NCBI RefSeq assembly: GCF_988243305.1 | Contig: NZ_OZ547136.1 | Reading direction: 5' to 3' (one strand) | DNA: 64,000 nt | In this document: in pieces, positions 1 to 64,000 of the stretch | How the letters are laid out: the number at the start of each line of letters is the position of its first letter | Numbering within the stretch: position 1 is the first letter of the stretch | Program-made: the position numbers and the translations under genes | The notes under the pieces: generated by a model | Database searches by the model: none | Seen by the model: the letters and a program-made list of their open reading frames with translations, nothing else | Told to the model about the DNA's origin: nothing

Positions 1-1763
1 TTGCCCGTTGGTTTTGTGAAGGCCGAACCAACTTGTGTCACAACGCTATCGACCGCTGGCTGGAGAAACAGCCAGAGGCGCTGGCGCTGATTGCCGTCTC
101 TTCGGAAACAGAAGAAGAGCGCACCTTTACCTTTCGTCAGCTGCATGACGAAGTGAACGCGGTGGCCTCAATGTTGCGTTCATTGGGCGTGCAGCGTGGC
201 GATCGGGTGCTGGTGTATATGCCGATGATTGCCGAAGCGCATATTACTCTGCTGGCCTGCGCGCGCATTGGCGCTATTCACTCGGTGGTGTTTGGTGGAT
301 TTGCCTCGCACAGCGTGGCGGCGCGAATTGATGATGCTAAACCGGTGCTAATTGTCTCGGCTGATGCCGGAGCGCGCGGTGGCAAAATCATTCCCTATAA
401 AAAATTACTCGACGATGCGATAAGTCAGGCGCAGCACCAGCCACGCCATGTTTTGCTGGTGGATCGCGGGCTGGCGAAAATGGCACGCGTCAGCGGGCGG
501 GATGTCGATTTCGCGTCGTTGCGCCATCAACACATCGGCGCGCGGGTACCGGTGGCGTGGCTGGAATCCAACGAAACCTCCTGCATTCTCTACACTTCCG
601 GCACGACCGGCAAACCTAAAGGCGTGCAGCGTGACGTCGGCGGATATGCGGTGGCGCTGGCGACCTCGATGGACACTATTTTTGGCGGCAAAGCGGGCGG
701 TGTGTTCTTTTGTGCTTCGGATATCGGCTGGGTGGTGGGGCATTCGTATATCGTCTACGCGCCGCTGCTGGCGGGGATGGCGACTATCGTTTACGAAGGA
801 TTGCCGACCTGGCCGGACTGCGGCGTGTGGTGGAAAATCGTCGAGAAATATCAGGTGAGCCGAATGTTCTCAGCGCCAACCGCCATTCGCGTGCTGAAAA
901 AATTCCCTACCGCCGAAATTCGCAAACACGATCTCTCGTCGCTGGAAGTGCTCTATCTGGCGGGGGAGCCGCTGGACGAGCCGACCGCCAGTTGGGTGAG
1001 CAATACGCTGGATGTGCCGGTCATCGACAACTACTGGCAGACCGAATCCGGCTGGCCGATTATGGCGATTGCTCGCGGTCTGGACGACAGGCCGACGCGT
1101 CTGGGAAGCCCCGGCGTGCCGATGTATGGCTATAACGTGCAGTTGCTTAATGAAGTCACCGGCGAACCGTGTGGCGTCAACGAGAAAGGGATGCTGGTGG
1201 TGGAAGGGCCGCTGCCGCCGGGGTGTATTCAGACCATCTGGGGCGACGACGACCGCTTTGTGAAGACGTACTGGTCGCTGTTTTCCCGCCCGGTGTACGC
1301 CACCTTTGACTGGGGCATCCGTGACGCTGACGGTTATCACTTTATTCTCGGGCGCACTGACGATGTAATTAACGTTGCCGGGCATCGGCTGGGGACGCGC
1401 GAGATTGAAGAGAGTATCTCCAGTCATCCGGGCGTTGCCGAAGTGGCGGTGGTTGGGGTGAAAGATGCGCTGAAAGGGCAGGTGGCGGTGGCGTTTGTCA
1501 TTCCGAAAGAGAGCGACAGTCTGGAAGACCGAGACGTGGCGCACTCGCAAGAGAAGGCGATTATGGCGCTGGTGGACAGCCAGATTGGCAACTTTGGTCG
1601 CCCGGCGCACGTCTGGTTTGTCTCGCAATTGCCGAAAACGCGATCCGGAAAAATGCTGCGCCGCACGATCCAGGCAATTTGCGAAGGACGCGATCCTGGG
1701 GATCTGACGACCATTGATGATCCTGCGTCATTGGATCAGATCCGCCAGGCGATGGAAGAGTAA
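1..1763 (+). CDS. prpE: Propionyl-CoA synthetase (acyl-CoA synthetase family), 5'-truncated by window edge
   Basis: ORF track 33..1763 with open frame extending to the window start; AMP-binding motifs (TSGTTGKPKG); stop TAA at 1761-1763; synteny upstream of codBA. Confidence 0.9.
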   Translation, partial: ARWFCEGRTNLCHNAIDRWLEKQPEALALIAVSSETEEERTFTFRQLHDEVNAVASMLRSLGVQRGDRVLVYMPMIAEAHITLLACARIGAIHSVVFGGFASHSVAARIDDAKPVLIVSADAGARGGKIIPYKKLLDDAISQAQHQPRHVLLVDRGLAKMARVSGRDVDFASLRHQHIGARVPVAWLESNETSCILYTSGTTGKPKGVQRDVGGYAVALATSMDTIFGGKAGGVFFCASDIGWVVGHSYIVYAPLLAGMATIVYEGLPTWPDCGVWWKIVEKYQVSRMFSAPTAIRVLKKFPTAEIRKHDLSSLEVLYLAGEPLDEPTASWVSNTLDVPVIDNYWQTESGWPIMAIARGLDDRPTRLGSPGVPMYGYNVQLLNEVTGEPCGVNEKGMLVVEGPLPPGCIQTIWGDDDRFVKTYWSLFSRPVYATFDWGIRDADGYHFILGRTDDVINVAGHRLGTREIEESISSHPGVAEVAVVGVKDALKGQVAVAFVIPKESDSLEDRDVAHSQEKAIMALVDSQIGNFGRPAHVWFVSQLPKTRSGKMLRRTIQAICEGRDPGDLTTIDDPASLDQIRQAMEE

Positions 1764-1768
1764 GGTAT

Positions 1769-1798
1769 TGTCGGATGCGTCGCGTGGCGCATCCGACA
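1769..1798. repeat. REP-like palindromic element (TGTCGGATGCG...CGCATCCGACA)
   Basis: Inverted repeat read directly in the prpE 3' intergenic region. Confidence 0.6.
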
Positions 1799-1810
1799 CC
1801 ATGCGCCGAT

Positions 1811-3065
<1,255 letters not shown>

Positions 3066-3066
3066 C

Positions 3067-3125
<59 letters not shown>

Positions 3126-3202
3126 CCACTACCCACTGTTTTTACACCGATAATTTTTCCCCCACCTTTTTGCACTCATTCATATAAAAAATATATTTCC
3201 CC

Positions 3203-3218
3203 ACGAAAACGATTGCTT
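3203..3218. promoter_or_regulatory. Putative PurR box upstream of codB (ACGAAAACGATTGCTT)
   Basis: Resembles the PUR operator consensus; codBA is a known PurR-regulated operon. Confidence 0.4.
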
Positions 3219-3284
3219 TTTATCTTCAGATGAATAGAATGCGGCGGATTTTTTGGGTTTCAAACAGCAAAAAGGGGGAATTTC

Positions 3285-4544
3285 GTGTCGCAAGATAACA
3301 ACTTTAGCCAGGGGCCAGTCCCGCAGTCGGCGCGGAAAGGGGTATTGGCATTGACGTTCGTCATGCTGGGATTAACCTTCTTTTCCGCCAGTATGTGGAC
3401 CGGCGGCACTCTCGGAACCGGTCTTAGCTATCATGATTTCTTCCTCGCAGTCCTCATCGGTAATCTTCTCCTCGGTATTTACACTTCATTTCTTGGTTAC
3501 ATTGGCGCAAAAACCGGCCTGACCACTCATCTTCTTGCTCGCTTCTCTTTTGGTGTTAAAGGCTCATGGCTGCCTTCACTGCTGCTGGGCGGCACCCAGG
3601 TTGGCTGGTTTGGCGTTGGCGTGGCGATGTTTGCCATTCCGGTGGGCAAGGCAACTGGGCTGGATATTAATTTGCTGATTGCCGTTTCCGGTTTACTGAT
3701 GACCGTCACCGTCTTCTTTGGCATTTCGGCGCTAACGGTTCTTTCGGTGATTGCAGTTCCGGCTATCGCCTGTCTTGGCGGTTATTCCGTGTGGTTGGCC
3801 GTTAACGGCATGGGCGGCCTGGACGCATTAAAAGCGGTCGTTCCCGCACAACCGTTAGATTTCAATGTCGCGCTGGCGCTGGTTGTGGGGTCATTTATCA
3901 GTGCGGGCACGCTCACCGCTGACTTTGTCCGGTTTGGTCGTAATGCCAAACTGGCGGTGCTAGTGGCGATGGTGGCCTTTTTCCTCGGCAACTCGTTGAT
4001 GTTTATTTTCGGTGCAGCGGGCGCGGCGGCACTGGGGATGGCGGATATCTCTGATGTGATGATTGCTCAGGGTCTGCTGCTGCCTGCGATTGTGGTGCTG
4101 GGGCTGAATATCTGGACCACCAACGATAACGCACTTTATGCGTCGGGTTTAGGTTTCGCCAACATTACCGGTATGTCGAGTAAAACCCTTTCGGTGATTA
4201 ACGGTATTATCGGTACGGTCTGCGCATTATGGTTGTATAACAATTTTGTCGGCTGGCTGACCTTCCTTTCGGCAGCTATTCCTCCGGTAGGGGGCGTGAT
4301 CATCGCTGACTATCTGATGAACCGTCGCCGCTATGAGCACTTTGCGACCACGCGTATGATGAGTGTCAATTGGGTGGCGATTCTGGCGGTCGCCTTGGGG
4401 ATTGCCGCAGGCCACTGGTTACCGGGAATTGTTCCGGTCAACGCGGTATTAGGTGGCGCGCTGAGCTATCTGATCCTTAACCCGATTTTGAATCGCAAAA
4501 CGACGGCTGCAATGACGCATGTGGAGGCTAACAGTGTCGAATAA
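3285..4544 (+). CDS. codB: Cytosine permease
   Basis: 419-aa polytopic membrane protein matching CodB; GTG start with AAAGGGGG Shine-Dalgarno; followed by codA with an 11-bp overlap. Confidence 0.95.
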
Positions 4545-5817
4545 CGCTTTACAGACAATTATTAACGCCCGGTTACCCGGCAAAGAGGGGCTGTGGCAGA
4601 TTCATCTGCTGGACGGAAAAATCAGCGCCATTGATGCGCAATCCGGGGTGATGCCCATAACTGAAAACAGCCTGGATGCCGAACAAGGTTTAGTTATACC
4701 GCCGTTTGTGGAGCCACATATTCACCTGGACACCACGCAAACCGCCGGACAACCGAACTGGAATCAGTCCGGCACGCTGTTTGAAGGCATTGAACGCTGG
4801 GCCGAGCGCAAAGCGTTATTAACCCATGACGATGTGAAACAACGCGCCTGGCAAACGCTGAAATGGCAGATTGCCAACGGCATTCAGCATGTGCGTACCC
4901 ATGTCGATGTTTCGGATGCAACGCTGACTGCGCTGAAAGCAATGCTGGAAGTGAAGCAGGAAGTCGCGCCGTGGATTGATCTGCAAATCGTCGCCTTCCC
5001 GCAGGAAGGGATTTTGTCGTATCCCAACGGTGAAGCGTTGCTGGAAGAGGCGTTACGCTTAGGGGCAGACGTAGTGGGGGCGATTCCGCATTTTGAATTT
5101 ACCCGCGAATACGGCGTGGAGTCGCTGCATAAAACCTTCGCCCTGGCGCAAAAATACGACCGTCTCATCGACGTTCACTGTGATGAGATCGATGACGAGC
5201 AGTCGCGCTTTGTCGAAACCGTTGCTGCCCTGGCGCACCGTGAAGGAATGGGCGCGCGAGTCACCGCTAGCCACACTACGGCAATGCACTCCTATAACGG
5301 GGCGTATACCTCACGCTTGTTCCGTTTGCTGAAAATGTCCGGTATTAACTTTGTCGCCAACCCGCTGGTCAATATTCATCTGCAAGGACGTTTCGATACG
5401 TATCCAAAACGTCGCGGCATCACGCGCGTTAAAGAGATGCTGGAGTCCGGCATTAACGTCTGCTTTGGTCACGATGATGTCTTCGATCCGTGGTATCCAC
5501 TGGGAACGGCGAATATGCTGCAAGTGCTGCATATGGGGCTGCATGTTTGTCAGTTGATGGGCTACGGGCAGATTAACGACGGCCTGAATTTAATCACCCA
5601 CCATAGCGCCAGGACGTTGAATTTGCAGGATTACGGCATTGCCGCCGGAAACAGCGCCAACCTGATTATCCTGCCGGCTGAAAATGGGTTTGATGCGCTG
5701 CGCCGTCAGGTTCCGGTGCGCTATTCGGTACGTGGCGGTAAGGTGATTGCCAGCACCCAACCAGCACAAACCACCGTATATCTGGAGCAGCCAGAAGCCA
5801 TCGATTACAAACGGTAA
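4534..5817 (+). CDS. codA: Cytosine deaminase
   Basis: ORF track 4519..5817; conserved start is the GTG at 4534 ([16 protein letters not shown]...), giving 427 aa; amidohydrolase HxH motif. Confidence 0.93.
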
Positions 5818-5834
5818 TTTCCTCTGCGTTGAAG

Positions 5835-5858
5835 AGCCACTGACCTGTGTCAGTGGCT
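5835..5858. terminator. Hairpin between convergent codA and cynR (AGCCACTGAC-ctgt-GTCAGTGGCT)
   Basis: 10-bp perfect inverted repeat with 4-nt loop directly after the codA stop and overlapping the cynR stop. Confidence 0.5.
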
Positions 5859-6756
5859 ACCGTGATTCATGCCCGCCAACATCCGCACATTCTTCCAACG
5901 CCATGTGTAAAAATGCCTTCGCGGCGGCTGTCTGCCAGCTATTTTTCCGCCGCAATAAAACCGCCGTTCTCTCCAGTAACGGTGGGGCAAGGGATATAGC
6001 TTTAAGCCCGTCATGTTGTGTGGCAATCGCTGCTGGCAACAATGTGGAAAGGGAAGTGCGGCGAATCAGCTCCAGAACCGCGCTAATTGAGTTCGCCTCA
6101 ATGACCACCTGTGGATGTAGCCCCGCTTTCTCGCAGTAGTGGTCAATTTGCTCTCTGGTGGCAAATTCCGCGCTGAGCAGGACCAGTTTTTCATCATGCA
6201 AGCGACTCAACGCCACCTGTTCACAGGCAGCCAGCGGATGATGTTGCGCCACGACTAACGCTAAACTTTCTGTCAGTAAAGGAATTGCCTCCAGCTCCGG
6301 CGAATGCACAGGCGCGAAGGCAATCCCAACGTCCAACTCGTCGCGACAAAGCAGATCTTCGATTTTCTCCTGCGACATTTCCTGTAGCTGGAGCGTGATG
6401 CCGGGGTAGCGCGCATAGAAATCCGCCATTAAAGGGCCGATAAAGTAGCTTGTAAAGGTGGGAGTGACGGCGATACGCAGCGATCCTCGCGTCAGATCGG
6501 CAACATCATGAATCGCCCGTTTACCCGCCCCCAGTTCCTGTAACGCCCGGCTGGCGTACTGTCGCCAGACTTCTCCTGCATCAGTGAGACGAATCGTTCG
6601 CCCGCTACGGTCAAACAGCGGCACGCCTAAACTCTCCTCTAACTGGCGAATCTGCTGGGAAAGTGCTGGCTGGGAGACGTGCAACGCACTGGCTGCACGG
6701 GTGAAGCTGCCATGTTCAGCCACGGCAAGAAAATAATTGATATGTCGAGAGAGCAT
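5857..6756 (-). CDS. cynR: LysR-family transcriptional regulator of the cyn operon
   Basis: ORF track 5857..6780; conserved start [22 protein letters not shown] gives 299 aa; LysR helix-turn-helix; divergent from cynT. Confidence 0.9.
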
Positions 6757-6865
6757 TCGCCAACCTATAAGTAAACCCAATAGAACTCATCATAAATGAG
6801 TCTTTTACCTTATGACAATCGGCGAGTAGTCTGCCTCTCATTCCAGAGACAGACAGAGGTTAACG

Positions 6866-7525
6866 GTGAAAGAGATTATTGATGGATTCCTTAAATTCCA
6901 GCGCGAGGCATTTCCGAAGCGGGAAGCCTTGTTTAAACAGCTGGCGACACAGCAAAGCCCGCGCACACTTTTTATCTCCTGCTCCGACAGCCGTCTGGTC
7001 CCTGAGCTGGTGACGCAACGTGAGCCTGGCGATCTGTTCGTTATTCGCAACGCGGGCAATATCGTCCCTTCCTACGGGCCGGAACCCGGTGGCGTTTCTG
7101 CTTCGGTGGAGTATGCCGTCGCTGCACTTCGGGTATCTGACATTGTGATTTGCGGTCATTCCAACTGTGGCGCAATGACCGCTATTGCCAGCTGCCAGTG
7201 CATGGACCATATGCCTGCCGTCTCTCACTGGCTGCGTTATGCCGATTCAGCCCGCGTCGTTAATGAGGCGCGCCCGCATCCCGATTTACCGTCAAAAGCT
7301 GCGGCGATGGTACGTGAAAACGTCATTGCTCAGTTGGCTAATTTGCAAACTCATCCATCGGTGCGCCTGGCGCTCGAAGAGGGGCGGATCGCCCTGCACG
7401 GCTGGGTCTACGACATTGAAAGCGGCAGCATCGCAGCTTTTGACGGCGCAACCCGCCAGTTTGTGCCACTGGCCGCTAATCCTCGCGTTTGTGCCATACC
7501 GCTACGCCAACCGACCGCAGCGTAA
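6866..7525 (+). CDS. cynT: Carbonic anhydrase (beta class)
   Basis: 219-aa ORF matching CynT; GTG start; followed by cynS and cynX. Confidence 0.93.
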
Positions 7526-7537
7526 CCTTATTTTTAA

Positions 7538-8026
<489 letters not shown>

Positions 8027-8058
8027 CAACCATGCGCGACCATCAAAAGACGTTCACG

Positions 8059-9213
8059 ATGCTGCTGGTTCTGGTGCTGATTGGTCTTAATATGCGACCA
8101 CTGCTCACCTCCGTCGGACCACTGCTACCGCAATTGCGTCAGGCGAGTGGAATGAGCTTTAGCGTGGCAGCCCTGTTGACCGCTCTACCGGTGGTTACCA
8201 TGGGCGGGCTGGCGCTGGCCGGAAGCTGGCTTCATCAGCATGTCAGCGAACGTCGCAGCGTCGCCATCAGTTTGTTACTGATTGCCGTCGGTGCATTGAT
8301 GCGTGAGCTTTACCCCCAAAGTGCGCTGCTGCTTAGCAGCGCACTGCTTGGTGGAGTGGGGATCGGCATCATTCAGGCAGTGATGCCTTCGGTAATTAAG
8401 CGGCGGTTTCAGCACCGTACGCCACTGGTGATGGGGCTGTGGTCCGCGGCTCTGATGGGCGGCGGTGGACTTGGTGCCGCCATTACGCCCTGGTTAGTTC
8501 AACATAGCGAAACCTGGTATCAAACACTCGCCTGGTGGGCGCTGCCTGCCGTTGTTGCGCTCTTTGCCTGGTGGTGGCAAAGCGCCCGCGAGGTCGCCTC
8601 TTCTCACAAGACAACAACCACTCCGGTTCGCGTGGTATTTACTCCCCGCGCCTGGACGCTGGGTGTTTACTTCGGTCTGATTAACGGCGGTTACGCCAGC
8701 CTGATTGCCTGGTTACCCGCTTTCTATATTGAGATTGGTGCCAGCGCGCAGTACAGCGGTTCCTTGCTGGCATTGATGACGCTTGGGCAAGCAGCAGGGG
8801 CATTGCTGATGCCTGCTATGGCTCGCCATCAGGATCGGCGGAAACTTTTGATGCTGGCGCTGGCGTTACAACTGGTGGGGTTCTGCGGCTTTATCTGGCT
8901 GCCGCTGCAATTGCCGGTATTGTGGGCAATGGTGTGTGGATTAGGTCTGGGCGGCGCATTTCCGCTCTGTTTGCTGCTGGCGCTCGATCACTCTGCGCAA
9001 CCGGCTATTGCTGGCAAACTGGTGGCGTTTATGCAGGGGATCGGTTTTATCATCGCCGGGCTTGCTCCCTGGTTTTCTGGCGTGCTGCGTAGTATCAGTG
9101 GCAATTACTTGATGGACTGGGCGTTTCATGCGCTGTGCGTCGTTGGGCTGATGATCATAACCCTGCGTTTTGCACCAGCACGTTTTCCGCAGCTGTGGGT
9201 CAAAGAGGCATGA
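8059..9213 (+). CDS. cynX: Cyanate transporter (MFS)
   Basis: ORF track 8032..9213; conserved start MLLVLVLIGLNMRP gives 384 aa. Confidence 0.85.
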   Translation: MLLVLVLIGLNMRPLLTSVGPLLPQLRQASGMSFSVAALLTALPVVTMGGLALAGSWLHQHVSERRSVAISLLLIAVGALMRELYPQSALLLSSALLGGVGIGIIQAVMPSVIKRRFQHRTPLVMGLWSAALMGGGGLGAAITPWLVQHSETWYQTLAWWALPAVVALFAWWWQSAREVASSHKTTTTPVRVVFTPRAWTLGVYFGLINGGYASLIAWLPAFYIEIGASAQYSGSLLALMTLGQAAGALLMPAMARHQDRRKLLMLALALQLVGFCGFIWLPLQLPVLWAMVCGLGLGGAFPLCLLLALDHSAQPAIAGKLVAFMQGIGFIIAGLAPWFSGVLRSISGNYLMDWAFHALCVVGLMIITLRFAPARFPQLWVKEA

Positions 9214-9253
9214 TGCGACGCTTGTTTCGCCAGATAATGGAAGAGTGAATTAT

Positions 9254-9283
9254 TGTCGGATGTGCCCAATGGCGCATCCGACA
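9254..9283. repeat. REP-like palindrome (TGTCGGATG...GCGCATCCGACA)
   Basis: Inverted repeat in the cynX-lacA intergenic region. Confidence 0.55.
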
Positions 9284-9300
9284 TTTATTTCAGTGCTTAT

Positions 9301-9912
9301 TTAAACTGAAGGCTCAACTTTATAATCTTTGTAATAATAGTGCTTATCCCGGTCGTTTATTTCGCGAATAACCCGACAAGGAACGCCAGCAGCCACGACG
9401 TTTGGTGGAATGTCTTTTGTGACGACACTACCCGCGCCAATAACAGAATTATCCCCGATGGTGACGCCTGGATTAATAACCACATGACTTCCGATCCAGA
9501 CGTTATTGCCAATCGTTATCGGAAAAGAGTACATCTCACCGTTTTTTCTTAATTCATGGTGTACCGGGTGTCCCGTAACGGAAAGAGTAACGTTGGGTGC
9601 AATCAGTACGTTGTCACCGATTGTTACCGTGTAGTCATCGACAATGGTTAAATTAAAATTTGCATAAAAATTGCGGCCTATATGGATGTTGGAACCGTAA
9701 GAGAAATAGACGGGAGGTTCTACCCAGGCGTTTTCCCCTACCGTGGCAAACATTTCTTTAAGCAGGCTTTCTCTTTTTTCAACTTCTGATGGATGCGAGT
9801 GATTAAACTCATACATTAACGTTTTCCCACGAAGTCTTTTTTCCGGTAAGCCTTCGCACATATCGGTAAATAGCTTGCCTGCTTTTATTCTTTCGGTCAT
9901 TGGCATGTTCAT
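9301..9912 (-). CDS. lacA: Galactoside O-acetyltransferase
   Basis: ORF track 9301..9963; conserved start MNMPMTERI gives 203 aa; hexapeptide-repeat acyltransferase. Confidence 0.93.
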   Translation of the reverse strand: MNMPMTERIKAGKLFTDMCEGLPEKRLRGKTLMYEFNHSHPSEVEKRESLLKEMFATVGENAWVEPPVYFSYGSNIHIGRNFYANFNLTIVDDYTVTIGDNVLIAPNVTLSVTGHPVHHELRKNGEMYSFPITIGNNVWIGSHVVINPGVTIGDNSVIGAGSVVTKDIPPNVVAAGVPCRVIREINDRDKHYYYKDYKVEPSV

Positions 9913-9939
9913 TGCGATCATTCCGTCCTGATATGTTGG

Positions 9940-9969
9940 TCGGATAAGGCGCTCGCGCCGCATCCGACA
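9940..9969. repeat. REP element in the lacY-lacA intergenic region
   Basis: TCGGATAAGGCGCTCGCGCCGCATCCGACA palindrome. Confidence 0.6.
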
Positions 9970-9977
9970 TTGATTGC

Positions 9978-11276
<1,299 letters not shown>

Positions 11277-11282
11277 TTATTA

Positions 11283-14395
<3,113 letters not shown>

Positions 14396-14401
14396 CCACA
14401 C

Positions 14402-14431
14402 AACATACGAGCCGGACGCATAAAGTGTAAA
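14402..14431 (-). promoter_or_regulatory. lac promoter: -10 TATGTT (complement of 14402-14407), -35 TTTACA (complement of 14426-14431), 18-bp spacer
   Basis: Read directly; matches the known lacP1 hexamers. Confidence 0.9.
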
Positions 14432-14443
14432 GCCTGGGGTGCC

Positions 14444-14465
14444 TAATGAGTGAGCTGACTCACAT
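14444..14465. promoter_or_regulatory. CRP (CAP) binding site of the lac promoter (TGTGAGTCAGCTCACTCATT on the lacZ strand)
   Basis: TGTGA...TCACT half sites at the expected position upstream of -35. Confidence 0.8.
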
Positions 14466-14466
14466 T

Positions 14467-14487
14467 AATTGCGTTGCGCTCACTGCC
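14467..14487. promoter_or_regulatory. lac operator O3 (GGCAGTGAGCGCAACGCAATT), overlapping the lacI stop
   Basis: Exact match (reverse complement) to O3. Confidence 0.9.
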
Positions 14488-15562
14488 CGCTTTCGAGTCG
14501 GGAAATTTGTCGCGCCAGCTGCATTAAAGAATCTGCCAACGCCTGGGGAGAAGCGGTTTGCGTATTGGGCGGAAGGGTGGTTTTTCTTTTCACCAGTGAG
14601 ACGGGCAACAGCTGATTGCCCTTCACCGCCTGGCCCTGAGAGAGTTGCAGCAAGCGGTCCACGCTGGTTTGCCCCAGCAGGCGAAAATCCTGTTTGATGG
14701 TGGTTAACGGCGGGATATAACACGAGCTGTCTTCGGTATCGTCGTATCCCACTACCGAGATATCCGCACCAACGCGCAGCCCGGACTCGGTAATGGCGCG
14801 CATTGCGCCCAGCGCCATCTGATCGTTGGCAACCAGCATCGCAGTGGGAACGATGCCCTCATTCAGCATTTGCATGGTTTGTTGAAAACCGGACATGGCG
14901 CTCCAGTCGCCTTCCCGTTCCGCTATCGGCTGAATTTGATTGCGAGTGAGATATTTATGCCAGCCCGCCAGGCGCAGACGCGCCGAGACAGAACTTAATG
15001 GACCTGCTAACAGCGCGATTTGCTGGTGACCCAATGCGACCAGATGCTCCACGCCCAGTCGCGTACCGTCTTCATGGGAGAAAATAATACTGTTGATGGG
15101 TGTCTGGTCAGAGACATCAAGAAATAAAGCCGGAACATTAGTGCAGGCAGCTTCCACAGCAATGGCATCCTGGTCATCCAGCGGATAGTTAATGATCAGC
15201 CCACTGACGCGTTGCGCGAGAAGATTGTGCACCGCCGCTTTACAGGCTTCGACGCCGCTTCGTTCTACCATCGACACCACCACGCTGGCACCCAGTTGAT
15301 CGGCGCGAGATTTAATCGCCGCGACAATTTGCGACGGCGCGTGCAGGGCCAGACTGGAGGTGGCAACGCCAATCAGCAACGACTGTTTGCCCGCCAGTTG
15401 TTGTGCCACGCGGTTGGGAATGTAATTCAGCTCCGCCATCGCCGCTTCCACTTTTTCCCGCGTTTTCGCAGAAACGTGGCTGGCCTGGTTCACCACGCGG
15501 GAAACGGTCTGATAAGAGACACCGGCATACTCTGCGACATCGTATAGCGTTACTGGTTTCAC
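14480..15562 (-). CDS. lacI: Lactose operon repressor
   Basis: ORF track 14480..15571; the GTG start (VKPVTLYDVAEYAGVSYQTVSRVV) gives 360 aa; upstream GGTGGTGAATGTGAAACC context. Confidence 0.97.
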   Translation of the reverse strand: MKPVTLYDVAEYAGVSYQTVSRVVNQASHVSAKTREKVEAAMAELNYIPNRVAQQLAGKQSLLIGVATSSLALHAPSQIVAAIKSRADQLGASVVVSMVERSGVEACKAAVHNLLAQRVSGLIINYPLDDQDAIAVEAACTNVPALFLDVSDQTPINSIIFSHEDGTRLGVEHLVALGHQQIALLAGPLSSVSARLRLAGWHKYLTRNQIQPIAEREGDWSAMSGFQQTMQMLNEGIVPTAMLVANDQMALGAMRAITESGLRVGADISVVGYDDTEDSSCYIPPLTTIKQDFRLLGQTSVDRLLQLSQGQAVKGNQLLPVSLVKRKTTLPPNTQTASPQALADSLMQLARQISRLESGQ

Positions 15563-15638
15563 ATTCACCACCCTGAATTGACTCTCTTCCGGGCGCTATC
15601 ATGCCATACCACGAAAGGTTTTGCGCCATTCGATGGTG

Positions 15639-16472
15639 TCAACGTAAATGCACGCCGCTTCGCCGTCCGGCCACCAGAATAGCCTGCGATTCAACCCCTT
15701 CTTCGATCTGTTTTGCCACCCGTTGCAGCGCCGGAAGATGCTTTTCCGCTGCCTGTTCAATGGTCATTGCGCTCGCCATATACACCAGATTCAGACAGCC
15801 AATCACCCGTTGTTCACTGCGCAGCGGTACGGCAATAGAGGCGATCTTTTCTTCTTGATCCCAGCCGCGGTAGTTCTGTCCGTACCCCTCTTTGCGCGCC
15901 CGCGCCAGAATGGCTTCCAGTTTTAACGGTTCCCGTGCCAGTTGATAGTCATCACCGGGACGGGTGGCTAACATTTCGATTAATTCCTTGCGTTCTTGTT
16001 CCGGGCAAAAGGCCAGCCAGGTCAGGCCCGAGGCGGTTTTCAGGAGCGGTAAACGTCGCCCGACCATTGCCCGGTGAAAGGATAAGCGGCTGAAACGATG
16101 GGTGGTTTCGCGTACCACCATTGCATCAACATCCAGGGTGGACACATCTGTCGGCCATACCACTTCGCGCAACAGATCGCCCAGCAGTGGGGCCGCCAGT
16201 GCAGAAATCCACTGTTCGTCACGAAATCCTTCGCTTAATTGCCGCACTTTGATGGTCAGACGAAAACTATCATCGGAGGGACTACGCCGGACATATCCCT
16301 CTTCCTGCAGCGTCTCCAGCAGTCGCCGCACAGTGGTGCGATGCAGGCCGCTGAGCTCCGCCAACAGCCCGACGCTGGCACCGCCGTCAAGTTTATTTAA
16401 CATATTTAATAACATTAGACCGCGGGTTAAGCCGCGCACGGTTTTGTATTCCGTCTGCTCATTGTTCTGCAT
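15639..16472 (-). CDS. mhpR: IclR-family activator of the mhp operon
   Basis: ORF track 15639..16586; conserved start MQNNEQTEYKTVRGL gives 277 aa. Confidence 0.9.
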   Translation of the reverse strand: MQNNEQTEYKTVRGLTRGLMLLNMLNKLDGGASVGLLAELSGLHRTTVRRLLETLQEEGYVRRSPSDDSFRLTIKVRQLSEGFRDEQWISALAAPLLGDLLREVVWPTDVSTLDVDAMVVRETTHRFSRLSFHRAMVGRRLPLLKTASGLTWLAFCPEQERKELIEMLATRPGDDYQLAREPLKLEAILARARKEGYGQNYRGWDQEEKIASIAVPLRSEQRVIGCLNLVYMASAMTIEQAAEKHLPALQRVAKQIEEGVESQAILVAGRRSGVHLR

Positions 16473-16505
16473 ATTAATTGACATTTCTATAGTTAAAACA
16501 ACGTT

Positions 16506-16520
16506 GTGCACCTGGTGCAC
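16506..16520. promoter_or_regulatory. Putative MhpR operator: two GTGCAC hexamers separated by CTG (GTGCACCTGGTGCAC)
   Basis: Palindromic repeat in the mhpR-mhpA divergent promoter region. Confidence 0.45.
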
Positions 16521-16662
16521 ATTCGGGCATGTTTTGATTGTAGCCGGAAACACCCTTCCTATACTGAGCGCACAATAAAAAATCATTTACATGTTTTTAA
16601 CAAAATAAGTTGCGCTGTACTGTGCGCGCAACGGCATTTTGTCCGAGTCGTGAGGTACTGAA

Positions 16663-18327
16663 ATGGCAATACAACACCCTGACATCCAGCCTGCTGTTAA
16701 CCATAGCGTTCAGGTGGCGATCGCTGGTGCCGGTCCGGTCGGGCTGATGATGGCGAACTATCTCGGCCAGATGGGCATTGACGTGCTGGTGGTGGAGAAA
16801 CTCGATAAGTTGATCGACTACCCGCGTGCGATTGGTATTGATGACGAGGCGCTGCGCACCATGCAGTCGGTTGGCCTGGTCGATAATGTTCTGCCGCACA
16901 CTACGCCGTGGCACGCGATGCGTTTTCTCACCCCAAAAGGTCGCTGTTTTGCTGATATTCAGCCAATGACCGATGAATTTGGCTGGCCGCGCCGTAACGC
17001 CTTTATTCAGCCTCAGGTCGATGCGGTGATGCTGGAAGGATTGTCGCGTTTTCCGAATGTGCGCTGCCTGTTTTCCCGCGAGCTGGAGGCCTTCAGCCAG
17101 CAAGATGACGAAGTGACCTTGCACCTGAAAACGGCAGAAGGGCAGCGGGAAACGGTCAAAGCCCAGTGGCTGGTGGCCTGTGATGGTGGGGCAAGTTTTG
17201 TCCGTCGCACTCTGAATGTGCCGTTTGAAGGTAAAACTGCGCCAAATCAGTGGATTGTGGTAGATATCGCCAACGATCCGTTAAGTACGCCGCATATCTA
17301 TTTGTGTTGTGATCCGGTGCGCCCGTATGTTTCTGCCGCGCTGCCTCATGCGGTACGTCGCTTTGAATTTATGGTGATGCCGGGAGAAACCGAAGAACAG
17401 CTGCGTGAGCCGCAAAATATGCGCAAGCTGTTAAGCAAAGTGCTGCCTAATCCGGACAATGTTGAATTGATTCGCCAGCGTGTCTACACCCACAACGCGC
17501 GACTGGCGCAACGTTTTCGTATTGATCGCGTACTGCTGGCGGGCGATGCCGCGCACATCATGCCGGTATGGCAGGGGCAGGGCTATAACAGTGGTATGCG
17601 CGACGCCTTTAACCTCGCATGGAAACTGGCGTTGGTTATCCAGGGGAAAGCCCGCGATGCGCTGCTCGATACCTATCAACAAGAACGTCGCGATCACGCC
17701 AAAGCGATGATTGACCTGTCTGTGACGGCGGGCAACGTGCTGGCTCCGCCGAAACGCTGGCAGGGTACGTTACGTGACGGCGTTTCCTGGCTGTTGAATT
17801 ATCTGCCGCCAGTAAAACGCTACTTCCTCGAAATGCGCTTCAAGCCGATGCCGCAATATTACGGCGGTGCGCTGGTGCGTGAGGGCGAAGCGAAGCACTC
17901 TCCGGTCGGCAAGATGTTTATTCAGCCGAAAGTCACGCTGGAAAACGGCGACGTGACGCTGCTCGATAACGCGATCGGCGCGAACTTCGCGGTAATTGGC
18001 TGGGGATGCAATCCACTGTGGGGGATGAGCGACGAGCAAATCCAGCAGTGGCGCGCGTTGGGCACACGCTTCATTCAGGTGGTGCCGGAAGTGCAAATTC
18101 ATACCGCACAGGATAACCACGACGGCGTACTACGCGTGGGGGATACGCAAGGTCGCCTGCGTAGCTGGTTCGCGCAACACAATGCTTCGCTGGTGGTGAT
18201 GCGCCCGGATCGCTTTGTTGCCGCCACCGCCATTCCGCAAACCCTGGGCAAGACCCTGAATAAACTGGCGTCGGTGATGACGCTGACCCGCCCTGATGCC
18301 GACGTTTCTGTCGAAAAGGTAGCCTGA
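16663..18327 (+). CDS. mhpA: 3-(3-hydroxyphenyl)propionate hydroxylase (FAD monooxygenase)
   Basis: 554-aa ORF; FAD-binding GAGPVG motif. Confidence 0.95.
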
Positions 18328-18328
18328 T

Positions 18329-19273
18329 ATGCACGCTTATCTTCACTGTCTTTCCCACTCGCCGCTGGTGGGGTATGTCGACCCGGCGCAAGAGGTGCTC
18401 GATGAGGTCAATGGCGTGATTGCCAGCGCCCGCGAGCGTATTGCGGCTTTCTCCCCTGAACTGGTGGTGCTGTTTGCGCCAGATCACTACAACGGCTTTT
18501 TCTATGACGTGATGCCACCGTTCTGTTTAGGCGTTGGGGCGACGGCAATTGGTGATTTCGGCAGTGCGGCAGGAGAGCTGCCCGTGCCTGTGGAGCTGGC
18601 GGAGGCCTGTGCGCATGTCGTCATGAAAAGCGGGATCGATCTTGCCGTTTCTTACTGTATGCAGGTGGACCACGGGTTCGCCCAGCCGCTGGAGTTCCTG
18701 CTCGGCGGGCTGGATAAGGTGCCAGTACTGCCGGTGTTCATCAACGGTGTCGCCACACCGCTGCCCGGTTTCCAGCGTACCCGCATGTTGGGGGAAGCCA
18801 TTGGACGTTTTACCAGCACTCTCAATAAACGCGTGCTGTTCCTTGGGTCCGGTGGGCTTTCCCATCAGCCGCCGGTGCCCGAACTGGCGAAAGCCGATGC
18901 CCATATGCGCGACCGTCTGTTGGGGAGCGGGAAAGATTTACCCGCCAGTGAGCGCGAATTGCGTCAGCAGCGGGTGATTAGCGCCGCTCAGAAGTTTGTT
19001 GAGGATCAGAGAACTCTGCATCCGCTCAACCCGATTTGGGATAACCAGTTCATGACTTTGCTGGAGCAGGGACGCATACAGGAACTGGATGCCGTCAGTA
19101 ACGAAGAGCTTTCCGCCATTGCCGGAAAGTCGACACATGAAATCAAAACCTGGGTCGCCGCTTTTGCCGCTATTTCTGCGTTTGGCAACTGGCGTAGCGA
19201 AGGGCGTTATTACCGCCCAATCCCGGAGTGGATTGCCGGATTTGGCTCGTTAAGCGCCAGAACAGAGAACTGA
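18329..19273 (+). CDS. mhpB: 2,3-dihydroxyphenylpropionate 1,2-dioxygenase (extradiol)
   Basis: 314-aa ORF matching MhpB. Confidence 0.95.
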
Positions 19274-19290
19274 ATATGCAGGAGAAGATG

Positions 19291-20157
19291 ATGAGTTATC
19301 AGCCACAAACCGAAGCCGCCACCAGCCGTTTTCTGAATGTAGAAGAAGCGGGTAAAACGCTGCGCATCCATTTTAATGACTGCGGACAAGGCGACGAAAC
19401 TGTTGTCCTGCTGCATGGTTCCGGCCCGGGTGCTACTGGCTGGGCGAACTTCAGCCGCAATATCGATCCGCTGGTAGAGGCGGGCTATCGGGTGATCCTG
19501 CTGGATTGTCCGGGTTGGGGTAAGAGCGATTCGATCGTTAATAGTGGTTCGCGATCGGATCTTAATGCACGAATCCTGAAAAGCGTGGTGGATCAACTGG
19601 ATATCGCCAAAATCCACCTGCTGGGCAACTCGATGGGCGGCCACAGTTCTGTGGCGTTCACTCTTAACTGGCCGGAGCGCGTCGGCAAACTGGTGCTGAT
19701 GGGCGGCGGTACGGGCGGCATGAGTTTGTTTACGCCGATGCCAACCGAAGGTATTAAGCGACTGAATCAGCTTTATCGTCAGCCGACTATCGAAAACCTG
19801 AAGCTGATGATGGATATCTTCGTTTTTGATACCAGCGATTTGACCGACGCCCTGTTTGAAGCGCGCCTGAATAATATGCTGTCGCGCCGCGTTCACCTGG
19901 AAAACTTCGTTAAGAGCCTGGAAGCCAATCCGAAACAGTTCCCGGATTTTGGCCCACGTCTGGCGGAAATCAAAGCGCAAACCCTGATTGTCTGGGGGCG
20001 CAACGACCGCTTTGTGCCGATGGATGCGGGTCTGCGTCTGCTGTCCGGCATTGCCGGTTCTGAACTGCATATCTTCCGCGACTGTGGTCACTGGGCGCAG
20101 TGGGAACATGCCGACGCTTTCAATCAACTGGTGCTGAATTTCCTCGCACGCCCTTAA
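19291..20157 (+). CDS. mhpC: 2-hydroxy-6-ketonona-2,4-dienedioate hydrolase (alpha/beta hydrolase)
   Basis: ORF track 19228..20157; conserved start [14 protein letters not shown] gives 288 aa; GNSMGG nucleophile elbow. Confidence 0.9.
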
Positions 20158-21919
<1,762 letters not shown>

Positions 21920-21923
<4 letters not shown>

Positions 21924-22933
21924 ACGGTAAAAAACTTTATATCTCGGACGTCACGTTGCGTGACGGTATGCACGCCATTCGTCATCAGTATTCGCTGGAA
22001 AACGTTCGCCAGATTGCCAAAGCACTGGATGATGCCCGCGTGGATTCGATTGAAGTGGCCCACGGCGACGGTTTGCAGGGTTCCAGCTTTAACTATGGTT
22101 TCGGCGCACATAGCGACCTTGAATGGATTGAAGCGGCGGCGGATGTGGTGAAGCACGCCAAAATCGCGACGTTGTTGCTGCCAGGAATCGGCACTATTCA
22201 CGATTTGAAAAATGCCTGGCAGGCTGGCGCGCGGGTGGTTCGTGTGGCAACGCACTGTACCGAAGCCGATGTTTCCGCCCAGCATATTCAGTATGCCCGC
22301 GAGCTCGGAATGGACACCGTTGGTTTTCTGATGATGAGCCATATGACCACGCCGGAGAATCTCGCAAAGCAGGCAAAGCTGATGGAAGGCTACGGTGCGA
22401 CCTGTATTTATGTGGTGGATTCTGGCGGTGCGATGAACATGAGCGATATCCGTGACCGTTTCCGCGCCCTGAAAGCAGTGCTGAAACCAGAAACGCAAAC
22501 CGGCATGCACGCTCACCATAACCTGAGTCTTGGCGTGGCGAACTCTATCGCGGCGGTGGAAGAGGGCTGCGACCGAATCGATGCCAGCCTCGCGGGAATG
22601 GGGGCGGGCGCAGGTAACGCGCCGCTGGAAGTGTTTATTGCCGCCGCGGATAAACTGGGTTGGCAGCATGGGACCGATCTCTATGCGTTAATGGATGCCG
22701 CTGACGACCTGGTGCGTCCGTTGCAGGATCGACCGGTACGAGTCGATCGCGAAACGCTGGCGCTGGGATACGCTGGTGTTTACTCGAGCTTACTGCGTCA
22801 CTGTGAAACGGCGGCGGCGCGTTATGGCTTAAGCGCGGTGGATATTCTCGTTGAGCTGGGCAAACGCCGGATGGTTGGCGGCCAGGAGGATATGATCGTC
22901 GACGTGGCGCTGGATCTGCGCAACAACAAATAA
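21920..22933 (+). CDS. mhpE: 4-hydroxy-2-oxovalerate aldolase
   Basis: 337-aa ORF. Confidence 0.95.
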
Positions 22934-22981
22934 TGATGACTGCCGAGAACGTGCATTTTGTATGCCCATCCCAGCACGACT

Positions 22982-23015
22982 GCCGGATGCGGCGTAAACG
23001 CCTTGTTCGGCCTAC
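22982..23015. repeat. REP element after mhpE (GCCGGATGCGGCGTAAACGCCTTGTTCGGCCTAC)
   Basis: Canonical REP palindrome. Confidence 0.6.
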
Positions 23016-23112
23016 ATTTTCTTCGCCTGTAGGCAGTCATTAAATGGTTCTGATTACGCGGCTGGCAATGTATCAGCCGCGATTCACCTGCACTCGCAAC
23101 GAGGTTCATCTT

Positions 23113-24324
23113 ATGTCGACTCGTCCCCCTTCATCATCTTCATCCCGCCTGATGCTGACCATCGGGCTTTGTTTTTTGGTCGCTCTGATGGAAGGACTGG
23201 ATCTTCAGGCGGCTGGCATTGCGGCGGGTGGCATCGCCCAGGCTTTCGCACTCGATAAAATGCAAATGGGCTGGATATTCAGCGCCGGAATACTCGGTTT
23301 GCTACCCGGCGCGCTGGGTGGCGGAATGCTGGCGGACCGTTATGGTCGTAAGCGTATTTTAATTAGCTCAGTTGCGCTGTTTGGTTTGTTCTCACTGGCA
23401 ACGGCGATTGCCTGGGATTTCCCTTCACTGGTCTTTGCGCGGCTGATGACCGGTGTCGGGCTGGGGGCGGCGTTGCCGAATCTTATCGCCCTGACGTCTG
23501 AAGCCGCAGGGCCACGTTTTCGTGGGACGGCAGTGAGCCTGATGTATTGCGGTGTTCCTATTGGCGCGGCGCTGGCGGCGACACTGGGTTTCGCGGGGGC
23601 AAACTTAGCATGGCAAACGGTGTTTTGGGTCGGTGGTGTGGTGCCGTTGATTCTGGTGCCGCTATTAATGCGCTGGCTGCCGGAGTCGGCGGTATTCGCT
23701 GGCGAAAAACAGGCCGCGCCTCCACTGCGTGCGTTATTTGCGCCAGAAACGGCAACCGCGACGCTGCTGCTGTGGTTGTGTTATTTCTTCACTCTGCTGG
23801 TGGTCTACATGTTGATCAACTGGCTGCCGCTGCTTTTGGTGGAGCAAGGATTCCAGCCATCGCAGGCGGCAGGGGTGATGTTTGCACTGCAAATGGGGGC
23901 GGCAAGCGGGACGTTAATGTTGGGCGCATTGATGGATAAGCTGCGTCCAGTAACCATGTCGCTACTGATTTATAGCGGCATGTTAGCTTCGCTGCTGGCG
24001 CTGGGAACAGTGTCGTCATTTAACGGTATGCTGCTGGCGGGATTCGTCGCGGGGTTGTTTGCGACAGGTGGGCAAAGCGTTTTGTATGCCCTGGCACCGT
24101 TGTTTTACAGTTCGCAGATCCGCGCAACAGGTGTGGGAACAGCCGTGGCGGTAGGGCGTCTGGGGGCTATGAGCGGTCCGTTACTGGCCGGGAAAATGCT
24201 GGCATTAGGCACTGGCACGGTCGGCGTAATGGCCGCTTCTGCACCGGGTATTCTTGTTGCTGGGTTGGCGGTGTTTATTTTGATGAGTCGGAGATCACGA
24301 ATGCAGCCGTGTGCCGATGCCTGA
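23113..24324 (+). CDS. mhpT: 3-hydroxyphenylpropionate MFS transporter
   Basis: ORF track 23044..24324; conserved start MSTRPPSSSSSRLMLTIG gives 403 aa. Confidence 0.9.
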   Translation: MSTRPPSSSSSRLMLTIGLCFLVALMEGLDLQAAGIAAGGIAQAFALDKMQMGWIFSAGILGLLPGALGGGMLADRYGRKRILISSVALFGLFSLATAIAWDFPSLVFARLMTGVGLGAALPNLIALTSEAAGPRFRGTAVSLMYCGVPIGAALAATLGFAGANLAWQTVFWVGGVVPLILVPLLMRWLPESAVFAGEKQAAPPLRALFAPETATATLLLWLCYFFTLLVVYMLINWLPLLLVEQGFQPSQAAGVMFALQMGAASGTLMLGALMDKLRPVTMSLLIYSGMLASLLALGTVSSFNGMLLAGFVAGLFATGGQSVLYALAPLFYSSQIRATGVGTAVAVGRLGAMSGPLLAGKMLALGTGTVGVMAASAPGILVAGLAVFILMSRRSRMQPCADA

Positions 24325-24425
24325 CGCGCCTTATTAAGCAGGGGCGAAAGGGACTTGCCCCCAATACACCCACGGCGTTTACAGGTATACTCGCTAAAAA
24401 TTATTCAGCGGGTTTGGAAACAAAG

Positions 24426-24965
24426 ATGGCAAAACTTACCTTACAAGAGCAGTTGCTCAAAGCAGGATTAGTCACCAGCAAAAAAGCGGCGAAGGTCGAG
24501 AGAACGGCGAAAAAATCGCGCGTTCAGGCGCGTGAAGCTCGGGCTGCGGTAGAAGAAAATAAAAAGGCACAGCTTGAGCGTGATAAACAGCTTAGCGAAC
24601 AGCAAAAACAAGCGGCGTTGGCGAAAGAATATAAAGCCCAGGTGAAGCAGCTCATTGAAATGAACCGAATCACCATTGCCAATGGCGATATTGGTTTTAA
24701 CTTCACTGACGGCAATCTGATTAAGAAGATTTTTGTCGATAAGCTCACACAAGCGCAGTTGATTAATGGTCGTCTGGCGATTGCCCGCTTGTTGGTCGAT
24801 AACAATAGCGAAGGTGAATACGCCATTATTCCCGCCAGCGTTGCCGATAAAATTGCTCAACGTGATGCCAGCAGTATTGTGTTGCACAGCGCGCTCAGCG
24901 CCGAAGAGCAGGATGAAGACGACCCGTATGCCGACTTCAAAGTGCCTGATGATTTGATGTGGTAA
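24426..24965 (+). CDS. yaiL: DUF2058 family protein YaiL
   Basis: ORF track 24309..24965; conserved start MAKLTLQEQLLKAG gives 179 aa. Confidence 0.85.
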   Translation: MAKLTLQEQLLKAGLVTSKKAAKVERTAKKSRVQAREARAAVEENKKAQLERDKQLSEQQKQAALAKEYKAQVKQLIEMNRITIANGDIGFNFTDGNLIKKIFVDKLTQAQLINGRLAIARLLVDNNSEGEYAIIPASVADKIAQRDASSIVLHSALSAEEQDEDDPYADFKVPDDLMW

Positions 24966-24988
24966 ACATAGATAAGTCGTGCGCAGAT

Positions 24989-25025
24989 GCCTGATGCGAC
25001 GCTTTGCGCGTCTTATCAGGCCTAT
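24989..25025. repeat. REP element (first of a pair) ending ATCAGGCCTAT
   Basis: GCCTGATGCGACGCTTTGCGCGTCTTATCAGGCCTAT. Confidence 0.65.
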
Positions 25026-25041
25026 GGTTTATGGGCGAAGT

Positions 25042-25076
25042 GTAGGCCGGATAAGGCGTTCACGCCGCATCCGGCA
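25042..25076. repeat. REP element (second of a pair, inverted relative to the first)
   Basis: GTAGGCCGGATAAGGCGTTCACGCCGCATCCGGCA. Confidence 0.65.
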
Positions 25077-25090
25077 GCCGTGCACTATTA

Positions 25091-25924
25091 TCAACGCATA
25101 TTCAGTTTATTGGCGTGGTAGGCAATATGCTCGCCAATAAAACTGGAGACAAAATAATAGCTGTGATCATAACCCTCGTGATAACGGATTAACGTCTTGA
25201 TATTCATCTCCTGGCAGATCTTTTCAAGATTTGGAGTCCGCAGCTGTTCTGCGTAAAAATCATCACTCAACCCCTGATCAACCATTATTTCCGCAATGCG
25301 TTGACCTTGTGAAATAAGACTCACCGGATCGTAATCCAACCAGGCTTCTTTATTTTCACCAAGATATGCGGTAAAGGCTTGCTGTCCCCACGGTACTTGC
25401 GATGGGGAGACAATGGGCGAAAACGCCGAGACGCTGACATATTCATCTGGATTACGTAACGCCAGCACCAGTGCACCCAGCCCGCCCATAGAATGACCTG
25501 AGATAGACTTTCTGGCCGTTGCCGGAAAATGTTGCATCACTAAATCCGGCAGCTCGTTGCGGATATAGTCATACATTTTGTAATGTTCATTCCACGGCGC
25601 TTGCGTTGCGTTCAGGTAAAACCCGGCACCTTGCCCGAGATCGTAACGGTCGGCATCTGCGACATGACTGCCTCGCGGACTGGTGTCTGGCGCAACAACA
25701 ATAATGTTGTGCTCAGCCGCGTAACGCTGCATCCCCGATTTAGTAATGAAATTCTGCTCGTTGCAAGTCAGCCCTGAAAGCCAGTACAACACCGGCAATT
25801 TTTCATTCGCGGCTTTTGGTGGGAGATAGACGCCGACATTCATTTCACATTTCAGTGATTGGGAATAATGCCGATACACATTTTGCCAGCCGCCAAAGCT
25901 GGCATGTTTTTCAATGAGTTCCAT
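25091..25924 (-). CDS. frmB: S-formylglutathione hydrolase
   Basis: 277-aa esterase D family ORF; GHSMGG motif. Confidence 0.95.
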   Translation of the reverse strand: MELIEKHASFGGWQNVYRHYSQSLKCEMNVGVYLPPKAANEKLPVLYWLSGLTCNEQNFITKSGMQRYAAEHNIIVVAPDTSPRGSHVADADRYDLGQGAGFYLNATQAPWNEHYKMYDYIRNELPDLVMQHFPATARKSISGHSMGGLGALVLALRNPDEYVSVSAFSPIVSPSQVPWGQQAFTAYLGENKEAWLDYDPVSLISQGQRIAEIMVDQGLSDDFYAEQLRTPNLEKICQEMNIKTLIRYHEGYDHSYYFVSSFIGEHIAYHANKLNMR

Positions 25925-26016
25925 CAGTCATTATCTCACGGTTAATCCCCCGGACGGCTGCCCGGGGAGAGTATTAAGAACCCCGTCTGAACTGGACGGG
26001 GTAAACCTGCGGGAAA

Positions 26017-27156
<1,140 letters not shown>

Positions 27157-27160
27157 TCAG

Positions 27161-27436
27161 CTATTTAAGATAGGCACGAACCAGTTCAATAGTGTCGTCA
27201 ACGGATTGGCTGACTTCGCGGCTGTAGCAGTCATTTCGGTCAAACGTTTCCCGGATATGGCTTTCAAGCACTTCTGCCATCAGCCCGTTAGCCGCGCCCC
27301 GAACGGCAGCGATCTGTTGGAGTATGGCACGGCATTCGGCATCACCCTCCAGCGACCGTTCCAGAGCATCAATCTGCCCCCGAATACGACGAACTCGAGT
27401 AAGGACCTTTTTCTTCTCTTCCGGAGTACTGGGCAT
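27161..27436 (-). CDS. frmR: Formaldehyde-responsive repressor (CsoR/RcnR family)
   Basis: ORF track 27161..27457; conserved start [21 protein letters not shown] gives 91 aa. Confidence 0.9.
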
Positions 27437-27460
27437 TTCGCACCTCATCATCTGCACGCA

Positions 27461-27513
27461 ATATACTATAGGGGGGTATGCTATATGTCAATGCATACCC
27501 CCCTATAGTATAT
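27461..27513. promoter_or_regulatory. frmRAB operator/promoter: perfect 21-bp inverted repeat (ATATACTATAGGGGGGTATGC / GCATACCCCCCTATAGTATAT) with 11-bp spacer
   Basis: Arms at 27461-27481 and 27493-27513 read directly, 25-77 bp upstream of the frmR start; G6/C6 tracts typical of CsoR/RcnR-family operators. Confidence 0.7.
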
Positions 27514-27623
27514 AACACTGGAGAATAAAATTTATCCGGTGAATGTGGTCGGAAAACAAAGAGGAAAGGGGGTGGGGCTAATCGGCAGGGAAGGCCGCCC
27601 CGGATAGCGGGCGGCAGAAGCAA

Positions 27624-28397
27624 TCAGAATTTCCAGGTCAGATGGGCTGCAAGTTGCAGACCGTTATAATCATCGGTTGGGGTGTCGTACCACACTTTAC
27701 CTGCCGTCAGCCCGAGATTAAGTTGCTCAGTCAGCGGTTGAATACGTTGCAAACTGACGCTCTTCATGCTGCCGTAGCGTGTTTCTGGCGTCCAGTCATA
27801 GGTGTAAGCACCTGTTCCGCGGCTTAGCCATAGTTGCGTATAACCAGTGCCGCGCGGGTCATTCAGACGCACGGAAATCATATTGCTGTAACTACCACCT
27901 GCATCGCTGGAGTCATAATGGGTATAGCGGTAGCTGGAGATCACCGGGCCAGTATAGAGTGATACGCCGCCTTGCCAGGCATCGACTTCGACATCATCGT
28001 AATATTTAGTGTAGCGATAACCGGTCGTGAAAAGCGTTTTTGGCAACAGTGCCAGGTTAATATCCTGACGAAAATCCTGGCGGGCAAAGACCGGCGTATT
28101 ATCCGCAAAGGCAATACCCGTTCGGGTTGTCAGCCAGTTATTCCATTTATACCAGACCGCACCCTGACCGCGAGTGGCATTGAAATGTTCAGTTTCATAA
28201 TCACGACGCCCCTGGGAAAGATTAAAAAGCAGCGTTGCGTTTTCAACTTTCGCCACCAGTTCAGCATACGCTAAATTACGGTTGCCATGATCGCCAGAAT
28301 AATCGGTAAAATCGTAGCCCGCGGTAATGGAAGTTAACCCGGCATAAGCGGGCAATGTGCTAAAAATTGCTGCCGCTAATAACGTCCGTTTTATCAT
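27624..28397 (-). CDS. yaiO: Outer membrane beta-barrel protein YaiO
   Basis: 257-aa ORF with signal peptide, ends in aromatic C-terminal residue. Confidence 0.9.
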   Translation of the reverse strand: MIKRTLLAAAIFSTLPAYAGLTSITAGYDFTDYSGDHGNRNLAYAELVAKVENATLLFNLSQGRRDYETEHFNATRGQGAVWYKWNNWLTTRTGIAFADNTPVFARQDFRQDINLALLPKTLFTTGYRYTKYYDDVEVDAWQGGVSLYTGPVISSYRYTHYDSSDAGGSYSNMISVRLNDPRGTGYTQLWLSRGTGAYTYDWTPETRYGSMKSVSLQRIQPLTEQLNLGLTAGKVWYDTPTDDYNGLQLAAHLTWKF

Positions 28398-28398
28398 T

Positions 28399-29109
28399 TT
28401 AATCTCCTGTACGGATAAGTTCTTGTCGGAGTGAATAAGTTCCGGGAGGTAAATTACGTTCTACAATCACGCGCGGGCCAAGTTGCGTGTTCGGGGAAAT
28501 AATTCGCCCAGGCAAAATAATAACTTGTACGCCAAGGCGTGAACGCTGCCCGATATAACAACCTAATTTATCGCATCCGGTAGCGATAATTCCCTCTGGA
28601 GTTCGAACAGACACGGGCTGTTGATCCAGACGATGATTACTGGTACGTACTTGTGCGCCCAAATATGCCTGGTTTGCAACTACCGAGTCGGCGATAAAGC
28701 ATTGCGGACCAATCGTTGCTTCCGCTTCAATAACCGCATTTTTAATTTCGGTGGCGAAACCAATTTTTACGCCATTGCTGATTATTGTGCCAGGACGAAT
28801 AAACGCATAATTACCTATCAGGCAGTTTGCGCCAATCACTACCGGACCCTGAATAACGGCACCGTGACAAATACGGGTATTCGCGCCGATAACAACTTCA
28901 CCTGCAGTTTCATCAATAATTACCTGGTCTGCAATCTGAATATTTTTCTCTTTAACATTAAGCTTCAGAAAGTTTTTCAGTTCCTGTGACAGAAGGTTGG
29001 GAATAAGAGGTTGACGCTTCCACCAGTGCGGAATAGCGGGTGGGTTTGTCGCGCTGAGGTTCGCGTCCAGTAAAAAAGGCAATAAGTCCATAAATAATCC
29101 AGATGGCAT
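28399..29109 (-). CDS. yaiX: Hexapeptide-repeat (LbH) acyltransferase, intact YaiX; start codon uncertain
   Basis: 236-aa ORF with repeated [LIV]GxxxxIG hexapeptide motifs; N-terminal ~150 nt overlap the 3' end of yaiP, so the true start may lie downstream. Confidence 0.7.
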   Translation of the reverse strand: MPSGLFMDLLPFLLDANLSATNPPAIPHWWKRQPLIPNLLSQELKNFLKLNVKEKNIQIADQVIIDETAGEVVIGANTRICHGAVIQGPVVIGANCLIGNYAFIRPGTIISNGVKIGFATEIKNAVIEAEATIGPQCFIADSVVANQAYLGAQVRTSNHRLDQQPVSVRTPEGIIATGCDKLGCYIGQRSRLGVQVIILPGRIISPNTQLGPRVIVERNLPPGTYSLRQELIRTGD

Positions 29110-30154
29110 AAGCTAATAATACATACACAACGGAAAGCGGTGCTAAAGGCACCAACAACCAGCAACGATGAAACCAGGCGCTAAAAGCACCAATAACACA
29201 AACTACGCCGACCCAGATAAGCGGAAACATTGCCAACACCACACCATACGGCCCGGTGGTGATGAATTCATTAAACCAGGTAGTGAGATAAATCCCAACG
29301 CCATAAAGCACAACCAACAGCATAGGAAATATACTGAAGATACCGAAGCGGCTAAATAAAAGCCTTTTATGCAGGCGCATACAGACCGCGTAGCCCACAA
29401 TCCAACGCCGCCAGCGACGCCATTCCTCACGCGGGCTGTTGCATTCCTGTGGGTATACGATGCAGCGATTCGCCTGCCGAATACGATAGCCGTTTGCCAC
29501 CAATGTCCAGGTGAGATCAAGGTCTTCGACTTTAGTACGATCAGAGAAACCGAACTTACGCAATACATCAGTACGGAACATCCCGCAGGCACCGCTGATA
29601 ATAAACGGTGCGCCGCCCAGGAGCTGCTGTAGCGTGCGCTTCATAACAATCATCGGCAACTTTACGGTCGCGCGGATGTGCGGTAACAGACCCGCGCCTT
29701 TCAACGCAGTAGAGGGAATGCCGCCTACGGCATCAGCACCGCGCTCTATTTCTGCAAGCATATAGCCCATTCCGTCTTGATCGGGCGGAACATAGGTGTC
29801 GGCATCACTTAAAAAAACCTGGTCGCAGGTGGCGTAATTGAGGCCATTCATCAGCGCACCACCTTTACCGGTATTTTTTTGCGTGACGGCAACAAAGCGG
29901 TCGCCCCATTTGCGTTTGACTTCCGCCATGACCGCTTCGGTATTGTCCGTGGAGCCGTCGTTTACGCAAATTACCCGGCAAAAATAAGGATTACGCAGCA
30001 GATTATCCAGTGACTGTGCCAGACACGGGCCTTCGTTATAAGCAGGTATAATGGCGTCAATACAGCCTTTCTTTTGACTGGGTTTACGTTTTAGCGTACT
30101 TAAAAACCATAGCAACATTGCTATGGACATACAGATAAATATCCAGGTTTTCAT
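28958..30154 (-). CDS. yaiP: Family 2 glycosyltransferase
   Basis: 398-aa ORF; GT-A fold motifs (DGSTD, DAD) and C-terminal transmembrane helices. Confidence 0.88.
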   Translation of the reverse strand: MKTWIFICMSIAMLLWFLSTLKRKPSQKKGCIDAIIPAYNEGPCLAQSLDNLLRNPYFCRVICVNDGSTDNTEAVMAEVKRKWGDRFVAVTQKNTGKGGALMNGLNYATCDQVFLSDADTYVPPDQDGMGYMLAEIERGADAVGGIPSTALKGAGLLPHIRATVKLPMIVMKRTLQQLLGGAPFIISGACGMFRTDVLRKFGFSDRTKVEDLDLTWTLVANGYRIRQANRCIVYPQECNSPREEWRRWRRWIVGYAVCMRLHKRLLFSRFGIFSIFPMLLVVLYGVGIYLTTWFNEFITTGPYGVVLAMFPLIWVGVVCVIGAFSAWFHRCWLLVPLAPLSVVYVLLAYAIWIIYGLIAFFTGREPQRDKPTRYSALVEASTSYSQPSVTGTEKLSEA

Positions 30155-30163
30155 GCAATTTGC

Positions 30164-30835
30164 TCAAAGAATCATTTTATGAATTACAAAGCCTTCACCC
30201 AGATCGCTATTGACCTGTTGCCCGCGAAATTGTGCAACTGCACGCAGGCGATCATGACGCATATAATCGCGTCGTTCCTGGCTTTTATGTTTTTTTAATG
30301 CAGCAAGTTTGACTGTGAAATATTCTTCTTTAACGGATTCAAAAACCTGAGGCATAAATGAAAGCCAGGTGCTTGGGGTTTCGTAGCCGAGAATTTGTGG
30401 AATAGTTCGGCAGGCAACCATTGAAGCTTGATAAACAGCAAGATGATCCTGATGGCGGTCGGCATCATGCATGGTATATACCCGCATGATTTCAACATCA
30501 GAAGGAATTTGATTTTTAATGATGTCTTCCAGGGCGGAAATCATATCATTGAGCTGCAAATGCGCGCGGGTGTCAGCAAAATTAAGATGAATAGTTTGGT
30601 GGCACCCTAATATCTTTAGGGCGTTGCGCGATTCTTCATGGCGATCGATTATTCCATCTGTGCCAGAGTTGCCGGTAGTCATCACCACGGCTGCGATATA
30701 AATTCCTTTTTGCGCAAGACGAGCAAGCGACGCGCCACAGCCCAATTCTATATCGTCAGGATGTGCGCCAATAGCAAGGATACCCTTTCTTTTATTTGCC
30801 GAAGAAAGGATGGCTGAATCTAAAACCTTATCCAC
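30164..30835 (-). CDS. yaiS: PIG-L/LmbE-family deacetylase
   Basis: 223-aa ORF with AHPDDxE motif near the N-terminus. Confidence 0.8.
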   Translation of the reverse strand: MDKVLDSAILSSANKRKGILAIGAHPDDIELGCGASLARLAQKGIYIAAVVMTTGNSGTDGIIDRHEESRNALKILGCHQTIHLNFADTRAHLQLNDMISALEDIIKNQIPSDVEIMRVYTMHDADRHQDHLAVYQASMVACRTIPQILGYETPSTWLSFMPQVFESVKEEYFTVKLAALKKHKSQERRDYMRHDRLRAVAQFRGQQVNSDLGEGFVIHKMIL

Positions 30836-31443
30836 TTAATGACACTCCATTTTATTTATTATACTACAAGCACAACGATGCCCGCAGAGACGTAATCTCT
30901 GGCACAGACAGATGCTAATTTTTAAGTGTTAAAAATTACTGATAGCTGAAAAATAAGGGGCTTTCAGGTACGGGGATACGACTGCGTAATCTTTTATGTA
31001 GTTCATATGTTAAGTGTTTGTGTGTTTGGTTTGTATAGTTATTTTGTTTTATATATTGTATTTAGATGTGATTTAGTTTGTCAATTAATTACATATTAAA
31101 AATATGTTCTAGGCACAAATATGGATTATATACATTATGTGAATGTATTATGTGGTTGATTGAGAATGATACAGTTATATATGCAATGTGAATATAATGA
31201 TTTCATTATATGTATTGCTGTTAATAAAATAAAAGACATTATGTTCTGCTTGTTTATGCATTAATAAAAATGAAGTGCAGTAACTTACTGAATTGTCAGA
31301 GTGGGTGTAATTGCATATTTAATCTTTCCTTTGCCGCTTTTTTGCTAAGAATAAAATCATCTGTGCGATAACGACTAATTCTTTTAATGAATGTTTTTAT
31401 TCCTGAATACTGCTCCTATAACAAGACAGGGGAGCAGACAATC

Positions 31444-32406
31444 ATGGCAATTTCATCGCGTAACACACTTCTTGCCGCACTGGCATTCATCGCTTTTCAG
31501 GCACAGGCGGTGAACGTCACCGTGGCCTATCAAACCTCCGCTGAACCGGCGAAAGTGGCTCAGGCTGATAACACCTTTGCTAAAGAGAGCGGGGCGACGG
31601 TGGACTGGCGCAAGTTTGACAGCGGAGCCAGCATCGTGCGGGCGCTGGCTTCAGGCGATGTCCAAATCGGTAACCTCGGTTCCAGCCCATTAGCGGTGGC
31701 AGCCAACCAACAGGTGCCGATTGAAGTCTTCTTACTGGCGTCAAAACTGGGTAACTCCGAAGCGCTGGTGGTAAAGAAAACTATCAGCAAACCGGAAGAT
31801 CTCATTGGCAAACGCATCGCCGTACCGTTTATCTCCACCACCCACTACAGCCTGCTGGCGGCGCTGAAACACTGGGGTATAAAACCCGGACAAGTGGAGA
31901 TAGTGAACCTGCAGCCACCCGCGATTATCGCCGCATGGCAACGGGGAGACATTGATGGTGCTTATGTCTGGGCACCGGCGGTTAACGCCCTGGAAAAAGA
32001 CGGCAAGGTGTTGACCGATTCTGAACAGGTCGGGCAGTGGGGCGCGCCAACGCTGGACGTCTGGGTGGTGCGCAAAGATTTTGCCGAGAAACATCCTGAG
32101 GTCGTGAAAGCGTTCGCTAAAAGCGCCATCGATGCTCAACAACCGTACATTGCTAATCCAGACGCGTGGCTGAAACAGCCGGAAAACATCAGCAAACTGG
32201 CACGTTTAAGCGGCGTACCTGAAGGTGACGTTCCGGGGCTGGTGAAGGGGAATACCTATCTGACGCCGCAGCAGCAAACGGCAGAACTGACCGGACCGGT
32301 GAACAAAGCGATCATCGACACCGCGCAGTTTTTGAAAGAGCAGGGCAAAGTCCCGGCTGTAGCGAATGATTACAGCCAGTACGTGACCTCGCGCTTCGTG
32401 CAATAA
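31444..32406 (+). CDS. tauA: Taurine ABC transporter periplasmic binding protein
   Basis: ORF track 31387..32406; conserved start MAISSRNTLLAALAFIAFQAQA (signal peptide) gives 320 aa. Confidence 0.92.
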   Translation: MAISSRNTLLAALAFIAFQAQAVNVTVAYQTSAEPAKVAQADNTFAKESGATVDWRKFDSGASIVRALASGDVQIGNLGSSPLAVAANQQVPIEVFLLASKLGNSEALVVKKTISKPEDLIGKRIAVPFISTTHYSLLAALKHWGIKPGQVEIVNLQPPAIIAAWQRGDIDGAYVWAPAVNALEKDGKVLTDSEQVGQWGAPTLDVWVVRKDFAEKHPEVVKAFAKSAIDAQQPYIANPDAWLKQPENISKLARLSGVPEGDVPGLVKGNTYLTPQQQTAELTGPVNKAIIDTAQFLKEQGKVPAVANDYSQYVTSRFVQ

Positions 32407-32418
32407 AAGGAGGCGCAG

Positions 32419-33186
32419 ATGCTGCAAATCTCTCATCTTTACGCCGATTATGGCGGCAAACCGGCACTGGAAGATATCAACCTGACGCTGGAAAGCTGTG
32501 AGCTACTGGTGGTGCTGGGGCCGTCCGGCTGCGGTAAAACCACCCTGCTGAATCTGATTGCCGGTTTTGTGCCTTATCAGCATGGCAGCATTCAACTGGC
32601 GGGTAAGTGCATTGAGGGACCGGGCGCAGAGCGGGGCGTGGTTTTTCAGAATGAAGGGCTGCTACCGTGGCGCAATGTACGGGACAACGTGGCGTTCGGC
32701 CTGCAACTGGCAGGTGTTGAGAAAATGCAGCGACTGGAAATCGCGCACCAGATGCTGAAAAAAGTGGGGCTGGAAGGGGCAGAAAAACGCTACATCTGGC
32801 AGCTTTCCGGCGGTCAACGTCAGCGGGTGGGGATTGCCCGCGCGCTGGCGGCAAATCCCCAGCTGTTATTACTCGATGAACCGTTTGGTGCGCTGGACGC
32901 CTTCACCCGCGACCAGATGCAAACCCTGCTGCTGAAACTCTGGCAGGAGACGGGCAAGCAGGTGCTGTTGATTACCCACGATATAGAAGAAGCGGTGTTT
33001 ATGGCGACTGAACTGGTTTTGCTTTCACCCGGCCCTGGCCGCGTGCTGGAGCGGCTGCCGCTCAACTTTGCTCGCCGCTTTGTTGCGGGAGAGTCGAGCC
33101 GCAGCATCAAGTCCGATCCACGATTCATCGCCATGCGCGAATATGTTTTAAGCCGCGTATTTGAGCAACGGGAGGCGTTCTCATGA
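32419..33186 (+). CDS. tauB: Taurine ABC transporter ATP-binding protein
   Basis: 255-aa ORF; Walker [10 protein letters not shown] and ABC signature LSGGQRQR. Confidence 0.95.
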
Positions 33187-34010
33187 GTGTGCTCATTAAT
33201 GAAAAACTGCATTCGCATCGGCTGAAATGGCGCTGGCCGCTCTCGCGTCAGGTGACCTTAAGCATTGGCACGTTAGCGGTTTTACTCACTGTATGGTGGG
33301 CAGTGGCGGCGCTGCAACTGATTAGCCCGCTGTTTTTGCCGCCGCCGCAACAGGTACTGGCAAAACTGCTCACCATTGCCGGACCGCAGGGATTTATGGA
33401 CGCCACCCTGTGGCAGCATCTGGCAGCCAGCCTGACGCGCATTGTGCTGGCGCTACTTGCGGCGGTGTTGATCGGCATTCCGGTCGGGATCGCCATGGGA
33501 CTAAGCCCGACGGTGCGCGGCATTCTGGATCCGGTAATCGAGCTTTATCGTCCGGTGCCGCCGCTGGCGTATTTGCCGCTGATGGTGATCTGGTTTGGTA
33601 TTGGTGAAACCTCGAAGATCTTACTGATCTATTTAGCGATTTTTGCACCGGTGGCGATGTCGGCGCTGGCGGGGGTGAAAAGCGCGCAGCAGGTTCGCAT
33701 TCGTGCCGCCCAGTCGCTGGGTGCCAGTCGTGCGCAGGTGCTGTGGTTTGTCATTTTGCCCGGCGCGCTGCCGGAAATCCTCACCGGATTACGCATTGGT
33801 CTGGGTGTGGGCTGGTCTACGCTGGTAGCGGCGGAGCTGATTGCCGCGACGCGCGGTTTAGGATTTATGGTTCAGTCAGCGGGTGAATTTCTCGCGACTG
33901 ACGTGGTGCTGGCGGGGATCGCGGTGATTGCGATTATCGCTTTTCTTTTAGAACTGGGTTTGCGCGCGTTACAGCGCCGCCTGACGCCCTGGCATGGAGA
34001 AGTACAATGA
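33183..34010 (+). CDS. tauC: Taurine ABC transporter permease
   Basis: 275-aa membrane ORF. Confidence 0.95.
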
Positions 34011-34858
34011 GTGAACGTCTGAGCATTACCCCGCTGGGGCCGTATATTGGCGCACAAATTTCGGGTGCCGACCTGACGCGCCCGTTAAGCGATAATCAGT
34101 TTGAACAGCTTTACCATGCGGTGCTGCGCCATCAGGTGGTGTTTCTGCGCGAACAAGCTATTATGCCGCAGCAGCAACGCGCGCTGGCCCAGCGTTTTGG
34201 CGAACTGCATATTCACCCTGTTTACCCTCATGCCGAAGGGGTTGACGAGATCATCGTGCTGGATACTCATAACGATAATCCGCCGGATAACGACAACTGG
34301 CATACCGATGTGACATTTATTGAAACGCCACCCGCAGGGGCGATTCTGGCGGCAAAAGAGTTACCCTCGACCGGCGGCGATACGCTCTGGACCAGCGGTA
34401 TTGCGGCCTATGAGGCGCTCTCTGTTCCCTTCCGCCAGCTGCTGAGCGGGCTGCGTGCGGAGCATGATTTCCGTAAATCGTTCCCGGAATACAAATACCG
34501 CAAAACCGAGGAGGAGCATCAACGCTGGCGCGAGGCGGTCGCGAAAAATCCGCCGTTGCTACATCCGGTGGTGCGAACGCATCCGGTGAGCGGTAAACAG
34601 GCGCTGTTTGTGAATGAAGGCTTTACCACGCGAATTGTTGATGTCAGCGAGAAAGAGAGCGAAGCCTTGCTGGGCTTTTTATTTGCCCACATCACCAAAC
34701 CGGAGTTTCAGGTGCGCTGGCGCTGGCAACCAAATGATATTGCGATTTGGGATAACCGCGTAACCCAGCACTATGCCAATGCGGATTACCTGCCACAGCG
34801 GCGGATTATGCATCGGGCGACGATCCTTGGGGATAAACCGTTTTATCGGGCGGGGTAA
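34007..34858 (+). CDS. tauD: Taurine dioxygenase (alpha-ketoglutarate-dependent)
   Basis: 283-aa ORF matching TauD. Confidence 0.95.
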
Positions 34859-34865
34859 GGGGGAA

Positions 34866-34889
34866 ATGCCGGGTTGGATAACCCGGCAT
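34866..34889. terminator. Hairpin between convergent tauD and hemB (ATGCCGGGTT-ggat-AACCCGGCAT)
   Basis: 10-bp perfect stem with 4-nt loop. Confidence 0.55.
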
Positions 34890-34897
34890 AATGAACA

Positions 34898-35872
34898 TTA
34901 ACGCAGAATCTTCTTCTCAGCCAAATCCAGCGCAAAGTAGCTGAAAATCAGATCCGCACCCGCACGCTTAATCGAACCTAAGCTTTCGAGCACGACTTTC
35001 TCTTCATCTATAGCACCCGCCAGCGCGGCGAACTTAATCATCGCATACTCACCGCTCACCTGATACGCGCCAATCGGCAATTCAGTACGTTCACGCAGCT
35101 CACGCACGATGTCGAGGTACGCTCCAGCTGGTTTCACCATCAGGCAGTCTGCGCCCTGGGCTTCATCCAGCAGTGACTCACGAATCGCCTCACGACGGTT
35201 CATTGGGTTCATCTGATAGCTTTTGCGGTCGCCTTTTAATGCGCTTCCGGCAGCTTCACGGAACGGGCCATAAAAGGAGGAGGCGAACTTGGTCGAATAC
35301 GACATAATCGCCGTATCTTTAAAGCCCGCAGCGTCCAGCGCATGGCGAATTGCCTGTACCTGGCCGTCCATCGCGGCGGAAGGGGCGATGAAGTCTGCGC
35401 CTGCAGCAGCTGCAACCACGGCTTGCTTGCCTAAATTTTCCAGAGTCGCGTCGTTGTCGACGCCATGCTCGCACAGCACACCGCAGTGACCGTGAGAAGT
35501 GTATTCACAGAAACAAGTGTCTGACATGACGATCATTTCTGGCACAGTCTGCTTGCAGATGCGCGACATCCGCGCCACCAGTCCATCTTCCCGCCAGGCG
35601 TCGCTGCCGGTTTCATCGGTATGGTGAGAGATGCCGAAAGTCATCACGGAACGAATACCGGCGTTGGCGATGCGTTCAATTTCGCGTGCCAGATGTTTCT
35701 CTGGAATGCGCATCACGCCTGGCATGGCTTCAACGGCTTTGTAGTCGTCAATTTCTTCTTCAACAAAGATCGGCAACACCAGGTCGTTAAGGCTAAGTGT
35801 TGTCTCTTCAAACATAGCGCGCAGCGCAGGAGATTTGCGCAGGCGACGAGGGCGTTGGATTAAGTCTGTCAT
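34898..35872 (-). CDS. hemB: Porphobilinogen synthase (delta-aminolevulinate dehydratase)
   Basis: ORF track 34898..35905; conserved start [15 protein letters not shown] gives 324 aa. Confidence 0.95.
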
Positions 35873-36397
35873 GGTCTGCCTGATGTTTGTGGAATCGAGG
35901 GGCATAGTATACCTGAAGCAGGGTGGGGATGTTTTACGAAAGTTGTCGCGATGTTGACAAGAAGAGAATGGAAGAGAGGCCAGGACATCTTTGTAATAGA
36001 AATAGCAATAATTTTATATTCACTGAAAATATTTTTAATTTTTATTTATATCCATAGATTATTGTTTTTGGGGATTTGGTGACATTTTCAAAAAGTGAAT
36101 AACTTAAAGTTCATTGCTTATTGATACATTATTTGTCTGTTTTGGTTGTTTTATATTTTCATGGTCTATGTTTTAAAATTAACGCTTTCATTAACGTATT
36201 GAAATATTGTGTTTTTGTTATTTCTTTCTGTGTGTGTGTTCACGTGCTTTATATATGTCCGCAATCGGACTTAGGGGAAAGAATAATTGAACCATTCCTC
36301 TATAACGCCGCATAATCGTCAACGCGAAACATAATATGTTTTCTATGCATTGATAATTGATGGATCAACTTATTACGTCCCTGAGGAGGGATGACAA

Positions 36398-39358
<2,961 letters not shown>

Positions 39359-39372
39359 TGAAGAAATAGGTT

Positions 39373-40055
<683 letters not shown>

Positions 40056-41213
40056 TCAGGACGCGGGGATGACCAACGGTTTATTCCCGCTCAGTTCGGT
40101 CACCAGGTCATTGATGCCATCGCTCATATTTTTAAAGCGCGTCAATGGCGAACGAGTGACCACCACAAATGCGCCAATGTTCTTCTGCGGGATCATCGCC
40201 ATATAGGTAATGAAACCGCCACCACCACCTGTCTTCTGAATAATCCCTGGACGACCCTCTTTCGGGGCCATATATACCCAGCCTAAACCAAGCGCATCCG
40301 CTTTGCCGGGGACATCCATGCCAATCACTTTTGTAAACTGCGCTCGCTGATAAATCAACGTCTGCATGCGATCAGCCTGGTTACTGCGCTGATAAAAATC
40401 AGATGACAAATACTGCTGCATCCAGCGCATCATATCGCCAGGCGTGGAATAGACTCCGCCGCTGCCAATTGCCGCCAGCGTGTTATTGCATGGACTGGCA
40501 CCGCGCTCTGCCACCATTAAACGGCGGCACTGATCCGGCGAGGGGGTGTAGGTGGTGTCTTTCATCCCCAATGGACGGGTAATCTGCTCTTCAAACAACT
40601 GGGTATAAGGCTTGCCGGACGCATTCGCCAGTGCATCTGCCAGCAGGTCGAATGCGAGGTTGGAGTACGCGGCCTGGCTGCCCGGCGCGGCTTTTAGTTT
40701 GGCAGTGGAAAGGTATTTCCAGCGTTGCTCGCGCGTTGGCCAGACAAACACCGGACGATGTGCCGCGCCACCGGGCTGTTCACGGGGCAGGGCGCTGGTA
40801 TGGGTTGCCAGATTCACCAGCGTAATGGGCGTCCCATTGTAGGTTGGCACGCGTGCGCCTGGCGGAGCATATTTACTTAGCGGATCGTTTAACTTCACGG
40901 TCCCCTGGTCGAGCAATTTCACCAGCATCTCACTGGTCATTAGCTTGGTGAGGGAAGCAATACGTATGACCGAATCCAGCTGCGGGCGAACGTTATTACC
41001 AGGTCGCGTTTCGCCATAACTGCGAAAGACGCGCTGGTTACCGTCGATAACAACCAGCGCCATCCCCGTGGCACCGCTGCCGTAAAAAATATGATCGGCA
41101 TAACGATCGACAATATCAGAGGCGAACTCCGGTTCAGTGATCGGCTGCGCCGCATGGACGCAGGTCAATGACGCCGCACACAGCACGGCAGAAAAAAGCA
41201 GACTACGTTTCAA
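40056..41213 (-). CDS. ampH: Penicillin-binding protein AmpH (class C beta-lactamase-like peptidase)
   Basis: 385-aa ORF with signal peptide and SxxK motif (ASLTK). Confidence 0.93.
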   Translation of the reverse strand: MKRSLLFSAVLCAASLTCVHAAQPITEPEFASDIVDRYADHIFYGSGATGMALVVIDGNQRVFRSYGETRPGNNVRPQLDSVIRIASLTKLMTSEMLVKLLDQGTVKLNDPLSKYAPPGARVPTYNGTPITLVNLATHTSALPREQPGGAAHRPVFVWPTREQRWKYLSTAKLKAAPGSQAAYSNLAFDLLADALANASGKPYTQLFEEQITRPLGMKDTTYTPSPDQCRRLMVAERGASPCNNTLAAIGSGGVYSTPGDMMRWMQQYLSSDFYQRSNQADRMQTLIYQRAQFTKVIGMDVPGKADALGLGWVYMAPKEGRPGIIQKTGGGGGFITYMAMIPQKNIGAFVVVTRSPLTRFKNMSDGINDLVTELSGNKPLVIPAS

Positions 41214-41564
41214 CGGTGGTGTCCATAGATTGAATGAAGGTAACTGAGCGTATTTATACTACTCATTGATGGATTGCAAAGGGCGAATTAGTGCAATAAT
41301 AGTGTTAAAAACGTAACGGCGCGTAAACACGATCTTTTTCCTGCTCACCAATGCCTGCATTTGTGATCCTGCGCGTGTTAATCCGCTTATGTAAACAATC
41401 TTTGGTTTGTGAAATCCGTCGAAACAATTCTTATGGTCAGGCTGGCGAACTAAGCGCCTTGCTATGGGTCACAATGGGCGGTTTCATTTGGCTGATGCTT
41501 TGTAGCGGTCATGCGGTTAATACACAGCAGTTGTTAAAACGATAAGAAGTTAGCAGGAGTGCAT

Positions 41565-42785
41565 ATGTTTAAGTCTTTTTTCCCAAAGCCGGGAACGTTT
41601 TTTCTCTCGGCCTTCGTTTGGGCATTGATTGCCGTTATCTTCTGGCAAGCAGGTGGGGGTGACTGGGTGGCGCGTATCACCGGAGCTTCCGGGCAGATCC
41701 CGATTAGCGCTGCACGTTTCTGGTCGTTGGATTTCCTGATTTTTTACGCTTACTACATTGTTTGCGTAGGACTTTTTGCATTGTTCTGGTTTATCTACAG
41801 CCCGCATCGTTGGCAATACTGGTCAATACTCGGTACTGCACTGATCATCTTCGTCACCTGGTTTTTGGTGGAAGTCGGGGTCGCCGTCAACGCCTGGTAT
41901 GCGCCGTTCTATGATCTGATTCAAACCGCGCTAAGTTCGCCGCATAAAGTCACCATCGAACAATTTTACCGCGAAGTGGGCGTCTTTCTGGGGATTGCGC
42001 TGATCGCGGTAGTGATCAGTGTGCTGAACAACTTCTTTGTCAGTCACTACGTGTTCCGCTGGCGTACGGCGATGAACGAATATTACATGGCGAACTGGCA
42101 ACAACTGCGTCATATCGAAGGTGCCGCACAGCGTGTGCAGGAAGACACCATGCGTTTTGCTTCAACGCTGGAGAATATGGGCGTCAGTTTTATCAACGCC
42201 ATCATGACGTTGATCGCCTTCCTGCCGGTGCTGGTAACGCTCTCCGCGCATGTGCCGGAGCTGCCAATTGTCGGGCACATTCCGTATGGTCTGGTGATTG
42301 CCGCTATCGTCTGGTCGCTGATGGGGACCGGATTACTGGCAGTGGTAGGGATCAAACTGCCGGGGCTGGAGTTTAAAAACCAGCGTGTAGAGGCTGCCTA
42401 CCGTAAAGAGCTGGTTTATGGTGAAGACGATGCCACGCGCGCGACGCCGCCTACGGTACGCGAGCTGTTTAGCGCCGTACGGAAAAACTATTTCCGCCTC
42501 TATTTTCACTATATGTATTTCAACATCGCCCGCATTCTCTATTTGCAGGTCGATAACGTTTTCGGTTTGTTCTTGCTGTTTCCGTCAATTGTCGCCGGTA
42601 CGATTACGCTCGGCCTGATGACGCAGATTACCAACGTTTTTGGTCAGGTTCGTGGAGCTTTCCAGTACCTGATTAACTCATGGACCACACTGGTTGAGTT
42701 GATGTCTATCTACAAACGTCTGCGCAGCTTTGAACATGAGCTGGATGGTGACAAAATTCAGGAAGTAACCCATACCTTGAGCTAA
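41565..42785 (+). CDS. sbmA: Peptide antibiotic transporter SbmA
   Basis: ORF track 41559..42785; conserved start [13 protein letters not shown] gives 406 aa. Confidence 0.95.
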
Positions 42786-42797
42786 AAAGGAGAAGTA

Positions 42798-43892
42798 ATG
42801 TCGCGCGTCAATCATCTATCTTCGCTGTCATTGTTGGCGGTTCTGGTTTTAGCGGGGTGTAGTAGTCAGGCTCCGCAACCGTTGAAAAAGGGCGAAAAAG
42901 CGATAGATGTGGCGAGCGTCGTGCGGCAGAAGATGCCTGCGAGCGTGAAAGACCGCGATGCCTGGGCGAAAGATCTCGCCACCACGTTTGAAAGTCAGGG
43001 GCTGGCACCGACGCTGGAAAACGTCTGCTCGGTGCTGGCGGTGGCGCAGCAGGAGTCAAATTATCAGGCAGATCCAGCCGTTCCGGGCTTAAGCAAGATC
43101 GCCTGGCAAGAGATTGACCGTCGTGCTGAACGGATGCACATTCCTGCTTTTCTGGTGCATACCGCGCTAAAAATCAAATCGCCAAACGGCAAAAGCTATA
43201 GCGAACGGTTAGATTCGGTGCGTACAGAAAAGCAATTGAGCGCGATTTTTGACGATCTGATCAACATGGTGCCAATGGGGCAGACGCTGTTTGGTTCGCT
43301 CAATCCGGTGCGCACCGGTGGGCCGATGCAGGTCAGCATTGCTTTTGCCGAACAGCATACCAAAGGGTATCCGTGGAAAATGGACGGTACAGTCCGTCAG
43401 GAAGTCTTCAGTCGTCGCGGCGGGTTGTGGTTTGGTACTTACCATTTACTGAATTATCCCGCCAGCTATAGCGCGCCGATATACCGTTTTGCTGATTTTA
43501 ACGCTGGCTGGTACGCCAGCCGTAATGCCGCGTTTCAGAACGCGGTCAGTAAGGCCAGCGGCGTGAAGCTGGCACTGGACGGTGATTTAATTCGTTACGA
43601 CAGTAAAGAACCCGGGAAAACCGAACTGGCAACGCGCAAACTGGCGGGAAAACTGGGGATGAGCGACAGTGAAATTCGCCGCCAGTTAGAGAAAGGGGAC
43701 AGCTTCTCTTTTGAGGATACGGCGCTGTACAAGAAAGTTTATCAACTTGCCGAAGCGAAAACGGGTAAATCACTACCCCGCGAAATGTTGCCTGGCATTC
43801 AACTGGAAAGCCCGAAAATCACCCGCAACCTGACTACGGCCTGGTTTGCGAAGCGCGTAGACGAACGGCGGGCGCGTTGTATGAAACAGTGA
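42798..43892 (+). CDS. yaiW: Lipoprotein YaiW
   Basis: 364-aa ORF with lipobox LLAVLVLAGC. Confidence 0.9.
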   Translation: MSRVNHLSSLSLLAVLVLAGCSSQAPQPLKKGEKAIDVASVVRQKMPASVKDRDAWAKDLATTFESQGLAPTLENVCSVLAVAQQESNYQADPAVPGLSKIAWQEIDRRAERMHIPAFLVHTALKIKSPNGKSYSERLDSVRTEKQLSAIFDDLINMVPMGQTLFGSLNPVRTGGPMQVSIAFAEQHTKGYPWKMDGTVRQEVFSRRGGLWFGTYHLLNYPASYSAPIYRFADFNAGWYASRNAAFQNAVSKASGVKLALDGDLIRYDSKEPGKTELATRKLAGKLGMSDSEIRRQLEKGDSFSFEDTALYKKVYQLAEAKTGKSLPREMLPGIQLESPKITRNLTTAWFAKRVDERRARCMKQ

Positions 43893-43908
43893 TCAAACAG
43901 GAATGTCA

Positions 43909-43941
43909 TGCCAGATAAGGCGTTTTAGGCCCTATCTGGCA
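43909..43941. terminator. Hairpin between convergent yaiW and yaiY (TGCCAGATA...TATCTGGCA)
   Basis: 9-bp inverted repeat. Confidence 0.4.
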
Positions 43942-43949
43942 AGTAAATC

Positions 43950-44258
43950 TTACTGGCGGCGATGTCGCCAGTGCAGCCATAGAGCCACTACTGCAAAAAT
44001 GAGGCAGCCTACTAAAAACGGGATCAGCCCGAAAATGGTGCCGACACCTAAACCAATTTCCACCCGTGGGCGACCTGTTTCCTGGACCTGCATTAAACGC
44101 TCATAGACGCCGGGCGCATGCACTAGCAGGTTCAGCAATTGCGCCCCAGCCCAAAAGCAAAACAGCACAAACAACGCATAGGCAATATTGCCAGGCGTTG
44201 AAGAGGCATTGCGATATTTTCCGCTAAACAGCGATTTTGACAGGGTGAAATCAGCCAT
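43950..44258 (-). CDS. yaiY: Inner membrane protein YaiY
   Basis: 102-aa hydrophobic ORF. Confidence 0.85.
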
Positions 44259-44517
44259 AAAAACCTCCGGAAGTCATCTGCTTCTCTTCTGGTGTGATAC
44301 CAGCGGCTTATGGCAAGTCTGACAGGTCATTAAGATTGTCAATATCAGAATCATGGTAAATTGATGTTGGGAATATTCCCGAAGCGTGAATCTTCGTCGT
44401 GAGTCACAAAATGACAACCTTAAGTTAAATTTATTAACAATTACGGAAGTGTTGTCTACGCCACAGACGGATGTTGCAGAATATGCAAGGATGTTGTTTT
44501 TCGTTAACGGAGCTGCC

Positions 44518-44730
44518 ATGAACTTGCCTGTAAAAATCCGCCGTGACTGGCACTACTATGCGTTCGCCATTGGCCTTATATTTATTCTTAATGGCGTGGT
44601 GGGTTTACTGGGATTTGAAGCAAAAGGTTGGCAGACCTATGCCGTCGGTCTGGTGACGTGGGTGATTAGTTTCTGGCTGGCGGGGCTGATTATTCGTCGT
44701 CGCGATGAAGAAACTGAAAACGCCCAATAA
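44518..44730 (+). CDS. yaiZ: Small membrane protein YaiZ
   Basis: ORF track 44386..44730; conserved start MNLPVKIRRDWHYYAFAIG gives 70 aa. Confidence 0.8.
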   Translation: MNLPVKIRRDWHYYAFAIGLIFILNGVVGLLGFEAKGWQTYAVGLVTWVISFWLAGLIIRRRDEETENAQ

Positions 44731-44753
44731 GAATATTATCGGGCGTTTAAATA

Positions 44754-45848
44754 TTACATTGTGGTTTTCAATGCGTTATCCGCAGCGTGACGCTCCAGCG
44801 CCAGCTCAATCAAACGGGTGATCAGGTCGGTGTAACCCAGACCGCTGGCTTGCCACAGCTTCGGATACATACTGATGTTGGTGAAGCCAGGCAGTGTGTT
44901 GATCTCGTTGATCACCACTTCGTTCTCTGGGGTTAAAAACACGTCTACACGCGCCATGCCTGCGCATCCCAACGTCTGATAAGCCTGAACGGCAATCGCC
45001 CGGATCTTATCGTTGATTTCTGGCGCAATGGCTGCCGGAACTACCACTTTCGCGCCATCTTCGTCAATGTACTTGGTGTCGTAGGCATAGAAATCGCTGG
45101 TGAGTACGATCTCGCCACAGGTGCTGGCTTGCGGATTGTCGTTGCCCAGAACTGCGCATTCGATCTCACGACCTTTGATCCCTTGCTCAACGATCACTTT
45201 ATGGTCGAACTCGAACGCCAGATCGACGGCAATTGCGTACTGTTCTTCACTGGTTACTTTGCTGACACCAACAGAAGAGCCCTGATTAGCCGGTTTTACA
45301 AACAGCGGTAACCCCAGTTTAGACTCCACTTCGGCAAAACTGATGTTGTGACGATTAGCGCGCGTCAGGGTAATAAATGGCGCAATGTTCAGCCCGGCAT
45401 CGCGCAGCAGACGTTTGGTAACATCTTTATCCATACAGGCCGCTGAAGCCAGAACATCAGAACCTACAAACGGTAAATTGGCGACCCGCAACATTCCCTG
45501 CAAAGAACCATCTTCGCCCAGCGTACCGTGGACAATCGGGAAAATGACATCCACCGTCGGCAACGGCTGACCGTTTTGCGCGTCGATAAGCTGATGTTCA
45601 TGTTTACCAGGCACCTGCGCAAGGCTGGTCGCCGAAGGGCGCAACGCAATATGGGCAGGATCGTCTGCATTTAGCAGATAATTGCTGGCATCGCTGACGT
45701 GCCATTGCCCTTGTTTATCAATGCCCAGCAGCACAACGTCGAAGCGACTTTTATCAATGGCATCGACAATGTTTTTTGCCGATTGCAGAGACACTTCATG
45801 TTCCGCTGATTTACCACCAAAAACGATACCTACCCGCAGTTTTTCCAT
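44754..45848 (-). CDS. ddlA: D-alanine--D-alanine ligase A
   Basis: 364-aa ATP-grasp ORF. Confidence 0.95.
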
Positions 45849-46310
45849 CTTAAAAACCTATCCCGTCTAACACAAAGTGCATACATTACCACGACAAAAC
45901 GGGGGATTCGCGGCCTTCTGACAGAATGTTGCAATCTTCTGCTGACAAAGCGTGCAACGTACTGGTGAAGAAAGTGCGTTACCTCAATGATGTGCGCAAG
46001 ATCACAAAAATGATGAACGGGAAGCTAATTTATTCCTGGCTTAAATGGCCATGCAGTGAGTTTTTTTCTCTTAATTATAAGTTAACGAAGAGAATATATT
46101 TCATAACTTATATTTATAATAAAGGTTGATAATTAAAAGCCTATATTTTGTGTGGGTAATTATTTAAATAAGAGAAACGTTTCGCTGGTAATCAAACAAA
46201 AAATATTTGCGCAAAGTATTTCCTTTGTCATAAAAATAATACTTCCAGACACTATGAAGTTGTGAAACATAATGTTAACTTCTCCATACTTTGGATAAGG
46301 AAATACAGAC

Positions 46311-46571
46311 ATGAAAAATCTCATTGCTGAGTTGTTATTTAAGCTTGCCCAAAAAGAAGAAGAGTCGAAAGAACTGTGCGCGCAGGTAGAAGCTTTGGAG
46401 ATTATCGTCACTGCAATGCTTCGCAATATGGCGCAAAATGACCAACAGAGGTTGATTGATCAGGTAGAGGGGGCGCTGTACGAGGTAAAGCCCGATGCCA
46501 GCATTCCTGACGACGATACGGAGCTGCTGCGCAATTATGTAAAGAAGTTATTGAAGCATCCTCGTCAGTAA
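46311..46571 (+). CDS. iraP: Anti-adaptor protein IraP
   Basis: 86-aa [25 protein letters not shown]... Confidence 0.9.
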
Positions 46572-46591
46572 AAAGTTAATCTTTTCAACAG

Positions 46592-46609
46592 CTGTCATAA
46601 AGCTGTCAC
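46592..46609. promoter_or_regulatory. Pho box of the phoA promoter (CTGTCATAAAGCTGTCAC)
   Basis: Direct repeat of CTGTCA-type PhoB half sites about 60 bp upstream of the phoA start. Confidence 0.8.
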
Positions 46610-46671
46610 GGCCGAGACTTATAGTCGCTTTGTTTTTATTTTTTAATGTATTTGTACATGGAGAAAATAAA

Positions 46672-48087
46672 GTGAAACAAAGCACTATTGCACTGGCACT
46701 CTTACCGTTACTGTTTACCCCTGTGACAAAAGCCCGGACACCAGAAATGCCTGTTCTGGAAAACCGGGCTGCTCAGGGAGATATTACTGCACCCGGCGGT
46801 GCTCGCCGCTTAACGGGTGATCAGACCGCCGCTCTGCGTGATTCTCTTAGCGATAAACCCGTCAAAAATATTATTTTGCTGATTGGCGATGGGATGGGGG
46901 ACTCGGAAATTACTGCTGCACGCAATTATGCCGAAGGTGCGGGCGGCTTTTTTAAAGGTATCGATGCCTTACCGCTTACCGGGCAATACACTCACTATGC
47001 GCTGAATAAAAAAACCGGCAAACCGGACTACGTTACCGACTCGGCTGCATCAGCAACCGCCTGGTCAACTGGTGTCAAAACCTATAACGGTGCGCTGAGC
47101 GTCGATATTCACGAAAAAGATCACCCAACGATTCTGGAAATGGCAAAAGCCGCAGGTCTGGCGACCGGTAACGTTTCTACCGCAGAGTTGCAGGATGCCA
47201 CGCCCGCTGCGCTGGTGGCGCATGTGACCTCGCGCAAATGCTACGGTCCGAGCGCGACCAGTGAAAAATGTCCGGGTAATGCTCTGGAAAAAGGCGGGAG
47301 AGGATCGATTACCGAACAGCTGCTTAACGCTCGTGCCGATGTTACGCTTGGCGGCGGCGCAAAAACCTTTGCTGAAACGGCAACCGCCGGTGAATGGCAG
47401 GGAAAAACGCTGCGTGAACAGGCACAGGCGCGTGGTTATCAGTTGGTGAGCGATGCTGCCTCACTGAATGCGGTGACGGAAGCGAACCAGCAAAAACCCC
47501 TGCTAGGACTGTTTGCTGACGGCAATATGCCAGTGCGCTGGCAAGGACCGAAAGCAACGTACCACGGCAATATCGACAAGCCCGCAGTTACCTGTACGCC
47601 TAATCCGCAACGTAATGACAGCGTACCGACCCTGGCGCAGATGACCGACAAAGCCATTGAATTGTTGAGTAAAAATGAGAAAGGCTTTTTCCTGCAAGTT
47701 GAAGGTGCATCAATCGATAAACAGGATCACGCTGCGAATCCTTGTGGGCAAATTGGCGAGACGGTCGATCTCGACGAAGCCGTACAACGGGCGCTGGAAT
47801 TCGCTAAAAAGGATGGCAACACGCTGGTCATAGTCACCGCTGATCACGCCCACGCCAGCCAGATTGTCGCGCCGGACACCAAAGCGCCGGGCCTCACCCA
47901 GGCGCTAAATACCAAAGATGGCGCAGTGATGGTGATGAGTTACGGGAACTCCGAAGAGGATTCACAAGAACATACCGGCAGTCAGTTGCGTATTGCAGCG
48001 TATGGCCCACATGCCGCCAATGTCGTTGGACTGACCGACCAGACCGATCTCTTCTACACCATGAAAGCCGCCCTGGGGCTGAAATAA
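46672..48087 (+). CDS. phoA: Alkaline phosphatase
   Basis: ORF track 46630..48087; GTG start ([21 protein letters not shown] signal peptide) gives 471 aa. Confidence 0.97.
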
Positions 48088-48205
48088 AACCGCGCCCGGC
48101 GGTGAATTTTCGCTGTCGGGTGGTTTTTTTGCTGTTAGCAACCAGACTTAATGGCAGATCACGGGCGCAAACGCTCATGGTTAAAACATGAAGAGGGATG
48201 GTGCT

Positions 48206-48526
48206 ATGAAAATAACATTACTGGTTACCTTGCTTTTCGGACTGGTTTTTTTAACCACCGTCGGCGCTGCCGAGAGAACCTTAACCCCGCAACAACAGCG
48301 TATGACCTCCTGTAATCAGCAGGCGACGGCGCAGGCGTTGAAAGGGGATGCTCGTAAGACCTACATGAGTGATTGCCTGAAGAACAGCAAGTCTGCGCCT
48401 GGTGAAAAAAGTTTGACGCCACAGCAGCAAAAGATGCGCGAATGTAATAATCAAGCAACGCAACAATCTCTGAAAGGTGATGATCGTAATAAGTTTATGA
48501 GCGCCTGCCTCAAGAAAGCCGCCTGA
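48206..48526 (+). CDS. psiF: Phosphate starvation-inducible protein PsiF
   Basis: ORF track 48188..48526; conserved start MKITLLVTLLFGLVFL gives 106 aa; internal duplicated LTPQQQ...CN.QAT...LKGD motif. Confidence 0.9.
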   Translation: MKITLLVTLLFGLVFLTTVGAAERTLTPQQQRMTSCNQQATAQALKGDARKTYMSDCLKNSKSAPGEKSLTPQQQKMRECNNQATQQSLKGDDRNKFMSACLKKAA

Positions 48527-48542
48527 TACCTGATAGTGCTAA

Positions 48543-48570
48543 CGGGTGAGCTACGAAAATGGCTCACCCG
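48543..48570. terminator. Hairpin after psiF (CGGGTGAGC-loop-GCTCACCCG)
   Basis: 9-bp inverted repeat followed by AAATTTCA. Confidence 0.45.
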
Positions 48571-48627
48571 AAATTTCATACTTCTGCCTTTAGCCCCGTC
48601 TCTATAATTTGGGAAAATTGTTTCTGA

Positions 48628-49743
48628 ATGTTCCCAAAAATAATGAATGATGAAAACTTTTTCAAAAAAGCGGCGGCGCATGGGGAGGAACCTCCTTTAA
48701 CTCCTCAAAACGAACATCAGCGATCCGGGCTGCGCTTCGCCCGTCGCGTCAGACTACCCCGCGCGGTTGGCCTGGCTGGCATGTTCTTACCGATTGCTTC
48801 AACGCTGGTTTCGCACCCGCCGCCGGGCTGGTGGTGGCTGGTGTTGGTCGGCTGGGCGTTCGTCTGGCCGCATTTAGCCTGGCAGATAGCGAGCAGGGCC
48901 GTCGATCCGCTTAGCCGGGAAATTTACAACTTAAAAACCGATGCAGTATTAGCGGGAATGTGGGTAGGTGTAATGGGCGTAAACGTGCTGCCTTCCACCG
49001 CGATGTTGATGATTATGTGTCTGAATTTGATGGGGGCAGGCGGCCCCCGTCTGTTTGTCGCGGGTCTGGTGTTGATGGTGGTTTCCTGCCTTGTCACCCT
49101 CGAACTGACGGGCATCACCGTGTCGTTCAATAGTGCGCCGCTGGAATGGTGGCTCTCCCTTCCCATTATCGTCATTTATCCTCTGCTGTTTGGCTGGGTC
49201 AGCTACCAGACGGCGACTAAACTGGCGGAACATAAACGCAGGTTGCAGGTCATGAGTACCCGCGACGGTATGACGGGCGTGTATAACCGACGTCATTGGG
49301 AAACTATGTTACGCAATGAATTTGATAACTGTCGGCGGCATAACCGCGATGCGACATTACTGATTATCGATATCGACCATTTCAAGAGCATCAACGATAC
49401 CTGGGGCCATGATGTGGGCGATGAAGCGATTGTGGCGCTTACCCGACAGTTACAAATAACCCTGCGCGGTAGCGATGTGATTGGTCGGTTTGGCGGCGAT
49501 GAGTTTGCGGTAATCATGTCCGGTACGCCAGCTGAGAGCGCCATTACCGCCATGTTACGGGTGCATGAAGGGCTAAATACATTACGTCTGCCGAATACGC
49601 CACAGGTAACTTTACGGATTAGTGTGGGGGTTGCGCCGCTGAACCCACAAATGAGTCACTATCGTGAGTGGTTGAAATCGGCAGATTTGGCGCTTTACAA
49701 AGCAAAGAAAGCCGGACGTAACCGCACCGAAGTGGCGGCCTGA
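48628..49743 (+). CDS. dgcC: Diguanylate cyclase (MASE2 membrane domain plus GGDEF)
   Basis: 371-aa ORF; GGDEF motif (RFGGDEFAVIM). Confidence 0.93.
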   Translation: MFPKIMNDENFFKKAAAHGEEPPLTPQNEHQRSGLRFARRVRLPRAVGLAGMFLPIASTLVSHPPPGWWWLVLVGWAFVWPHLAWQIASRAVDPLSREIYNLKTDAVLAGMWVGVMGVNVLPSTAMLMIMCLNLMGAGGPRLFVAGLVLMVVSCLVTLELTGITVSFNSAPLEWWLSLPIIVIYPLLFGWVSYQTATKLAEHKRRLQVMSTRDGMTGVYNRRHWETMLRNEFDNCRRHNRDATLLIIDIDHFKSINDTWGHDVGDEAIVALTRQLQITLRGSDVIGRFGGDEFAVIMSGTPAESAITAMLRVHEGLNTLRLPNTPQVTLRISVGVAPLNPQMSHYREWLKSADLALYKAKKAGRNRTEVAA

Positions 49744-49759
49744 CGTCCGGCAAAAGTCA

Positions 49760-50569
49760 TCAGGATTTACTGAGTTTTTCTGATTTTTCCATACACTTCG
49801 TCATCGCTTCGATCACTGCGGCACGGAAGCCTTTCTCTTCCAGTACGCGTACCGCCTCAATGGTGGTGCCTCCCGGTGAGCAGACCATATCTTTCAGTGC
49901 CCCCGGATGTTCTCCCGTTTCCAGCACCATTTTTGCGGAACCCATTACCGCCTGAGCGGCAAATTTATACGCCTGGGCGCGTGGCATCCCGCCCAGCACG
50001 GCGGCGTCGGCCATCGCTTCGATAAACATAAAGACGTAGGCTGGCGAAGAACCGCTCACACCGACCACCGGGTGGATCATCGGCTCAGCAATTACTTCCG
50101 CTTCGCCAAAGCAGCGGAAAATATTCAGCACATCAGCGGTATCTTCTGGGGTTACCAGCGCGTTTGGCGTTACGGAGGTCATCCCTGCATTAACCAGCGC
50201 GGGAGTGTTCGGCATGGCGCGGATAATTTTCCGGTCATGGCCCAGCGCACGGGCAAGCTGGTCGAGCGTGACACCTGCTGCAATAGAAACGACCAGAGAG
50301 TCTTTATTCAGGCTGGAGGTGATTTCGCTAAGCACTTTAATCATGATGCCTGGTTTAACGGCGGCAAAAATGATGTCGGCGATTTGCGCCACTTCTTGCG
50401 CCGATTCTGCGGCGTTGATGCCGAACTGGTCATGCAGGGCGGCGACTTTATCCGGGGAGGGGGTATATACCCAGATTTGCCCTGGAAGCACCTGACCGCT
50501 GGCAATCAGACCGCCGAGAATGGCTTTTCCCATATTGCCGCAGCCAATAAAACCGATTTTCTTTTCCAT
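49760..50569 (-). CDS. proC: Pyrroline-5-carboxylate reductase
   Basis: ORF track 49760..50677; conserved start [14 protein letters not shown] gives 269 aa. Confidence 0.95.
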
Positions 50570-50688
50570 TGCCTCACTCCTGCCGTGAAATTCATTGTTT
50601 TGATAATCGCTGGCAGAAGCATAAACAGAACTATGCCGGAAGGCAAAAGCGCGACACAATAGAGGATTACCCAACAAAGGATGACTTT

Positions 50689-51147
50689 ATGACAATTTGG
50701 GTGGATGCCGACGCGTGTCCCAATGTAATTAAAGAGATTTTGTATCGCGCGGCGGAACGTATGCAGATGCCGCTGGTACTGGTAGCAAATCAGAGTTTAC
50801 GCGTGCCGCCATCGCGATTTATTCGTACGCTGCGCGTCGCGGCAGGTTTCGACGTTGCCGATAACGAAATTGTCCGGCAGTGTGAAGCGGGCGATTTGGT
50901 GATCACCGCAGATATACCTTTGGCTGCTGAAGCCATCGAGAAAGGCGCTGCGGTGCTTAATCCGCGCGGCGAACGTTACACGCCAGCGACCATTCGTGAG
51001 CGCCTGACGATGCGCGATTTTATGGATACCTTACGCGCCAGTGGGATCCAGACCGGTGGACCAGATAGCCTTTCACAACGTGACCGCCAGGCCTTTGCCG
51101 CGGAGCTGGAGAAGTGGTGGCTGGAAGTGCAACGTAGTCGTGGCTAA
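50689..51147 (+). CDS. yaiI: UPF0178 family protein YaiI
   Basis: ORF track 50569..51147; conserved start [12 protein letters not shown] gives 152 aa. Confidence 0.88.
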
Positions 51148-51329
51148 ATGTAATTTATTATTTACACTTCATTCTTGAATATTTATTGGTATAGTAAGGG
51201 GTGTATTGAGATTTTCACTTTAAGTGGAATTTTTTCTTTACAATCGAAATTGTACTAGTTTGATGGTATGATCGCTATTCTCATGATACCGGCTTTCGCC
51301 GCATTGCGACCTATTGGGGAAAACCCACG

Positions 51330-51854
51330 ATGACACAACCTCTTTTTCTGATCGGGCCTCGGGGCTGTGGTAAAACAACGGTCGGAATGGCCCTTGCCGA
51401 TTCGCTTAACCGTCGGTTTGTTGATACCGATCAGTGGTTGCAATCACAGCTCAAGATGACGGTCGCGGAGATCGTCGAAAGGGAAGAGTGGGCGGGATTC
51501 CGCGCCAGAGAAACGGCGGCGCTGGAAGCGGTAACTGCGCCATCCACCGTTATCGCCACGGGCGGCGGCATTATTCTGACGGAATTTAATCGTCACTTTA
51601 TGCAAAATAACGGGATCGTGGTTTATTTGTGTGCGCCAGTATCAGTCCTGGTTAACCGACTGCAAGCTGCACCGGAAGAAGATTTACGGCCAACCTTAAC
51701 GGGGAAACCGCTGAGCGAAGAAGTTCAGGAAGTGCTGGAAGAACGCGATGCGCTATATCGCGAAGTTGCGCATATTATCATCGACGCAACAAACGAACCC
51801 AGCCAGGTGATTTCTGAAATTCGCAGTGCCCTGGCACAGACGATCAATTGTTGA
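51330..51854 (+). CDS. aroL: Shikimate kinase II
   Basis: 174-aa ORF; Walker [10 protein letters not shown]. Confidence 0.95.
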
Positions 51855-51894
51855 TTTTCGAGCGCCTATACTTAACGTTCATCCCGTGAAATAA

Positions 51895-52095
<201 letters not shown>

Positions 52096-52352
52096 CCGCA
52101 TCAGACTGCTCGGAAGGGATTCTGAGTGCCACCACAAGGGATCTGCGTCACATTTTTCACAATTCATGTTTTTCAAATAATTAGAATATTAAACAATAAC
52201 AATCCATTACTGGAATCATTTGGAATCTTTACATTATGCCGTGCAGGTCTGCTGCTACGCTTTTTGTCATTTGTAGCACAGGTAAGTGTCAGCAGTGGTG
52301 CTTAGCGCTTGCCCGGTAATTAACGACGAAATAAAAGTAAGGTGGAAGAACA

Positions 52353-53030
52353 ATGAGTGCGTCGTTGGCGATCCTGACCATCGGCATTGTACCTATGCAG
52401 GAAGTTTTGCCGCTCCTGACAGAATACATTGACGAAGATAATATTTCCCATCATAGCCTGCTGGGGAAGTTAAGCCGCGAAGAAGTGATGGCGGAGTACG
52501 CGCCAGAAGCAGGCGAAGACACAATTCTCACATTATTAAATGACAACCAGCTGGCCCATGTTTCGCGTCGTAAAGTGGAACGAGACCTGCAAGGTGTGGT
52601 TGAAGTGCTCGATAATCAGGGTTATGACGTCATTTTATTAATGAGTACAGCAAACATTAGTAGTATGACTGCGCGTAATACGATCTTTCTTGAGCCGTCG
52701 CGGATATTGCCACCGCTGGTTTCCTCTATTGTTGAAGATCATCAGGTGGGGGTTATCGTACCGGTTGAGGAGTTGCTGACCGTTCAGGCGCAAAAATGGC
52801 AAATTTTGCAGAAACCGCCAGTATTTTCATTGGGTAACCCCATTCATGATTCAGAACAAAAAATCATTGATGCCGGGAAAGAATTACTGGCAAAAGGGGC
52901 TGATGTCATCATGCTGGATTGTTTGGGATTTAACCAGCGTCATCGCGATTTACTGCAAAAACAGCTCGATGTTCCTGTCTTGCTCTCTAACGTATTGATT
53001 GCACGGCTGGCTGCGGAATTACTGGTGTAA
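52353..53030 (+). CDS. aroM: Protein AroM
   Basis: 225-aa ORF. Confidence 0.9.
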
Positions 53031-53101
53031 TTTTGCGTGACAGCCAGCGCCTCTGGCCCCTATAGTGAAGTAGATGTTCAACTACCAGACAGGGCCAGTT
53101 T

Positions 53102-53386
53102 ATGCTTCAAAGTAATGAGTACTTTTCCGGCAAAGTGAAATCGATCGGCTTTTCCAGCAGCAGCACTGGTCGCGCCAGCGTGGGTGTTATGGTTGAAGGC
53201 GAATACACCTTCAGCACCGCTGAGCCGGAAGAGATGACGGTAATCAGTGGTGCGCTGAATGTGTTACTGCCTGACGCGACCGACTGGCAAGTGTATGAAG
53301 CCGGTTCGGTGTTTAATGTTCCCGGTCACAGCGAGTTTCATCTGCAAGTTGCCGAACCCACCTCTTATCTGTGCCGCTATTTGTAA
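53102..53386 (+). CDS. ppnP: Pyrimidine/purine nucleoside phosphorylase (cupin family)
   Basis: 94-aa [20 protein letters not shown]... Confidence 0.9.
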
Positions 53387-53593
53387 TTCCTCGCCTTCCC
53401 CATGAACGGGAGGGCATTTTTCTGAAATGTCCTCTCATAAACCCATAATAATATTTCCTTTGCTGCGATTTTTTCGATTTCCGATATATTCATAATTCAT
53501 CAAGGTTGATATAAATATCAGTGAAGATCTCCAGATATTGTTGCGGAACTGGCGACGATAAAAGATAAATCAGATGATGAATGGTGGCGTGCA

Positions 53594-53872
53594 TTGCTGC
53601 AAAGTCGCAATGATCATTTGCGCCAAACGGCATTGCGCAATGCACATACCCCGGCGTCGTTGTTAACGACATTGACTGAGCCTCAGGATCGGGCGTTGGT
53701 TATTAATAATCCACAGTTGGCTGCCGATGTGAAAACGATGTGGTTAAAAGAGGATCCATCATTACTCTTATTTGTCGATCAACCCGATCTTTCGCTGTTA
53801 CGTGATTTAGTGAAAACAGGGGCAACGCGGAAAATTCGCAGTGAAGCGCGTCACCGGCTTGAGGAAAAATAA
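53594..53872 (+). CDS. Hypothetical 92-aa protein (ykiA locus); start codon uncertain (TTG in ORF track)
   Basis: ORF track only; no ATG or GTG start in frame; stop overlaps the next ORF start (TAATG). Confidence 0.4.
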   Translation: MLQSRNDHLRQTALRNAHTPASLLTTLTEPQDRALVINNPQLAADVKTMWLKEDPSLLLFVDQPDLSLLRDLVKTGATRKIRSEARHRLEEK

Positions 53873-54327
53873 TGACACAACGCCCATGGAGCAAGTTACA
53901 ACGGGAGATCTATGACATACTGACGCCAACGATCAACCTGCAAATTCACTGTACCCGTTATCCCATGCGCAGCCAAAATGGTGGAAGCACCGATTTACCT
54001 CGTTATTGGAGCACGTTGGATAAAAACGTGATCTGGGATTACCCGAAAGACTTTATTGCAGGTAACGGTGGAGTGCGTAATTTTCACGGTGAAACTTGCT
54101 GGTATCCATACCTGACGGATATTTGTTCAATTTCAGATTTATTGCGTGAATATATTGATACCCCAAAAGCGGAGCTGTTAACAAAACAATTTACCAGCGA
54201 TAAATGGGGGTTAGTGAATATTCTGCGTGCTGCTGACAGGCGAATAGGGATGAGACGATTAGATCAGTTACGGCGTAAAACGCATAATATTGCTGCGCTA
54301 AAAATTATTGCCCGCCGTAGCGAATAA
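53872..54327 (+). CDS. Hypothetical 151-aa protein
   Basis: ORF track; ATG start overlapping the upstream stop by 1 nt; no domain recognised. Confidence 0.5.
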   Translation: MTQRPWSKLQREIYDILTPTINLQIHCTRYPMRSQNGGSTDLPRYWSTLDKNVIWDYPKDFIAGNGGVRNFHGETCWYPYLTDICSISDLLREYIDTPKAELLTKQFTSDKWGLVNILRAADRRIGMRRLDQLRRKTHNIAALKIIARRSE

Positions 54328-54352
54328 TTATATGCCTGGTGTAGCTTCGTAC

Positions 54353-54385
54353 GCCGGATAAGACGCGGCAGGCGTCGCATCCGGC
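54353..54385. repeat. REP element between the hypothetical ORF and rdgC
   Basis: GCCGGATAAGACGCGGCAGGCGTCGCATCCGGC. Confidence 0.6.
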
Positions 54386-54404
54386 ATTAAAGGTAAATCA
54401 GCAA

Positions 54405-55316
54405 TTAACGTTGTGCTTCGCCACCTAATCCTTCAATCAGGTTTTGAATTAACGCTGCCAGTTCACCAGTCATCAGGATGAAATCGGCATCAAAGCGCTG
54501 GGCGAAATCTTCACGGTCGATATCTTCGTTTTGATCGCGCAGCTCGTCGCAGAACTTCAGACGCTTGAGCGAACCATCGTCGCACATCACAAACTGAATG
54601 CGCTGCTGCCAGTCGAGCGCCAGTTTAGTCACCACTTTTCCGGCTTCGATGTGATTGGTGATCTCTTCGCTGGTCAGATCTTGTTTCTTCGCGCGGATCA
54701 CTCCACCATCTTCCAGCAGCGATTTCAGCTCGGCTTCATCAAGCAGCTGGAAGCCCTGTGCCGCGCTGCCGGAGCGAACCCATTCGGTCAGCGTCAGTTC
54801 AATCGGGTTTTCCATGCTCAATGGTACAACCGGTAACGACCCCAGGCTTTTACGCAGCAGTGCCAGCGTATCTTCCGCTTTTTTGGCACTGGCGCAGTCC
54901 ACCATAATCAAACCGTTAACCGTGTCGATCCACATCATTGTCTGGCTAAAACGGCTGAAAGCACGCGGTAGCAGAGAGTGCAGCACTTCGTCTTTCAGCG
55001 AATCTTTTTCGGTTTTCTTCAGCTTACGCGCCTGTTCCGCTTCCAGTTTGGCGATTTTCGCTTCCAGCGCCTGTTTAATCACCGGAGACGGGAGGATTTT
55101 TTCTTCTTTGCGCGCGCAGATAACAATTTGACCATTGGCAACGTGCGTTAACGCATCACTGTGAGATCCCATCGGAGGAACCCAGCCCATCTTCGCCATG
55201 TCCTGGCTGCCGCATGGGGTAAATGCCATTGAGGCTAGCTGTTTTTCCATCTCTTCTGCACGCAGCGAAATCTCGCGGCTAAGACGGTAAACCATTAAAT
55301 TTTTGAACCACAGCAT
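54405..55316 (-). CDS. rdgC: Recombination-associated protein RdgC
   Basis: ORF track 54405..55388; conserved start [12 protein letters not shown] gives 303 aa. Confidence 0.95.
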
Positions 55317-55440
55317 GATAATTTCCACGGCCTTGTCGTTAAATTTAGCGGGCATGATAACGAATTGTCGGCGGGCTTGCATTGCCAATCCGGTTGTCCG
55401 TCTCTACGCTATTGATATTGAAAAAAATAAGGAGAGTACC

Positions 55441-56349
55441 GTGCGTATAGGTATCGATTTAGGCGGCACCAAAACTGAAGTGATTGCACTGGGCGATGCA
55501 GGGGAGCAGTTGTACCGCCATCGTCTGCCCACGCCGCGTGATGATTACCGCCAGACCATTGAAACGATCGCCACGCTGGTTGATATGGCGGAGCAGGCGA
55601 CAGGGCAGCGCGGAACAGTGGGGATGGGCATTCCTGGCTCAATTTCGCCTTACACCGGCGTGGTGAAGAATGCCAATTCAACCTGGCTCAACGGTCAGCC
55701 ATTCGATAAAGACTTAAGCGCGCGGTTGCAGCGGGAAGTGCGGCTGGCAAATGACGCCAACTGTCTGGCGGTTTCAGAAGCGGTAGATGGCGCGGCAGCG
55801 GGAGCGCAGACGGTATTTGCCGTGATTATCGGCACGGGATGCGGCGCGGGCGTGGCATTCAATGGGCGGGCGCATATCGGCGGCAATGGCACGGCAGGTG
55901 AGTGGGGACACAATCCGCTACCGTGGATGGACGAAGACGAACTGCGTTATCGCGAGGAAGTCCCTTGTTATTGCGGTAAACAAGGTTGTATTGAAACCTT
56001 TATTTCGGGCACGGGATTCGCGACGGATTATCGTCGTTTGAGCGGACATGCGCTGAAAGGCAGTGAAATTATCCGCCTGGTTGAAGAAAGCGATCCGGTA
56101 GCGGAACTGGCATTGCGTCGCTACGAGCTGCGGCTGGCAAAATCGCTGGCACATGTCGTGAATATTCTCGATCCGGATGTGATTGTGCTGGGGGGCGGGA
56201 TGAGCAATGTAGACCGTTTATATCAAACGGTTCCGCAGTTGATTAAACAATTTGTCTTCGGCGGCGAATGTGAAACGCCGGTACGTAAGGCGAAGCACGG
56301 TGATTCCAGCGGCGTACGCGGCGCTGCGTGGTTATGGCCACAAGAGTAA
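55441..56349 (+). CDS. mak: Fructokinase/manno(fructo)kinase (ROK family)
   Basis: ORF track 55303..56349; GTG start at 55441 ([13 protein letters not shown]) gives 302 aa. Confidence 0.92.
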
Positions 56350-56374
56350 AAAAACCAGGCAATTGGTGCATCAT

Positions 56375-56411
56375 GCCTGATGCGACGCTTGCCGCGTCTT
56401 ATCAGGCCTAC
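56375..56411. repeat. REP element ending with ATCAGGCCTAC
   Basis: GCCTGATGCGACGCTTGCCGCGTCTTATCAGGCCTAC. Confidence 0.65.
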
Positions 56412-56425
56412 AAAATGAGCAGCCC

Positions 56426-56460
56426 GTAGGCCGGATAAGGCGTTCACGCCGCATCCGGCA
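56426..56460. repeat. REP element (inverted partner)
   Basis: GTAGGCCGGATAAGGCGTTCACGCCGCATCCGGCA. Confidence 0.65.
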
Positions 56461-56487
56461 ATAAGCAACGCGCACCGTGACAGTAAT

Positions 56488-57672
56488 CTACCCCAGTGGT
56501 TTCGCCAGCACCGGACTATCCGCCGCTTGCTGGCGCTTATAGCGACCATACAGCAGCAACGATGACATCGCAGCAAACGAAAGCAGGGCGGCAGGCAGCG
56601 CCACGTAATTATATGCCAGCCCCAGCGTCAGCATCATACCTCCGCAATATGCGCCGACGGCGCTACCGAGGTTAAACGCTATTTGCCCACCTGCGGCACC
56701 TAATAACTCTCCGCCTTTGGCATTTTGCAGTAACAATATTTGCAGAGGTGCTGAAAGGGCAAATAATCCCGCGCAACAAATAAAAGCAAAAATAAGCGAC
56801 GTTGTTTTCATGCCGCCGCAGAAAAAGAGCATCAGCAGTGCCAGCACAATAATAAAGTCAGTTACTGCCGCAATGCGCAGTGGTGAATAACGTCCTGAAA
56901 TCCGGCCACTTAGCACATTCCCCAGCACCATCCCTAGCCCAACTAACATCATAATAAAAGTCATCGCCGTTTCCGAAAAACCGGAAATAAACATCATGTA
57001 TGGCTTTACGTAGCTGAACCAGGCAAACACACCTGCGTTGCCAAACATGGTGGCGGCGAAAATTAACCACGGGGCCGGGCTGCGCAAAAAGTGAAATTGT
57101 TCGCGTAGCTTCCCTTTCGCCTCGTCGCGAATATCCGGCACCCAAAAATAGACCGATGCCATCACCGCAATATTAAAAACAGCGATCAATAAAAAGGTGT
57201 AACGCCAGCTAAATTCCTGACTTAAATACGTTCCCAGCGGAATGCCCAGCAAATTGGCGACTGTCATCCCGGAAACCATCCCCGCCACGGCGGCGGTGAC
57301 TTTGCCGGGTTTGATAATTTTTGATAACACGATCGCGCCGACGCCAAAAAATGCGCCATGCGGAAAGCCGGATACCAGTCGACCAATGGCGAGCATCAGG
57401 TAAGACGAAGAGAGCGTGAACATGGCGTTGCCAATGACGCACAACGCCACCAGAAACAATAAGATATGTTTGAGTGAGTAGCGGCTGGAAAAGAGTGCGA
57501 TGATTGGCGCACCGACCACCACCCCCAGCGCATAATACGAGATCATATGCCCGGCAGCAGGAATCGAAATTCCTACGTTATGCGCCAGCTCCGTGAGCAC
57601 GCCCATAATGCCAAATTCGGCCATCCCCAAACCAAACGTGCCCAGAGCCAAAGATAAAATGACTTTTTTCAT
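56488..57672 (-). CDS. araJ: MFS transporter AraJ
   Basis: ORF track 56488..57756; conserved start MKKVILSLALGTFGLG gives 394 aa. Confidence 0.92.
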   Translation of the reverse strand: MKKVILSLALGTFGLGMAEFGIMGVLTELAHNVGISIPAAGHMISYYALGVVVGAPIIALFSSRYSLKHILLFLVALCVIGNAMFTLSSSYLMLAIGRLVSGFPHGAFFGVGAIVLSKIIKPGKVTAAVAGMVSGMTVANLLGIPLGTYLSQEFSWRYTFLLIAVFNIAVMASVYFWVPDIRDEAKGKLREQFHFLRSPAPWLIFAATMFGNAGVFAWFSYVKPYMMFISGFSETAMTFIMMLVGLGMVLGNVLSGRISGRYSPLRIAAVTDFIIVLALLMLFFCGGMKTTSLIFAFICCAGLFALSAPLQILLLQNAKGGELLGAAGGQIAFNLGSAVGAYCGGMMLTLGLAYNYVALPAALLSFAAMSSLLLYGRYKRQQAADSPVLAKPLG

Positions 57673-57797
57673 ACCACCATCACAACCACCAGAACGGCTA
57701 CCAATCACCGTAGCCAATAAAGTGATAGCTTGCAGGATAACGACCAGCAAGGCCAAGAGATAATTCGCCCCTCTGTATTCATTATCCTGCTGAATAG

Positions 57798-60700
57798 TTA
57801 TTTCACTGCAAACATACTTTCCAGTTTGCTGTAGCCCAGGCCGTTGATCTTTTTCACTTTGATCTGCACCGGAATACGCTCTTTCATCGCTTCTACGTGG
57901 CTAATCACACCGATGGTTTTGCCGCTGGCGTTCAGGGCATCCAGCGCATCAAGGGCGGTATCCAGCGTTTCGCTATCCAGCGTGCCAAAACCTTCATCAA
58001 GGAACAGCGAGTCAATACGCGTTTTATGGCTGACCAGATCTGAAAGCGCCAGTGCCAGCGCCAGACTGACGAGGAAACTTTCGCCGCCAGAAAGGGTACG
58101 GGTGTCGCGTACCGCATCTGCCTGCCAGGTATCAACAACCTCGACTTCCAGCGCCTCGCTGGCTTTGCGCTGTAACAGATAGCGCCCGTGCAGCCGGGTA
58201 AGTTGCTGATTAGCGAGATGGACTAAATTATCCAGCGTCAGCCCCTGGGCAAACTTGCGGAATTTATCGCCCTCTTTGGAACCTATTAGCGAATTCAGAT
58301 ATCCCCAGTCCTCAACCTGCTGCGTCATTTGAGCAATTTGCTGCATTAAGATTTGTTGTTGCTGACGGTTGTCTGCATCCTGCTTCAGCTGCTGGCGAAT
58401 CTCGCCCTGACTGGTGGTGTTTTCACGCAACTTTTGCTGAGTTTGCGCTAACTCTTGCTGAATCTGCTCCACCGTCACAGTGAGAGCCAACCCGTCAGGT
58501 CGGTGTTGCTGATGCTGTGCCAGCGTTTCAACTGTCTGAGTGACCAGCGTTTGCGCCTGACGGCGCTGGTTCTCCAGATTCTGCTTGAGCTGTTCCAGTT
58601 GGGTTAGTGTTTGTTCATCCATTAGCGCCGCAAGGAACGCCTGTTGATCGTCAAAGACACTGGCCTGTAGCGCGGTGTCAAACTGCGCCTGGGCTTTTTG
58701 CAGACTTTGCGCCGCCAGAACGTCCTGTTGCTGTAACGTCTGTTGCTGGCTGTGTAGTGCGAGACATTGTTCATGTACCTGCCGCCAGTTTTCCAGTACC
58801 ACAGTTTCTTCGCAGTGCGGGAGTTCATCACTTTGCGGCAACGTTTCCAGAATCGGCGTCAGTTGCTGCATACGGTTTTGCAGCGCGGTTAATTCGTTCT
58901 GGCGTTGCTGCCAGCTCTGCGCTTCTTGCTGACGCGTCGCCAACCAGCTCTCTTCATCATCTTCCTGTGGCAATGTCAGTGCATAACCCGCCAATGCCGT
59001 TAAGAGCTGCTGCTGGCGTTGTTCAATTTGCTGTTGATAATGGATAATTTGCTGATTATGCGCGGCAATCTGCCCTTGTAATTCATGCCGTTGGCTGAGT
59101 AACCGCAGCTGGCGTTCGTGCTCATCTTGTGCATCCAGCCACGGTTGAATATCGTCCTGTGGCTGCAAGGTGATATTGAGGCTGGCCGTGACGGCTTGCC
59201 ATTGTTGAGTAAGTGCTTGCTCATCTTGTCGGAGGCTTTGCGCTTCGTTTTCATCACGCTGAAGTTGCTTTGTTAAGGCGTCCAGTTGCCCACGTAGCGT
59301 CGCACCTTCTTCACCGAGCTTTTTAACTTCGTTTTCCAGCGCCAGTAATCGAGACTGATTAACGCCAGGCTCCAGCGCCTGATACGCCTCGACCGCCGGG
59401 TGGCTGGTGGAACCACAAAGTGGACAAGGCTGACCCGCCTGTAACTGTGCACGTTGAGCTTCCAGCGTTTTGATGCGCGCTTCCTGCTCGCAAATGGTTT
59501 TCACATCGGCAAGTTGCTGCGTCTTTTCTTTATAACGCTGGCGCATTTCGTTAAGTGCGGCGTTACGTTGCGTCTGTTCTTGCGTGACATTCTGGATAGT
59601 GACCTGTAATTGCGCCAGGCGTTTTTGTTGGGGAACAATCTGTCCATGCAGCGCGACCAGGCGCTGACGCAGTGGGCGTTGCTCAGCATGTTGCGCCAGG
59701 GCGCTAGCAACTTCATCGGCGGTTAACGTCAACGTGATCGCCGCAAGCGCATTAAGTTTTTGCTCTGCATGGGTTAACTGTTGCTGCCATTGCCGCAGAT
59801 GCTCGCGATCGCTGGTTTGTTGGGAGAACTGCGCACGCCAACCCGCCAGTTCGTTGTTCCACTGACGGAAGCGGTCGTGTTCCTGTAACCAGGCATTCAG
59901 ACTTTGTTGCTGCTGCTGTAATTCTGCTGACTGCTTCGCCGCGTGGTGGCGAATGCTCGCGCGAAGCGCCATTGTGCTCTGTAAGCGAGTATTTACTTCT
60001 TCAATCTGCTGGCGAGTATGCGCCAGCGCCGCGCTGTGTTCTGCGATGCGTTCCCAGTGCGGACGAAGATTTCGTGCCGGTTGTGCCAGACTGAGCGCCG
60101 CCAGTTGAGGTTGCGCTTTTTCTTCTACGGCTAACGCCTGTTGCAAGGCCTGTTGACGGCGGCTGGCTTCTTGCTGCAATTCGTCCAGACGCGTTAACCA
60201 GTTTAGTGATTGTTGTTCTTGCTGCTGCGCGGTAAGTAACTGTTTTTCTTCGTCAGTAAGTACCTGCAAACTCGCTGTCAGCGATTGCACTTGTTCTGGC
60301 GTGAGCAACGCGACGCCGCTGGCCTGCGCTTGCAGCTTCTCCAGCTCTGTGCGGGCTGATTTGTGCTGCTCAAAAACCATCGCCGAGATTTGCCCGTAGA
60401 TTTCAGTGCCAGTTAACTCCTCGAGCAATTCCGCGCGTTCTTTGGGTTTGGCATTCAGGAAGGCAGCAAATTGCCCCTGCGAAAGCAGCATCGAACGGGT
60501 GAAGCGCCCGTAATCCAGTCCGGTTAACGTCGCCGTCAGTTCCAGCTTATCTTTCACTTTGTCGGCGAGAATTTTGCCATCGGCGCAGCGCGCCAGCTCT
60601 ACGCGTGGCACCTGCAAATTACCGTCCGGCTGGTTACGCGCCCGATTCTGGCTCCAGAACGCGCGATACGCTTCACCTTTCACTTCAAACTCCACCTCCG

Positions 60701-60941
60701 CCAGACATTCGGCGGTATCGCGGGTCATGAGATCATTTTGCGATTGTGAAACGTTAGAGAGGCGCGGAGTTTCGTGATACAGCGCCAGACAAATGGCGTC
60801 CAGCAGGGTGGTTTTCCCCGCACCGGTTGGGCCGGTAATGGCAAACAGCCCGTTGCTGGCGAACGGCTCGCGGGTGAAATCAATCTTCCATTCGCCTTTT
60901 AATGAGTTCAGGTTTTTCAGGCGCAGGCTGAGAATTTTCAT
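57798..60941 (-). CDS. sbcC: Exonuclease SbcC (SMC-like ATPase)
   Basis: 1047-aa ORF; Walker [10 protein letters not shown], long Q-rich coiled coil with CxxC zinc hook (CPLCGS), C-terminal signature LSGGE. Confidence 0.97.
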
Positions 60942-62140
60942 ACTTCGTGTTCTCCGGCGAGGGTATGCAACGTCGTGGTGAAAAGATACTGCAGACGTTG
61001 CTGCTGCGATTCATCCAGTTCTTCCAGTGCCAGACGGCGATTGAACACCTCTTCGACGCTGAGTTCGCTGAGGGTTTCACGCTGTTGGCTGGCTAACACA
61101 CGCTCGCGCTGTTCACGACTCCGGCGTACCAGCAATACTTCGACAGGCAATGATTCGGTTAATGCCTGGATTTTGCGCTGAATATCATGCAGATACTCAT
61201 CAGTAGTGATTTCGATATCCAGCCAGACAGGTGGCTCCTGTGATACATCGCGCCACTGTTCCAGCTGTTCGGTAATCGACGCCAGATCGCCTTTCAGCAC
61301 CGCCATGGGTTGCGTTACCGGTACGTTCAGGTTTTCCACGCTCTCTAATTTGCCGTTTGAAAATGTCACCAGATGGACATATTTACGCTTACCGCATTCA
61401 TCAAAACTCAGTGGAATGGGGGAACCGCAATAGCGAACATGTTCCATGCCGCCAATAATCTGTGCGCGGTGAATATGCCCGAGCGCGATGTAGTCGGCTG
61501 GTGGAAAGTTTTGTGCCGGAAACGCGTCCAGCGTGCCAATATAGATGTCACGCACGGCATCACTTTTACTGGCACCCACAGTTGTTAAATGTCCCGTGGC
61601 GATGATGGGCAGAGGCTGATCGCCGCGCAGTTTGCAGGCATCGGCATAGTGTTGTTGATAATAATCAGTAATAGCCGCCAGCAAATGCTGCTGTTTTTCA
61701 ATACCGTTAAGCCCCGCCTGGCTGGTAATAATGTCACGTGGGCGTAAAAACGGAATGGGGCACAGCACTGCGCCTGGCGTCCCGTCGCGACGAGGCAAGA
61801 TTTGCGGCGCATGTCCGGCGCTGGCGACCACGGTAGTATTGAGGAACGCCATGATATCGCGCGATTCATTCAGCGTGGCGACCGAGTCATGGTTTCCTGC
61901 CAGTACCACCAGATGACAGCCAGTTTGCTGTAAATTGACAACAAAACGGTTGTATAACGTGCGGGCGTAACTGGGGGGCGAGCCGGTATCGAAAACATCA
62001 CCGGCAACAATAATCGCATCCACCTGATGGGTTTGTGCTGTCTCCAGCAGCCAGTCAAGAAAAGCCTGATGTTCAGCTTCGCGGCTTTTACTGTAGAAGT
62101 TCTGGCCGAGATGCCAGTCTGAGGTGTGAAGGATGCGCAT
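60938..62140 (-). CDS. sbcD: Exonuclease SbcD (Mre11-like phosphoesterase)
   Basis: ORF track 60938..62182; conserved start [12 protein letters not shown] gives 400 aa; 4-bp overlap with sbcC. Confidence 0.95.
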
Positions 62141-62248
62141 AACGGTTCCCTGGCGAAAAAGCATGGGCGCGATTATACCCAAACAGATGTGCCATTTGCT
62201 TTTTTCTGCGCCACGGAAATCAATAACCTGAAGATATGTGCGACGAGC

Positions 62249-62284
62249 TTTTCATAAATCTGTCATAAATCTGACGCATAATGA
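62249..62284. promoter_or_regulatory. Pho boxes of the phoBR promoter (TTTCATAAATCTGTCATAAATCTGACGCATAATGAC)
   Basis: Tandem CTGTCATA-type repeats 45-80 bp upstream of the phoB ATG. Confidence 0.8.
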
Positions 62285-62329
62285 CGTCGCATTAATGATC
62301 GCAACCTATTTATTACAACAGGGCAAATC

Positions 62330-63019
62330 ATGGCGAGACGTATTCTGGTCGTAGAAGATGAAGCACCAATTCGCGAAATGGTCTGCTTCGTGCTCGAACA
62401 AAATGGCTTTCAGCCGGTCGAAGCGGAAGATTATGACAGTGCTGTGAATCAACTGAATGAACCCTGGCCGGATTTAATTCTCCTTGACTGGATGTTACCT
62501 GGCGGCTCCGGTATCCAGTTCATCAAACACCTCAAGCGCGAGTCGATGACCCGGGATATTCCAGTGGTGATGTTGACCGCCAGAGGGGAAGAAGAAGATC
62601 GCGTGCGCGGCCTTGAAACCGGCGCGGATGACTATATCACCAAGCCGTTTTCGCCGAAGGAGCTGGTGGCGCGAATCAAAGCGGTAATGCGCCGTATTTC
62701 GCCGATGGCGGTGGAAGAGGTGATTGAGATGCAGGGGCTAAGCCTCGACCCGACATCTCACCGGGTGATGGCGGGCGAAGAGCCGCTGGAGATGGGGCCG
62801 ACAGAATTTAAACTGCTGCACTTTTTTATGACGCATCCTGAGCGCGTGTACAGCCGCGAGCAGCTGTTAAACCACGTCTGGGGAACCAACGTGTATGTGG
62901 AAGATCGTACAGTCGATGTCCACATTCGTCGCCTGCGTAAAGCACTGGAGCCCGGCGGGCATGACCGCATGGTGCAGACCGTGCGCGGTACAGGATATCG
63001 TTTTTCAACCCGCTTTTAA
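62330..63019 (+). CDS. phoB: Phosphate regulon response regulator
   Basis: 229-aa OmpR-family ORF. Confidence 0.97.
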
Positions 63020-63076
63020 CGCCTTGCTCATCGGACGCAGAGCAGGGCTTATGAATTCTTAACTGGAGTATCTTAC

Positions 63077-64000
63077 GTGCTGGAACGGCTGTCGTGGAAA
63101 AGGCTGGTGCTGGAGCTGCTACTTTGCTGCCTCCCGGCTTTCATCCTGGGTGCATTTTTTGGTTACCTGCCCTGGTTTTTGCTGGCATCGGTAACAGGAC
63201 TGCTTATCTGGCATTTCTGGAATTTATTGCGCCTTTCATGGTGGCTGTGGGTGGATCGTAGTATGACCCCGCCACCGGGACGTGGTAGCTGGGAGCCGCT
63301 GTTATACGGATTACACCAGATGCAGTTGCGAAATAAAAAACGCCGCCGCGAACTGGGCAATCTGATTAAACGCTTTCGTAGCGGCGCGGAGTCGCTGCCC
63401 GACGCGGTGGTGCTGACCACGGAAGAGGGCGGTATTTTCTGGTGCAACGGTCTGGCGCAACAGATTCTTGGCTTGCGCTGGCCGGAAGATAACGGGCAGA
63501 ACATCCTTAACTTGCTGCGTTACCCGGAGTTTACGCAATATCTGAAAACGCGTGATTTTTCTCGCCCGCTTAATCTGGTGCTCAACACCGGGCGGCATCT
63601 GGAAATTCGCGTCATGCCTTATACCCACAAACAGTTGCTGATGGTGGCGCGTGATGTCACGCAAATGCATCAACTGGAAGGGGCGCGGCGTAACTTTTTT
63701 GCCAACGTGAGCCATGAGTTACGTACGCCATTGACCGTGTTACAGGGTTACCTGGAGATGATGGATGAGCAACCGCTGGAAGGCGCGGTACGTGAAAAAG
63801 CGTTGCACACCATGCGCGAGCAGACCCAGCGGATGGAAGGGCTGGTGAAGCAATTGCTGACGCTGTCGAAAATAGAAGCCGCACCGACGCATTTGCTCAA
63901 TGAAAAGGTTGATGTGCCAATGATGCTGCGCGTTGTTGAGCGCGAGGCTCAGACTCTGAGTCAGAAAAAACAGACATTTACCTTTGAGATAGATAACGGC
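63077..64000 (+). CDS. phoR: Phosphate regulon sensor histidine kinase, 3'-truncated by window edge
   Basis: GTG start at 63077 ([16 protein letters not shown]...), H-box SHELRTPL at about 63707; frame open to the window end; not in the ORF track because no stop is reached. Confidence 0.9.

Follow-up and report, generated by a model that had tools for sequence, protein, structure and literature searches.

A conserved pair of GTGCAC hexamers between mhpR and mhpA is very probably the operator of the IclR-family activator MhpR

The described MhpR operator and the mhpR-mhpA locus

Activation of the mhpA promoter Pa by MhpR depends on 3HPP, and CRP requires MhpR in order to bind there (PMC8753852); through MhpR, the E. 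coli genes degrading 3-hydroxyphenylpropionate, a plant-derived acid, are switched on. Its operator was mapped biochemically in 2003 and has entered regulatory databases, and Table 1 of PMC8222616 lists GGTGCACCTGGTGCACA as the binding motif of E. coli MhpR, citing Torres et al. 2003 for it. The same paper places MhpR in a group with the IclR-type regulators of aromatic catabolism PcaU, PobR, PcaR and HmgR, whose operators are likewise palindromes of approximately 15-17 bp lying between the divergent regulator gene and the catabolic operon. The MhpR half-site GTGCAC nevertheless differs from the GTNCG...CGNAC form given for the PcaU/PobR/PcaR/HmgR group, and the extra external direct repeat of the half-site found with PcaU, PobR and HmgR was not evident at the locus described here, where the flanking AAAWCAA sequence is unlike the half-site.

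The window, that is, the whole stretch of 64,000 nucleotides analyzed from contig NZ_OZ547136.1 (assembly GCF_988243305.1), comes from an E. coli other than K-12 and shows the gene order lacI-mhpR-mhpABCDFE, with lacZ, lacI and mhpR running leftward on the minus strand and the genes from mhpA onward on the plus strand. In Pfam, the MhpR protein (start codon 16472..16470 on the minus strand, sequence beginning MQNNEQ) matched HTH_IclR at 1.8e-14 and IclR_C at 7.6e-13, and MhpA, with its ATG at 16663, matched FAD_binding_3 at 2.4e-84. Given these two start positions, the control region listed in Table 1 is exactly the intergenic region. A query of 501 bp around it found matches of at least 95% identity in 4,896 of 5,426 complete E. 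coli genomes, and among the matches listed, the RefSeq flanking features were mhpR and mhpA. The AT-rich flanks remarked on in an earlier note on this DNA were borne out by an intergenic GC content of 40.5% compared with 52.0% for the whole window.

Table 1. Features of the mhpR-mhpA control region and of the genes on either side (window coordinates).
Feature	Position	Strand	Basis or remark
mhpR	15639..16472	-	IclR-family transcriptional activator, 277 aa; ORF, Pfam domains, RefSeq annotation of matching genomes
Weak CRP-like TGCAT-N6-TGACA	16465..16486		Centre 16475.5; overlaps mhpR start codon; PWM 1.8 bits
mhpR-mhpA divergent control region	16473..16662		190 bp, 40.5% GC
Flank TAAAACAACG, mhpR side of operator	16494..16503		Invariant in Escherichia, Citrobacter, Kluyvera
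Probable MhpR operator, 17-bp perfect palindrome TGTGCACC-T-GGTGCACA	16505..16521		Sequence; match to published K-12 operator; conservation
Invariant block TGTTTTGATTGTAGC with -35-like TTGTAG (16538-16543) of Pa	16530..16544	+	Invariant in 21 enteric sequences
-10 hexamer TATACT of Pa	16560..16565	+	TATACTG invariant in enterics; 39 nt downstream of operator motif
AT-rich block AAAAATCATTTACATGTTTTTAACAAAATA	16579..16606		Enteric-specific; mhpA leader, upstream of mhpR promoter, downstream of predicted Pa start
mhpA ribosome-binding region GTCCGAGTCGTGAGGT	16641..16656	+	Conserved; GAGG 16652-16655, 7 nt before ATG
mhpA	16663..18327	+	3-(3-hydroxyphenyl)propionate hydroxylase, first gene of mhpABCDFE, 554 aa; ORF, RefSeq annotation

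The tandem GTGCAC-CTG-GTGCAC that the earlier note had placed at 16506-16520, between the divergent mhpR and mhpA starts, is present, with the two hexamers at 16506-16511 and 16515-16520 and CTG as the spacer. As the hexamer is self-complementary, its two copies form at once a direct repeat with a 9-bp period and an inverted repeat; in the window, the symmetry reaches further and gives a perfect 8+1+8 palindrome, the sole one of that size in the 64 kb. Exact GTGCAC-N3-GTGCAC occurred once in the window versus 0.01 expected from shuffles. With up to two mismatches, three matches were found versus 4.0 expected, so that this relaxed form was not enriched; searching for a second operator in the window, such as one before mhpT, returned only two 2-mismatch matches, which are at chance level and indicate that the window holds no second MhpR operator. 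Approximately two palindromes of the 8+1+8 or 8+0+8 type are expected per 64 kb (by arithmetic, 2 x 64000 / 4^8), and the case for function therefore lies in location and conservation rather than in palindromy itself; inside a control region of 190 bp, approximately 0.006 such palindromes are expected.

At the aligned position, K-12 MG1655 carries GGTGCACCTGGTGCACA and the window TGTGCACCTGGTGCACA, which are identical at 16 of 17 bases. Over the full 190 bp, the window and K-12 differ at three bases, one in the operator and two elsewhere. The K-12 Pa operator, as attributed to Torres, Porras, Garcia and Diaz (J Biol Chem 2003) and Manso et al. (2009), thus shares with the window its locus, flanking genes and 17-bp element. 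Unlike the footprinted K-12 allele, the window operator has T instead of G at the outermost (first) base, which makes the palindrome perfect. On the strength of this match to the published 17-mer, of the adjacent mhpR gene and of the cross-species conservation described below, the earlier assignment of the hexamers to MhpR is upheld, and the GTGCAC pair with its 3-bp spacer is very probably the DNA operator of the adjacent IclR-family activator. The earlier note aptly described the relevance as regulatory annotation rather than novelty: the element had already been published, and the observation is a correct but ordinary annotation.

Conservation of the hexamer pair and geometry of the mhpA promoter

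Conservation was evaluated in a comparative set of 80 loci encoding MhpR relatives of 55-98% identity, one per species, drawn from the genera Escherichia, Citrobacter, Kluyvera, Edaphovirga, Shimwellia, Pluralibacter, Vibrio, Pseudomonas, Stutzerimonas, Azotobacter, Azomonas, Marinobacterium, Zobellella, Nitrincola, Oceanospirillum, Xanthobacter and Plasticicumulans. The divergent mhpR-mhpA layout was kept in most of them. Upstream of mhpR, exact GTGCAC-N3-GTGCAC was found in 68 of the 80 loci and a form with one mismatch in nine more, compared with approximately 0.001 chance matches expected in the 19.5 kb searched; the exact motif also stands beside mhpR in Pseudomonas, Azotobacter and Xanthobacter. 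Although about two palindromes of this type are expected by chance in 64 kb, such exact conservation across species already refutes the reading of the element as a chance palindrome or a functionless pair of ApaLI sites, and the published operator listed in PMC8222616 runs against it as well, which leaves this reading a vanishingly small probability.

Hexamer spacings from 0 to 12 bp were tested across the 80 loci, and none other than 3 bp was found, while the spacer itself varied freely, with 17 different sequences. A motif-free hexamer count in 64 distant loci ranked GTGCAC first, with at least one copy in 61 and at least two in 54. All nine natural single-base variants of the hexamer break its self-complementarity and none is compensated, which, together with the invariant hexamer sequence, argues for base-specific recognition by a protein and not for an RNA structure. 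The core recognition element can be defined as two invariant GTGCAC hexamers and a fixed 3-bp spacer of any sequence. In an independent comparative study, a related TGTGCAT-N3-ATGCACA was predicted upstream of Burkholderia mhpR (supplement of PMC8222616).

The same variants bear on the possibility that the palindrome acts, instead of or besides a DNA operator, as an RNA hairpin, either an intrinsic terminator or attenuator or a structure of the mhpR leader. A scan flagged a minus-strand site resembling a terminator, in which ACGTTGTTTT follows TGTGCACCAGGTGCACA, the TTGTTTT tract past the palindrome is conserved across genera, and mhpR up-regulation under severe acid stress looks post-transcriptional (PMC11237407), which can be counted in favor of a hairpin. 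However, folding was unexceptional (-9.1 and -10.5 kcal/mol, z = -0.6 and -1.2 versus shuffles), the T/U run lies 4 nt away from the stem, so that the palindrome lacks the stable GC-rich hairpin directly followed by a U run by which an intrinsic terminator is recognized, Rfam returned sub-threshold noise alone, and the nine uncompensated variants amount to no covariation. We therefore consider the hairpin highly unlikely. It is also very doubtful that the palindrome has a dual use, as operator and as mhpR leader hairpin, and that, separately, the three- and four-hexamer alleles described below and the G/T alleles tune induction. Should transcription of mhpR begin rightward of 16521, the leader RNA would carry a GUGCAC hairpin and then the conserved UUGUUUU tract shortly before the start codon, and, if true, such a hairpin could underlie the post-transcriptional up-regulation of mhpR in acid stress.

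Some loci depart from the common arrangement. In Vibrio cincinnatiensis and V. furnissii (L023 and L031; MhpR relatives of 69-74% identity), there is no adjacent mhpA, and GTGCAC-N3-GTGCAC is absent within 300 bp upstream of the mhpR relative; in loci L024-L026, L029 and L066, a divergent mhpA is likewise lacking, and the motif is found upstream of mhpR at a distance of 173-234 bp. With the motif absent or far and no divergent mhpA, the regulon layout appears to differ in these loci.

On the mhpA side, the motif proved to stand at a nearly constant distance from hexamers resembling promoter elements. In 41 of the 68 loci, a hexamer matching TTG[TA].. begins exactly 17 nt past the motif; in the 16 enteric loci among them, the regular expression first met TTGATT at 13 nt, with TTGTAG also present at 17 nt. 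The types found at 17 nt were TTGTAG, TTGTCG and TTGTCC. Further downstream, 62 of the 68 loci have a [TC]ATA[CA]T hexamer of the TATACT/CATACT type that begins 39-41 nt from the motif, and in the remaining six, hexamers of the TAGAAT, TATCCT or TAGCAT type occupy roughly this position. Scanning of the control region for consensus sigma-70 promoters gave no match, as expected at an activator-dependent promoter with a poor -35 element, for which such a scan is uninformative.

From the -10 hexamer, transcription from Pa is predicted to start at approximately 16571-16572, 6-7 nt after TATACT, which would put the operator centre (16513) at about -58/-59. Judged from these distances, the operator position would fit an IclR-family activator site centred near -58/-59. 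A 2003 abstract reportedly gives the MhpR site at -58 and the CRP site at -95.5, and a position of -40.5 is reportedly also given in the work on this region. In the mechanism that these data suggest, the inducer 3-hydroxyphenylpropionate (or phenylpropionate, or 2,3-dihydroxyphenylpropionate) would lead MhpR to bind the palindrome, whose centre would lie approximately 58-59 bp before the transcription start of Pa, the sigma-70 promoter of mhpA, and the bound MhpR would help cAMP-CRP onto a weak upstream site, so that both together would activate transcription of mhpABCDFE. MhpR binding, inducer dependence and CRP recruitment are taken here from the literature, and sequence identity, conservation and promoter geometry from the present analysis. 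As the motif is kept with mhpR from enterics to pseudomonads, and at a fixed promoter distance, it should permit confident annotation of mhp regulons elsewhere.

CRP, IHF and the sequences flanking the operator

The earlier note had read co-regulation by CRP and IHF from the AT-rich flanks. For CRP, this agrees with the literature, in which CRP action on both the mhpA and the mhpR promoters is documented: PMC12871828 refers to CRP sites that RegulonDB gives upstream of mhpR/mhpA, and a CRP site is annotated for mhpRp2 in PMC12132413, where Manso 2011 is cited for it. As an inference from AT-rich flanks, however, it did not hold, since no good CRP site was found in the sequence. The best CRP-like 22-mers scored 3.6, 3.4, 3.2 and 1.8 bits versus 15.3 bits for the lac site, using a matrix made by hand from the consensus, and such weak sites agree with the published MhpR-dependent binding of CRP. 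For IHF, no match to WATCAANNNNTTR with up to one mismatch was found on either strand between 16440 and 16690, and the literature examined on mhp regulation contained nothing on an IHF role; this part of the proposal is unsupported.

Among the CRP-like sequences, the one overlapping the mhpR start codon (Table 1) has a right half, TGACA, that is conserved in most enterics, and its centre lies 37.5 bp from the operator centre. This distance equals the difference between the reported positions of -58 and -95.5 mentioned above, and we infer that the sequence is a candidate for the MhpR-dependent CRP site of Pa. Promoters co-dependent on a specific activator and CRP include melAB, with MelR, and malK, with MalT. 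The arrangement here would be like theirs in having the specific activator beside the -35 element and a weak upstream CRP site filled only with the activator's help, and unlike theirs in that the activator belongs to the IclR family and the position of the CRP site is a predicted one.

On the mhpR side, candidate CRP sites of the mhpR promoter centred at 16546.5, 16572.5 and 16594.5 were all weak, and none was adopted. An mhpR start deduced from TACAAT (minus strand, 16542-16537) and the ArcA and CRP positions in PMC12132413 were mutually inconsistent, and this assignment was dropped; the Reg-Seq supplement contained no mhpRp2 sequence or start site.

The palindrome might be taken for a CRP site (TGTG...CACA) and not an MhpR site, given that its outer TGTGC...GCACA is similar to TGTGA and TCACA, the half-sites of CRP, and that an action of CRP in this control region is documented. 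Its half-sites, however, are 7 bp apart, not 6 or 8; 22-mers centred on it scored at most -1.7 bits versus 15.3 for lac; conservation is centred on GTGCAC and not on TGTGA; and the motif is equally conserved alongside mhpR in Pseudomonas, Azotobacter and Xanthobacter. The literature, as represented by Table 1 of PMC8222616, also assigns the 17-bp element to MhpR. A CRP site in this place is therefore extremely improbable, and MhpR is retained as the probable protein recognizing the palindrome.

Conservation extends beyond the operator itself. In addition to the flank TAAAACAACG of the enterics, AAAWCAA occupies positions -10 to -5 from the motif in distant genera (Pseudomonas, Azotobacter and others), at 1.2-1.75 bits per position. 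TAAAACAACG could extend the MhpR contact, or could belong to the mhpR promoter or leader. ArcA repression of mhpR has been reported (PMC3798270; PMC12132413), and the flank might overlap the implied ArcA target in E. coli.

The same side of the operator raises the question of autoregulation, in which the operator would also control the divergent mhpR promoter, a reading compatible with its assignment as the MhpR operator of Pa. The operator is only 33 bp from the mhpR start codon, and in 62 of the 68 loci the motif starts 18-43 bp from that codon (22-36 bp in 60 of them), so near that the mhpR promoter must overlap or abut the motif; the conserved mhpR-side AAAWCAA points in the same direction. 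IclR-family regulators commonly control their own genes from a site shared with the divergent promoter. Expression of Pr is, however, reportedly MhpR-independent and cAMP-CRP-dependent, according to a 2011 abstract, which runs against autoregulation, and we regard it as unlikely.

The AT-rich block AAAAATCATTTACATGTTTTTAACAAAATA is strongly conserved in Escherichia, Citrobacter and Kluyvera, is reduced to a shorter core, ATATTAACAA, in Edaphovirga and Pluralibacter, and is absent from the short Pseudomonas intergenic regions; its CRP-like score was weak (1.07 bits, centre 16594.5). In Pseudomonas mhpA leaders (e.g., L052, L060 and L037), A-rich CAACAAGAAA or CAACAACTACAAA was observed between the -10 hexamer and the start codon, resembling the AANAANAA targets of Hfq/Crc catabolite repression.

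Allelic variation in E. coli genomes

T at 16505, the base that completes the perfect palindrome, was found in 3,096 complete E. coli genomes and the K-12 G in 1,507, and across genera, too, T is the majority base at the first operator position, in 53 of 72. The "imperfect" palindrome of the textbooks is thus that of the minority K-12 allele. Copy number of the 9-bp unit GGTGCACCT varies as well, with 16 expanded genomes among the approximately 4,900 carrying the locus: three hexamers were found in 15 of them, such as NZ_AP022003.1 (L083, with an intergenic region of 199 bp), and four in one, NZ_CP148385.1 (L002, 208 bp). Many of the genomes with expanded arrays are chicken isolates from one study. 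The expansions keep the promoter-proximal hexamer pair in its place, and all that lies upstream, the putative CRP site with it, is displaced by 9 or 18 bp. These three- and four-hexamer alleles could be used as natural experiments on the copy number of an activator site.

A further allele was observed in the lacY gene of the window (minus strand, 11231..9978), which carries an in-frame stop at codon 306 (10314-10316), so that the ORF is cut to 305 aa, with the other 103 codons following in the unchanged frame. A query of 41 bp with this stop at its centre matched none of the 5,426 complete E. coli genomes, and the 160 bp around it matched 5,345 genomes, at best with 99.4% identity, that is, one mismatch. 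The stop may be a private nonsense allele, which would imply a lactose-permease-negative strain, or a sequencing error.

Follow-up and report, generated by a model that had tools for sequence, protein, structure and literature searches.

The mhpE-mhpT junction

The window (64 kb, the whole stretch of DNA that was analyzed) contains mhpE, encoding a 4-hydroxy-2-oxovalerate aldolase (21920-22933, + strand), followed by mhpT, encoding a 3-(3-hydroxyphenyl)propionate transporter of 403 aa (23113-24324, + strand). Both genes were delimited from the list of open reading frames, and their identities agree with the RefSeq annotation at near-identical E. coli loci (97-99% identity). The mhpE stop codon TAA (22931-22933) and the mhpT ATG at 23113 are separated by a spacer of 179 nt; the sequence at the end of mhpE reads AAA TAA TGATGACTGCCGAG, and that preceding mhpT includes CCTGTAGGCAGTCATTAAATGG.

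An intact Y-type REP occupies 22982-23015 (GCCGGATGCGGCGTAAACGCCTTGTTCGGCCTAC), precisely where the original prediction had placed it. Its GTAG 5' end is on the minus strand, and the plus strand is read tail first and ends in CCTAC. The sequence matches the Y consensus TGCCGGATGCGGCGTAAACGCCTTATCCGGCCTAC (PMC11208160) at all but 2 nt and forms an imperfect palindrome with a GTAG/CTAC head. Like other Y REPs it is a palindrome of ~35 nt that lies outside genes (here in the mhpE-mhpT spacer) and recurs many times in the genome: a query containing the REP had matches at 22 places in the median E. coli genome, and there are 8 REP cores in the 64-kb window. No Rfam family other than the REP-derived naRNA4 matched, and naRNA4 itself gave a partial, sub-threshold match to the REP on the minus strand (32.5 bits, E = 2e-4 to 7.5e-4), which falls below the gathering score because the model spans two REPs.

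The REP is part of a 117-nt block (22934-23050) that is present in E. coli and missing in Citrobacter and Pluralibacter, and that holds both arms of the inverted repeat considered below, the REP, and flanks that appear to be REP-derived. Immediately upstream of the REP lies the end of a tail-to-tail linker (22978-22981, + strand, CGAC context), which together with the REP tail TGCC makes up a GACTGCC 7-mer at 22978-22984; the same junction, GCACGAC/TGCCGGATG, is found upstream of every Y REP in the multi-unit alleles described below. On the other side, a head-to-head linker (ATTTTCTTCGCC, 23016-23027, + strand) has 4 nt more than the ATTTCGCC found in most E. coli. It is followed by TGTAGGC (23028-23034, + strand), which resembles the head (GTAG plus GC) of a truncated or collapsed inverted REP (REP-head match, p about 0.05) and forms a 7-bp hairpin with GCCTACA at 23010-23016.

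Other REPs in the window include a head-to-head Z2 plus Y BIME just downstream of mhpT (24989-25075), in which the linker ACTTCGCCCATAAACC resembles the right flank of the REP studied here; the A(C/T)TTCGCCC linker after the Y REP of that BIME is similar to the linker at 23016-23027. Another Z2 plus Y pair occupies 56375-56459. Isolated REP-like cores occur at 1811, 54385 (- strand) and 12508; at the last of these the REP-like sequence does not continue, and the short pattern may have matched by chance.

Several further features of the spacer were noted. The mhpE TAA is followed in frame by TGA TGA (22931-22939), giving three stop codons in a row whose bases are part of the left arm; in about one third of E. 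coli this triple stop is replaced by TAA TAT TGA. A 36-codon open reading frame (22933-23043, + strand), whose ATG overlaps the mhpE stop and which ends in TAA, matches the extent of the bracketed segment almost exactly. It was rejected as a gene, as ATATTG alleles do not have this ATG and BIME units break or fill the frame in other strains. A 'hypothetical protein' is annotated within the mhpE-mhpT spacer of two genomes with K-12-type alleles (H50, H166).

A promoter and terminator scan of 22700-23300 found neither in the spacer. In particular, the search for an intrinsic terminator (GC-rich hairpin plus T run) found none in 22934-23112, and the sole match lies inside mhpT at 23147-23167 (+ strand; GCCTGATGCTGACCATCGGGC TTTGTTTTTT), within the first 20 codons of that gene. 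This terminator-like sequence is partly kept in Citrobacter (CGCCTGACGTTGACCGTCGGGCTGTGTTTTTT), and with one such site found against 0.6 expected in shuffles it may be due to chance. A separate hairpin at 23058-23080 (stem 23058-23065/23073-23080, loop CAATGTA) lies 33-55 nt upstream of the mhpT start codon and is common to Escherichia, Citrobacter, Pseudocitrobacter, Kluyvera (in two copies) and Pluralibacter, with 98.6% of cells paired and compensatory changes in 4 of 8 pairs, a result matched by 0 or 1 of 500 shuffles. Its loop, GCAAYGTAY, is nearly invariant. Lacking a T run, the hairpin does not qualify as an intrinsic terminator; it may regulate mhpT expression, either as an RNA structure or as a palindrome to which a protein binds. 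The sequence TGGCAATGTATCAGC has GG-N10-GC spacing and thus a loose resemblance to a sigma-54 promoter.

An inverted repeat around the REP

The original prediction described the REP as bracketed by a 9-bp inverted repeat. A repeat finder recovers this repeat as a perfect one, with the left arm ATGACTGCC at 22936-22944 and the right arm GGCAGTCAT at 23032-23040 (both as read on the + strand), and 87 nt between them. The two 11-nt strings that had been named as flanking the REP are also present: TGATGACTGCC lies at 22934-22944 as given, while GGCAGTCATTA lies at 23032-23042, one position away from the predicted 23031-23041. In this 11-nt version the arms are complementary at 10 of 11 positions as DNA, and as RNA they form 11 pairs including one G-U.

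Such a bracket could have arisen by chance, from unique sequences on either side of a REP that have nothing to do with each other. When the 60-nt flanks of the REP were shuffled, 1.1% of the shuffles had a perfect inverted repeat of ≥9 bp between them, and with 8 REPs in the window a single bracketed REP at that local probability is unsurprising. Seeds of inverted 9-mers with a gap of ≤150 nt number 102 in the 64-kb window, against 48 ± 8 in random sequence of the same composition, and since such seeds are common in the window the 9-bp repeat alone is unremarkable after multiple testing.

Against coincidence stands the sequence of the arms themselves. The 7-mer next to the REP is repeated in direct orientation as the core of the left arm, GACTGCC (22938-22944), and the GGCAGTC of the right arm is the reverse complement of the same linker-plus-REP-tail 7-mer. 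GACTGCC thus occurs three times in 101 nt, in the left arm (+ strand), next to the REP (22978-22984, + strand) and in the right arm (- strand). Its total in the 64-kb window is 8, as expected in random sequence, and 3 of these 8 copies fall within the 101 nt. A copy of GACTGCC on each side of the REP was obtained in 3e-5 of flank shuffles, in a post hoc test that was chosen after the data had been seen. The clustering of GACTGCC is non-random and ties the arms to REP-associated sequence.

The flanks as probable remnants of REPs

The sequence between the left arm and the REP also bears on the origin of the arms. When the 40-nt left flank (22938-22977, + strand) was aligned with the K-12 BIME unit at a low cost for long gaps, it scored 43.1, against 26.9 ± 4.6 for shuffled sequences, and the score was equalled in 3 of 2,000 shuffles. 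The flank retains GACTGCCG, GAACG, TTTGTA(T/G)GCC and CATC..GCAC, with both REP interiors gone, and in the RNA fold it pairs with the 5' half of the REP, as expected of an inverted REP remnant. In a plain local alignment of the left flank with the REP consensus, the 8-mer GACTGCCG alone stands out (p about 0.03), and no extended similarity of the flanks to the Y and Z2 consensus sequences rises above chance, the matches being just 7-8-mers (p 0.03-0.05). In the right flank, the REP head TGTAGGC (23028-23034) and GGCAGTC (23032-23038) share 3 nt, as they would if a deletion between the GGC repeats at the base of the stem had removed the interior of a head-first REP.

From these similarities we infer that both flanks are collapsed REPs, a post hoc reading that needs long gaps in the alignment. 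The similarity of the left flank to a BIME unit links the arms to REP/BIME material rather than to unrelated DNA, which, together with the recurrence of the REP-abutting 7-mer, leaves coincidence a rather improbable explanation of the bracket.

Read as the remains of a BIME, the plus strand would consist of a collapsed BIME unit (22938-22977), the Y REP with its linker (22978-23015), the head-to-head linker (23016-23027) and the stump of an inverted REP (GTAGGC, then A-GTC). The leftmost piece would then start with the linker GAC and the REP tail TGCC, and the rightmost piece would end in the reverse complement of these, GGCA plus GTC. The ends of the arms would be mutually reverse-complementary because REPs in a BIME alternate in orientation. 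On this model the REP tail and 3 nt of tail-to-tail linker would cover 7 of the 9 paired bases, and the leftover AT/AT, being self-complementary, would most simply be due to chance, at a factor of just 1/16. BIME architecture does not account for these outermost AT/AT pairs, nor for the lengthening of the repeat to an RNA stem of 11 pairs. We consider it likely that the bracket represents the outward-facing ends of a REP/BIME cluster and not the termini of a separate element.

Variation of the array among strains

The mhpE-mhpT spacer is polymorphic in length in E. coli, with a BIME-2-type tandem array between fixed arms. Alleles of 173, 175 or 179 nt carry one REP (this window, O157:H7, ST131), and longer ones carry 2 Y and 1 inverted Z2 REPs (274 nt; M18, O111), 3 Y and 2 Z2 (377 nt; XH993, strain 203740), 4 Y and 3 Z2 (476 nt; 95-3192), 4 Y and 4 Z2 by pattern counts (546 nt; KE58), or 5 Y and 4 Z2 (577 nt; K-12). 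In multi-unit arrays a Y REP is followed by a linker of ~17 nt, an inverted Z2 REP and a linker of ~12 nt, giving a repeat unit of ~100 bp (GAC-TGCC..Y REP..CCTAC, GGATGGCGCGAGAATTT, GTAGGCC..Z2 REP..CAGGCA, TCTGCGCAC). In a spread sample of 58 genomes out of the 4,826 that carry both gene ends, single-REP alleles account for 33 (one of 173 nt, 25 of 175 nt and seven of 179 nt), the others being of 274 nt (5 genomes), 375-377 nt (6), 546 nt (1) and 577 nt, the K-12 type (13).

Base-by-base reading of 16 E. coli alleles placed the two arms outside the variable array in every one. No change was seen in the right arm of any of the 16, and 1-2 substitutions occur just after it. The left arm reads ATGATGACTGCC in 11 alleles and ATATTGACTGCC in the other 5, and the left flank is otherwise the same apart from 1-3 substitutions. 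A 60-mer containing the left arm of the window was found exactly in 3,059 of 4,881 records and with 1-3 nt different in 1,821 of them. The common left-arm variant costs the perfect repeat one of its 9 bp, leaving 8, and the right arm does not change to match, as might be expected if the complementarity of the arms were coincidental.

These alleles show that the alternative raised in the original prediction of a larger composite palindromic unit was essentially right, in that the block consists of REP/BIME material and other strains have a BIME-2-type array between the same arms. In those strains the interior has grown to as many as 5 Y and 4 Z2 REPs, in steps of ~100 bp and with the edges fixed, probably by unequal recombination, slippage or strand transfer by TnpA(REP). 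The latter enzyme cleaves the C|T dinucleotide next to REPs and can join BIME units in vitro (PMC3333891, PMC8266576). TnpA(REP) is a plausible engine of copy-number change at this locus, beside ordinary unequal recombination.

In one strain, E. coli STW0522-31 (NZ_AP022409.1), the spacer contains IS621 (2701-4253; transposase 2909-3889), a member of the IS110 family with a bridge-RNA recombinase. It sits in an inverted Z2 REP at GTAG|GCCTGAT, and both arms of the bracket remain. This insertion point corresponds to a known natural target of IS621, ATCAGGCCTAC (PMC11208160).

A more divergent allele was found in 'E. coli' SCPM-O-B-8794 (NZ_JAATUR010000022.1, 3515-4196; hereafter L008), a GTDB species representative whose mhpE is 95% identical to that of the window. 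Its spacer of 682 nt has six Z2 plus Y units with a different short head-to-head linker (ATTGGCCC). The left arm has diverged (GTTGATTGCAG), and the right edge (GTAGGCCTGTATCAGTTTCAGTCAT) is a longer REP remnant where E. coli has TGTAGGC. Between GTAGGC and AGTCAT there are 13 nt more in L008 than in E. coli, a difference that may reflect loss in E. coli or gain in L008. The L008-type right flank was found in no RefSeq complete E. coli genome (best match 90%, in two pieces), and L008 therefore probably belongs to a cryptic Escherichia clade. Complementarity between its arms is down to about 6 of 9 positions and they are no longer predicted to pair, which again would be in keeping with coincidence.

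Empty sites and other genera

The original prediction had also offered the bracket as the footprint of a small non-autonomous element. Stated fully, the arms would be the terminal inverted repeats of a MITE-like transposon that brought the REP to the mhpE-mhpT junction and made a short target duplication. We searched for its empty site with two artificial 100-nt junction sequences, one lacking the whole bracket and one lacking just the REP, at E ≤ 1e-18, a threshold that excludes 50-nt half matches. Neither had a match in 5,426 complete E. coli genomes. No spacer shorter than 173 nt was present among the sampled genomes (the 58-genome sample and the 16 alleles that were read). The flanks without the REP belong to no repeat family, with a median of 1 and a maximum of 2 places per genome (blastn, E ≤ 10). 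The comparison across strains that had been proposed, in which an invariant segment without empty-site alleles was to count against such an element, therefore came out in two ways: there are no empty-site alleles in E. coli, but the segment varies, with 1-5 Y REPs and one IS621 insertion.

Other genera provide the observations that favour a MITE-like origin. Outgroups were taken from a scan of species-representative genomes with MhpE, in which the best 80 matches were listed, one Escherichia locus among them. They included Citrobacter sp. FP75 and C. werkmanii, with 86-87% DNA identity to the window in mhpE. After the mhpE stop both have AAA(A), and next comes TGATTA(C/T)GCGGCTGG, which corresponds to the window from 23051 onwards; the longer read is TGATTA(C/T)GCGGCTGGCAA(C/T)GTATCAGCCGCG. 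The Pluralibacter spacer is equally short, and Pseudocitrobacter and Kluyvera have unrelated hairpins at this position (among the matches listed). Citrobacter and Pluralibacter thus have none of 22934-23050, and the limits of the missing block lie close to the arms, 2 nt to the left of the left arm and 10 nt to the right of the right arm. The block is flanked by a direct repeat matching at 6 of 7 positions, TGATGAC (22934-22940) and TGATTAC (23051-23057).

The absence of the whole block in Citrobacter and Pluralibacter suggests an old insertion in the Escherichia lineage, and 22934-23050 is probably such a lineage-specific insertion, with edges that are not placeable to the nucleotide. The REP-derived block probably entered the Escherichia lineage once. 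The TGATGAC/TGATTAC pair could equally be a target duplication, the scar of a deletion in Citrobacter or a chance match, and the same pattern would result if the Citrobacter lineage had lost the segment by deletion between short direct repeats. The candidate target duplications (AT/AT, TAA/TAA and TGATGAC/TGATTAC) are mutually exclusive, and each is weak and compatible with chance. As for the terminal inverted repeats that mark a MITE, the 9-bp repeat lies inside the limits of the block, and the REP tail and linker account for 7 of its 9 bp. REP and BIME sequences are thought to spread via a single-strand HUH mechanism, which is not known to make either terminal inverted repeats or target duplications. 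With an interior of REP/BIME material, single-copy non-REP parts and no empty site in 5,426 E. coli genomes, an origin of the bracket as the ends of a MITE-like transposon is very unlikely.

Predicted RNA structure

The arms may instead have been selected as RNA, the 11-pair stem beginning 1 nt after the mhpE stop and closing the REP block into a compound hairpin on the mhp mRNA that would tune mhpE termination, the stability of the mRNA 3' end or read-through to mhpT. Folding predictions agree with such a stem: the minimum free energy is -40.9 kcal/mol (z-score -2.9) with the arms paired, the predicted arm pairing is 0.96-1.00 in all 8 E. coli alleles folded (with one to five Y REPs), and it stays at 0.97-0.98 for the window's allele when 10 to 200 nt are added on each side. 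The invariance of the right arm in 16 alleles is compatible with selection, and Liang, Rudd and Deutscher are said to have reported in 2015 that REPs near stop codons stall ribosomes.

Strong predicted folds are, on the other hand, a generic outcome of GC-rich palindromic repeats. The arms are conserved no more than the adjacent spacer, the common arm variant reduces the perfect repeat to 8 bp, and there are no compensatory changes, in a species whose divergence is too low for covariation to show. In L008 the predicted pairing falls to a probability of 0.02, and other genera have no equivalent stem (among the matches listed). While the arms are predicted to close the block into one large stem, there is no sign of selection for that stem, and we hold a selected RNA structure to be a highly improbable reason for the repeat.

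A further reading starts from the sequence of the arm ends. Since the arms read 5'-ATGAC|TGCC on both strands, each of them carries the C|T dinucleotide cleaved by TnpA(REP). The ATGAC/TGCC arms could be the preserved ends of the original BIME insertion in a short ancestral spacer, or, in a related version, the outer stem could have been selected for bringing structured RNA to the terminating ribosome; either is improbable. If the arms were preserved BIME ends, the locus would offer a natural pair of filled and empty sites showing how a REP or BIME enters a new locus, and the ancestral short spacer would resemble the state in Citrobacter and Pluralibacter.

Function and significance

Intercistronic REPs and BIMEs serve in protection of transcript 3' ends or in attenuation between an operon and the gene downstream of it. 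By analogy, we infer that the block acts like other intercistronic REPs, by protecting the 3' end of the mhp transcript or by attenuation between mhpE and mhpT. Nothing points to a role of the bracket itself.

REP/BIME clusters, their alternating architecture and the variation of their copy number among strains have been known in E. coli for decades, and a finding of this already known kind matters little in itself. It does hold a lesson for sequence scanning: when an inverted repeat brackets a REP, the REP tail plus linker and the multi-unit alleles of other strains should be checked before a mobile element is proposed. The series of states at this locus, empty in Citrobacter and Pluralibacter, with 1-5 Y REPs in E. 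coli and disrupted by IS621, may also be useful for studies of the growth and shrinkage of BIMEs.

Comparison with known elements

The block resembles a MITE in being short and non-coding, in having a terminal-looking inverted repeat and in that the orthologous site is empty in other genera. It differs from a MITE in its REP/BIME interior and in belonging to no repeat family; the species lacks empty sites, and there is no clear-cut target duplication.

REPINs (REP doublet hairpins mobilised by RAYT/TnpA(REP); Bertels and Rainey) are another comparison. As in a REPIN, inverted REP-derived sequence can be folded into a long hairpin, and the C|T cleaved by TnpA(REP) is present in GAC|TGCC on both strands (PMC3333891, PMC8266576). 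In contrast to a REPIN, the block has one intact REP instead of two, its flanks are single-copy, and there is no sign of mobility among the 5,426 genomes.

The REP at 22982-23015 is the same in every respect as the Y REP of E. coli, whereas the bracket lies outside the definition of a REP. The locus as a whole resembles the BIME-2 and atypical BIME arrays (Gilson, Bachellier, Hofnung; Ton-Hoang et al. 2012, PMC3333891), in which y and z2 REPs are repeated in tandem, with strains differing in how many copies they have at a locus. Strain-variable tandem copy number at one locus is just what is found between mhpE and mhpT (1-5 Y REPs). Alternating Y and Z2 REPs are not seen at this locus in the window, where there are one intact REP, a decayed unit and the stump of a REP head, but they are present at the same locus in M18, O111, XH993, 95-3192 and K-12. 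Compared with BIME-2, the window has here a minimal allele with a single intact REP between decayed pieces, and the head-to-head linker at the right edge of the array (ATTTCGCC) is unlike the internal one (GGATGGCGCGAGAATTT). The locus is an ordinary REP/BIME in its minimal allele and a feature of a known kind.

Follow-up and report, generated by a model that had tools for sequence, protein, structure and literature searches.

The FrmR system is in wide use for biosensing and, in synthetic methylotrophy, as a dynamic promoter, and the element described here is the cis-acting half of this best-characterised bacterial formaldehyde sensor. The closest described system is the Escherichia coli frm promoter, Pfrm, in which a large inverted repeat was interpreted as tandem type-1 FrmR sites (Fig. 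6a of Denby et al. 2016, Sci Rep 6:38879, PMC5146963), with the repeat centred at -29 from the predicted start. In the same study, EcFrmR bound Pfrm DNA with a Kd of ~220 nM versus ~3600 nM for an unrelated control promoter, formaldehyde dissociated the FrmR-Pfrm complex, FrmR repressed transcription in vitro with formaldehyde lifting that repression, and a crystal structure revealed a methylene bridge between Pro2 and Cys35. The assignment of the E. coli sites was based on sequence inspection and modelling, and the binding data were fitted with a 1:1 model, with one tetramer touching both sites being raised as an option (PMC5146963).

Two further lines of published work bear on the nature of the binding site. 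In Salmonella, a 33-bp frmRA probe (frmRAPro) was found to bind two tetramers, each with a KDNA of ~1e-7 M (Osman et al. 2016, JBC 291:19502, PMC5016687), and binding was abolished when one T/A-rich flank of the probe was mutated. In 2024, the constitutive promoter J23100 was reported to become FrmR-repressible once ATAC-N9-GTAT sites had been put upstream of its -35 and between its -35 and -10, and a truncated frmR promoter in which both sites are retained was no longer repressed when FrmR came from the chromosome only (PMC11127321). Given that loss from a promoter with both sites under chromosome-only FrmR, flanking DNA or repressor dosage may also matter. The papers that we surveyed gave no footprint at base resolution for E. 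coli FrmR on the two sites.

The palindrome has been known since 2016, when its two-site anatomy and role were also published, and it has since been reused in engineering. What is added here is context: the functional unit appears to be a 17-bp ATAC-N9-GTAT element that is conserved across Proteobacteria, the mirrored second site with its intervening -35 belongs to an E. coli-like clade and to plasmid copies, and the perfect 21-bp symmetry looks to be a lineage-specific accident and not a selected DNA structure.

A perfect inverted repeat upstream of frmR

The window, by which we mean the whole 64,000-nucleotide stretch of DNA that was analysed, contains a perfect inverted repeat of two 21-bp arms that are 100% complementary and 11 nt apart, as identified by a repeat finder and by direct reading (Table 1). 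The whole palindrome spans 53 bp (27461-27513) and occupies positions -25 to -77 as counted from the frmR ATG. Its coordinates and the complementarity of its arms were confirmed as they had been given in the initial annotation, and the G6 and C6 tracts that had been mentioned there were located at 27471-27476 and 27498-27503, respectively. There is no further extension of the arms, as the flanks ACGCA and AACAC are unpaired. No other perfect inverted repeat in the window has arms as long as these; by comparison, the longest arms in 20 Markov-shuffled windows were 9-12 bp, and the analytic chance expectation for arms of at least 21 bp with spacers of 0-20 bp is ~3e-7 per window. Second to the palindrome in length is a perfect inverted repeat at 39385-39414, which consists of 13-bp arms around a 4-nt loop (TAATGCCCGTCAA GGAT TTGACGGGCATTA).

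The identity of FrmR is based on its annotation as such in E. coli genome records and on the PF02583 assignments precomputed for close homologues. The intergenic region between frmR and yaiO corresponds to 27437-27623. The frmR reading frame is open upstream to a GTG at 27457, which would give a 98-aa ORF. This longer ORF is almost certainly unused, because the annotated ATG at 27436 is preceded by GAGG and yields an N-terminal Pro2. Formaldehyde sensing by FrmR needs this N-terminal Pro2.

Table 1. Coordinates of features of the frmRAB operon and its operator-promoter in the window
Feature	Coordinates	Strand	Basis or remarks
frmB, third operon ORF, directly after frmA	25091..25924	-	ORF; assigned by position and the published frmRAB structure
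frmA, S-(hydroxymethyl)glutathione dehydrogenase, second operon gene	26017..27126	-	ORF; orthologue downstream of frmR annotated frmA
frmR, 91-aa DUF156/PF02583 repressor	27161..27436	-	ATG 27436-27434; Pro2 and Cys35 present
Shine-Dalgarno GAGG, 6 nt before frmR ATG	27443..27446	-	Direct read
Gene-proximal arm	27461..27481	.	ATATACTATAGGGGGGTATGC on + strand
Predicted promoter-proximal FrmR site, ATAC-TATAGGGGG-GTAT	27463..27479	.	Exact ATAC-N9-GTAT; overlaps -10 hexamer
-10 hexamer TAGTAT	27463..27468	-	Consensus scan; 17 bp from -35; within proximal site
Spacer between arms	27482-27492		TATATGTCAAT, 11 nt
-35 hexamer TTGACA	27486..27491	-	Consensus scan; within 11-bp spacer
Gene-distal arm	27493..27513	.	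GCATACCCCCCTATAGTATAT on + strand
Predicted promoter-distal FrmR site, ATAC-CCCCCTATA-GTAT	27495..27511	.	Exact ATAC-N9-GTAT; directly upstream of -35 hexamer
yaiO, upstream of palindrome, same strand as frmR	28397..27624	-	ORF

Two predicted, mirrored FrmR sites bracket the -35 hexamer

In the initial annotation the repeat was taken to be a single, unusually long operator. It is instead best read as two back-to-back type-1 CsoR/RcnR-family operators of 17 bp each, one in each arm, which are mirror images of one another and have the -35 hexamer between them. The motif ATAC-N9-GTAT has only two matches in the 64 kb, one per arm, and no further FrmR target of this form was found in the window. 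The centres of the two sites are 32 bp apart, or about three helical turns, and the sites are in mirror orientation. A consensus scan identified TTGACA-N17-TAGTAT as the sole sigma-70-like promoter of the region, from which transcription would be expected to start near 27456-27458, downstream of the palindrome. The form of the motif, its position overlapping the core promoter and its conservation upstream of orthologues are all those of a type-1 CsoR/RcnR (DUF156) operator. Taken together, it is highly probable that the palindrome is the frmRAB operator-promoter, in which two mirrored 17-bp FrmR sites bracket the -35 and cover the -10. As to function, the proposal in the initial annotation that the repeat is the FrmR operator of the formaldehyde-inducible frmRAB operon agrees with the binding and repression data of Denby et al. 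(2016) and with the comparative evidence on the motif.

Comparison with the described systems shows which features are shared. The E. coli Pfrm of Denby et al. (2016) is the same locus and the same element, with two G/C-rich sites that are flanked by ATAC and GTAT. It differs in that the arms in the window are fully perfect, whereas K-12 MG1655 has a G>T change at the equivalent of 27480, and we count 32 bp between the site centres versus the 31 bp stated in that paper. The E. coli and Salmonella rcnR-rcnA operator (TACT-G6-N-AGTA; Iwig & Chivers 2009), in the account given of it by citing papers, belongs to the same type-1 DUF156 class and has in common with the frm element a G/C tract that lies between TAC../..GTA inverted repeats, the presence of two such sites in a promoter, and one tetramer per site. 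According to the same account, 19 bp separate the RcnR sites, in which the tract is central; in contrast, the FrmR sites are 32 bp apart, have the tract off-centre (TATA-G5/6) and are in mirror-image orientation. The long palindrome results from the two FrmR sites being mirror images. The Salmonella frmRA operator (Osman et al. 2016) matches in its right half, as CCCCCCTATAGTATAT, the half that was left unmutated in the probe, is identical to the E. coli arm. However, it has a single C6 tract with longer T/A repeats on either side, lacks both the second G tract and the 53-bp palindrome, and still binds two tetramers on the 33-bp probe.

Conservation of the 17-bp site upstream of frmR homologues

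To compare the element across species, 80 loci encoding FrmR relatives were collected from representative genomes together with plasmid copies, and 79 of these loci were usable. In 64 of the 79 loci, spanning many genera, an exact ATAC-N9-GTAT was present in the 100 bp that precede frmR, as compared with a single match in the 369,388 bp that make up the rest of the same loci. By this comparison, the 17-bp unit has a strong phylogenetic footprint.

Most species have one site only. In most Xanthomonadales and Burkholderiales this single site is typically ATACTATCCCCCAGTAT and lies 28-45 bp before the ATG. The layout with two sites, TTGAC(A) between them and centres 32-34 bp apart is that of an E. 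coli-like clade in which FrmR is at least 76% identical, and which includes Escherichia, Edwardsiella, Erwinia, Serratia, Deefgea and the copies carried by IncHI2 and IncT (Rts1) plasmids. When 11 two-site promoters were aligned, the TTG did not vary and TTGAC hardly did. Two loci of the Oxalobacteraceae type (L027 and L041) have sites that are only 24 bp apart.

Several individual loci merit description. In Erwinia endophytica, the sites ATACTGGGATATAGTAT and ATACTGGTGTATAGTAT are located 46-79 bp upstream of frmR with TTGACC between them. Plasmid copies of frmR-frmA, whose FrmR is 90-91% identical to that of E. coli, were identified in ~466 plasmid records, and their carriers include conjugative IncHI2 and IncT (Rts1) plasmids in Klebsiella, Enterobacter, Salmonella and Proteus. 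At the two plasmid loci at which both sites could be scored (L004 and L087), there are two mirrored sites with the cores (T/G)TAGTGGAG and CTCCACTA; at loci L086 and L003 only the proximal site is an exact match to the motif. Loci L009, L012 (Tatumella) and L013 (Bisgaardia) have a single composite site of the form TATACTATAC-TCCCA-TATAGTATA. In the Tatumella/Bisgaardia composite an exact ATAC-N9-GTAT overlaps a copy with one mismatch at an offset of 5 bp, and this arrangement resembles the single-tract Salmonella operator that binds two tetramers. Two records look mislabelled or contaminated, namely a "Bacillus subtilis" contig (L042) whose frmR promoter is of the Stenotrophomonas type and a "Xanthomonas citri" contig of 620 bp that encodes a FrmR (P0050) 98% identical to that of E. 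coli.

Proposed mechanism and stoichiometry

Specific binding of FrmR to Pfrm, its reversal by formaldehyde, and repression both in vitro and in vivo have been shown in published work. In the mechanism that we propose for the locus in the window, tetrameric FrmR would occupy both sites when formaldehyde is absent, most likely with one tetramer per site, and bound FrmR would block RNA polymerase from the -35/-10 region. Formaldehyde would then cross-link Pro2 to Cys35 between subunits and so remodel the DNA-binding surface, upon which FrmR would leave and frmRAB, including frmR itself, would be transcribed. That E. coli FrmR binds precisely at the two 17-bp sites, with one tetramer on each, and that it acts by occluding the promoter, we infer from the sequence and its comparison with relatives, from the effect of the flank mutation in Salmonella and from the behaviour of the transplanted sites.

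An alternative to independent occupancy is that a single FrmR tetramer, or one higher-order assembly, contacts both sites with both of its faces and bends or loops the 32 bp between them. This possibility was raised by Denby et al. (2016), who pointed to the FrmR sites being farther apart than those of rcnR-rcnA (31 versus 19 bp; PMC5146963), and it is also in keeping with the spacing staying at 32-34 bp throughout the two-site clade. However, the single-tract Salmonella probe binds two tetramers (PMC5016687), RcnR binds as one tetramer per site (cited in PMC5146963), the sites of the two Oxalobacteraceae-type loci are separated by only 24 bp, and most species manage with one site. On balance we regard such bridging as unlikely, and prefer the reading in which each of the two sites would be occupied by its own tetramer.

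Variation of the palindrome within E. coli

The exact 53-bp sequence was found in 3554 of the 5426 complete E. coli genomes (~65%). The G>T change at 27480 is present in K-12 MG1655 and 1032 other records and leaves 19 perfect pairs, such that at least ~19% of E. coli genomes, K-12 included, have a mismatch next to the loop. Another of the sampled variants is at 27481. Both this and the common K-12-type variant affect the inner end of an arm and leave the 17-bp sites untouched. A rare sampled variant, that of strain 06-00048, is changed at 27493 and, within the C tract of the distal site, at 27502-27503. E. albertii has arms that differ at their inner ends and in one C of the tract.

Over 27380-27640, strain CFSAN061770 is a 100% match to the window, and K-12 additionally differs from it by a C>T change at 27457. 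In the O157-type strain ERL06-2497 (L083), homology breaks ~16 bp past the distal arm, from about 27529, and the adjoining upstream gene is fbpC (ferric ABC transporter) in place of yaiO, with the palindrome being kept. Furthermore, ~1,130 of 5,416 matching records cover <80% of 27380-27640. Based on the break in homology beyond the arm and on this partial coverage, the frm operator-promoter is located at a strain-variable junction.

The symmetry of the arms

The length and perfection of the palindrome raise the question of whether its symmetry is itself selected. The pairing of the 21-pair stem was assessed in the alignment of 11 two-site promoters against 500 column-preserving shuffles. The stem was paired in 79.6% of cells versus 77.2% in the shuffles, with 31 of the 500 shuffles reaching the observed value, and the covariation score was 0.145 versus 0.137, a level that was reached by 166 of the 500. 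Across the 11 two-site promoters, the arms are not kept complementary by compensatory changes, contrary to what would be expected of a structural palindrome under selection. In view of the variation within E. coli, the sequences of the relatives and the covariation test, the complementarity of the arms appears to follow simply from a half-palindromic motif being present twice, and the perfect 21-bp symmetry is probably not a selected feature but a by-product, in one E. coli lineage, of two mirrored sites that are nearly the same.

These data bear directly on the suggestion, made in the initial annotation, that the DNA could form a cruciform. Were a cruciform extruded under negative supercoiling, it could alter the geometry of the promoter or the binding of FrmR and thereby make frmRAB control supercoiling-sensitive. 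The 21-bp arms are indeed perfect and a fold energy of -21.5 kcal/mol was obtained for the single strand (z = -7.4 versus shuffles), but the same energy is expected of any perfect palindrome and is uninformative on function. Besides the near-shuffle levels of stem pairing and covariation, the core pairs are broken in 3-5 of the 11 promoters, and the Erwinia cores are direct repeats, matching at 7/9 positions in direct orientation versus 2/9 when inverted. The loop-adjacent mismatch of K-12 and many other E. coli genomes speaks in the same direction. In terms of kinetics, an unpaired 11-nt centre disfavours extrusion. The cruciform proposal was not upheld, since complementarity is not kept beyond the half-sites, the inner 2 bp vary in E. 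coli and the Erwinia cores are in direct orientation, and we consider a regulatory cruciform at this promoter to be extremely unlikely.

Perfectly mirrored arms do occur with different cores in different lineages, these being G6/C6 with 21-bp arms in E. coli and GTGGAG/CTCCAC with 18-bp arms in the IncHI2/IncT plasmid lineage. One explanation would be that mirror symmetry is kept either by copying from arm to arm (hairpin-templated repair or gene conversion) or by selection for a symmetric, bridging FrmR-DNA complex, and if this were true the palindrome would be more than two independently evolving operators. We judge this to be improbable. Concerted evolution of the arms was considered and rejected, as the identity of arms within a genome (6.4/9) is barely above that between genomes (5.5/9) in what is a small sample of 8 lineages, and the stem is without significant covariation.

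A hairpin could also act in the RNA, either by terminating or processing transcripts that read through from yaiO or as part of an frmR leader. The position of yaiO upstream of the palindrome on the same strand would allow for the former, and the stem would be long if transcribed. However, no intrinsic terminator was found in 27300-27750, in which the sense-strand stem is followed by TGCGTGCAGA and has no T-run after it, and a terminator for yaiO was accordingly dropped as a candidate. A search of Rfam 15 at a permissive E-value returned only miRNA-hairpin noise (20-27 bits versus gathering scores of 73-139), the best match being mir-7961 at 26.8 bits versus a gathering score of 90, and all matches were thus sub-threshold. 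The predicted frmR start lies downstream of the palindrome in our own scan as well as in Denby et al. (2016; PMC5146963), and the stem shows no compensatory conservation. A role for the hairpin in RNA therefore seems most improbable, all the more since O157-type strains keep the palindrome even though yaiO is replaced 16 bp past the arm.

Follow-up and report, generated by a model that had tools for sequence, protein, structure and literature searches.

The long overlap between yaiP and yaiX looks real, because enteric bacteria have lost the original start site of the YaiX family, and it appears to have arisen in an ordinary way. From a comparison of 19 enteric-type with 8 non-enteric loci, the best reading is that Escherichia coli YaiX is probably a 230-aa protein starting at ATG 29091, with a 134-nt overlap that would have formed by start relocation and stop loss. 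The anatomy of the junction, the lineage-specific loss and gain of starts and the selection pattern can be read directly from these loci, and we infer from them that ribosomes initiate at 29091. All coordinates refer to the window, the 64,000-nt stretch of contig NZ_OZ547136.1 that was analysed.

The cassette occupies the minus strand of the window. The gene yaiS (30164..30835) encodes a 223-aa PIG-L family deacetylase with a GTG start and is intact here. It is followed by yaiP (28958..30154), encoding a 398-aa membrane-embedded family-2 glycosyltransferase (GT2; Pfam Glycos_transf_2 E = 5e-28), by yaiX, whose proposed coding sequence opens at the second in-frame ATG and spans 230 codons and a stop (28399..29091), and by the outer-membrane beta-barrel gene yaiO (27624..28397), whose ATG lies 1 nt past the yaiX stop and is preceded by AGGAG. 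Pfam matches above cut-off were obtained for all four products (Hexapep/LbH in YaiX, Glycos_transf_2 in YaiP, PIG-L in YaiS and the YaiO barrel), in agreement with a sequence-only reading that had identified a minus-strand cluster of an acyltransferase (yaiX), a GT2 (yaiP) and a PIG-L protein (yaiS). That reading described a small glycan-modification module; the gene identities stand, but the description was incomplete, as the unit consists of four genes including yaiO. It was right that yaiX is intact here, the minus-strand frame running uninterrupted from 29109 to 28399 with an ATG start (236 aa), and that the gene is disrupted by IS2 in K-12, where MG1655 carries an IS2 transposase between two yaiX fragments. 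A sigma-70 consensus scan gave a sole strong match 5' of yaiS (31055..31084, minus strand; TTGACA-18-TACAAT), a promoter candidate by its 11/12 consensus match only, and no such promoter inside the yaiP 3' end.

The frame of yaiX is +1 relative to yaiP. Its canonical in-frame starts 5' of the LbH domain are limited to ATG 29109, ATG 29091 and TTG 29082; there is no GTG, and no ATG, GTG or TTG occurs in the yaiX frame between 29082 and the beta-helix. The start scan thus bears out the earlier observation that the only in-frame ATG or GTG starts give a long overlap with yaiP, of 152 nt from the first ATG and 134 nt from ATG 29091. An annotated overlap of about 150 nt had also been proposed, which is correct for the first ATG, but the RefSeq/PGAP annotation of E. 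coli copies uses CTG codons (28980 or 28992), giving 193 aa or 197 aa and an overlap of 23 or 35 nt. Other database sources list 230 aa or 174 aa, Salmonella plasmid copies in RefSeq start at the ATG of codon -22, and Superficieibacter and Enterobacter copies in GenBank start at an ATG at codon -3. With versions of 193, 197, 230 and 174 aa and from ATG-22 coexisting, the database starts are inconsistent. A search of the published literature on yaiX, yaiP, yaiS and yaiO found nothing on the start codon, and one relevant statement, on clumping, in EcoGene 3.0.

The non-enteric loci reveal the ancestral arrangement. In all eight, an ATG or GTG lies immediately 5' of a conserved Trp-Trp, served by a Shine-Dalgarno (SD)-like AGG/GAGGT at a spacing of approximately 5-7 nt (duplex energies -2.9 to -7.2 kcal/mol, six of eight between -5.4 and -7.2), and the GT2 stop falls 11 nt after the first Trp base, resulting in a 14-nt overlap. 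The Trp-Trp codons (29020..29025, minus strand) form the N-terminal motif of the YaiX family and are present in every locus readable in the LbH frame. At the ancestral start position the window instead carries CAC (29026..29028, minus strand). Each of the 19 enteric loci has a non-start codon there, has lost that SD site and has a displaced GT2 stop (at +17, +32, +68 or +83), and each has an ATG at codon -22 (-21 or -23 with an indel), from which the frame stays open as far as Trp-Trp, although the enteric loci are kin to one another and counts such as 19/19 are not independent events. An ATG occupies this position in only 4/8 non-enteric loci, and the interval contains stops in 5/8. In enteric loci a yaiP Leu357 followed by Ile is always encoded by CTT; the non-enteric CTG/TTG creates a TGA in the yaiX frame. 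The presence of ATG 29091 alone proves little, since the codon arises as a side effect of the conserved Tyr/His-Gly of YaiP and is shared by those four non-enteric loci; Salmonella-type copies keep the ATG, with no conservation of the peptide that follows it. The displaced yaiP stop adds an enteric-specific C-terminal tail to YaiP, in the window 19 aa plus stop (28958..29017, minus strand), lying over yaiX codons +2 to +22.

In the scheme that these observations favour, yaiX of the enteric cassette lineage lost the ATG/GTG start before Trp-Trp together with its GAGGT SD in the last GT2 codons, and yaiP lost its original stop at the same time. YaiX is now most likely made by independent initiation 22 codons upstream, at ATG 29091, which sits in an AU-rich, weakly structured stretch coding for the last YaiP membrane helix and is served by a weak GGA SD only. 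Both end-extensions are forced by the sequence, since neither the former start nor the former stop survives.

Variation across the overlap provides the second line of evidence. In a 27-nt block (29065..29091, minus strand), where yaiX Met-Asp-Leu-Leu-Pro-Phe-Leu-Leu-Asp lies over yaiP codons 355-364, only 1/9 GT2 wobble sites vary among enteric loci, compared with 49/54 upstream and 11/13 downstream (Fisher p = 2.7e-6, block versus upstream); in non-enteric loci every one of these nine sites varies. This collapse begins exactly at ATG 29091 and spans nine codons, pairwise wobble differences being 0.02 in the block versus 0.45-0.48 upstream. The synonymous-codon difference of yaiP codons 352-363 is 0.17-0.18 in enteric versus 0.64-0.71 in non-enteric loci, against a mean of 0.584 (sd 0.064, minimum 0.373) over 335 non-overlap GT2 windows. 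In non-enteric loci the drop sits instead at codons 372-378.

True dual-frame constraint is confined to about 27 nt, with selection partitioned along the overlap: the first 27 nt answer to both frames, the next 36 nt to yaiP only and the last 68 nt to yaiX only. The remainder of the yaiX N-terminal extension (codons -13 to -2; 29029..29064, minus strand) evolves as yaiP-only sequence, as GT2 wobble variation is back to 0.43 and amino-acid columns vary at 12/13 positions in the yaiX frame versus 4/13 in the yaiP frame. From codon -1, at Trp-Trp and thus upstream of the RefSeq CTG, codon periodicity turns to the yaiX frame: codons -1 to +14 show a yaiX-frame periodicity of 0.25/0.25/0.49 and an enteric pattern of Trp-Trp, Arg two residues on, then Pro. 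The periodicity 3' of Trp-Trp was measured on the 12 indel-free enteric loci, the ungapped set of all 19 being saturated by indel misalignment. Amino acids of the YaiP tail differ in 64-76% of pairwise comparisons, and yaiX wobble variation beneath it (0.52-0.57) is the same as in the rest of yaiX. The last 68 nt are constrained by yaiX only because the YaiP tail there appears to be a dispensable read-through extension.

The 27-nt constraint could have a cause other than initiation. As a possible cause of the frozen block, an internal promoter in the yaiP 3' end was looked for by the consensus scan, which found none there. An Rfam search for known RNA elements, at a permissive threshold, returned nothing in the overlap, its only matches being spurious miRNAs at the frmR palindrome. 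A further thought, which we regard as possible but doubtful, is that the nine-codon peptide is a new piece of protein, which arose by overprinting of a membrane-helix-coding region in its +1 frame, and that purifying selection acts on the peptide itself. Such a peptide might, for example, dock YaiX onto YaiP or the membrane. Among 13 E. coli/Citrobacter-type loci the block has five variable sites, and at four of these the changes are silent or conservative for yaiX yet alter the YaiP residue. This hints at selection on the peptide, although the numbers are small.

A weak SD-like GGA (29098..29100, minus strand), supplied by yaiP codon Trp352 and the next base, lies approximately 5-6 nt 5' of ATG 29091. 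Its anti-SD duplex (-3.1 kcal/mol at a spacing of about 5 nt) is identical in all enteric loci tested and, although the site is weak at three bases, it is the sole correctly spaced anti-SD pairing among the candidates 5' of Trp-Trp. Only one of 564 windows along yaiP and yaiX is less structured than the 70-nt context of this ATG. This low structure stems partly from U-rich codons for the membrane helix and is missing in 3/9 enteric loci tested.

Among the other possible starts, we judge initiation at codon -3 unlikely for E. coli. This codon is the near-cognate ATT in the window (29032..29034, minus strand) and would give an overlap of approximately 77 nt and a product of approximately 211 aa that matches the ancestral N-terminus most closely. 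The position is start-capable in every enteric locus: 5/19 carry ATG, the others ATA, TTG or ATT, and the ATG versions include Superficieibacter and Enterobacter, annotated from this codon in GenBank, and some Salmonella-type copies. In the five enteric loci with an ATG at codon -3 or nearby, that ATG may be the real start. The yaiP Tyr374 codon that creates the codon -3 start is TAT in 10/10 Tyr-bearing loci of 11 aligned, but this invariance may reflect no more than a need for a hydrophobic residue there. In E. coli the ATT has no SD pairing and the most structured context of all candidates (-18.1 kcal/mol), and AUU and CUG initiation in E. coli reporters reaches approximately 1-2% (0.02-3%) of AUG (bioRxiv 10.1101/063800). 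Furthermore, a start at codon -3 leaves the frozen block that begins at ATG 29091 unexplained.

The first in-frame ATG (29107..29109, minus strand), six codons 5' of 29091, gives the longest ORF from a canonical codon (236 aa, 152-nt overlap) and is present in all Escherichia-type copies examined; we nevertheless consider it an improbable start. Every non-Escherichia enteric locus lacks it (those of Citrobacter, Superficieibacter, Salmonella and Enterobacter and of the Ignatzschineria type), and in several of them an in-frame stop separates the positions of the two ATGs. It also has no anti-SD pairing (+0.9 kcal/mol). Nothing preserves this ATG, since the yaiP codons beneath it vary synonymously as normal (Tyr349, freely TAT/TAC, and Ala350). 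The sequence-only reading had left the yaiX start undecided and proposed an alignment of N-termini as a check; the long-overlap problem it described is genuine, and the alignment narrows the choice, favouring ATG 29091 over ATG 29109.

Termination-reinitiation coupling usually operates close to the stop of the upstream gene. This would suit the CTG starts of RefSeq (28980, 193 aa, or 28992, 197 aa), with YaiX perhaps made by re-initiation at the nearby yaiP stop and an overlap of 23-35 nt. PGAP annotates thousands of E. coli copies in this way, and codon +15 is CTG/GTG in the indel-free enteric loci inspected. We consider this very unlikely, as the 16 codons 5' of the CTG (28978..28980, minus strand) show the yaiX-frame periodicity and conserved Trp-Trp/Arg/Pro pattern described above. 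A CTG start would remove this Trp-Trp segment, which is shared by every family member read and modelled at pLDDT 83-92. In addition, the AGGA sequence abuts the CTG at zero spacing and is missing in Citrobacter, and CUG shares the low initiation efficiency of AUU. The same evolution of the segment 5' of the CTG as yaiX-frame coding sequence argues against any downstream non-canonical start that would abolish the overlap, the scenario named earlier as the one that would overturn the long-overlap reading. An ATT after the yaiP stop (AAAGAG-N6-ATT, codon +28), a further candidate that would abolish the overlap, was rejected because another E. coli copy has GTT at this codon, because it lacks conservation in other loci and because it would delete the Trp-Trp segment. 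Thousands of E. coli genomes carry a 193-aa RefSeq product that is probably 37 residues short at its N-terminus and misses the only conserved N-terminal motif of the family; use of this annotation for cloning or modelling YaiX would yield a truncated protein.

Decay of yaiX in E. coli, with the long ORF a barely translated relic, is likewise highly improbable. The ancestral start and SD have been lost and lesions do occur (IS2 in K-12 yaiX, a truncated K-12 yaiS, IS1 between yaiS and yaiP in another strain and a broken GT2 gene on one plasmid), but at least 80% of the yaiP-yaiX query region is found in one piece in 4818 of 5426 complete E. coli genomes. Across enteric loci the LbH domain is strongly conserved in its amino acids and diverges normally at synonymous sites, conjugative plasmids spread the cassette with all four genes intact, and repair of K-12 yaiX is reported to have a phenotype (see below).

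Synthesis of a YaiP-YaiX fusion by programmed +1 frameshifting on the T-run GCC TTT TTT ACT (29070-29080), suggested by the +1 frame of yaiX and a T6 run within the constrained block of E. coli-type loci, is hardly credible: the run is broken in Salmonella-type copies and L025 (TTC TTT, TTT TTC), close YaiX relatives (200-315 aa) include no fusions, the non-enteric arrangement is plainly two genes with SD and ATG, and no stimulatory element was found, Rfam being empty in the overlap. Glycosyltransferase-LbH fusions do exist among distant relatives, but as support for frameshifting they were set aside, being only distant GT4-LbH and weak GT2-LbH fusions outside the YaiX family. The programmed coupling suggested by the sequence-only reading thus found no support, either as coupling or as frameshifting.

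Independent initiation at ATG 29091 would place yaiP/yaiX in a recognised category of overlap. Palleja et al. 2008 (PMC2478687) describe, as class v, a '5' and 3'-end extension' by start-codon relocation and stop-codon loss, treat all such cases >60 bp as misannotations, and report that none of the 338 genomes surveyed holds a real co-directional overlap above this length; holD/rimI, at 56 bp, is the longest that they accept as real. As in that class, yaiX is extended 5' and yaiP 3' relative to their orthologues on the same strand, but unlike those cases the new yaiX start bears its own selection signature. Across the overlap neither frame is broken and each has homology to a conserved family, no shorter option is available, given the lack of ATG/GTG/TTG from 29082 to the beta-helix and the yaiX-frame selection on the pre-CTG segment, and a second-frame selection signature is present inside yaiP and is lineage-specific. 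Constraint of most of the overlap by one frame only is as predicted by the neutral-origin model of gene overlaps (Fonseca et al. 2013, PMC3887535). The pair is a well-documented case that a co-directional overlap >100 nt can be real, and shows how one forms, by two independent end-extensions with dual constraint limited to approximately 27 nt; annotation rules that automatically class long overlaps as errors should allow for cases of this type. If the nine-codon peptide were under selection as such, the 134-nt co-directional overlap of yaiP/yaiX would be real and kept by selection, a class of which the 338-genome survey reported no example.

The 230-aa product would comprise an N-terminal add-on of approximately 20 residues with low predicted order, the ancestral Trp-Trp segment and a left-handed beta-helix acetyltransferase domain. 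The AlphaFold model of YaiX (mean pLDDT 87.6) shows the regular series of short strands of a beta-helix; its pLDDT is <50 over residues 1-12 and reaches 83-92 once the Trp-Trp segment begins. Distant 206-aa homologues begin Met-Trp-Trp. Hexapeptide repeats are clearly detected (PF00132, E = 5e-18, 64.3 bits versus a cut-off of 27). Foldseek lists ST0452, GlmU and LpxD as top matches, and the closest solved structure is the C-terminal acetyltransferase domain of Sulfolobus tokodaii ST0452 (PDB 2ggo, 5z09, 5z0a). The YaiX beta-helix gave its best sequence match (E = 5e-34) and its best structural match (TM-score 0.71, 33% identity) with this protein. ST0452 has GlcN-1-P/GalN-1-P N-acetyltransferase activity. 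YaiX differs in having a short N-terminal segment starting at Trp-Trp in place of the nucleotidyltransferase domain: it scores 129.5 bits against an NCBIfam cut-off of 292 for GlmU-type/archaeal bifunctional enzymes, aligns with the C-terminal part of that model only (positions 233-393 of 393) and has no NTP_transferase match.

PIG-L, GT2, LbH and YaiO genes are adjacent, on the same strand and in the same order, in the window, soil-metagenome contigs, Salmonella, Enterobacter and plasmid copies; in Pseudomonas, Acinetobacter and Sphingomonas loci the GT2-LbH junction alone was read. The membership of yaiO and the order kept in distant Proteobacteria make a self-contained synthesis-and-export cassette more likely. 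From domain homology and one meeting abstract, we infer that yaiS-yaiP-yaiX-yaiO makes and exports a GlcNAc-derived surface polysaccharide, in which YaiP would be the synthase, YaiS a cytoplasmic deacetylase, YaiX a cytoplasmic re-acylating enzyme and YaiO the outer-membrane component. The cassette is widely distributed, often plasmid-borne and essentially uncharacterised, and its two lesions in K-12 (IS2 in yaiX and a truncated yaiS) help explain its obscure function. A passage of EcoGene 3.0 (PMC3531124) on a 2011 meeting abstract reports that repair of K-12 yaiX promotes clumping and that YaiP is required.

This aggregation phenotype, as given in that passage, resembles that of synthase-dependent exopolysaccharide systems such as PgaABCD (poly-GlcNAc), which likewise have an operon that combines a PgaC/IcaA-related membrane GT2 with a deacetylase and an outer-membrane barrel. 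YaiP matches the PgaC/IcaA poly-GlcNAc synthase model TIGR03937 over positions 37-300 only (E = 8e-29), its 100.9 bits falling well below the membership cut-off of 422.3. Unlike PgaABCD, the yai cassette includes an added acetyltransferase and has no PgaD, YaiO is unrelated to PgaA, and the YaiS PIG-L deacetylase appears cytoplasmic (no signal peptide by eye), as opposed to a periplasmic CE4 enzyme. Glycosyltransfer, de-N-acetylation and re-N-acylation follow a common logic in NodC/NodB/NodA, LpxA/LpxC/LpxD and the teicoplanin deacetylase and acyltransferase. The yai cassette places the same three enzyme activities side by side, by analogy only, and in contrast to NodB/NodA it draws on the PIG-L and LbH families.

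The window covers the frmRAB / yaiO-yaiX-yaiP-yaiS / tauABC region of E. coli. Here yaiS (30164..30835; 223 aa, GTG start), yaiP (28958..30154; 398 aa), the yaiX frame (28399..29109; 236 aa from its first ATG) and yaiO (27624..28397; 257 aa) lie adjacent on the minus strand, with matches above cut-off to the Pfam families PIG-L, Glycos_transf_2, Hexapep/LbH and the YaiO barrel, respectively. The yaiX frame is +1 relative to that of yaiP, and 152 nt are spanned from the first yaiX ATG to the end of the yaiP stop. The observation of the sequence-only reading thus holds, and IS2 interrupts yaiX in K-12 MG1655, as that reading also states. It was mistaken in describing an overlap of about 150 nt as annotated: RefSeq E. 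coli copies start at CTG codons, yielding proteins of 193 or 197 aa that overlap yaiP by 23 or 35 nt. Metagenome gene callers report a YaiX of 230 aa and certain other records one of 174 aa, while for Salmonella plasmid copies RefSeq itself takes the upstream ATG. The only canonical in-frame starts 5' of the β-helix are ATG 29109, ATG 29091 and TTG 29082.

Protein and locus searches revealed this four-gene arrangement, order included, in distant Proteobacteria, and the GT2-LbH junction was additionally read at loci of Pseudomonas viridiflava, Acinetobacter and Sphingomonas. The distant acetyltransferases (~206 aa) start with Met-Trp-Trp, which aligns with His28-Trp29-Trp30 in the 236-aa frame of E. 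coli; yaiX codons are numbered here from this Trp-Trp. At the DNA level, an ATG or GTG immediately 5' of Trp-Trp is the start in all eight non-enteric loci, preceded in each at 5-7 nt by a Shine-Dalgarno-like AGG/GAGGT encoded by the GT2 codons Thr-Arg-Tyr (ACG AGG TAC). The anti-SD duplex ranges from -2.9 to -7.2 kcal/mol (six of eight loci within -5.4 to -7.2), and the GT2 stop lies 11 nt past the first Trp base, resulting in a 14-nt overlap (8/8).

We compared these with 19 enteric-type loci, comprising E. coli chromosomes, a second island copy, IncF and IncI plasmids, E. whittamii, Citrobacter, Superficieibacter, Enterobacter, Salmonella and an Ignatzschineria MAG. None of the 19 has a start codon before Trp-Trp (the codon there is CAC, TAC, CCT, CGG, GCA, CCG or similar), and the ancestral Shine-Dalgarno site is absent from all (now ACC CGC TAT). 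The GT2 stop is shifted to +17, +32, +68 or +83, giving a variable YaiP tail. All 19 also possess an ATG 22 codons 5' of Trp-Trp (21 or 23 with an indel), with an open frame between; in the window this is ATG 29091. The codon is a by-product of a conserved YaiP Tyr/His-Gly read as NAT GGN and also occurs in four of the eight non-enteric loci, where the frame is mostly closed (5/8). Where YaiP Leu357 is followed by Ile, its codon is always CTT in enteric loci; non-enteric ones have CTG or TTG, either of which would make TGA in the yaiX frame.

The GT2 genes were codon-aligned and the frequency of differing codons among identical residues was calculated. Across 335 non-overlap windows, the enteric value averaged 0.584 (sd 0.064, minimum 0.373); it drops to 0.17-0.18 at YaiP codons 352-363, which span a weak Shine-Dalgarno site, ATG 29091 and the first yaiX codons. 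Non-enteric loci show no drop at these codons (0.64-0.71), the decrease there being confined to codons 372-378, their own Shine-Dalgarno site and start. In indel-free enteric loci, a count of single GT2 wobble sites shows variation at 49/54 upstream of the overlap, 1/9 in the nine codons from ATG 29091 (Fisher's exact test against upstream, p = 2.7e-6) and 11/13 in the next 13 codons; the same nine sites all vary (9/9) in non-enteric loci.

Mean pairwise differences, listed for yaiX position 1/yaiP position 2, yaiX 2/yaiP 3 and yaiX 3/yaiP 1, were 0.01, 0.45 and 0.18 over yaiX codons -40 to -23 (yaiP only), 0.05, 0.02 and 0.11 over the -22 to -14 block, 0.05, 0.43 and 0.10 over -13 to -2, and 0.25, 0.25 and 0.49 over -1 to +14. 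Periodicity changes from the yaiP to the yaiX frame at Trp-Trp, 5' of RefSeq's CTG. As yaiX wobble variation beneath the YaiP tail (0.52-0.57) is the same as in the rest of yaiX, and tail residues are unlike in 64-76% of comparisons, the tail is unconstrained. From this regional pattern, the 134-nt overlap starting at ATG 29091 can be partitioned into about 27 nt where both frames are constrained, 36 nt where only yaiP is and 68 nt where only yaiX is.

We infer that yaiX has probably moved its start to ATG 29091, for a product of 230 aa. Among candidates 5' of Trp-Trp, this ATG is the only one with an anti-SD match at proper spacing (GGA, -3.1 kcal/mol, about 5 nt), and of 564 windows over yaiP and yaiX just one is less structured than its 70-nt context (-3.9 versus a mean of -15.4); low structure at the corresponding codon falls within the top ~3% in five of eight other enteric loci. 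Initiation at codon -3 (ATT or ATG) is unlikely: ATT 29034 has no anti-SD pairing and is located in structured RNA, and in E. coli reporters the near-cognate AUU and CUG reach roughly 1-2% of the AUG initiation level (bioRxiv 10.1101/063800). ATG 29109 would give the longest frame; it lacks anti-SD pairing and is restricted to Escherichia-type copies, several other lineages having a stop codon between the 29109 and 29091 positions, and we regard it as a rather improbable start. RefSeq's CTG is a very doubtful one, CTG 28980 having an AGGA with zero spacer. That yaiX is a gene in decay is equally hard to uphold: among 5426 complete E. coli genomes, 4818 have 80% or more of the yaiP-yaiX query in a single piece, the LbH domain is conserved with normal synonymous divergence, conjugative plasmids carry intact cassettes, and repair of yaiX in K-12 reportedly leads to YaiP-dependent clumping (PMC3531124). 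A +1 frameshift on a T-run, fusing YaiP to YaiX, is extremely unlikely, as the T-run is not conserved and close YaiX relatives include no fusion.

The AlphaFold model of YaiX (84-sequence alignment) has a mean pLDDT of 87.6, with values below 50 for residues 1-12 and of 83-92 from the Trp-Trp segment on. Both by sequence and by fold, the best match of YaiX is to the acetyltransferase domain of Sulfolobus ST0452, and YaiX is probably a GlmU/ST0452-type amino-sugar acetyltransferase. YaiP is similar to membrane GT2 synthases of the PgaC and NodC types, with a score below the PgaC cut-off. By eye, the PIG-L deacetylase YaiS has no obvious signal peptide, and the outer-membrane barrel YaiO has a signal-peptide-like N-terminal stretch. 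Taken with the clumping report, this combination of four proteins suggests that a GlcNAc-derived surface polymer is synthesised, N-deacetylated and re-acylated, and exported. In distant relatives (P0249, P0246), related β-helix acetyltransferase domains form fusions with a GT4 glycosyltransferase (600 aa) and, in a weak match, with a GT2 domain (518 aa), which fits a functional partnership of this kind of acetyltransferase with glycosyltransferases.

In E. coli, Salmonella and Enterobacter, about 50 IncF/IncI plasmids, most of them conjugative, carry diverged copies of the four-gene cassette (53-97% YaiX identity; L026 and L028-L033 among them), several adjoining fimbrial operons; a further copy (L027) lies on a separate chromosomal island. 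The cassette is repeatedly damaged: besides IS2 within K-12 yaiX, Eco_23-3511 carries IS1 between yaiS and yaiP (yaiP-yaiX-yaiO being 100% identical to the window), and the GT2 frame is broken on plasmid pRKI3099b. An intact yaiS is present in the window and in several further copies from E. coli and E. whittamii, and that of K-12 ends at codon 186; the PGAP tag 'pseudogene, missing C-terminus' on intact copies looks like an artefact of a short K-12-length reference. The small-protein gene ykiC (30179..30298, plus strand; 39 aa), which has been reported from K-12, is also intact in the window, where it differs by one substitution and lies antisense, wholly within the 3' end of intact yaiS; in K-12 it occupies an intergenic gap. 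An antisense RNA inside yaiP served as reporter control in a published study (PMC4666370). Weak Rfam miRNA-precursor matches on both strands of the frmR promoter region (27445..27528), spurious in a bacterium, suggest that the sequence there forms hairpins or is palindromic. In Enterobacter sp. PGRG2 (locus L025, own numbering), the acetyltransferase gene (3001..3726, 241 aa with a C-terminal extension) overlaps yaiO (3641..4417) by 86 nt, so that the cassette there has two long overlaps, this one apparently from another stop-loss event.

The practical result is a corrected yaiX gene model and a defined, testable four-gene cassette. That overlaps can arise when a start is relocated and a stop lost is known (PMC3887535), and the yaiP/yaiX overlap belongs to this type without any new mechanism. 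A survey of 338 genomes classed all co-directional overlaps >60 bp as annotation errors, the longest real one being holD/rimI at 56 bp (PMC2478687), and under this rule yaiP/yaiX would be flagged as an error. Its old start and old stop are gone, however, and selection has left a separate signature at the new start, and for these reasons we consider the overlap well supported.

Follow-up and report, generated by a model that had tools for sequence, protein, structure and literature searches.

The AT-rich yaiS–tauA spacer of Escherichia coli as a probable composite of the tauA promoter and an H-NS-silenced upstream region of an accessory gene cassette

A probable composite control region between yaiS and tauA

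The 608-bp AT-rich spacer that separates the divergent genes yaiS and tauA is, in all probability, a composite divergent control region, in which the tauA promoter is joined to the H-NS-silenced upstream region of an accessory yaiS gene cassette. The right-hand ~115–140 bp (31307..31443) would be the σ70 promoter of tauABCD, activated by the LysR-type regulators Cbl and CysB under sulfate starvation, and the remaining ~470 bp (30836..31306) would represent AT-rich, foreign-type DNA upstream of the yaiS-yaiP-acetyltransferase-yaiO cassette. H-NS is expected to coat an AT-rich ~300–450 bp of the spacer, as indicated by ChIP in K-12 and presumed for the allele described here. This coating would damp the yaiS σ70 promoter TTGACA-18-TACAAT and would also hold promoter-like hexamers that arose by chance unproductive, and the promoter-island character of the region would be a by-product of its base composition.

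The spacer as such is already known: its K-12 counterpart is documented as an H-NS-bound promoter island combined with an activator-dependent tauA promoter. The finding matters little beyond housekeeping and is useful mainly to those who work on the yaiS–tauA locus, for whom the useful points are the conservation of the yaiS promoter, the location of an accessory boundary inside the tauA promoter, and the recognition that the island property is a matter of composition. All coordinates refer to the window, that is, the whole 64-kb stretch of DNA that was analysed.

Limits and composition of the spacer

The 901 bases around the spacer are 100% identical to many E. coli strains and represent chromosomal DNA. 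The preliminary description had placed an AT-rich spacer of about 600 bp between divergent yaiS and tauA, and its limits proved to be exact: the GTG end of yaiS lies at 30835 and the ATG of tauA at 31444, which leaves a gap of exactly 608 bp (Table 1). The same description had called this the longest non-coding stretch, which is borne out for ORFs of at least 60 aa within the 64 kb and also for intergenic regions in a near-identical annotated genome, ~49 kb of which was checked and where the next longest region, between ehaB and hemB, measures 525 bp. The ORF-free run itself is shorter, at 551 bp, since the tauA ORF reaches back to an in-frame ATG further upstream.

The strong AT-richness is equally evident, with 30.1% GC in the spacer versus 52.0% in the window. 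Only 0.08% of all 608-bp windows have a lower GC content, all of them overlapping the spacer, and the spacer core (31000..31199) has 23.5% GC. TpA steps number 11.8 per 100 bp in the spacer versus 4.3 in the window; in both GC content and TpA frequency, the spacer has the composition of xenogeneic DNA. The many short A/T tracts that had been noticed are also present, 15 tracts of at least four bases being counted.

As a whole, the earlier observation holds in part, for the direct repeats of TGT/TAT-rich units that it listed are no better than those in composition-matched shuffles. Tandem Repeats Finder returned an empty result on the spacer. The top 22-nt direct pair (17/22, at 31126 and 31175) was equalled in 57 of 200 dinucleotide shuffles, and the longest exact repeat, of 9 nt, in 177 of 200. 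The TGT/TAT appearance is due to strand-biased composition, T and G being abundant on the top strand (in 30900..31200, T 122, G 62, A 95, C 22).

Conservation between alleles and species

The K-12 spacer (NC_000913.3 384617..385231), inside which no feature is annotated, aligns with the window allele end to end at 86.4% identity, and the 14% of positions that differ include some in the H-NS-sensitive sequence that immediately precedes the -35 element. Spacers of E. coli fall into two deep haplogroups, one K-12-like and the other containing the window, NC101 and Nissle-like alleles; the two haplogroups are 85–86% identical to each other, with almost no intermediates. The window is a mosaic in this respect, its yaiP–yaiS part being K-12-like and its spacer belonging to the other haplogroup. 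In E. fergusonii (one genome), yaiS likewise adjoins tauA, across a spacer of 676 bp with 28.8% GC. The inference that yaiS is narrowly distributed was withdrawn, since E. fergusonii has this gene beside tauA.

Identities counted against K-12, together with an alignment of nine alleles, distinguish conserved blocks from two hypervariable patches (Table 1). No element was recognised in hypervariable patch 2. The conserved intervals 31000..31050 and 31126..31216 are left over by the composite-region account.

Table 1. Features of the yaiS–tauA spacer and its surroundings, in window coordinates
Feature	Position	Strand	Description
Accessory segment	27540..31405	.	yaiO, acetyltransferase, yaiP, yaiS and AT-rich DNA as far as the tauA -10 region
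yaiS	30164..30835	-	PIG-L family deacetylase, 223 aa, GTG start; Pfam PF02585, E=4e-25
yaiS–tauA divergent spacer	30836..31443	both (.)	608 bp, 30.1% GC
yaiS translation-initiation (ribosome-binding) region	30836..30878	-	GGAG 9 nt before GTG; block 43/43 identical to K-12
Hypervariable patch 1	30879..30999		96/122 vs K-12; 44% vs E. fergusonii
Counterpart of promoter island 383994_309	30989..31289	.	Approximate; U00096.2 coordinates, transferred by a presumed offset, consistent with P12 falling inside the island
Block 31000..31110	31000..31110		104/111 vs K-12; yaiS promoter plus ~50 nt at the start of its transcript
P12 counterpart	31045..31194	.	132/150 identical to K-12
yaiS σ70 promoter	31055..31084	-	-35 TTGACA 31084..31079, 18-nt spacer, -10 TACAAT 31060..31055; scan 11/12
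Block 31111..31216	31111..31216		89/106 vs K-12; no element assigned
Promoter-like pair TTGAGA-16-TGCAAT (TACAAT in K-12)	31160..31187	+	Put forward from SELEX as a "constitutive tauA promoter"; P12 strand inactive
Hypervariable patch 2	31217..31306		63/99 vs K-12, with a 9-bp indel; 39% vs E. fergusonii
tauA regulatory block	31307..31443	+	Right-hand ~115–140 bp of the spacer; 134/137 vs K-12
CCTTTGCCGCTTTTTTGCTAAGAA	31328..31351	+	Conserved; candidate Cbl half-site region
TAATTCTTTTAATG	31376..31389	+	Conserved; overlaps the weak -35
Weak tauA -35 TTTAAT	31383..31388	+	Putative; 17-nt spacer to the -10
Candidate tauA -10 AATACT	31406..31411	+	Putative
Alternative tauA -10 TATAAC	31417..31422	+	Putative
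tauA Shine-Dalgarno GGGGAG	31430..31435	+	ATG 8 nt downstream

Published evidence on the K-12 counterpart

Four published studies deal with the K-12 counterpart of the spacer. The region yaiS(-)/tauA(+) is promoter island 383994_309, one of 78 published islands; it carries the H-NS code 'A', meaning that it was bound in all ChIP-chip studies compiled, and is linked to predicted foreign genes (Panyukov & Ozoline 2013, PMC3661553). SELEX with the σ70 holoenzyme yielded a peak at yaiS–tauA, flagged HNS, for which the promoters TTGACA-18-TACAAT (yaiS) and TTGAGA-16-TACAAT (tauA) were named (Shimada 2014, PMC3946193), and the RpoS (σ38) holoenzyme gave a SELEX peak at the same K-12 locus (Shimada 2017).

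A reporter study used the 150-bp densest part of each of 25 promoter islands as templates (Fuqua & Wagner 2024, PMC11661796), among which template P12 corresponds, by sequence match, to the yaiS–tauA locus (K-12 NC_000913.3 384826..384975). In the orientation toward yaiS (P12-RFP), the template shows promoter activity in the reporter, and the promoter was mapped by mutagenesis and scrambling: its signal falls 62.6-fold when the -35 element is scrambled and 49.7-fold when the -10 element is, and conversion of TACAAT to TATAAT raises it (PMC11661796). P12-RFP activity also rises in a Δhns host (~0.5-fold, the paper's figure; p=4e-10), and the destruction of either of two causal H-NS motifs in P12-RFP raises expression, whereas the strand directed toward tauA (P12-GFP) is a non-promoter (PMC11661796). 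On a plasmid, the published H-NS repression of the mapped promoter is modest, at ~0.5-fold.

The yaiS promoter and leader

The promoter mapped in this way, TTGACA-18-TACAAT, is identical to that of K-12 at 30 of 30 positions in the window. Transcription of yaiS probably starts near 31048, which would give a leader of ~213 nt. The promoter core (31051..31090) is identical in E. fergusonii at 36 of 40 positions, between flanks of 30–47% identity, and, judged from these alignments, no other element of the spacer is conserved as well across species as the mapped yaiS promoter. That conservation is best here both among the alleles and in E. fergusonii supports a real yaiS promoter rather than a plasmid artefact.

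A perfect TATAAT that occurs on the minus strand near the yaiS start (30863..30858) is not retained in E. fergusonii. Hypervariable patch 1 would fall inside the yaiS leader, and a conserved small inverted repeat in this patch, CAGAGAcgtaaTCTCTG at 30885..30901, forms a hairpin in the predicted fold. A σ54-dependent yaiS promoter is listed in RegulonDB, as cited in PMC3118216; within the spacer, the σ54 element TGGCAC-N5-TTGCW had no minus-strand match at three or fewer mismatches, and the nearest σ54-like site (one mismatch) lies at 30737..30722, within the yaiS ORF.

The first ~93 nt of the predicted yaiS leader are C-rich and G-poor, with a C/G ratio of 3.0–3.3 versus a 99th percentile of 2.2 in the window, and are mostly unpaired in the fold, like Rho-loading sites. 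This bias is not specific to the transcript, because the same strand bias continues upstream of the yaiS promoter.

The tauA regulatory block

That the spacer holds the sulfate-starvation promoter of tauA, as the preliminary description had maintained, is supported by conservation: the block 31307..31443 is identical between the deep haplogroups at 134 of 137 positions, and its core motifs are kept into Citrobacter and Enterobacter. The elements TTTTTTnCTAAnAA, TAATTCnTTTA, AATACTGC, and ATAACAA are invariant in eight sequences that include these two genera. Transcription of tauA probably starts near 31418, which places the beginning of the block, at 31307, ~112 bp before the start. Work by van der Ploeg and colleagues in 1997 is said to have found that Cbl protects positions -112 to -68 at the tauA promoter. 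The position at which the conserved block begins and the invariance of TTTTTTnCTAAnAA are consistent with this reported footprint. According to RegulonDB-derived text, tauABCD is activated by Cbl and is also regulated by CysB. A Cbl motif common to the upstream regions of tauA and ssuE was rejected, the resemblance in a by-eye comparison being too weak.

An accessory segment with a boundary inside the tauA promoter

The gene yaiS is the first of the four-gene yaiS-yaiP-acetyltransferase-yaiO cassette. In JJ1887, frmR lies 305 bp from tauA; by blastn junctions, 164 unrelated bp replace 27540..31405 in this genome, and identity resumes at AATACTGCTCC. The spacer is present in ~4,240 (~78%) of the 5,426 complete genomes of E. 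coli, and the direct frmR–tauA junction in 594 of the 5,426. The remaining E. coli genomes contain another gene set (a response regulator, a MASE1 kinase and a UhpC-like transporter) or IS1-mediated deletions.

The gene set with the response regulator, MASE1 kinase and UhpC-like transporter also flanks tauA in Citrobacter and Enterobacter, where the cassette is not found in the tauA neighbourhood. Upstream of tauA, Citrobacter, Enterobacter and O145-type E. coli have spacers of 241–341 bp with 44–47% GC, and therefore the length and the AT-richness belong to the yaiS side. In Citrobacter sp. FP75, the cassette occupies another locus, behind its own 412-bp region of 35% GC, which has no homology to the spacer beyond the yaiS start codon region. 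The presence or absence of the segment among strains and the location of the cassette elsewhere in FP75 agree with the horizontally acquired neighbours that are characteristic of promoter islands.

Upstream of the -10 element, the tauA sequence of cassette-bearing strains (type A) and the alternative sequence (type B) are identical at 42 of 85 positions, versus 24.7±4.1 in shuffles. The likeness is concentrated in two motif blocks, and type B matches the other genera. The accessory boundary falls within the tauA promoter, and as a result the Cbl-dependent control region exists among E. coli strains in two deeply diverged versions.

A mobile-element origin of the spacer was considered and rejected, there being no phage match and a single copy of the spacer per genome. 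The only 'plasmid' matches to the spacer were E. coli records of 1.2–4.9 Mb, apparently chromosomes filed as plasmids, and were likewise set aside.

H-NS and the promoter-island character

By definition, predicted transcription start points are exceptionally dense in a promoter island, over a length of 300 bp or more. The spacer has such a density, with 13 σ70-like pairs in 608 bp, the median for 608-bp tiles of the window being 2, as counted in a simple hexamer scan and not by the PlatProm score. These 13 promoter-like sites are fewer than those in dinucleotide shuffles (20.6±5.3), and therefore the 'island' is not a selected property. Base composition suffices to explain the promoter-island character in full.

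The preliminary description had suggested that the size and composition of the spacer might reflect nucleoid-protein binding, curved DNA or an unannotated small RNA. Nucleoid-protein binding stands for the K-12 counterpart, given the published H-NS ChIP, SELEX and reporter data, and H-NS is presumed to bind the window allele equally. The earlier interpretation is thus partly supported: the tauA promoter and nucleoid-protein binding are retained, and the small RNA and curvature are not. The spacer shows no enrichment of the high-affinity H-NS motif TCGATAAATT, with one match at two mismatches or fewer versus 1.7 in shuffles. A TCGATAAATT-like motif is not needed for H-NS binding to AT-rich DNA.

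A further-reaching joint reading, in which H-NS gates taurine induction in type-A strains and the yaiS leader contains a Rho-loading site, appears unlikely. It would require that the arrival of the cassette replaced all DNA upstream of the tauA -10 element by the type A promoter adjoining an H-NS domain. If this were true, ~78% of E. coli and the single E. fergusonii genome analysed would have an H-NS-gated tauA, at which Cbl would serve in part as a counter-silencer; the ancestral type-B promoter would work without the H-NS layer; and the Rho-loading site would prevent expression of an uncharacterised polysaccharide-type cassette.

Alternative explanations

The AT-rich DNA could, although we consider this improbable, be functionless, decaying filler apart from two ordinary promoters, with H-NS and RNA polymerase binding by composition only. 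Composition explains, and even over-explains, the promoter-like density; the two hypervariable patches are 64–79% identical between the E. coli haplogroups versus 97–100% for the flanking genes; and the segment is absent in ~22% of genomes, contains IS1 insertions and deletions, and carries cassette genes that are often broken. The non-homologous AT-rich region upstream of the Citrobacter cassette points the same way. However, conservation across species is highest in the yaiS promoter core (36 of 40 positions), and the blocks 31000..31110 (104/111) and 31126..31216 have diverged clearly less than the patches beside them. The main difference between this account and the composite control region is the denial of a selected role for silencing.

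An unannotated small RNA in the spacer, as had been suggested, or any other independent transcript from it, is very improbable. The spacer is long and has several promoter-like sites on both strands, including, just beyond the tested P12 fragment, a top-strand hexamer (31193..31198) that is a perfect TATAAT, and whole-spacer folds are slightly stabler than those of shuffles. However, the z-scores of these folds (-1.75 for the plus strand and -1.93 for the minus strand) are not significant, nor is the fold of the leader (z -1.2). The sole Rfam match at E<=10 is to a mammalian lncRNA model, at 6.9 bits, and no terminator-like site was found in the spacer. Nothing is annotated in the K-12 spacer, a literature search at the yaiS–tauA locus turned up no sRNA, promoter islands give almost no long RNAs in 5'-end RNA-seq according to the promoter-island literature, and the P12 top strand is inactive (PMC11661796).

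A 30-aa hydrophobic protein, MLSVCVFGLYSYFVLYIVFRCDLVCQLITY, encoded on the plus strand at 31007..31099, might be invoked to explain the conserved block 31000..31110, with which its ORF coincides, and the replacements among alleles are chemically conservative. Nevertheless, we give this protein hardly any credence: no Shine-Dalgarno sequence precedes the ATG at 31007, the alleles differ by seven non-synonymous versus one synonymous change, the stop codon shifts in K-12, and F, L, I, V and Y codons are the default of T-rich DNA. The ORF is unannotated in K-12, although small-protein surveys added ykiC nearby, and the mapped minus-strand yaiS promoter accounts for the same block.

Least credible, together with that protein, is an intrinsically curved element acting by shape: the 15 A/T tracts and the unusual modelled DNA geometry reported for promoter islands (PMC3661553) speak for it, but the curvature prediction that had been called for was unremarkable by both A-tract phasing and a wedge model, AA/TT power at 10–11 bp being equal to the shuffle mean (reached by 36–57% of shuffles) and the end-to-end/contour ratio being 0.93–0.97 in the spacer, while the window has its median at 0.96 and its 5th percentile at 0.89, in a model whose wedge parameters are approximate. 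A 14-bp periodicity peak of the window allele was dismissed as chance, being absent from the K-12 allele.

Comparison with known systems

The composite control region resembles several known systems, each of which it matches in part. Among promoter islands (Shavkunov et al. 2009; PMC3661553), which are AT-rich, promoter-dense, and occupied by H-NS and RNA polymerase, the K-12 counterpart has its own entry; the window allele differs from it, with identities of 86% over the whole spacer and 88% in the core. Promoter islands are generally described as transcriptionally defective, whereas the K-12 core has one promoter with strong activity in a plasmid context. The little productive transcription expected of an island is thus only partly borne out in the literature, the top strand of P12 being inactive and the bottom strand active.

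The silencing of horizontally acquired AT-rich DNA by H-NS, known as xenogeneic silencing, is an established concept. As in that system, low-GC, TpA-rich DNA precedes a cassette that is variable among strains and species, and both occupancy and H-NS-dependent repression have been published for the K-12 locus. In contrast to typical H-NS silencing, repression on the plasmid is mild and no nucleation consensus is enriched. We know of no counter-silencer for yaiS.

The Cbl- and CysB-activated promoters of tauA and ssuE are reportedly induced by sulfate starvation, as van der Ploeg and colleagues are said to have described in 1997 and 1999. The right end of the spacer corresponds to the tauA promoter characterised in K-12, with 98% identity. 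Unlike a simple promoter of this class, it occupies only about a fifth of the spacer, and E. coli has two versions of it upstream of the -10 element, of which type A travels with the yaiS cassette.

Finally, the switching of intergenic regions in E. coli, or 'horizontal regulatory transfer', was reportedly described by Oren and colleagues in PNAS in 2014. The yaiS–tauA locus is similar in that a core operon, tauABCD, has alternative, barely alignable upstream DNA in different strains. It differs from regulatory switching in that the change is part of the replacement of a 3.9-kb gene cassette, and the activator-site motifs are kept in both versions.

Two versions of the tauA control region

Among E. 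coli strains, two deeply diverged versions of the control region, denoted types A and B, precede the tauA -10 element. Type A, which E. fergusonii also has, goes together with the yaiS cassette, and type B is common to E. coli, Citrobacter, and Enterobacter. Only putative activator-site motifs and -35 motifs are retained in both versions.

The genes flanking tauA in Citrobacter, Enterobacter, and some E. coli (O145) are a divergent one for a GerE-type response regulator, one for a MASE1 histidine kinase, and one for a UhpC-like transporter. Probably, these genes represent the ancestral surroundings of tauA and were displaced by the yaiS cassette.

Features of the yaiS-tauA region and its surroundings (L numbers denote comparison loci from other genomes)
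Feature	Window	Comparison loci	Strand	Remarks
tauA control region, diverged part	31306..31405	L005 4837..5000; L004; L096–L098		
Other gene set upstream of tauA		L004 150..4736; L096–L098		
Cassette yaiS/yaiP/acetyltransferase/yaiO	~27600..30835	L007 6001..9212	minus (window)	four genes
Mosaic segment	~27540..34400			compared with K-12 and NC101
σ54-like element TGGCGCGTCGCTTGCT	30722..30737		minus	within yaiS; 1 mismatch to TGGCAC-N5-TTGCW
ykiC	30179..30298		plus	small ORF, 39 aa; opposite yaiS 3' end
ehaB–hemB spacer	~35906..36430			second long AT-rich spacer

Mosaic ancestry and variation of the spacer

The window strain is a mosaic: its yaiP–yaiS is 97–100% identical to K-12, and its yaiS–tauA spacer belongs to the deep haplogroup other than that of K-12 (94% identity to NC101 and 86% to K-12). 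Recombination is thus implied, with a breakpoint close to the start of yaiS.

In several unrelated strains, the spacer either contains an IS1 insertion or has been partly deleted by IS1 (locus L003; search matches H55, H96, and H127). Strain C and H1827/12 retain only the final ~110 bp before tauA, and CRE1493 and MDK6L1 carry insertions in the spacer. IS1 is known to prefer AT-rich DNA, and the IS1 events observed here fit this preference.

In the ehaB–hemB spacer (525 bp in the annotated relative; GC content 0.34), promoter-like sites reach 15 in a 608-bp tile, more than in any other tile of the window. Another stretch dense in promoter-like sites, of reduced GC content, lies near 39200..39800.

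Elements within yaiS

Within yaiS, the σ54-like element follows the start codon by ~100 nt; K-12 retains it, as TGGCGCATCGCTTGCT, and in NC101 it is weakened. This element may correspond to the σ54 yaiS promoter in RegulonDB and, if used, would be an intragenic promoter. The ykiC ORF, a validated small protein in K-12, differs in the window by a single substitution, S15P.

The yaiS cassette

The YaiS search of genome contigs yielded mostly distant PIG-L proteins among the matches listed (at least 600), which missed E. coli and E. fergusonii; therefore, this search is unusable as an argument for a narrow distribution of yaiS, and that argument was dropped. In Citrobacter sp. FP75, the cassette is present at a different locus. 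In E. coli, it is frequently disrupted: in K-12, yaiX is interrupted by IS2 and yaiS is truncated, and in strain 2012C-4221, yaiP is frameshifted. The cassette encodes a PIG-L deacetylase (yaiS), a family-2 glycosyltransferase (yaiP), an acetyltransferase, and an outer-membrane β-barrel protein (yaiO), and resembles a module for polysaccharide synthesis, modification, and export.

What the first reader, a model, noticed from the sequence alone, without database searches (positions are those of the whole stretch)
56401..56411. Additional REP elements carry the same ATCAGGCCTA(C/T) motif and are candidate further insertion sites
The RNA loop sequence ATCGGGCCT matches the motif ATCAGGCCT at the occupied site. 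The same motif with the adjoining AC or AT occurs in REPs at 56401-56411 (ATCAGGCCTAC) and 25015-25025 (ATCAGGCCTAT). A related sequence is at 23005-23015 (GTTCGGCCTAC). If the RNA guides site choice, these are predicted secondary targets, and REP copy number would govern the element's spread.
Basis: inference. Interest (0 to 1): 0.45.

Follow-up and report, generated by a model that had tools for sequence, protein, structure and literature searches.

The report
Known IS621 landing sites in REPs
The flagged 11-base motif is the published landing site of the RNA-guided insertion sequence IS621 inside E. coli REP repeats, and other E. coli genomes carry IS621 at these same REPs, so the prediction is right but not new.

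Summary
ATCAGGCCTAC (56401-56411), ATCAGGCCTAT (25015-25025) and GTTCGGCCTAC (23005-23015) are where stated, each at the 3' end of a REP palindrome.

The element at 1845-3123 is IS621. It is 1279 bp and its transposase is 326/326 identical to PDB 8WT6. The "RNA loop" ATCGGGCCT (1908-1916) is the left target guide of its published bridge RNA.

The literature already names ATCAGGCCTAC in REPs as the natural IS621 target, with an rG:dT pair at position 4.

I surveyed 5,426 complete E. coli genomes with junction queries:
- **56401 REP (mak-araJ):** IS621 sits at exactly the predicted position in 11 genomes.
- **25015 REP (yaiL-fghA):** occupied in 99-221 genomes, but always on the AC allele. The window's AT allele is rare and was never seen occupied.
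- **23005 REP:** occupied in one strain only, where the REP reads ATCCGGCCTAC and the IS carries a different guide.
- **Occupied prpE-codB site:** 296 genomes.
- **Controls:** three sites that match only part of the guide had 0 insertions.

One of them is occupied in one genome.

Verdict: a correct rediscovery of known biology.

The parts
56375..56411 (+). REP (Z-type palindromic unit) in the mak-araJ intergenic BIME. Its 3' end carries the exact natural IS621 target.
   Evidence: 95% identity to the published REP query. Palindrome arms 56375-56388 / 56394-56407. Lies between convergent ORFs.
56401..56411 (+). 11-nt IS621 target ATCAGGCCTAC: left target 1-7, CT core 8-9 (56408-56409), AC 10-11. 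Unoccupied in this window.
   Evidence: The orthologous site is occupied by IS621 in 11 of 5,426 genomes, with junction ATCAGGCCT|IS|ACAAAATG. Listed among natural targets in Durrant Supplementary Data 2, seq95/96.
56425..56460 (-). Partner Y-type REP of the same BIME. Carries ATCCGGCCTAC at 56426-56436 (minus strand), with one mismatch (position 4 C) to the guide.
   Evidence: Occupied in one genome (ws5-3) by an IS copy identical to the window's, with junction ATCCGGCCT|IS|ACGG.
24989..25025 (+). REP in the yaiL-fghA BIME. The 11-mer at 25015-25025 is ATCAGGCCTAT, a rare allele with T instead of C at target position 11.
   Evidence: The locus is occupied in 99 genomes by left junction and 221 by right junction, all on the AC allele. 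The exact AT-allele 55-mer is found in 5 records.
25042..25076 (-). Partner Y-type REP, with ATCCGGCCTAC at 25042-25052 (minus strand).
   Evidence: No occupied genome was found, with an undercount caveat from the 40-piece limit.
22981..23015 (+). Degenerate Y-type REP downstream of mhpE. The 11-mer GTTCGGCCTAC (23005-23015) has three mismatches to the guide (positions 1, 3, 4).
   Evidence: The only occupants are PT62/LP5-1, where the REP reads ATCCGGCCTAC and the IS has LTG ATCCGACCT.
1811..1844 (+). REP downstream of prpE, split at its CT core (1843-1844) by IS621. This is the occupied site.
   Evidence: 97% identity to the REP query. Junction read. The same junction is present in 296 genomes.
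1845..3123 (+). IS621, 1279 bp, no terminal inverted repeats. CT lies on both sides (1843-1844 and 3122-3123). Right flank is ACCCACT...
   Evidence: 100% identical copies are annotated as IS621 in RefSeq genomes.
1859..2035 (+). Bridge RNA (177 nt) encoded in the left end.
   Evidence: With 1859 as nucleotide 1, the published positions fall on the expected bases. Predicted fold is -64.5 kcal/mol, z = -3.58 against shuffles.
1908..1916 (+). Left target guide (LTG, A50-U58) AUCGGGCCU.
1932..1938 (+). Right target guide GUAG (G77-G80, 1935-1938), complementary to the target's CTAC, preceded by UGC (1932-1934), which can extend pairing to a 3' GCA.
1981..1988 (+). Left donor guide (A123-C130) ACAGUAUC, matching the IS right end ACAGTATCT (3115-3123).
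2036..3016 (+). IS621 recombinase gene (326 aa).
   Evidence: 326/326 identical to PDB 8WT6 chain A, 'IS621 transposase'.

Best explanation
The window is E. coli chromosome carrying one copy of IS621 (1845-3123), an IS110-family element. Its DEDD/serine recombinase is directed by a 177-nt bridge RNA encoded in the left end.

The target-binding loop reads an 11-nt site. [quoted passage not shown] Recombination occurs at the CT core. That 11-mer is the 3' end of the Z-type REP consensus, so it recurs wherever such REPs occur.

The flagged REP at 56375-56411 is an exact, currently empty target. The REP at 24989-25025 is a rare position-11 variant (C to T) of a frequently used target. By inference this variant would replace the G77:C pair with a G:T pair, making it a weaker but not excluded site. 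The REP at 22981-23015 is too diverged for this guide.

Shown: the sequence identities, the guide positions, and natural occupancy of these loci. Taken from published experiments: RNA guidance and mismatch rules. Inferred: the relative ranking of the three sites in this particular strain.
For: - **Identity of the element:** the recombinase is 326/326 identical to PDB 8WT6 IS621. The IS is 1279 bp with a CT core at both junctions. 100% identical copies are annotated as IS621 in RefSeq.
- **Guide positions:** A50-U58 = ATCGGGCCT, G77-G80 = GTAG, 74-76 = TGC and A123-C130 = ACAGTATC all fall as published.
- **Published target and genome-wide assay:**
- **Natural occupancy in 5,426 genomes:** prpE-codB 296; mak-araJ + strand 11; yaiL-fghA 99/221; mak-araJ minus-strand partner 1. 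Every junction I read lies exactly after the CT and is followed by AC.
- **Negative controls, all 0 genomes:** ATCAGGCCTTT at 26774; an exact LTG 9-mer ATCGGGCCT+CG at 51351; a REP with a GT core at 54352-54362.
- **Guide-target covariation:** the IS copy in PT62 sits in ATCCGGCCTAC. It carries LTG ATCCGACCT, and 7 of its 27 substitutions fall in a 31-nt stretch of the target-binding loop (binomial P = 3e-6).
- **Prior listing:** the three loci appear in Durrant's list of 834 reconstructed natural targets for TBL ATCGGGCCTAC.
Against: - No experiment was done on this strain.
- Occupancy counts are genomes, not independent insertion events, so clonal inheritance inflates them.
- The window's own allele at 25015 (AT) has no observed insertion.
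- The window's inter-REP spacer right of 56411 differs from that of the occupied genome I read (L003). The 11-mer and the next 6 bases are identical.
- Rfam 15 gave no hit at gathering threshold for the bridge RNA. RNA identity therefore rests on sequence correspondence with the published numbering, not on a covariance-model match.
- The BLAST 40-piece limit may undercount insertions at the Y-type partner REPs.
Confidence: 0.95

Rival explanations
1. The motif recurs only because it is part of the REP consensus, which is maintained for REP's own reasons. IS621 finds REPs through protein recognition of the REP palindrome or hairpin, not through the RNA loop. The loop resemblance would then be incidental.
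For: The motif excess is fully explained by REP membership. Pre-2024 literature proposed protein-based recognition of REP palindromes (Tobes & Pareja 2006, PMC1525189).
Against: - A REP with the palindrome intact but a GT core and position-4 C (54352-54362) is never occupied.
- Insertions are always at the same phosphodiester bond after CT.
- A variant IS with a changed LTG sits in a correspondingly different REP type.
- Published reprogramming experiments move the target by changing the RNA alone.
- The cryo-EM structure shows LTG/RTG-DNA base pairs.
Confidence: 0.02
2. The 25015 REP in this strain (ATCAGGCCTAT) is no longer a usable target. The position-11 change breaks RTG pairing, so only 56401 is a real secondary site in this window.
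For: None of the 221 right junctions at this locus matches the AT allele; the best is 63/64. [quoted passage not shown]
Against: - The AT allele is very rare (5 records), so the absence of insertions is uninformative.
- T opposite G77 would be an rG:dT pair, the same non-canonical pair tolerated at position 4 (inference).
- In the first 129 natural target reconstructions for this guide, at least four distinct right flanks begin with AT, e.g. seq4, 15, 101, 108.
Confidence: 0.4
3. The occupied alleles seen in other genomes reflect one or a few ancient insertions spread by descent or homologous recombination. On this reading the survey does not show that these REPs are hit repeatedly.
For: Counts are genomes, not events. 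Many RefSeq genomes are clonally related, and PT62 and LP5-1 are evidently the same strain.
Against: - The 11 mak-araJ occupants come from diverse hosts and show at least four levels of flank identity, 98.0-99.5%.
- Four different REPs within this 64-kb region are occupied in different genome sets, each at the predicted bond.
- The laboratory assay hit 129 ATCAGGCCTAC sites de novo in one genome.
Confidence: 0.15

Closest known systems
IS621 (IS110 family) with its bridge RNA: Choi et al. 2003 J Bacteriol 185:4891; Durrant et al. 2024 Nature 630:984; Hiraizumi et al. 2024 Nature 630:994
   Same: The element is identical: recombinase 326/326, length 1279 bp, LTG, RTG and LDG at the published positions. 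The target ATCAGGCCTAC in REPs is the same, as is the rG:dT tolerance at position 4. The loci in this window are already in the published list of natural targets.
   Different: Nothing of substance. This window only shows which local REPs are empty in one strain, and that one of them carries a rare position-11 variant.
REP / BIME elements of E. coli (Y and Z palindromic units)
   Same: About 35-nt imperfect palindromes ending in ...GGCCTAC, extragenic, in inverted pairs separated by a short spacer between convergent genes.
   Different: None. These are ordinary REPs. The REPs at 22981-23015, 9941-9966 and 54348-54386 are degenerate copies.
Other REP-targeting insertion sequences: IS1397/ISKpn1 (IS3 family) and ISPpu9/ISPpu10 (IS110 family, Pseudomonas putida)
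   Same: They insert specifically into REP sequences. The IS110 members also use a left-end-encoded RNA.
   Different: IS1397 is a DDE IS3-family element with no bridge RNA and inserts in the REP loop. The Pseudomonas elements have different guides and different REP families.
IS1111-type elements with seekRNA (Siddiquee et al. 2024, PMC11187229)
   Same: Related DEDD transposases with RNA-guided target choice.
   Different: The RNA lies at the other end of the element, subterminal inverted repeats are present, and the targets differ (abstract only).

Membership tests
IS621 / IS110-family bridge-RNA recombination system | DEDD (RuvC-like) plus Tnp-domain serine recombinase of about 326 aa | tested here: met
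   326/326 residues identical to PDB 8WT6 'IS621 transposase'.
IS621 / IS110-family bridge-RNA recombination system | 177-nt bridge RNA in the left end, with a target-binding loop (LTG A50-U58, RTG G77-G80) and a donor-binding loop (LDG A123-C130) | tested here: met
   With window 1859 as nt 1, positions 50-58 = ATCGGGCCT, 77-80 = GTAG, 74-76 = TGC and 123-130 = ACAGTATC. The fold is more stable than shuffles, z = -3.58. Transcription was not tested.
IS621 / IS110-family bridge-RNA recombination system | No terminal inverted repeats; element bounded by the CT core on both sides; donor sequence ACAGTATCT|TGTAT across the circle junction | tested here: met
   Junctions are ...ATCAGGCCT|TGTATTATCC... 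and ...ACAGTATCT|ACCCACT. Length is 1279 bp.
IS621 / IS110-family bridge-RNA recombination system | Insertion at the 11-nt target ATC(A/G)GGCCTAC complementary to LTG/RTG, typically in REPs | tested here: met
   Occupied site in the window. Natural insertions at orthologous 56401 (11 genomes), 25015 (99-221) and 56426 (1), with 0 at three partial-match controls.
IS621 / IS110-family bridge-RNA recombination system | Match to a curated RNA family model | tested here: not met
   No Rfam 15 family reached gathering score anywhere in the window. This reflects the library's content or threshold and is not evidence against the RNA.
IS621 / IS110-family bridge-RNA recombination system | Actual transposition activity of this copy into the flagged REPs | not testable with these tools
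   Needs an in vivo insertion assay.
REP / BIME | About 35-nt imperfect palindrome matching the Y or Z consensus and ending in GGCCTAC | tested here: met
   blastn-short against the three published REP queries gives 94-97% identity over 34-37 nt at 1811, 22981, 24989, 25042, 56375 and 56425. Palindrome arms found.
REP / BIME | Extragenic location, often as inverted pairs between convergent genes | tested here: met
   56375-56460 lies between ORFs ending at 56349 (+) and 56488 (-). The REPs at 56375 and 56425 are inverted, with 14 nt between the arms of the inter-REP repeat. Orthologous loci are annotated mak/araJ and yaiL/fghA.

The most novel reading that the evidence does not exclude
This strain's C-to-T change at target position 11 of the yaiL-fghA REP (25025) sits at one of the most frequently occupied IS621 sites in the species. 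It could be a host-side 'escape' allele that lowers insertion at a hot spot. Alternatively, it could show that IS621 tolerates a second rG:dT pair (G77:T), widening the natural target set beyond ATCAGGCCTAC. Neither reading is excluded. The allele is too rare (5 records) for the survey to decide.
Probability: 0.1. Interest if true: 0.3.

Novelty: already known. Interest (0 to 1): 0.1.

Why it matters
It does not change what is known. It shows that a reader working from raw sequence alone recovered the IS621 bridge-RNA targeting rule. It also shows that the rule predicts, base for base, where IS621 sits in other E. coli genomes, and that partial matches stay empty. The practical value is small. 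It gives a ranked list of empty IS621 targets in this region, and a simple junction-query method for checking predicted insertion sites against thousands of genomes.

Tried and rejected
- **Rfam scan of the whole window:** no family at gathering threshold, so there is no independent RNA-family call.
- **Reading Choi et al. 2003 (PMC166490):** not held in the library. It is cited only through the reference lists of the papers I could read.
- **Searching the Durrant supplements for the 11-mer variants:** no hits in the stored part of Supplementary Table 3. I therefore could not check whether the BL21(DE3) orthologues of these exact REPs were hit in the laboratory assay.
- **Searching the supplement for the full target-binding-loop sequence:** failed on the 40-character term limit. 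I relied on the published residue numbering instead.
- **Tracing the window to strain C4, which shares the rare AT allele:** C4 is only about 98% identical, so the source genome stays unidentified.
- **Treating 26774 (ATCAGGCCTTT) and 51351 (ATCGGGCCTCG) as possible targets because they match the LTG:** rejected. Both lack the AC read by the RTG, neither is a REP, and neither is occupied in any of 5,426 genomes.

Full report
**Observation.** ATCAGGCCT occurs four times in the window against 0.37 expected, and 0 of 100 shuffles reached that. One copy ends at 1844, directly against an inserted element, and ATCGGGCCT lies inside that element at 1908-1916.

REP membership explains the excess. A blastn-short search with the three REP sequences used by Durrant et al. 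finds full-length REPs at 1811-1844, 22981-23015, 24989-25025 and 56375-56411 on the plus strand. It finds them at 25042-25076 and 56425-56460 on the minus strand, plus degenerate copies at 9941-9966 and 54348-54386. The palindromic arms and the inverted pairing of the two REPs in each BIME are confirmed. The 56401 REP lies between convergent ORFs, annotated mak and araJ in orthologous RefSeq loci.

**What the element is.** The insertion spans 1845-3123 and is 1279 bp long. It has CT on both sides and no inverted repeats...ATCAGGCCT|TGTATTATCC... and ...ACAGTATCT|ACCCACT.... Its 326-aa ORF (2036-3016) is identical at all 326 residues to the IS621 transposase of PDB 8WT6. Identical DNA copies are annotated as IS621 in RefSeq.

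Taking 1859 as nucleotide 1 of the 177-nt bridge RNA, the residues named in the cryo-EM paper fall on the expected bases. LTG A50-U58 is AUCGGGCCU (1908-1916). RTG G77-G80 is GUAG (1935-1938). The optional extension 74-76 is UGC. LDG A123-C130 is ACAGUAUC, which matches the right end ACAGTATCT. The RNA folds more stably than shuffled controls, z = -3.58.

**What is already known.** Durrant et al. 2024 (PMC11208160) state that the naturally observed IS621 target is ATCAGGCCTAC. The guide encodes ATCGGGCCTAC, and position 4 is tolerated as an rG:dT pair. In a genome-wide assay in BL21(DE3), 144 of 173 insertion sites were in REPs, 129 sites matched ATCAGGCCTAC, and those plus two ATCGGGCCTAC sites took 96.2% of insertions. 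They also report low mismatch tolerance at all nine non-core positions and 272 distinct natural target clusters. REP targeting by IS621 goes back to Choi et al. 2003, which I could cite only through the reference lists of the papers I read.

The supplementary list of natural targets for the guide class ATCGGGCCTAC has 834 entries. It already contains the prpE-codB site (seq47/57), the yaiL-fghA site (seq49-51, 105) and the mak-araJ site (seq95/96).

**Test of the prediction.** For each candidate I joined 200 nt of left flank, ending at the CT, to the first 200 nt of the IS. I then searched 5,426 complete E. coli genomes. A genome scores only if one place covers at least 80% of the chimera.

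| Site | Window 11-mer | Genomes occupied |
|---|---|---|
| prpE-codB (occupied in window) | ATCAGGCCT\|IS\|AC | 296 |
| mak-araJ, + strand (56401) | ATCAGGCCTAC | 11 |
| yaiL-fghA, + strand (25015) | ATCAGGCCTAT | 99 (left junction), 221 (64-nt right junction) |
| mhpE-mhpT (23005) | GTTCGGCCTAC | 2 records, evidently one strain |
| mak-araJ partner, - strand (56426-56436) | ATCCGGCCTAC | 1 |
| yaiL-fghA partner, - strand (25042-25052) | ATCCGGCCTAC | 0 (40-piece limit may undercount) |
| Control: non-REP sequence (26774) | ATCAGGCCTTT | 0 |
| Control: REP with GT core (54352-54362) | ATCCGGCGTAC | 0 |
| Control: exact LTG 9-mer followed by CG (51351) | ATCGGGCCTCG | 0 |

Both ends of representative insertions showed a 1279-bp element exactly after CT and followed by AC: ATCAGGCCT|IS|ACAAAATG at mak, ATCAGGCCT|IS|ACGGTTTATGG at yaiL, and ATCCGGCCT|IS|ACGGTTCTGG at the araJ-side partner. 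The last of these is an IS copy with no differences from the window's.

**Ranking the three named sites.**

- **56401.** This is an exact target. Its REP, the 11-mer and the next six bases are identical to an occupied allele. Only the inter-REP spacer further right differs.
- **25015.** The locus is a much-used target, but every occupied copy has AC. The best match to the window's AT version of the right junction is 63/64. The AT allele itself is rare, with the exact 55-mer in 5 records. The lack of insertions therefore says little. Because the RTG pairs with the top strand (G77 with position 11), C to T would give an rG:dT pair rather than a hard mismatch. This step is inference. In the first 129 published natural targets for this guide, at least four different right flanks begin with AT. 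I rate 25015 a plausible but weaker site.
- **23005.** This has three true mismatches (positions 1, 3, 4). The one strain with an IS there has ATCCGGCCTAC at that REP. Its IS copy differs from the window's at 27 of 1279 positions. Seven of these fall within 31 nt of the target-binding loop, at bridge RNA positions 46, 53, 55 and 73-76, giving LTG AUCCGACCU (binomial P = 3e-6). That guide class is also already in the published data, with 35 targets. It is a neat natural case of guide and target changing together, but it argues against 23005 as a target for the window's IS.

**'REP copy number would govern the element's spread.'** Of the 5,426 genomes, 2,244 have IS621-related sequence and 1,635 have a near-complete copy. 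The median is 5 places per genome and the maximum 28. One laboratory genome offered at least 129 usable ATCAGGCCTAC sites. REPs define where the element can go, but site supply is far from limiting. The comparison is an inference from those two numbers.

**Mechanism.** This follows established knowledge. Excision gives a circle whose RE-LE junction rebuilds a sigma-70-like promoter that drives the bridge RNA. The window's junction would read TTGCAG-17 nt-TATTAT (by my reading). The RNA's two loops pair with the donor (the circle junction) and the target (the REP 11-mer). The recombinase tetramer exchanges strands at the CT cores through a Holliday junction. None of these steps was tested here. 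What I tested is sequence identity with the characterised element and the natural distribution of insertions.

**Verdict.** It has been known since 2003 for REP targeting and since 2024 for RNA guidance. There is no novelty beyond minor local details.

Noticed in passing
L001 (E. coli PT62, NZ_CP090448.1) 1701-2979; compare window 1904-1934: An IS621 copy 97.9% identical to the window's has 7 of its 27 substitutions packed into the target-binding loop, giving LTG ATCCGACCT and changing the bases 5' of the RTG. It sits in a Y-type REP (ATCCGGCCTAC). This is a natural retargeting variant. The guide class is present in Durrant's data (35 targets).
   Followed up: partly
window 25025 (position 11 of the yaiL-fghA REP target): The window has T where all occupied alleles, and most genomes, have C. 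The exact 55-mer with T is found in only 5 of about 2,600 matching records. One is strain C4, which is only about 98% identical to the window elsewhere.
   Followed up: partly
window 3124-3137: The right flank of the IS starts with a tandem 7-nt duplication, ACCCACT ACCCACT. The published natural target list contains both the duplicated form (seq47) and a single-copy form (seq57) of this prpE-codB site.
   Followed up: no
Durrant et al. Supplementary Data 2 (file 15), seq4/23/43/106/119/120 and seq110-118: Many reconstructed 'targets' combine the left flank of one locus with the right flank of another. One example is the non-REP left flank AGTCTGACCGAGTATAATCGGGTCT joined to the prpE-codB right flank in seq113. 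This suggests rearrangements between IS621 copies rather than simple insertions.
   Followed up: no
window 51351-51361: This is the only exact copy of the LTG 9-mer ATCGGGCCT outside the IS. It lies near the start of a coding region (after ...ACGATGACACAACC...) and is followed by CG, not AC. It is never occupied in 5,426 genomes.
   Followed up: yes
window 22981-23060 versus L001 1640-1700 and 2980-3040: The mhpE-mhpT intergenic region holds a single degenerate REP in the window. PT62 has a fuller BIME there (Y REP, spacer, inverted Z REP), so REP content at this locus varies between strains.
   Followed up: no
window 54348-54386 (-) and 9941-9966 (-): Two further REP-like palindromes have lost the CT core: ATCCGGCGTAC and ATCCGACCAAC. 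The first was used as a negative control and is never occupied.
   Followed up: partly
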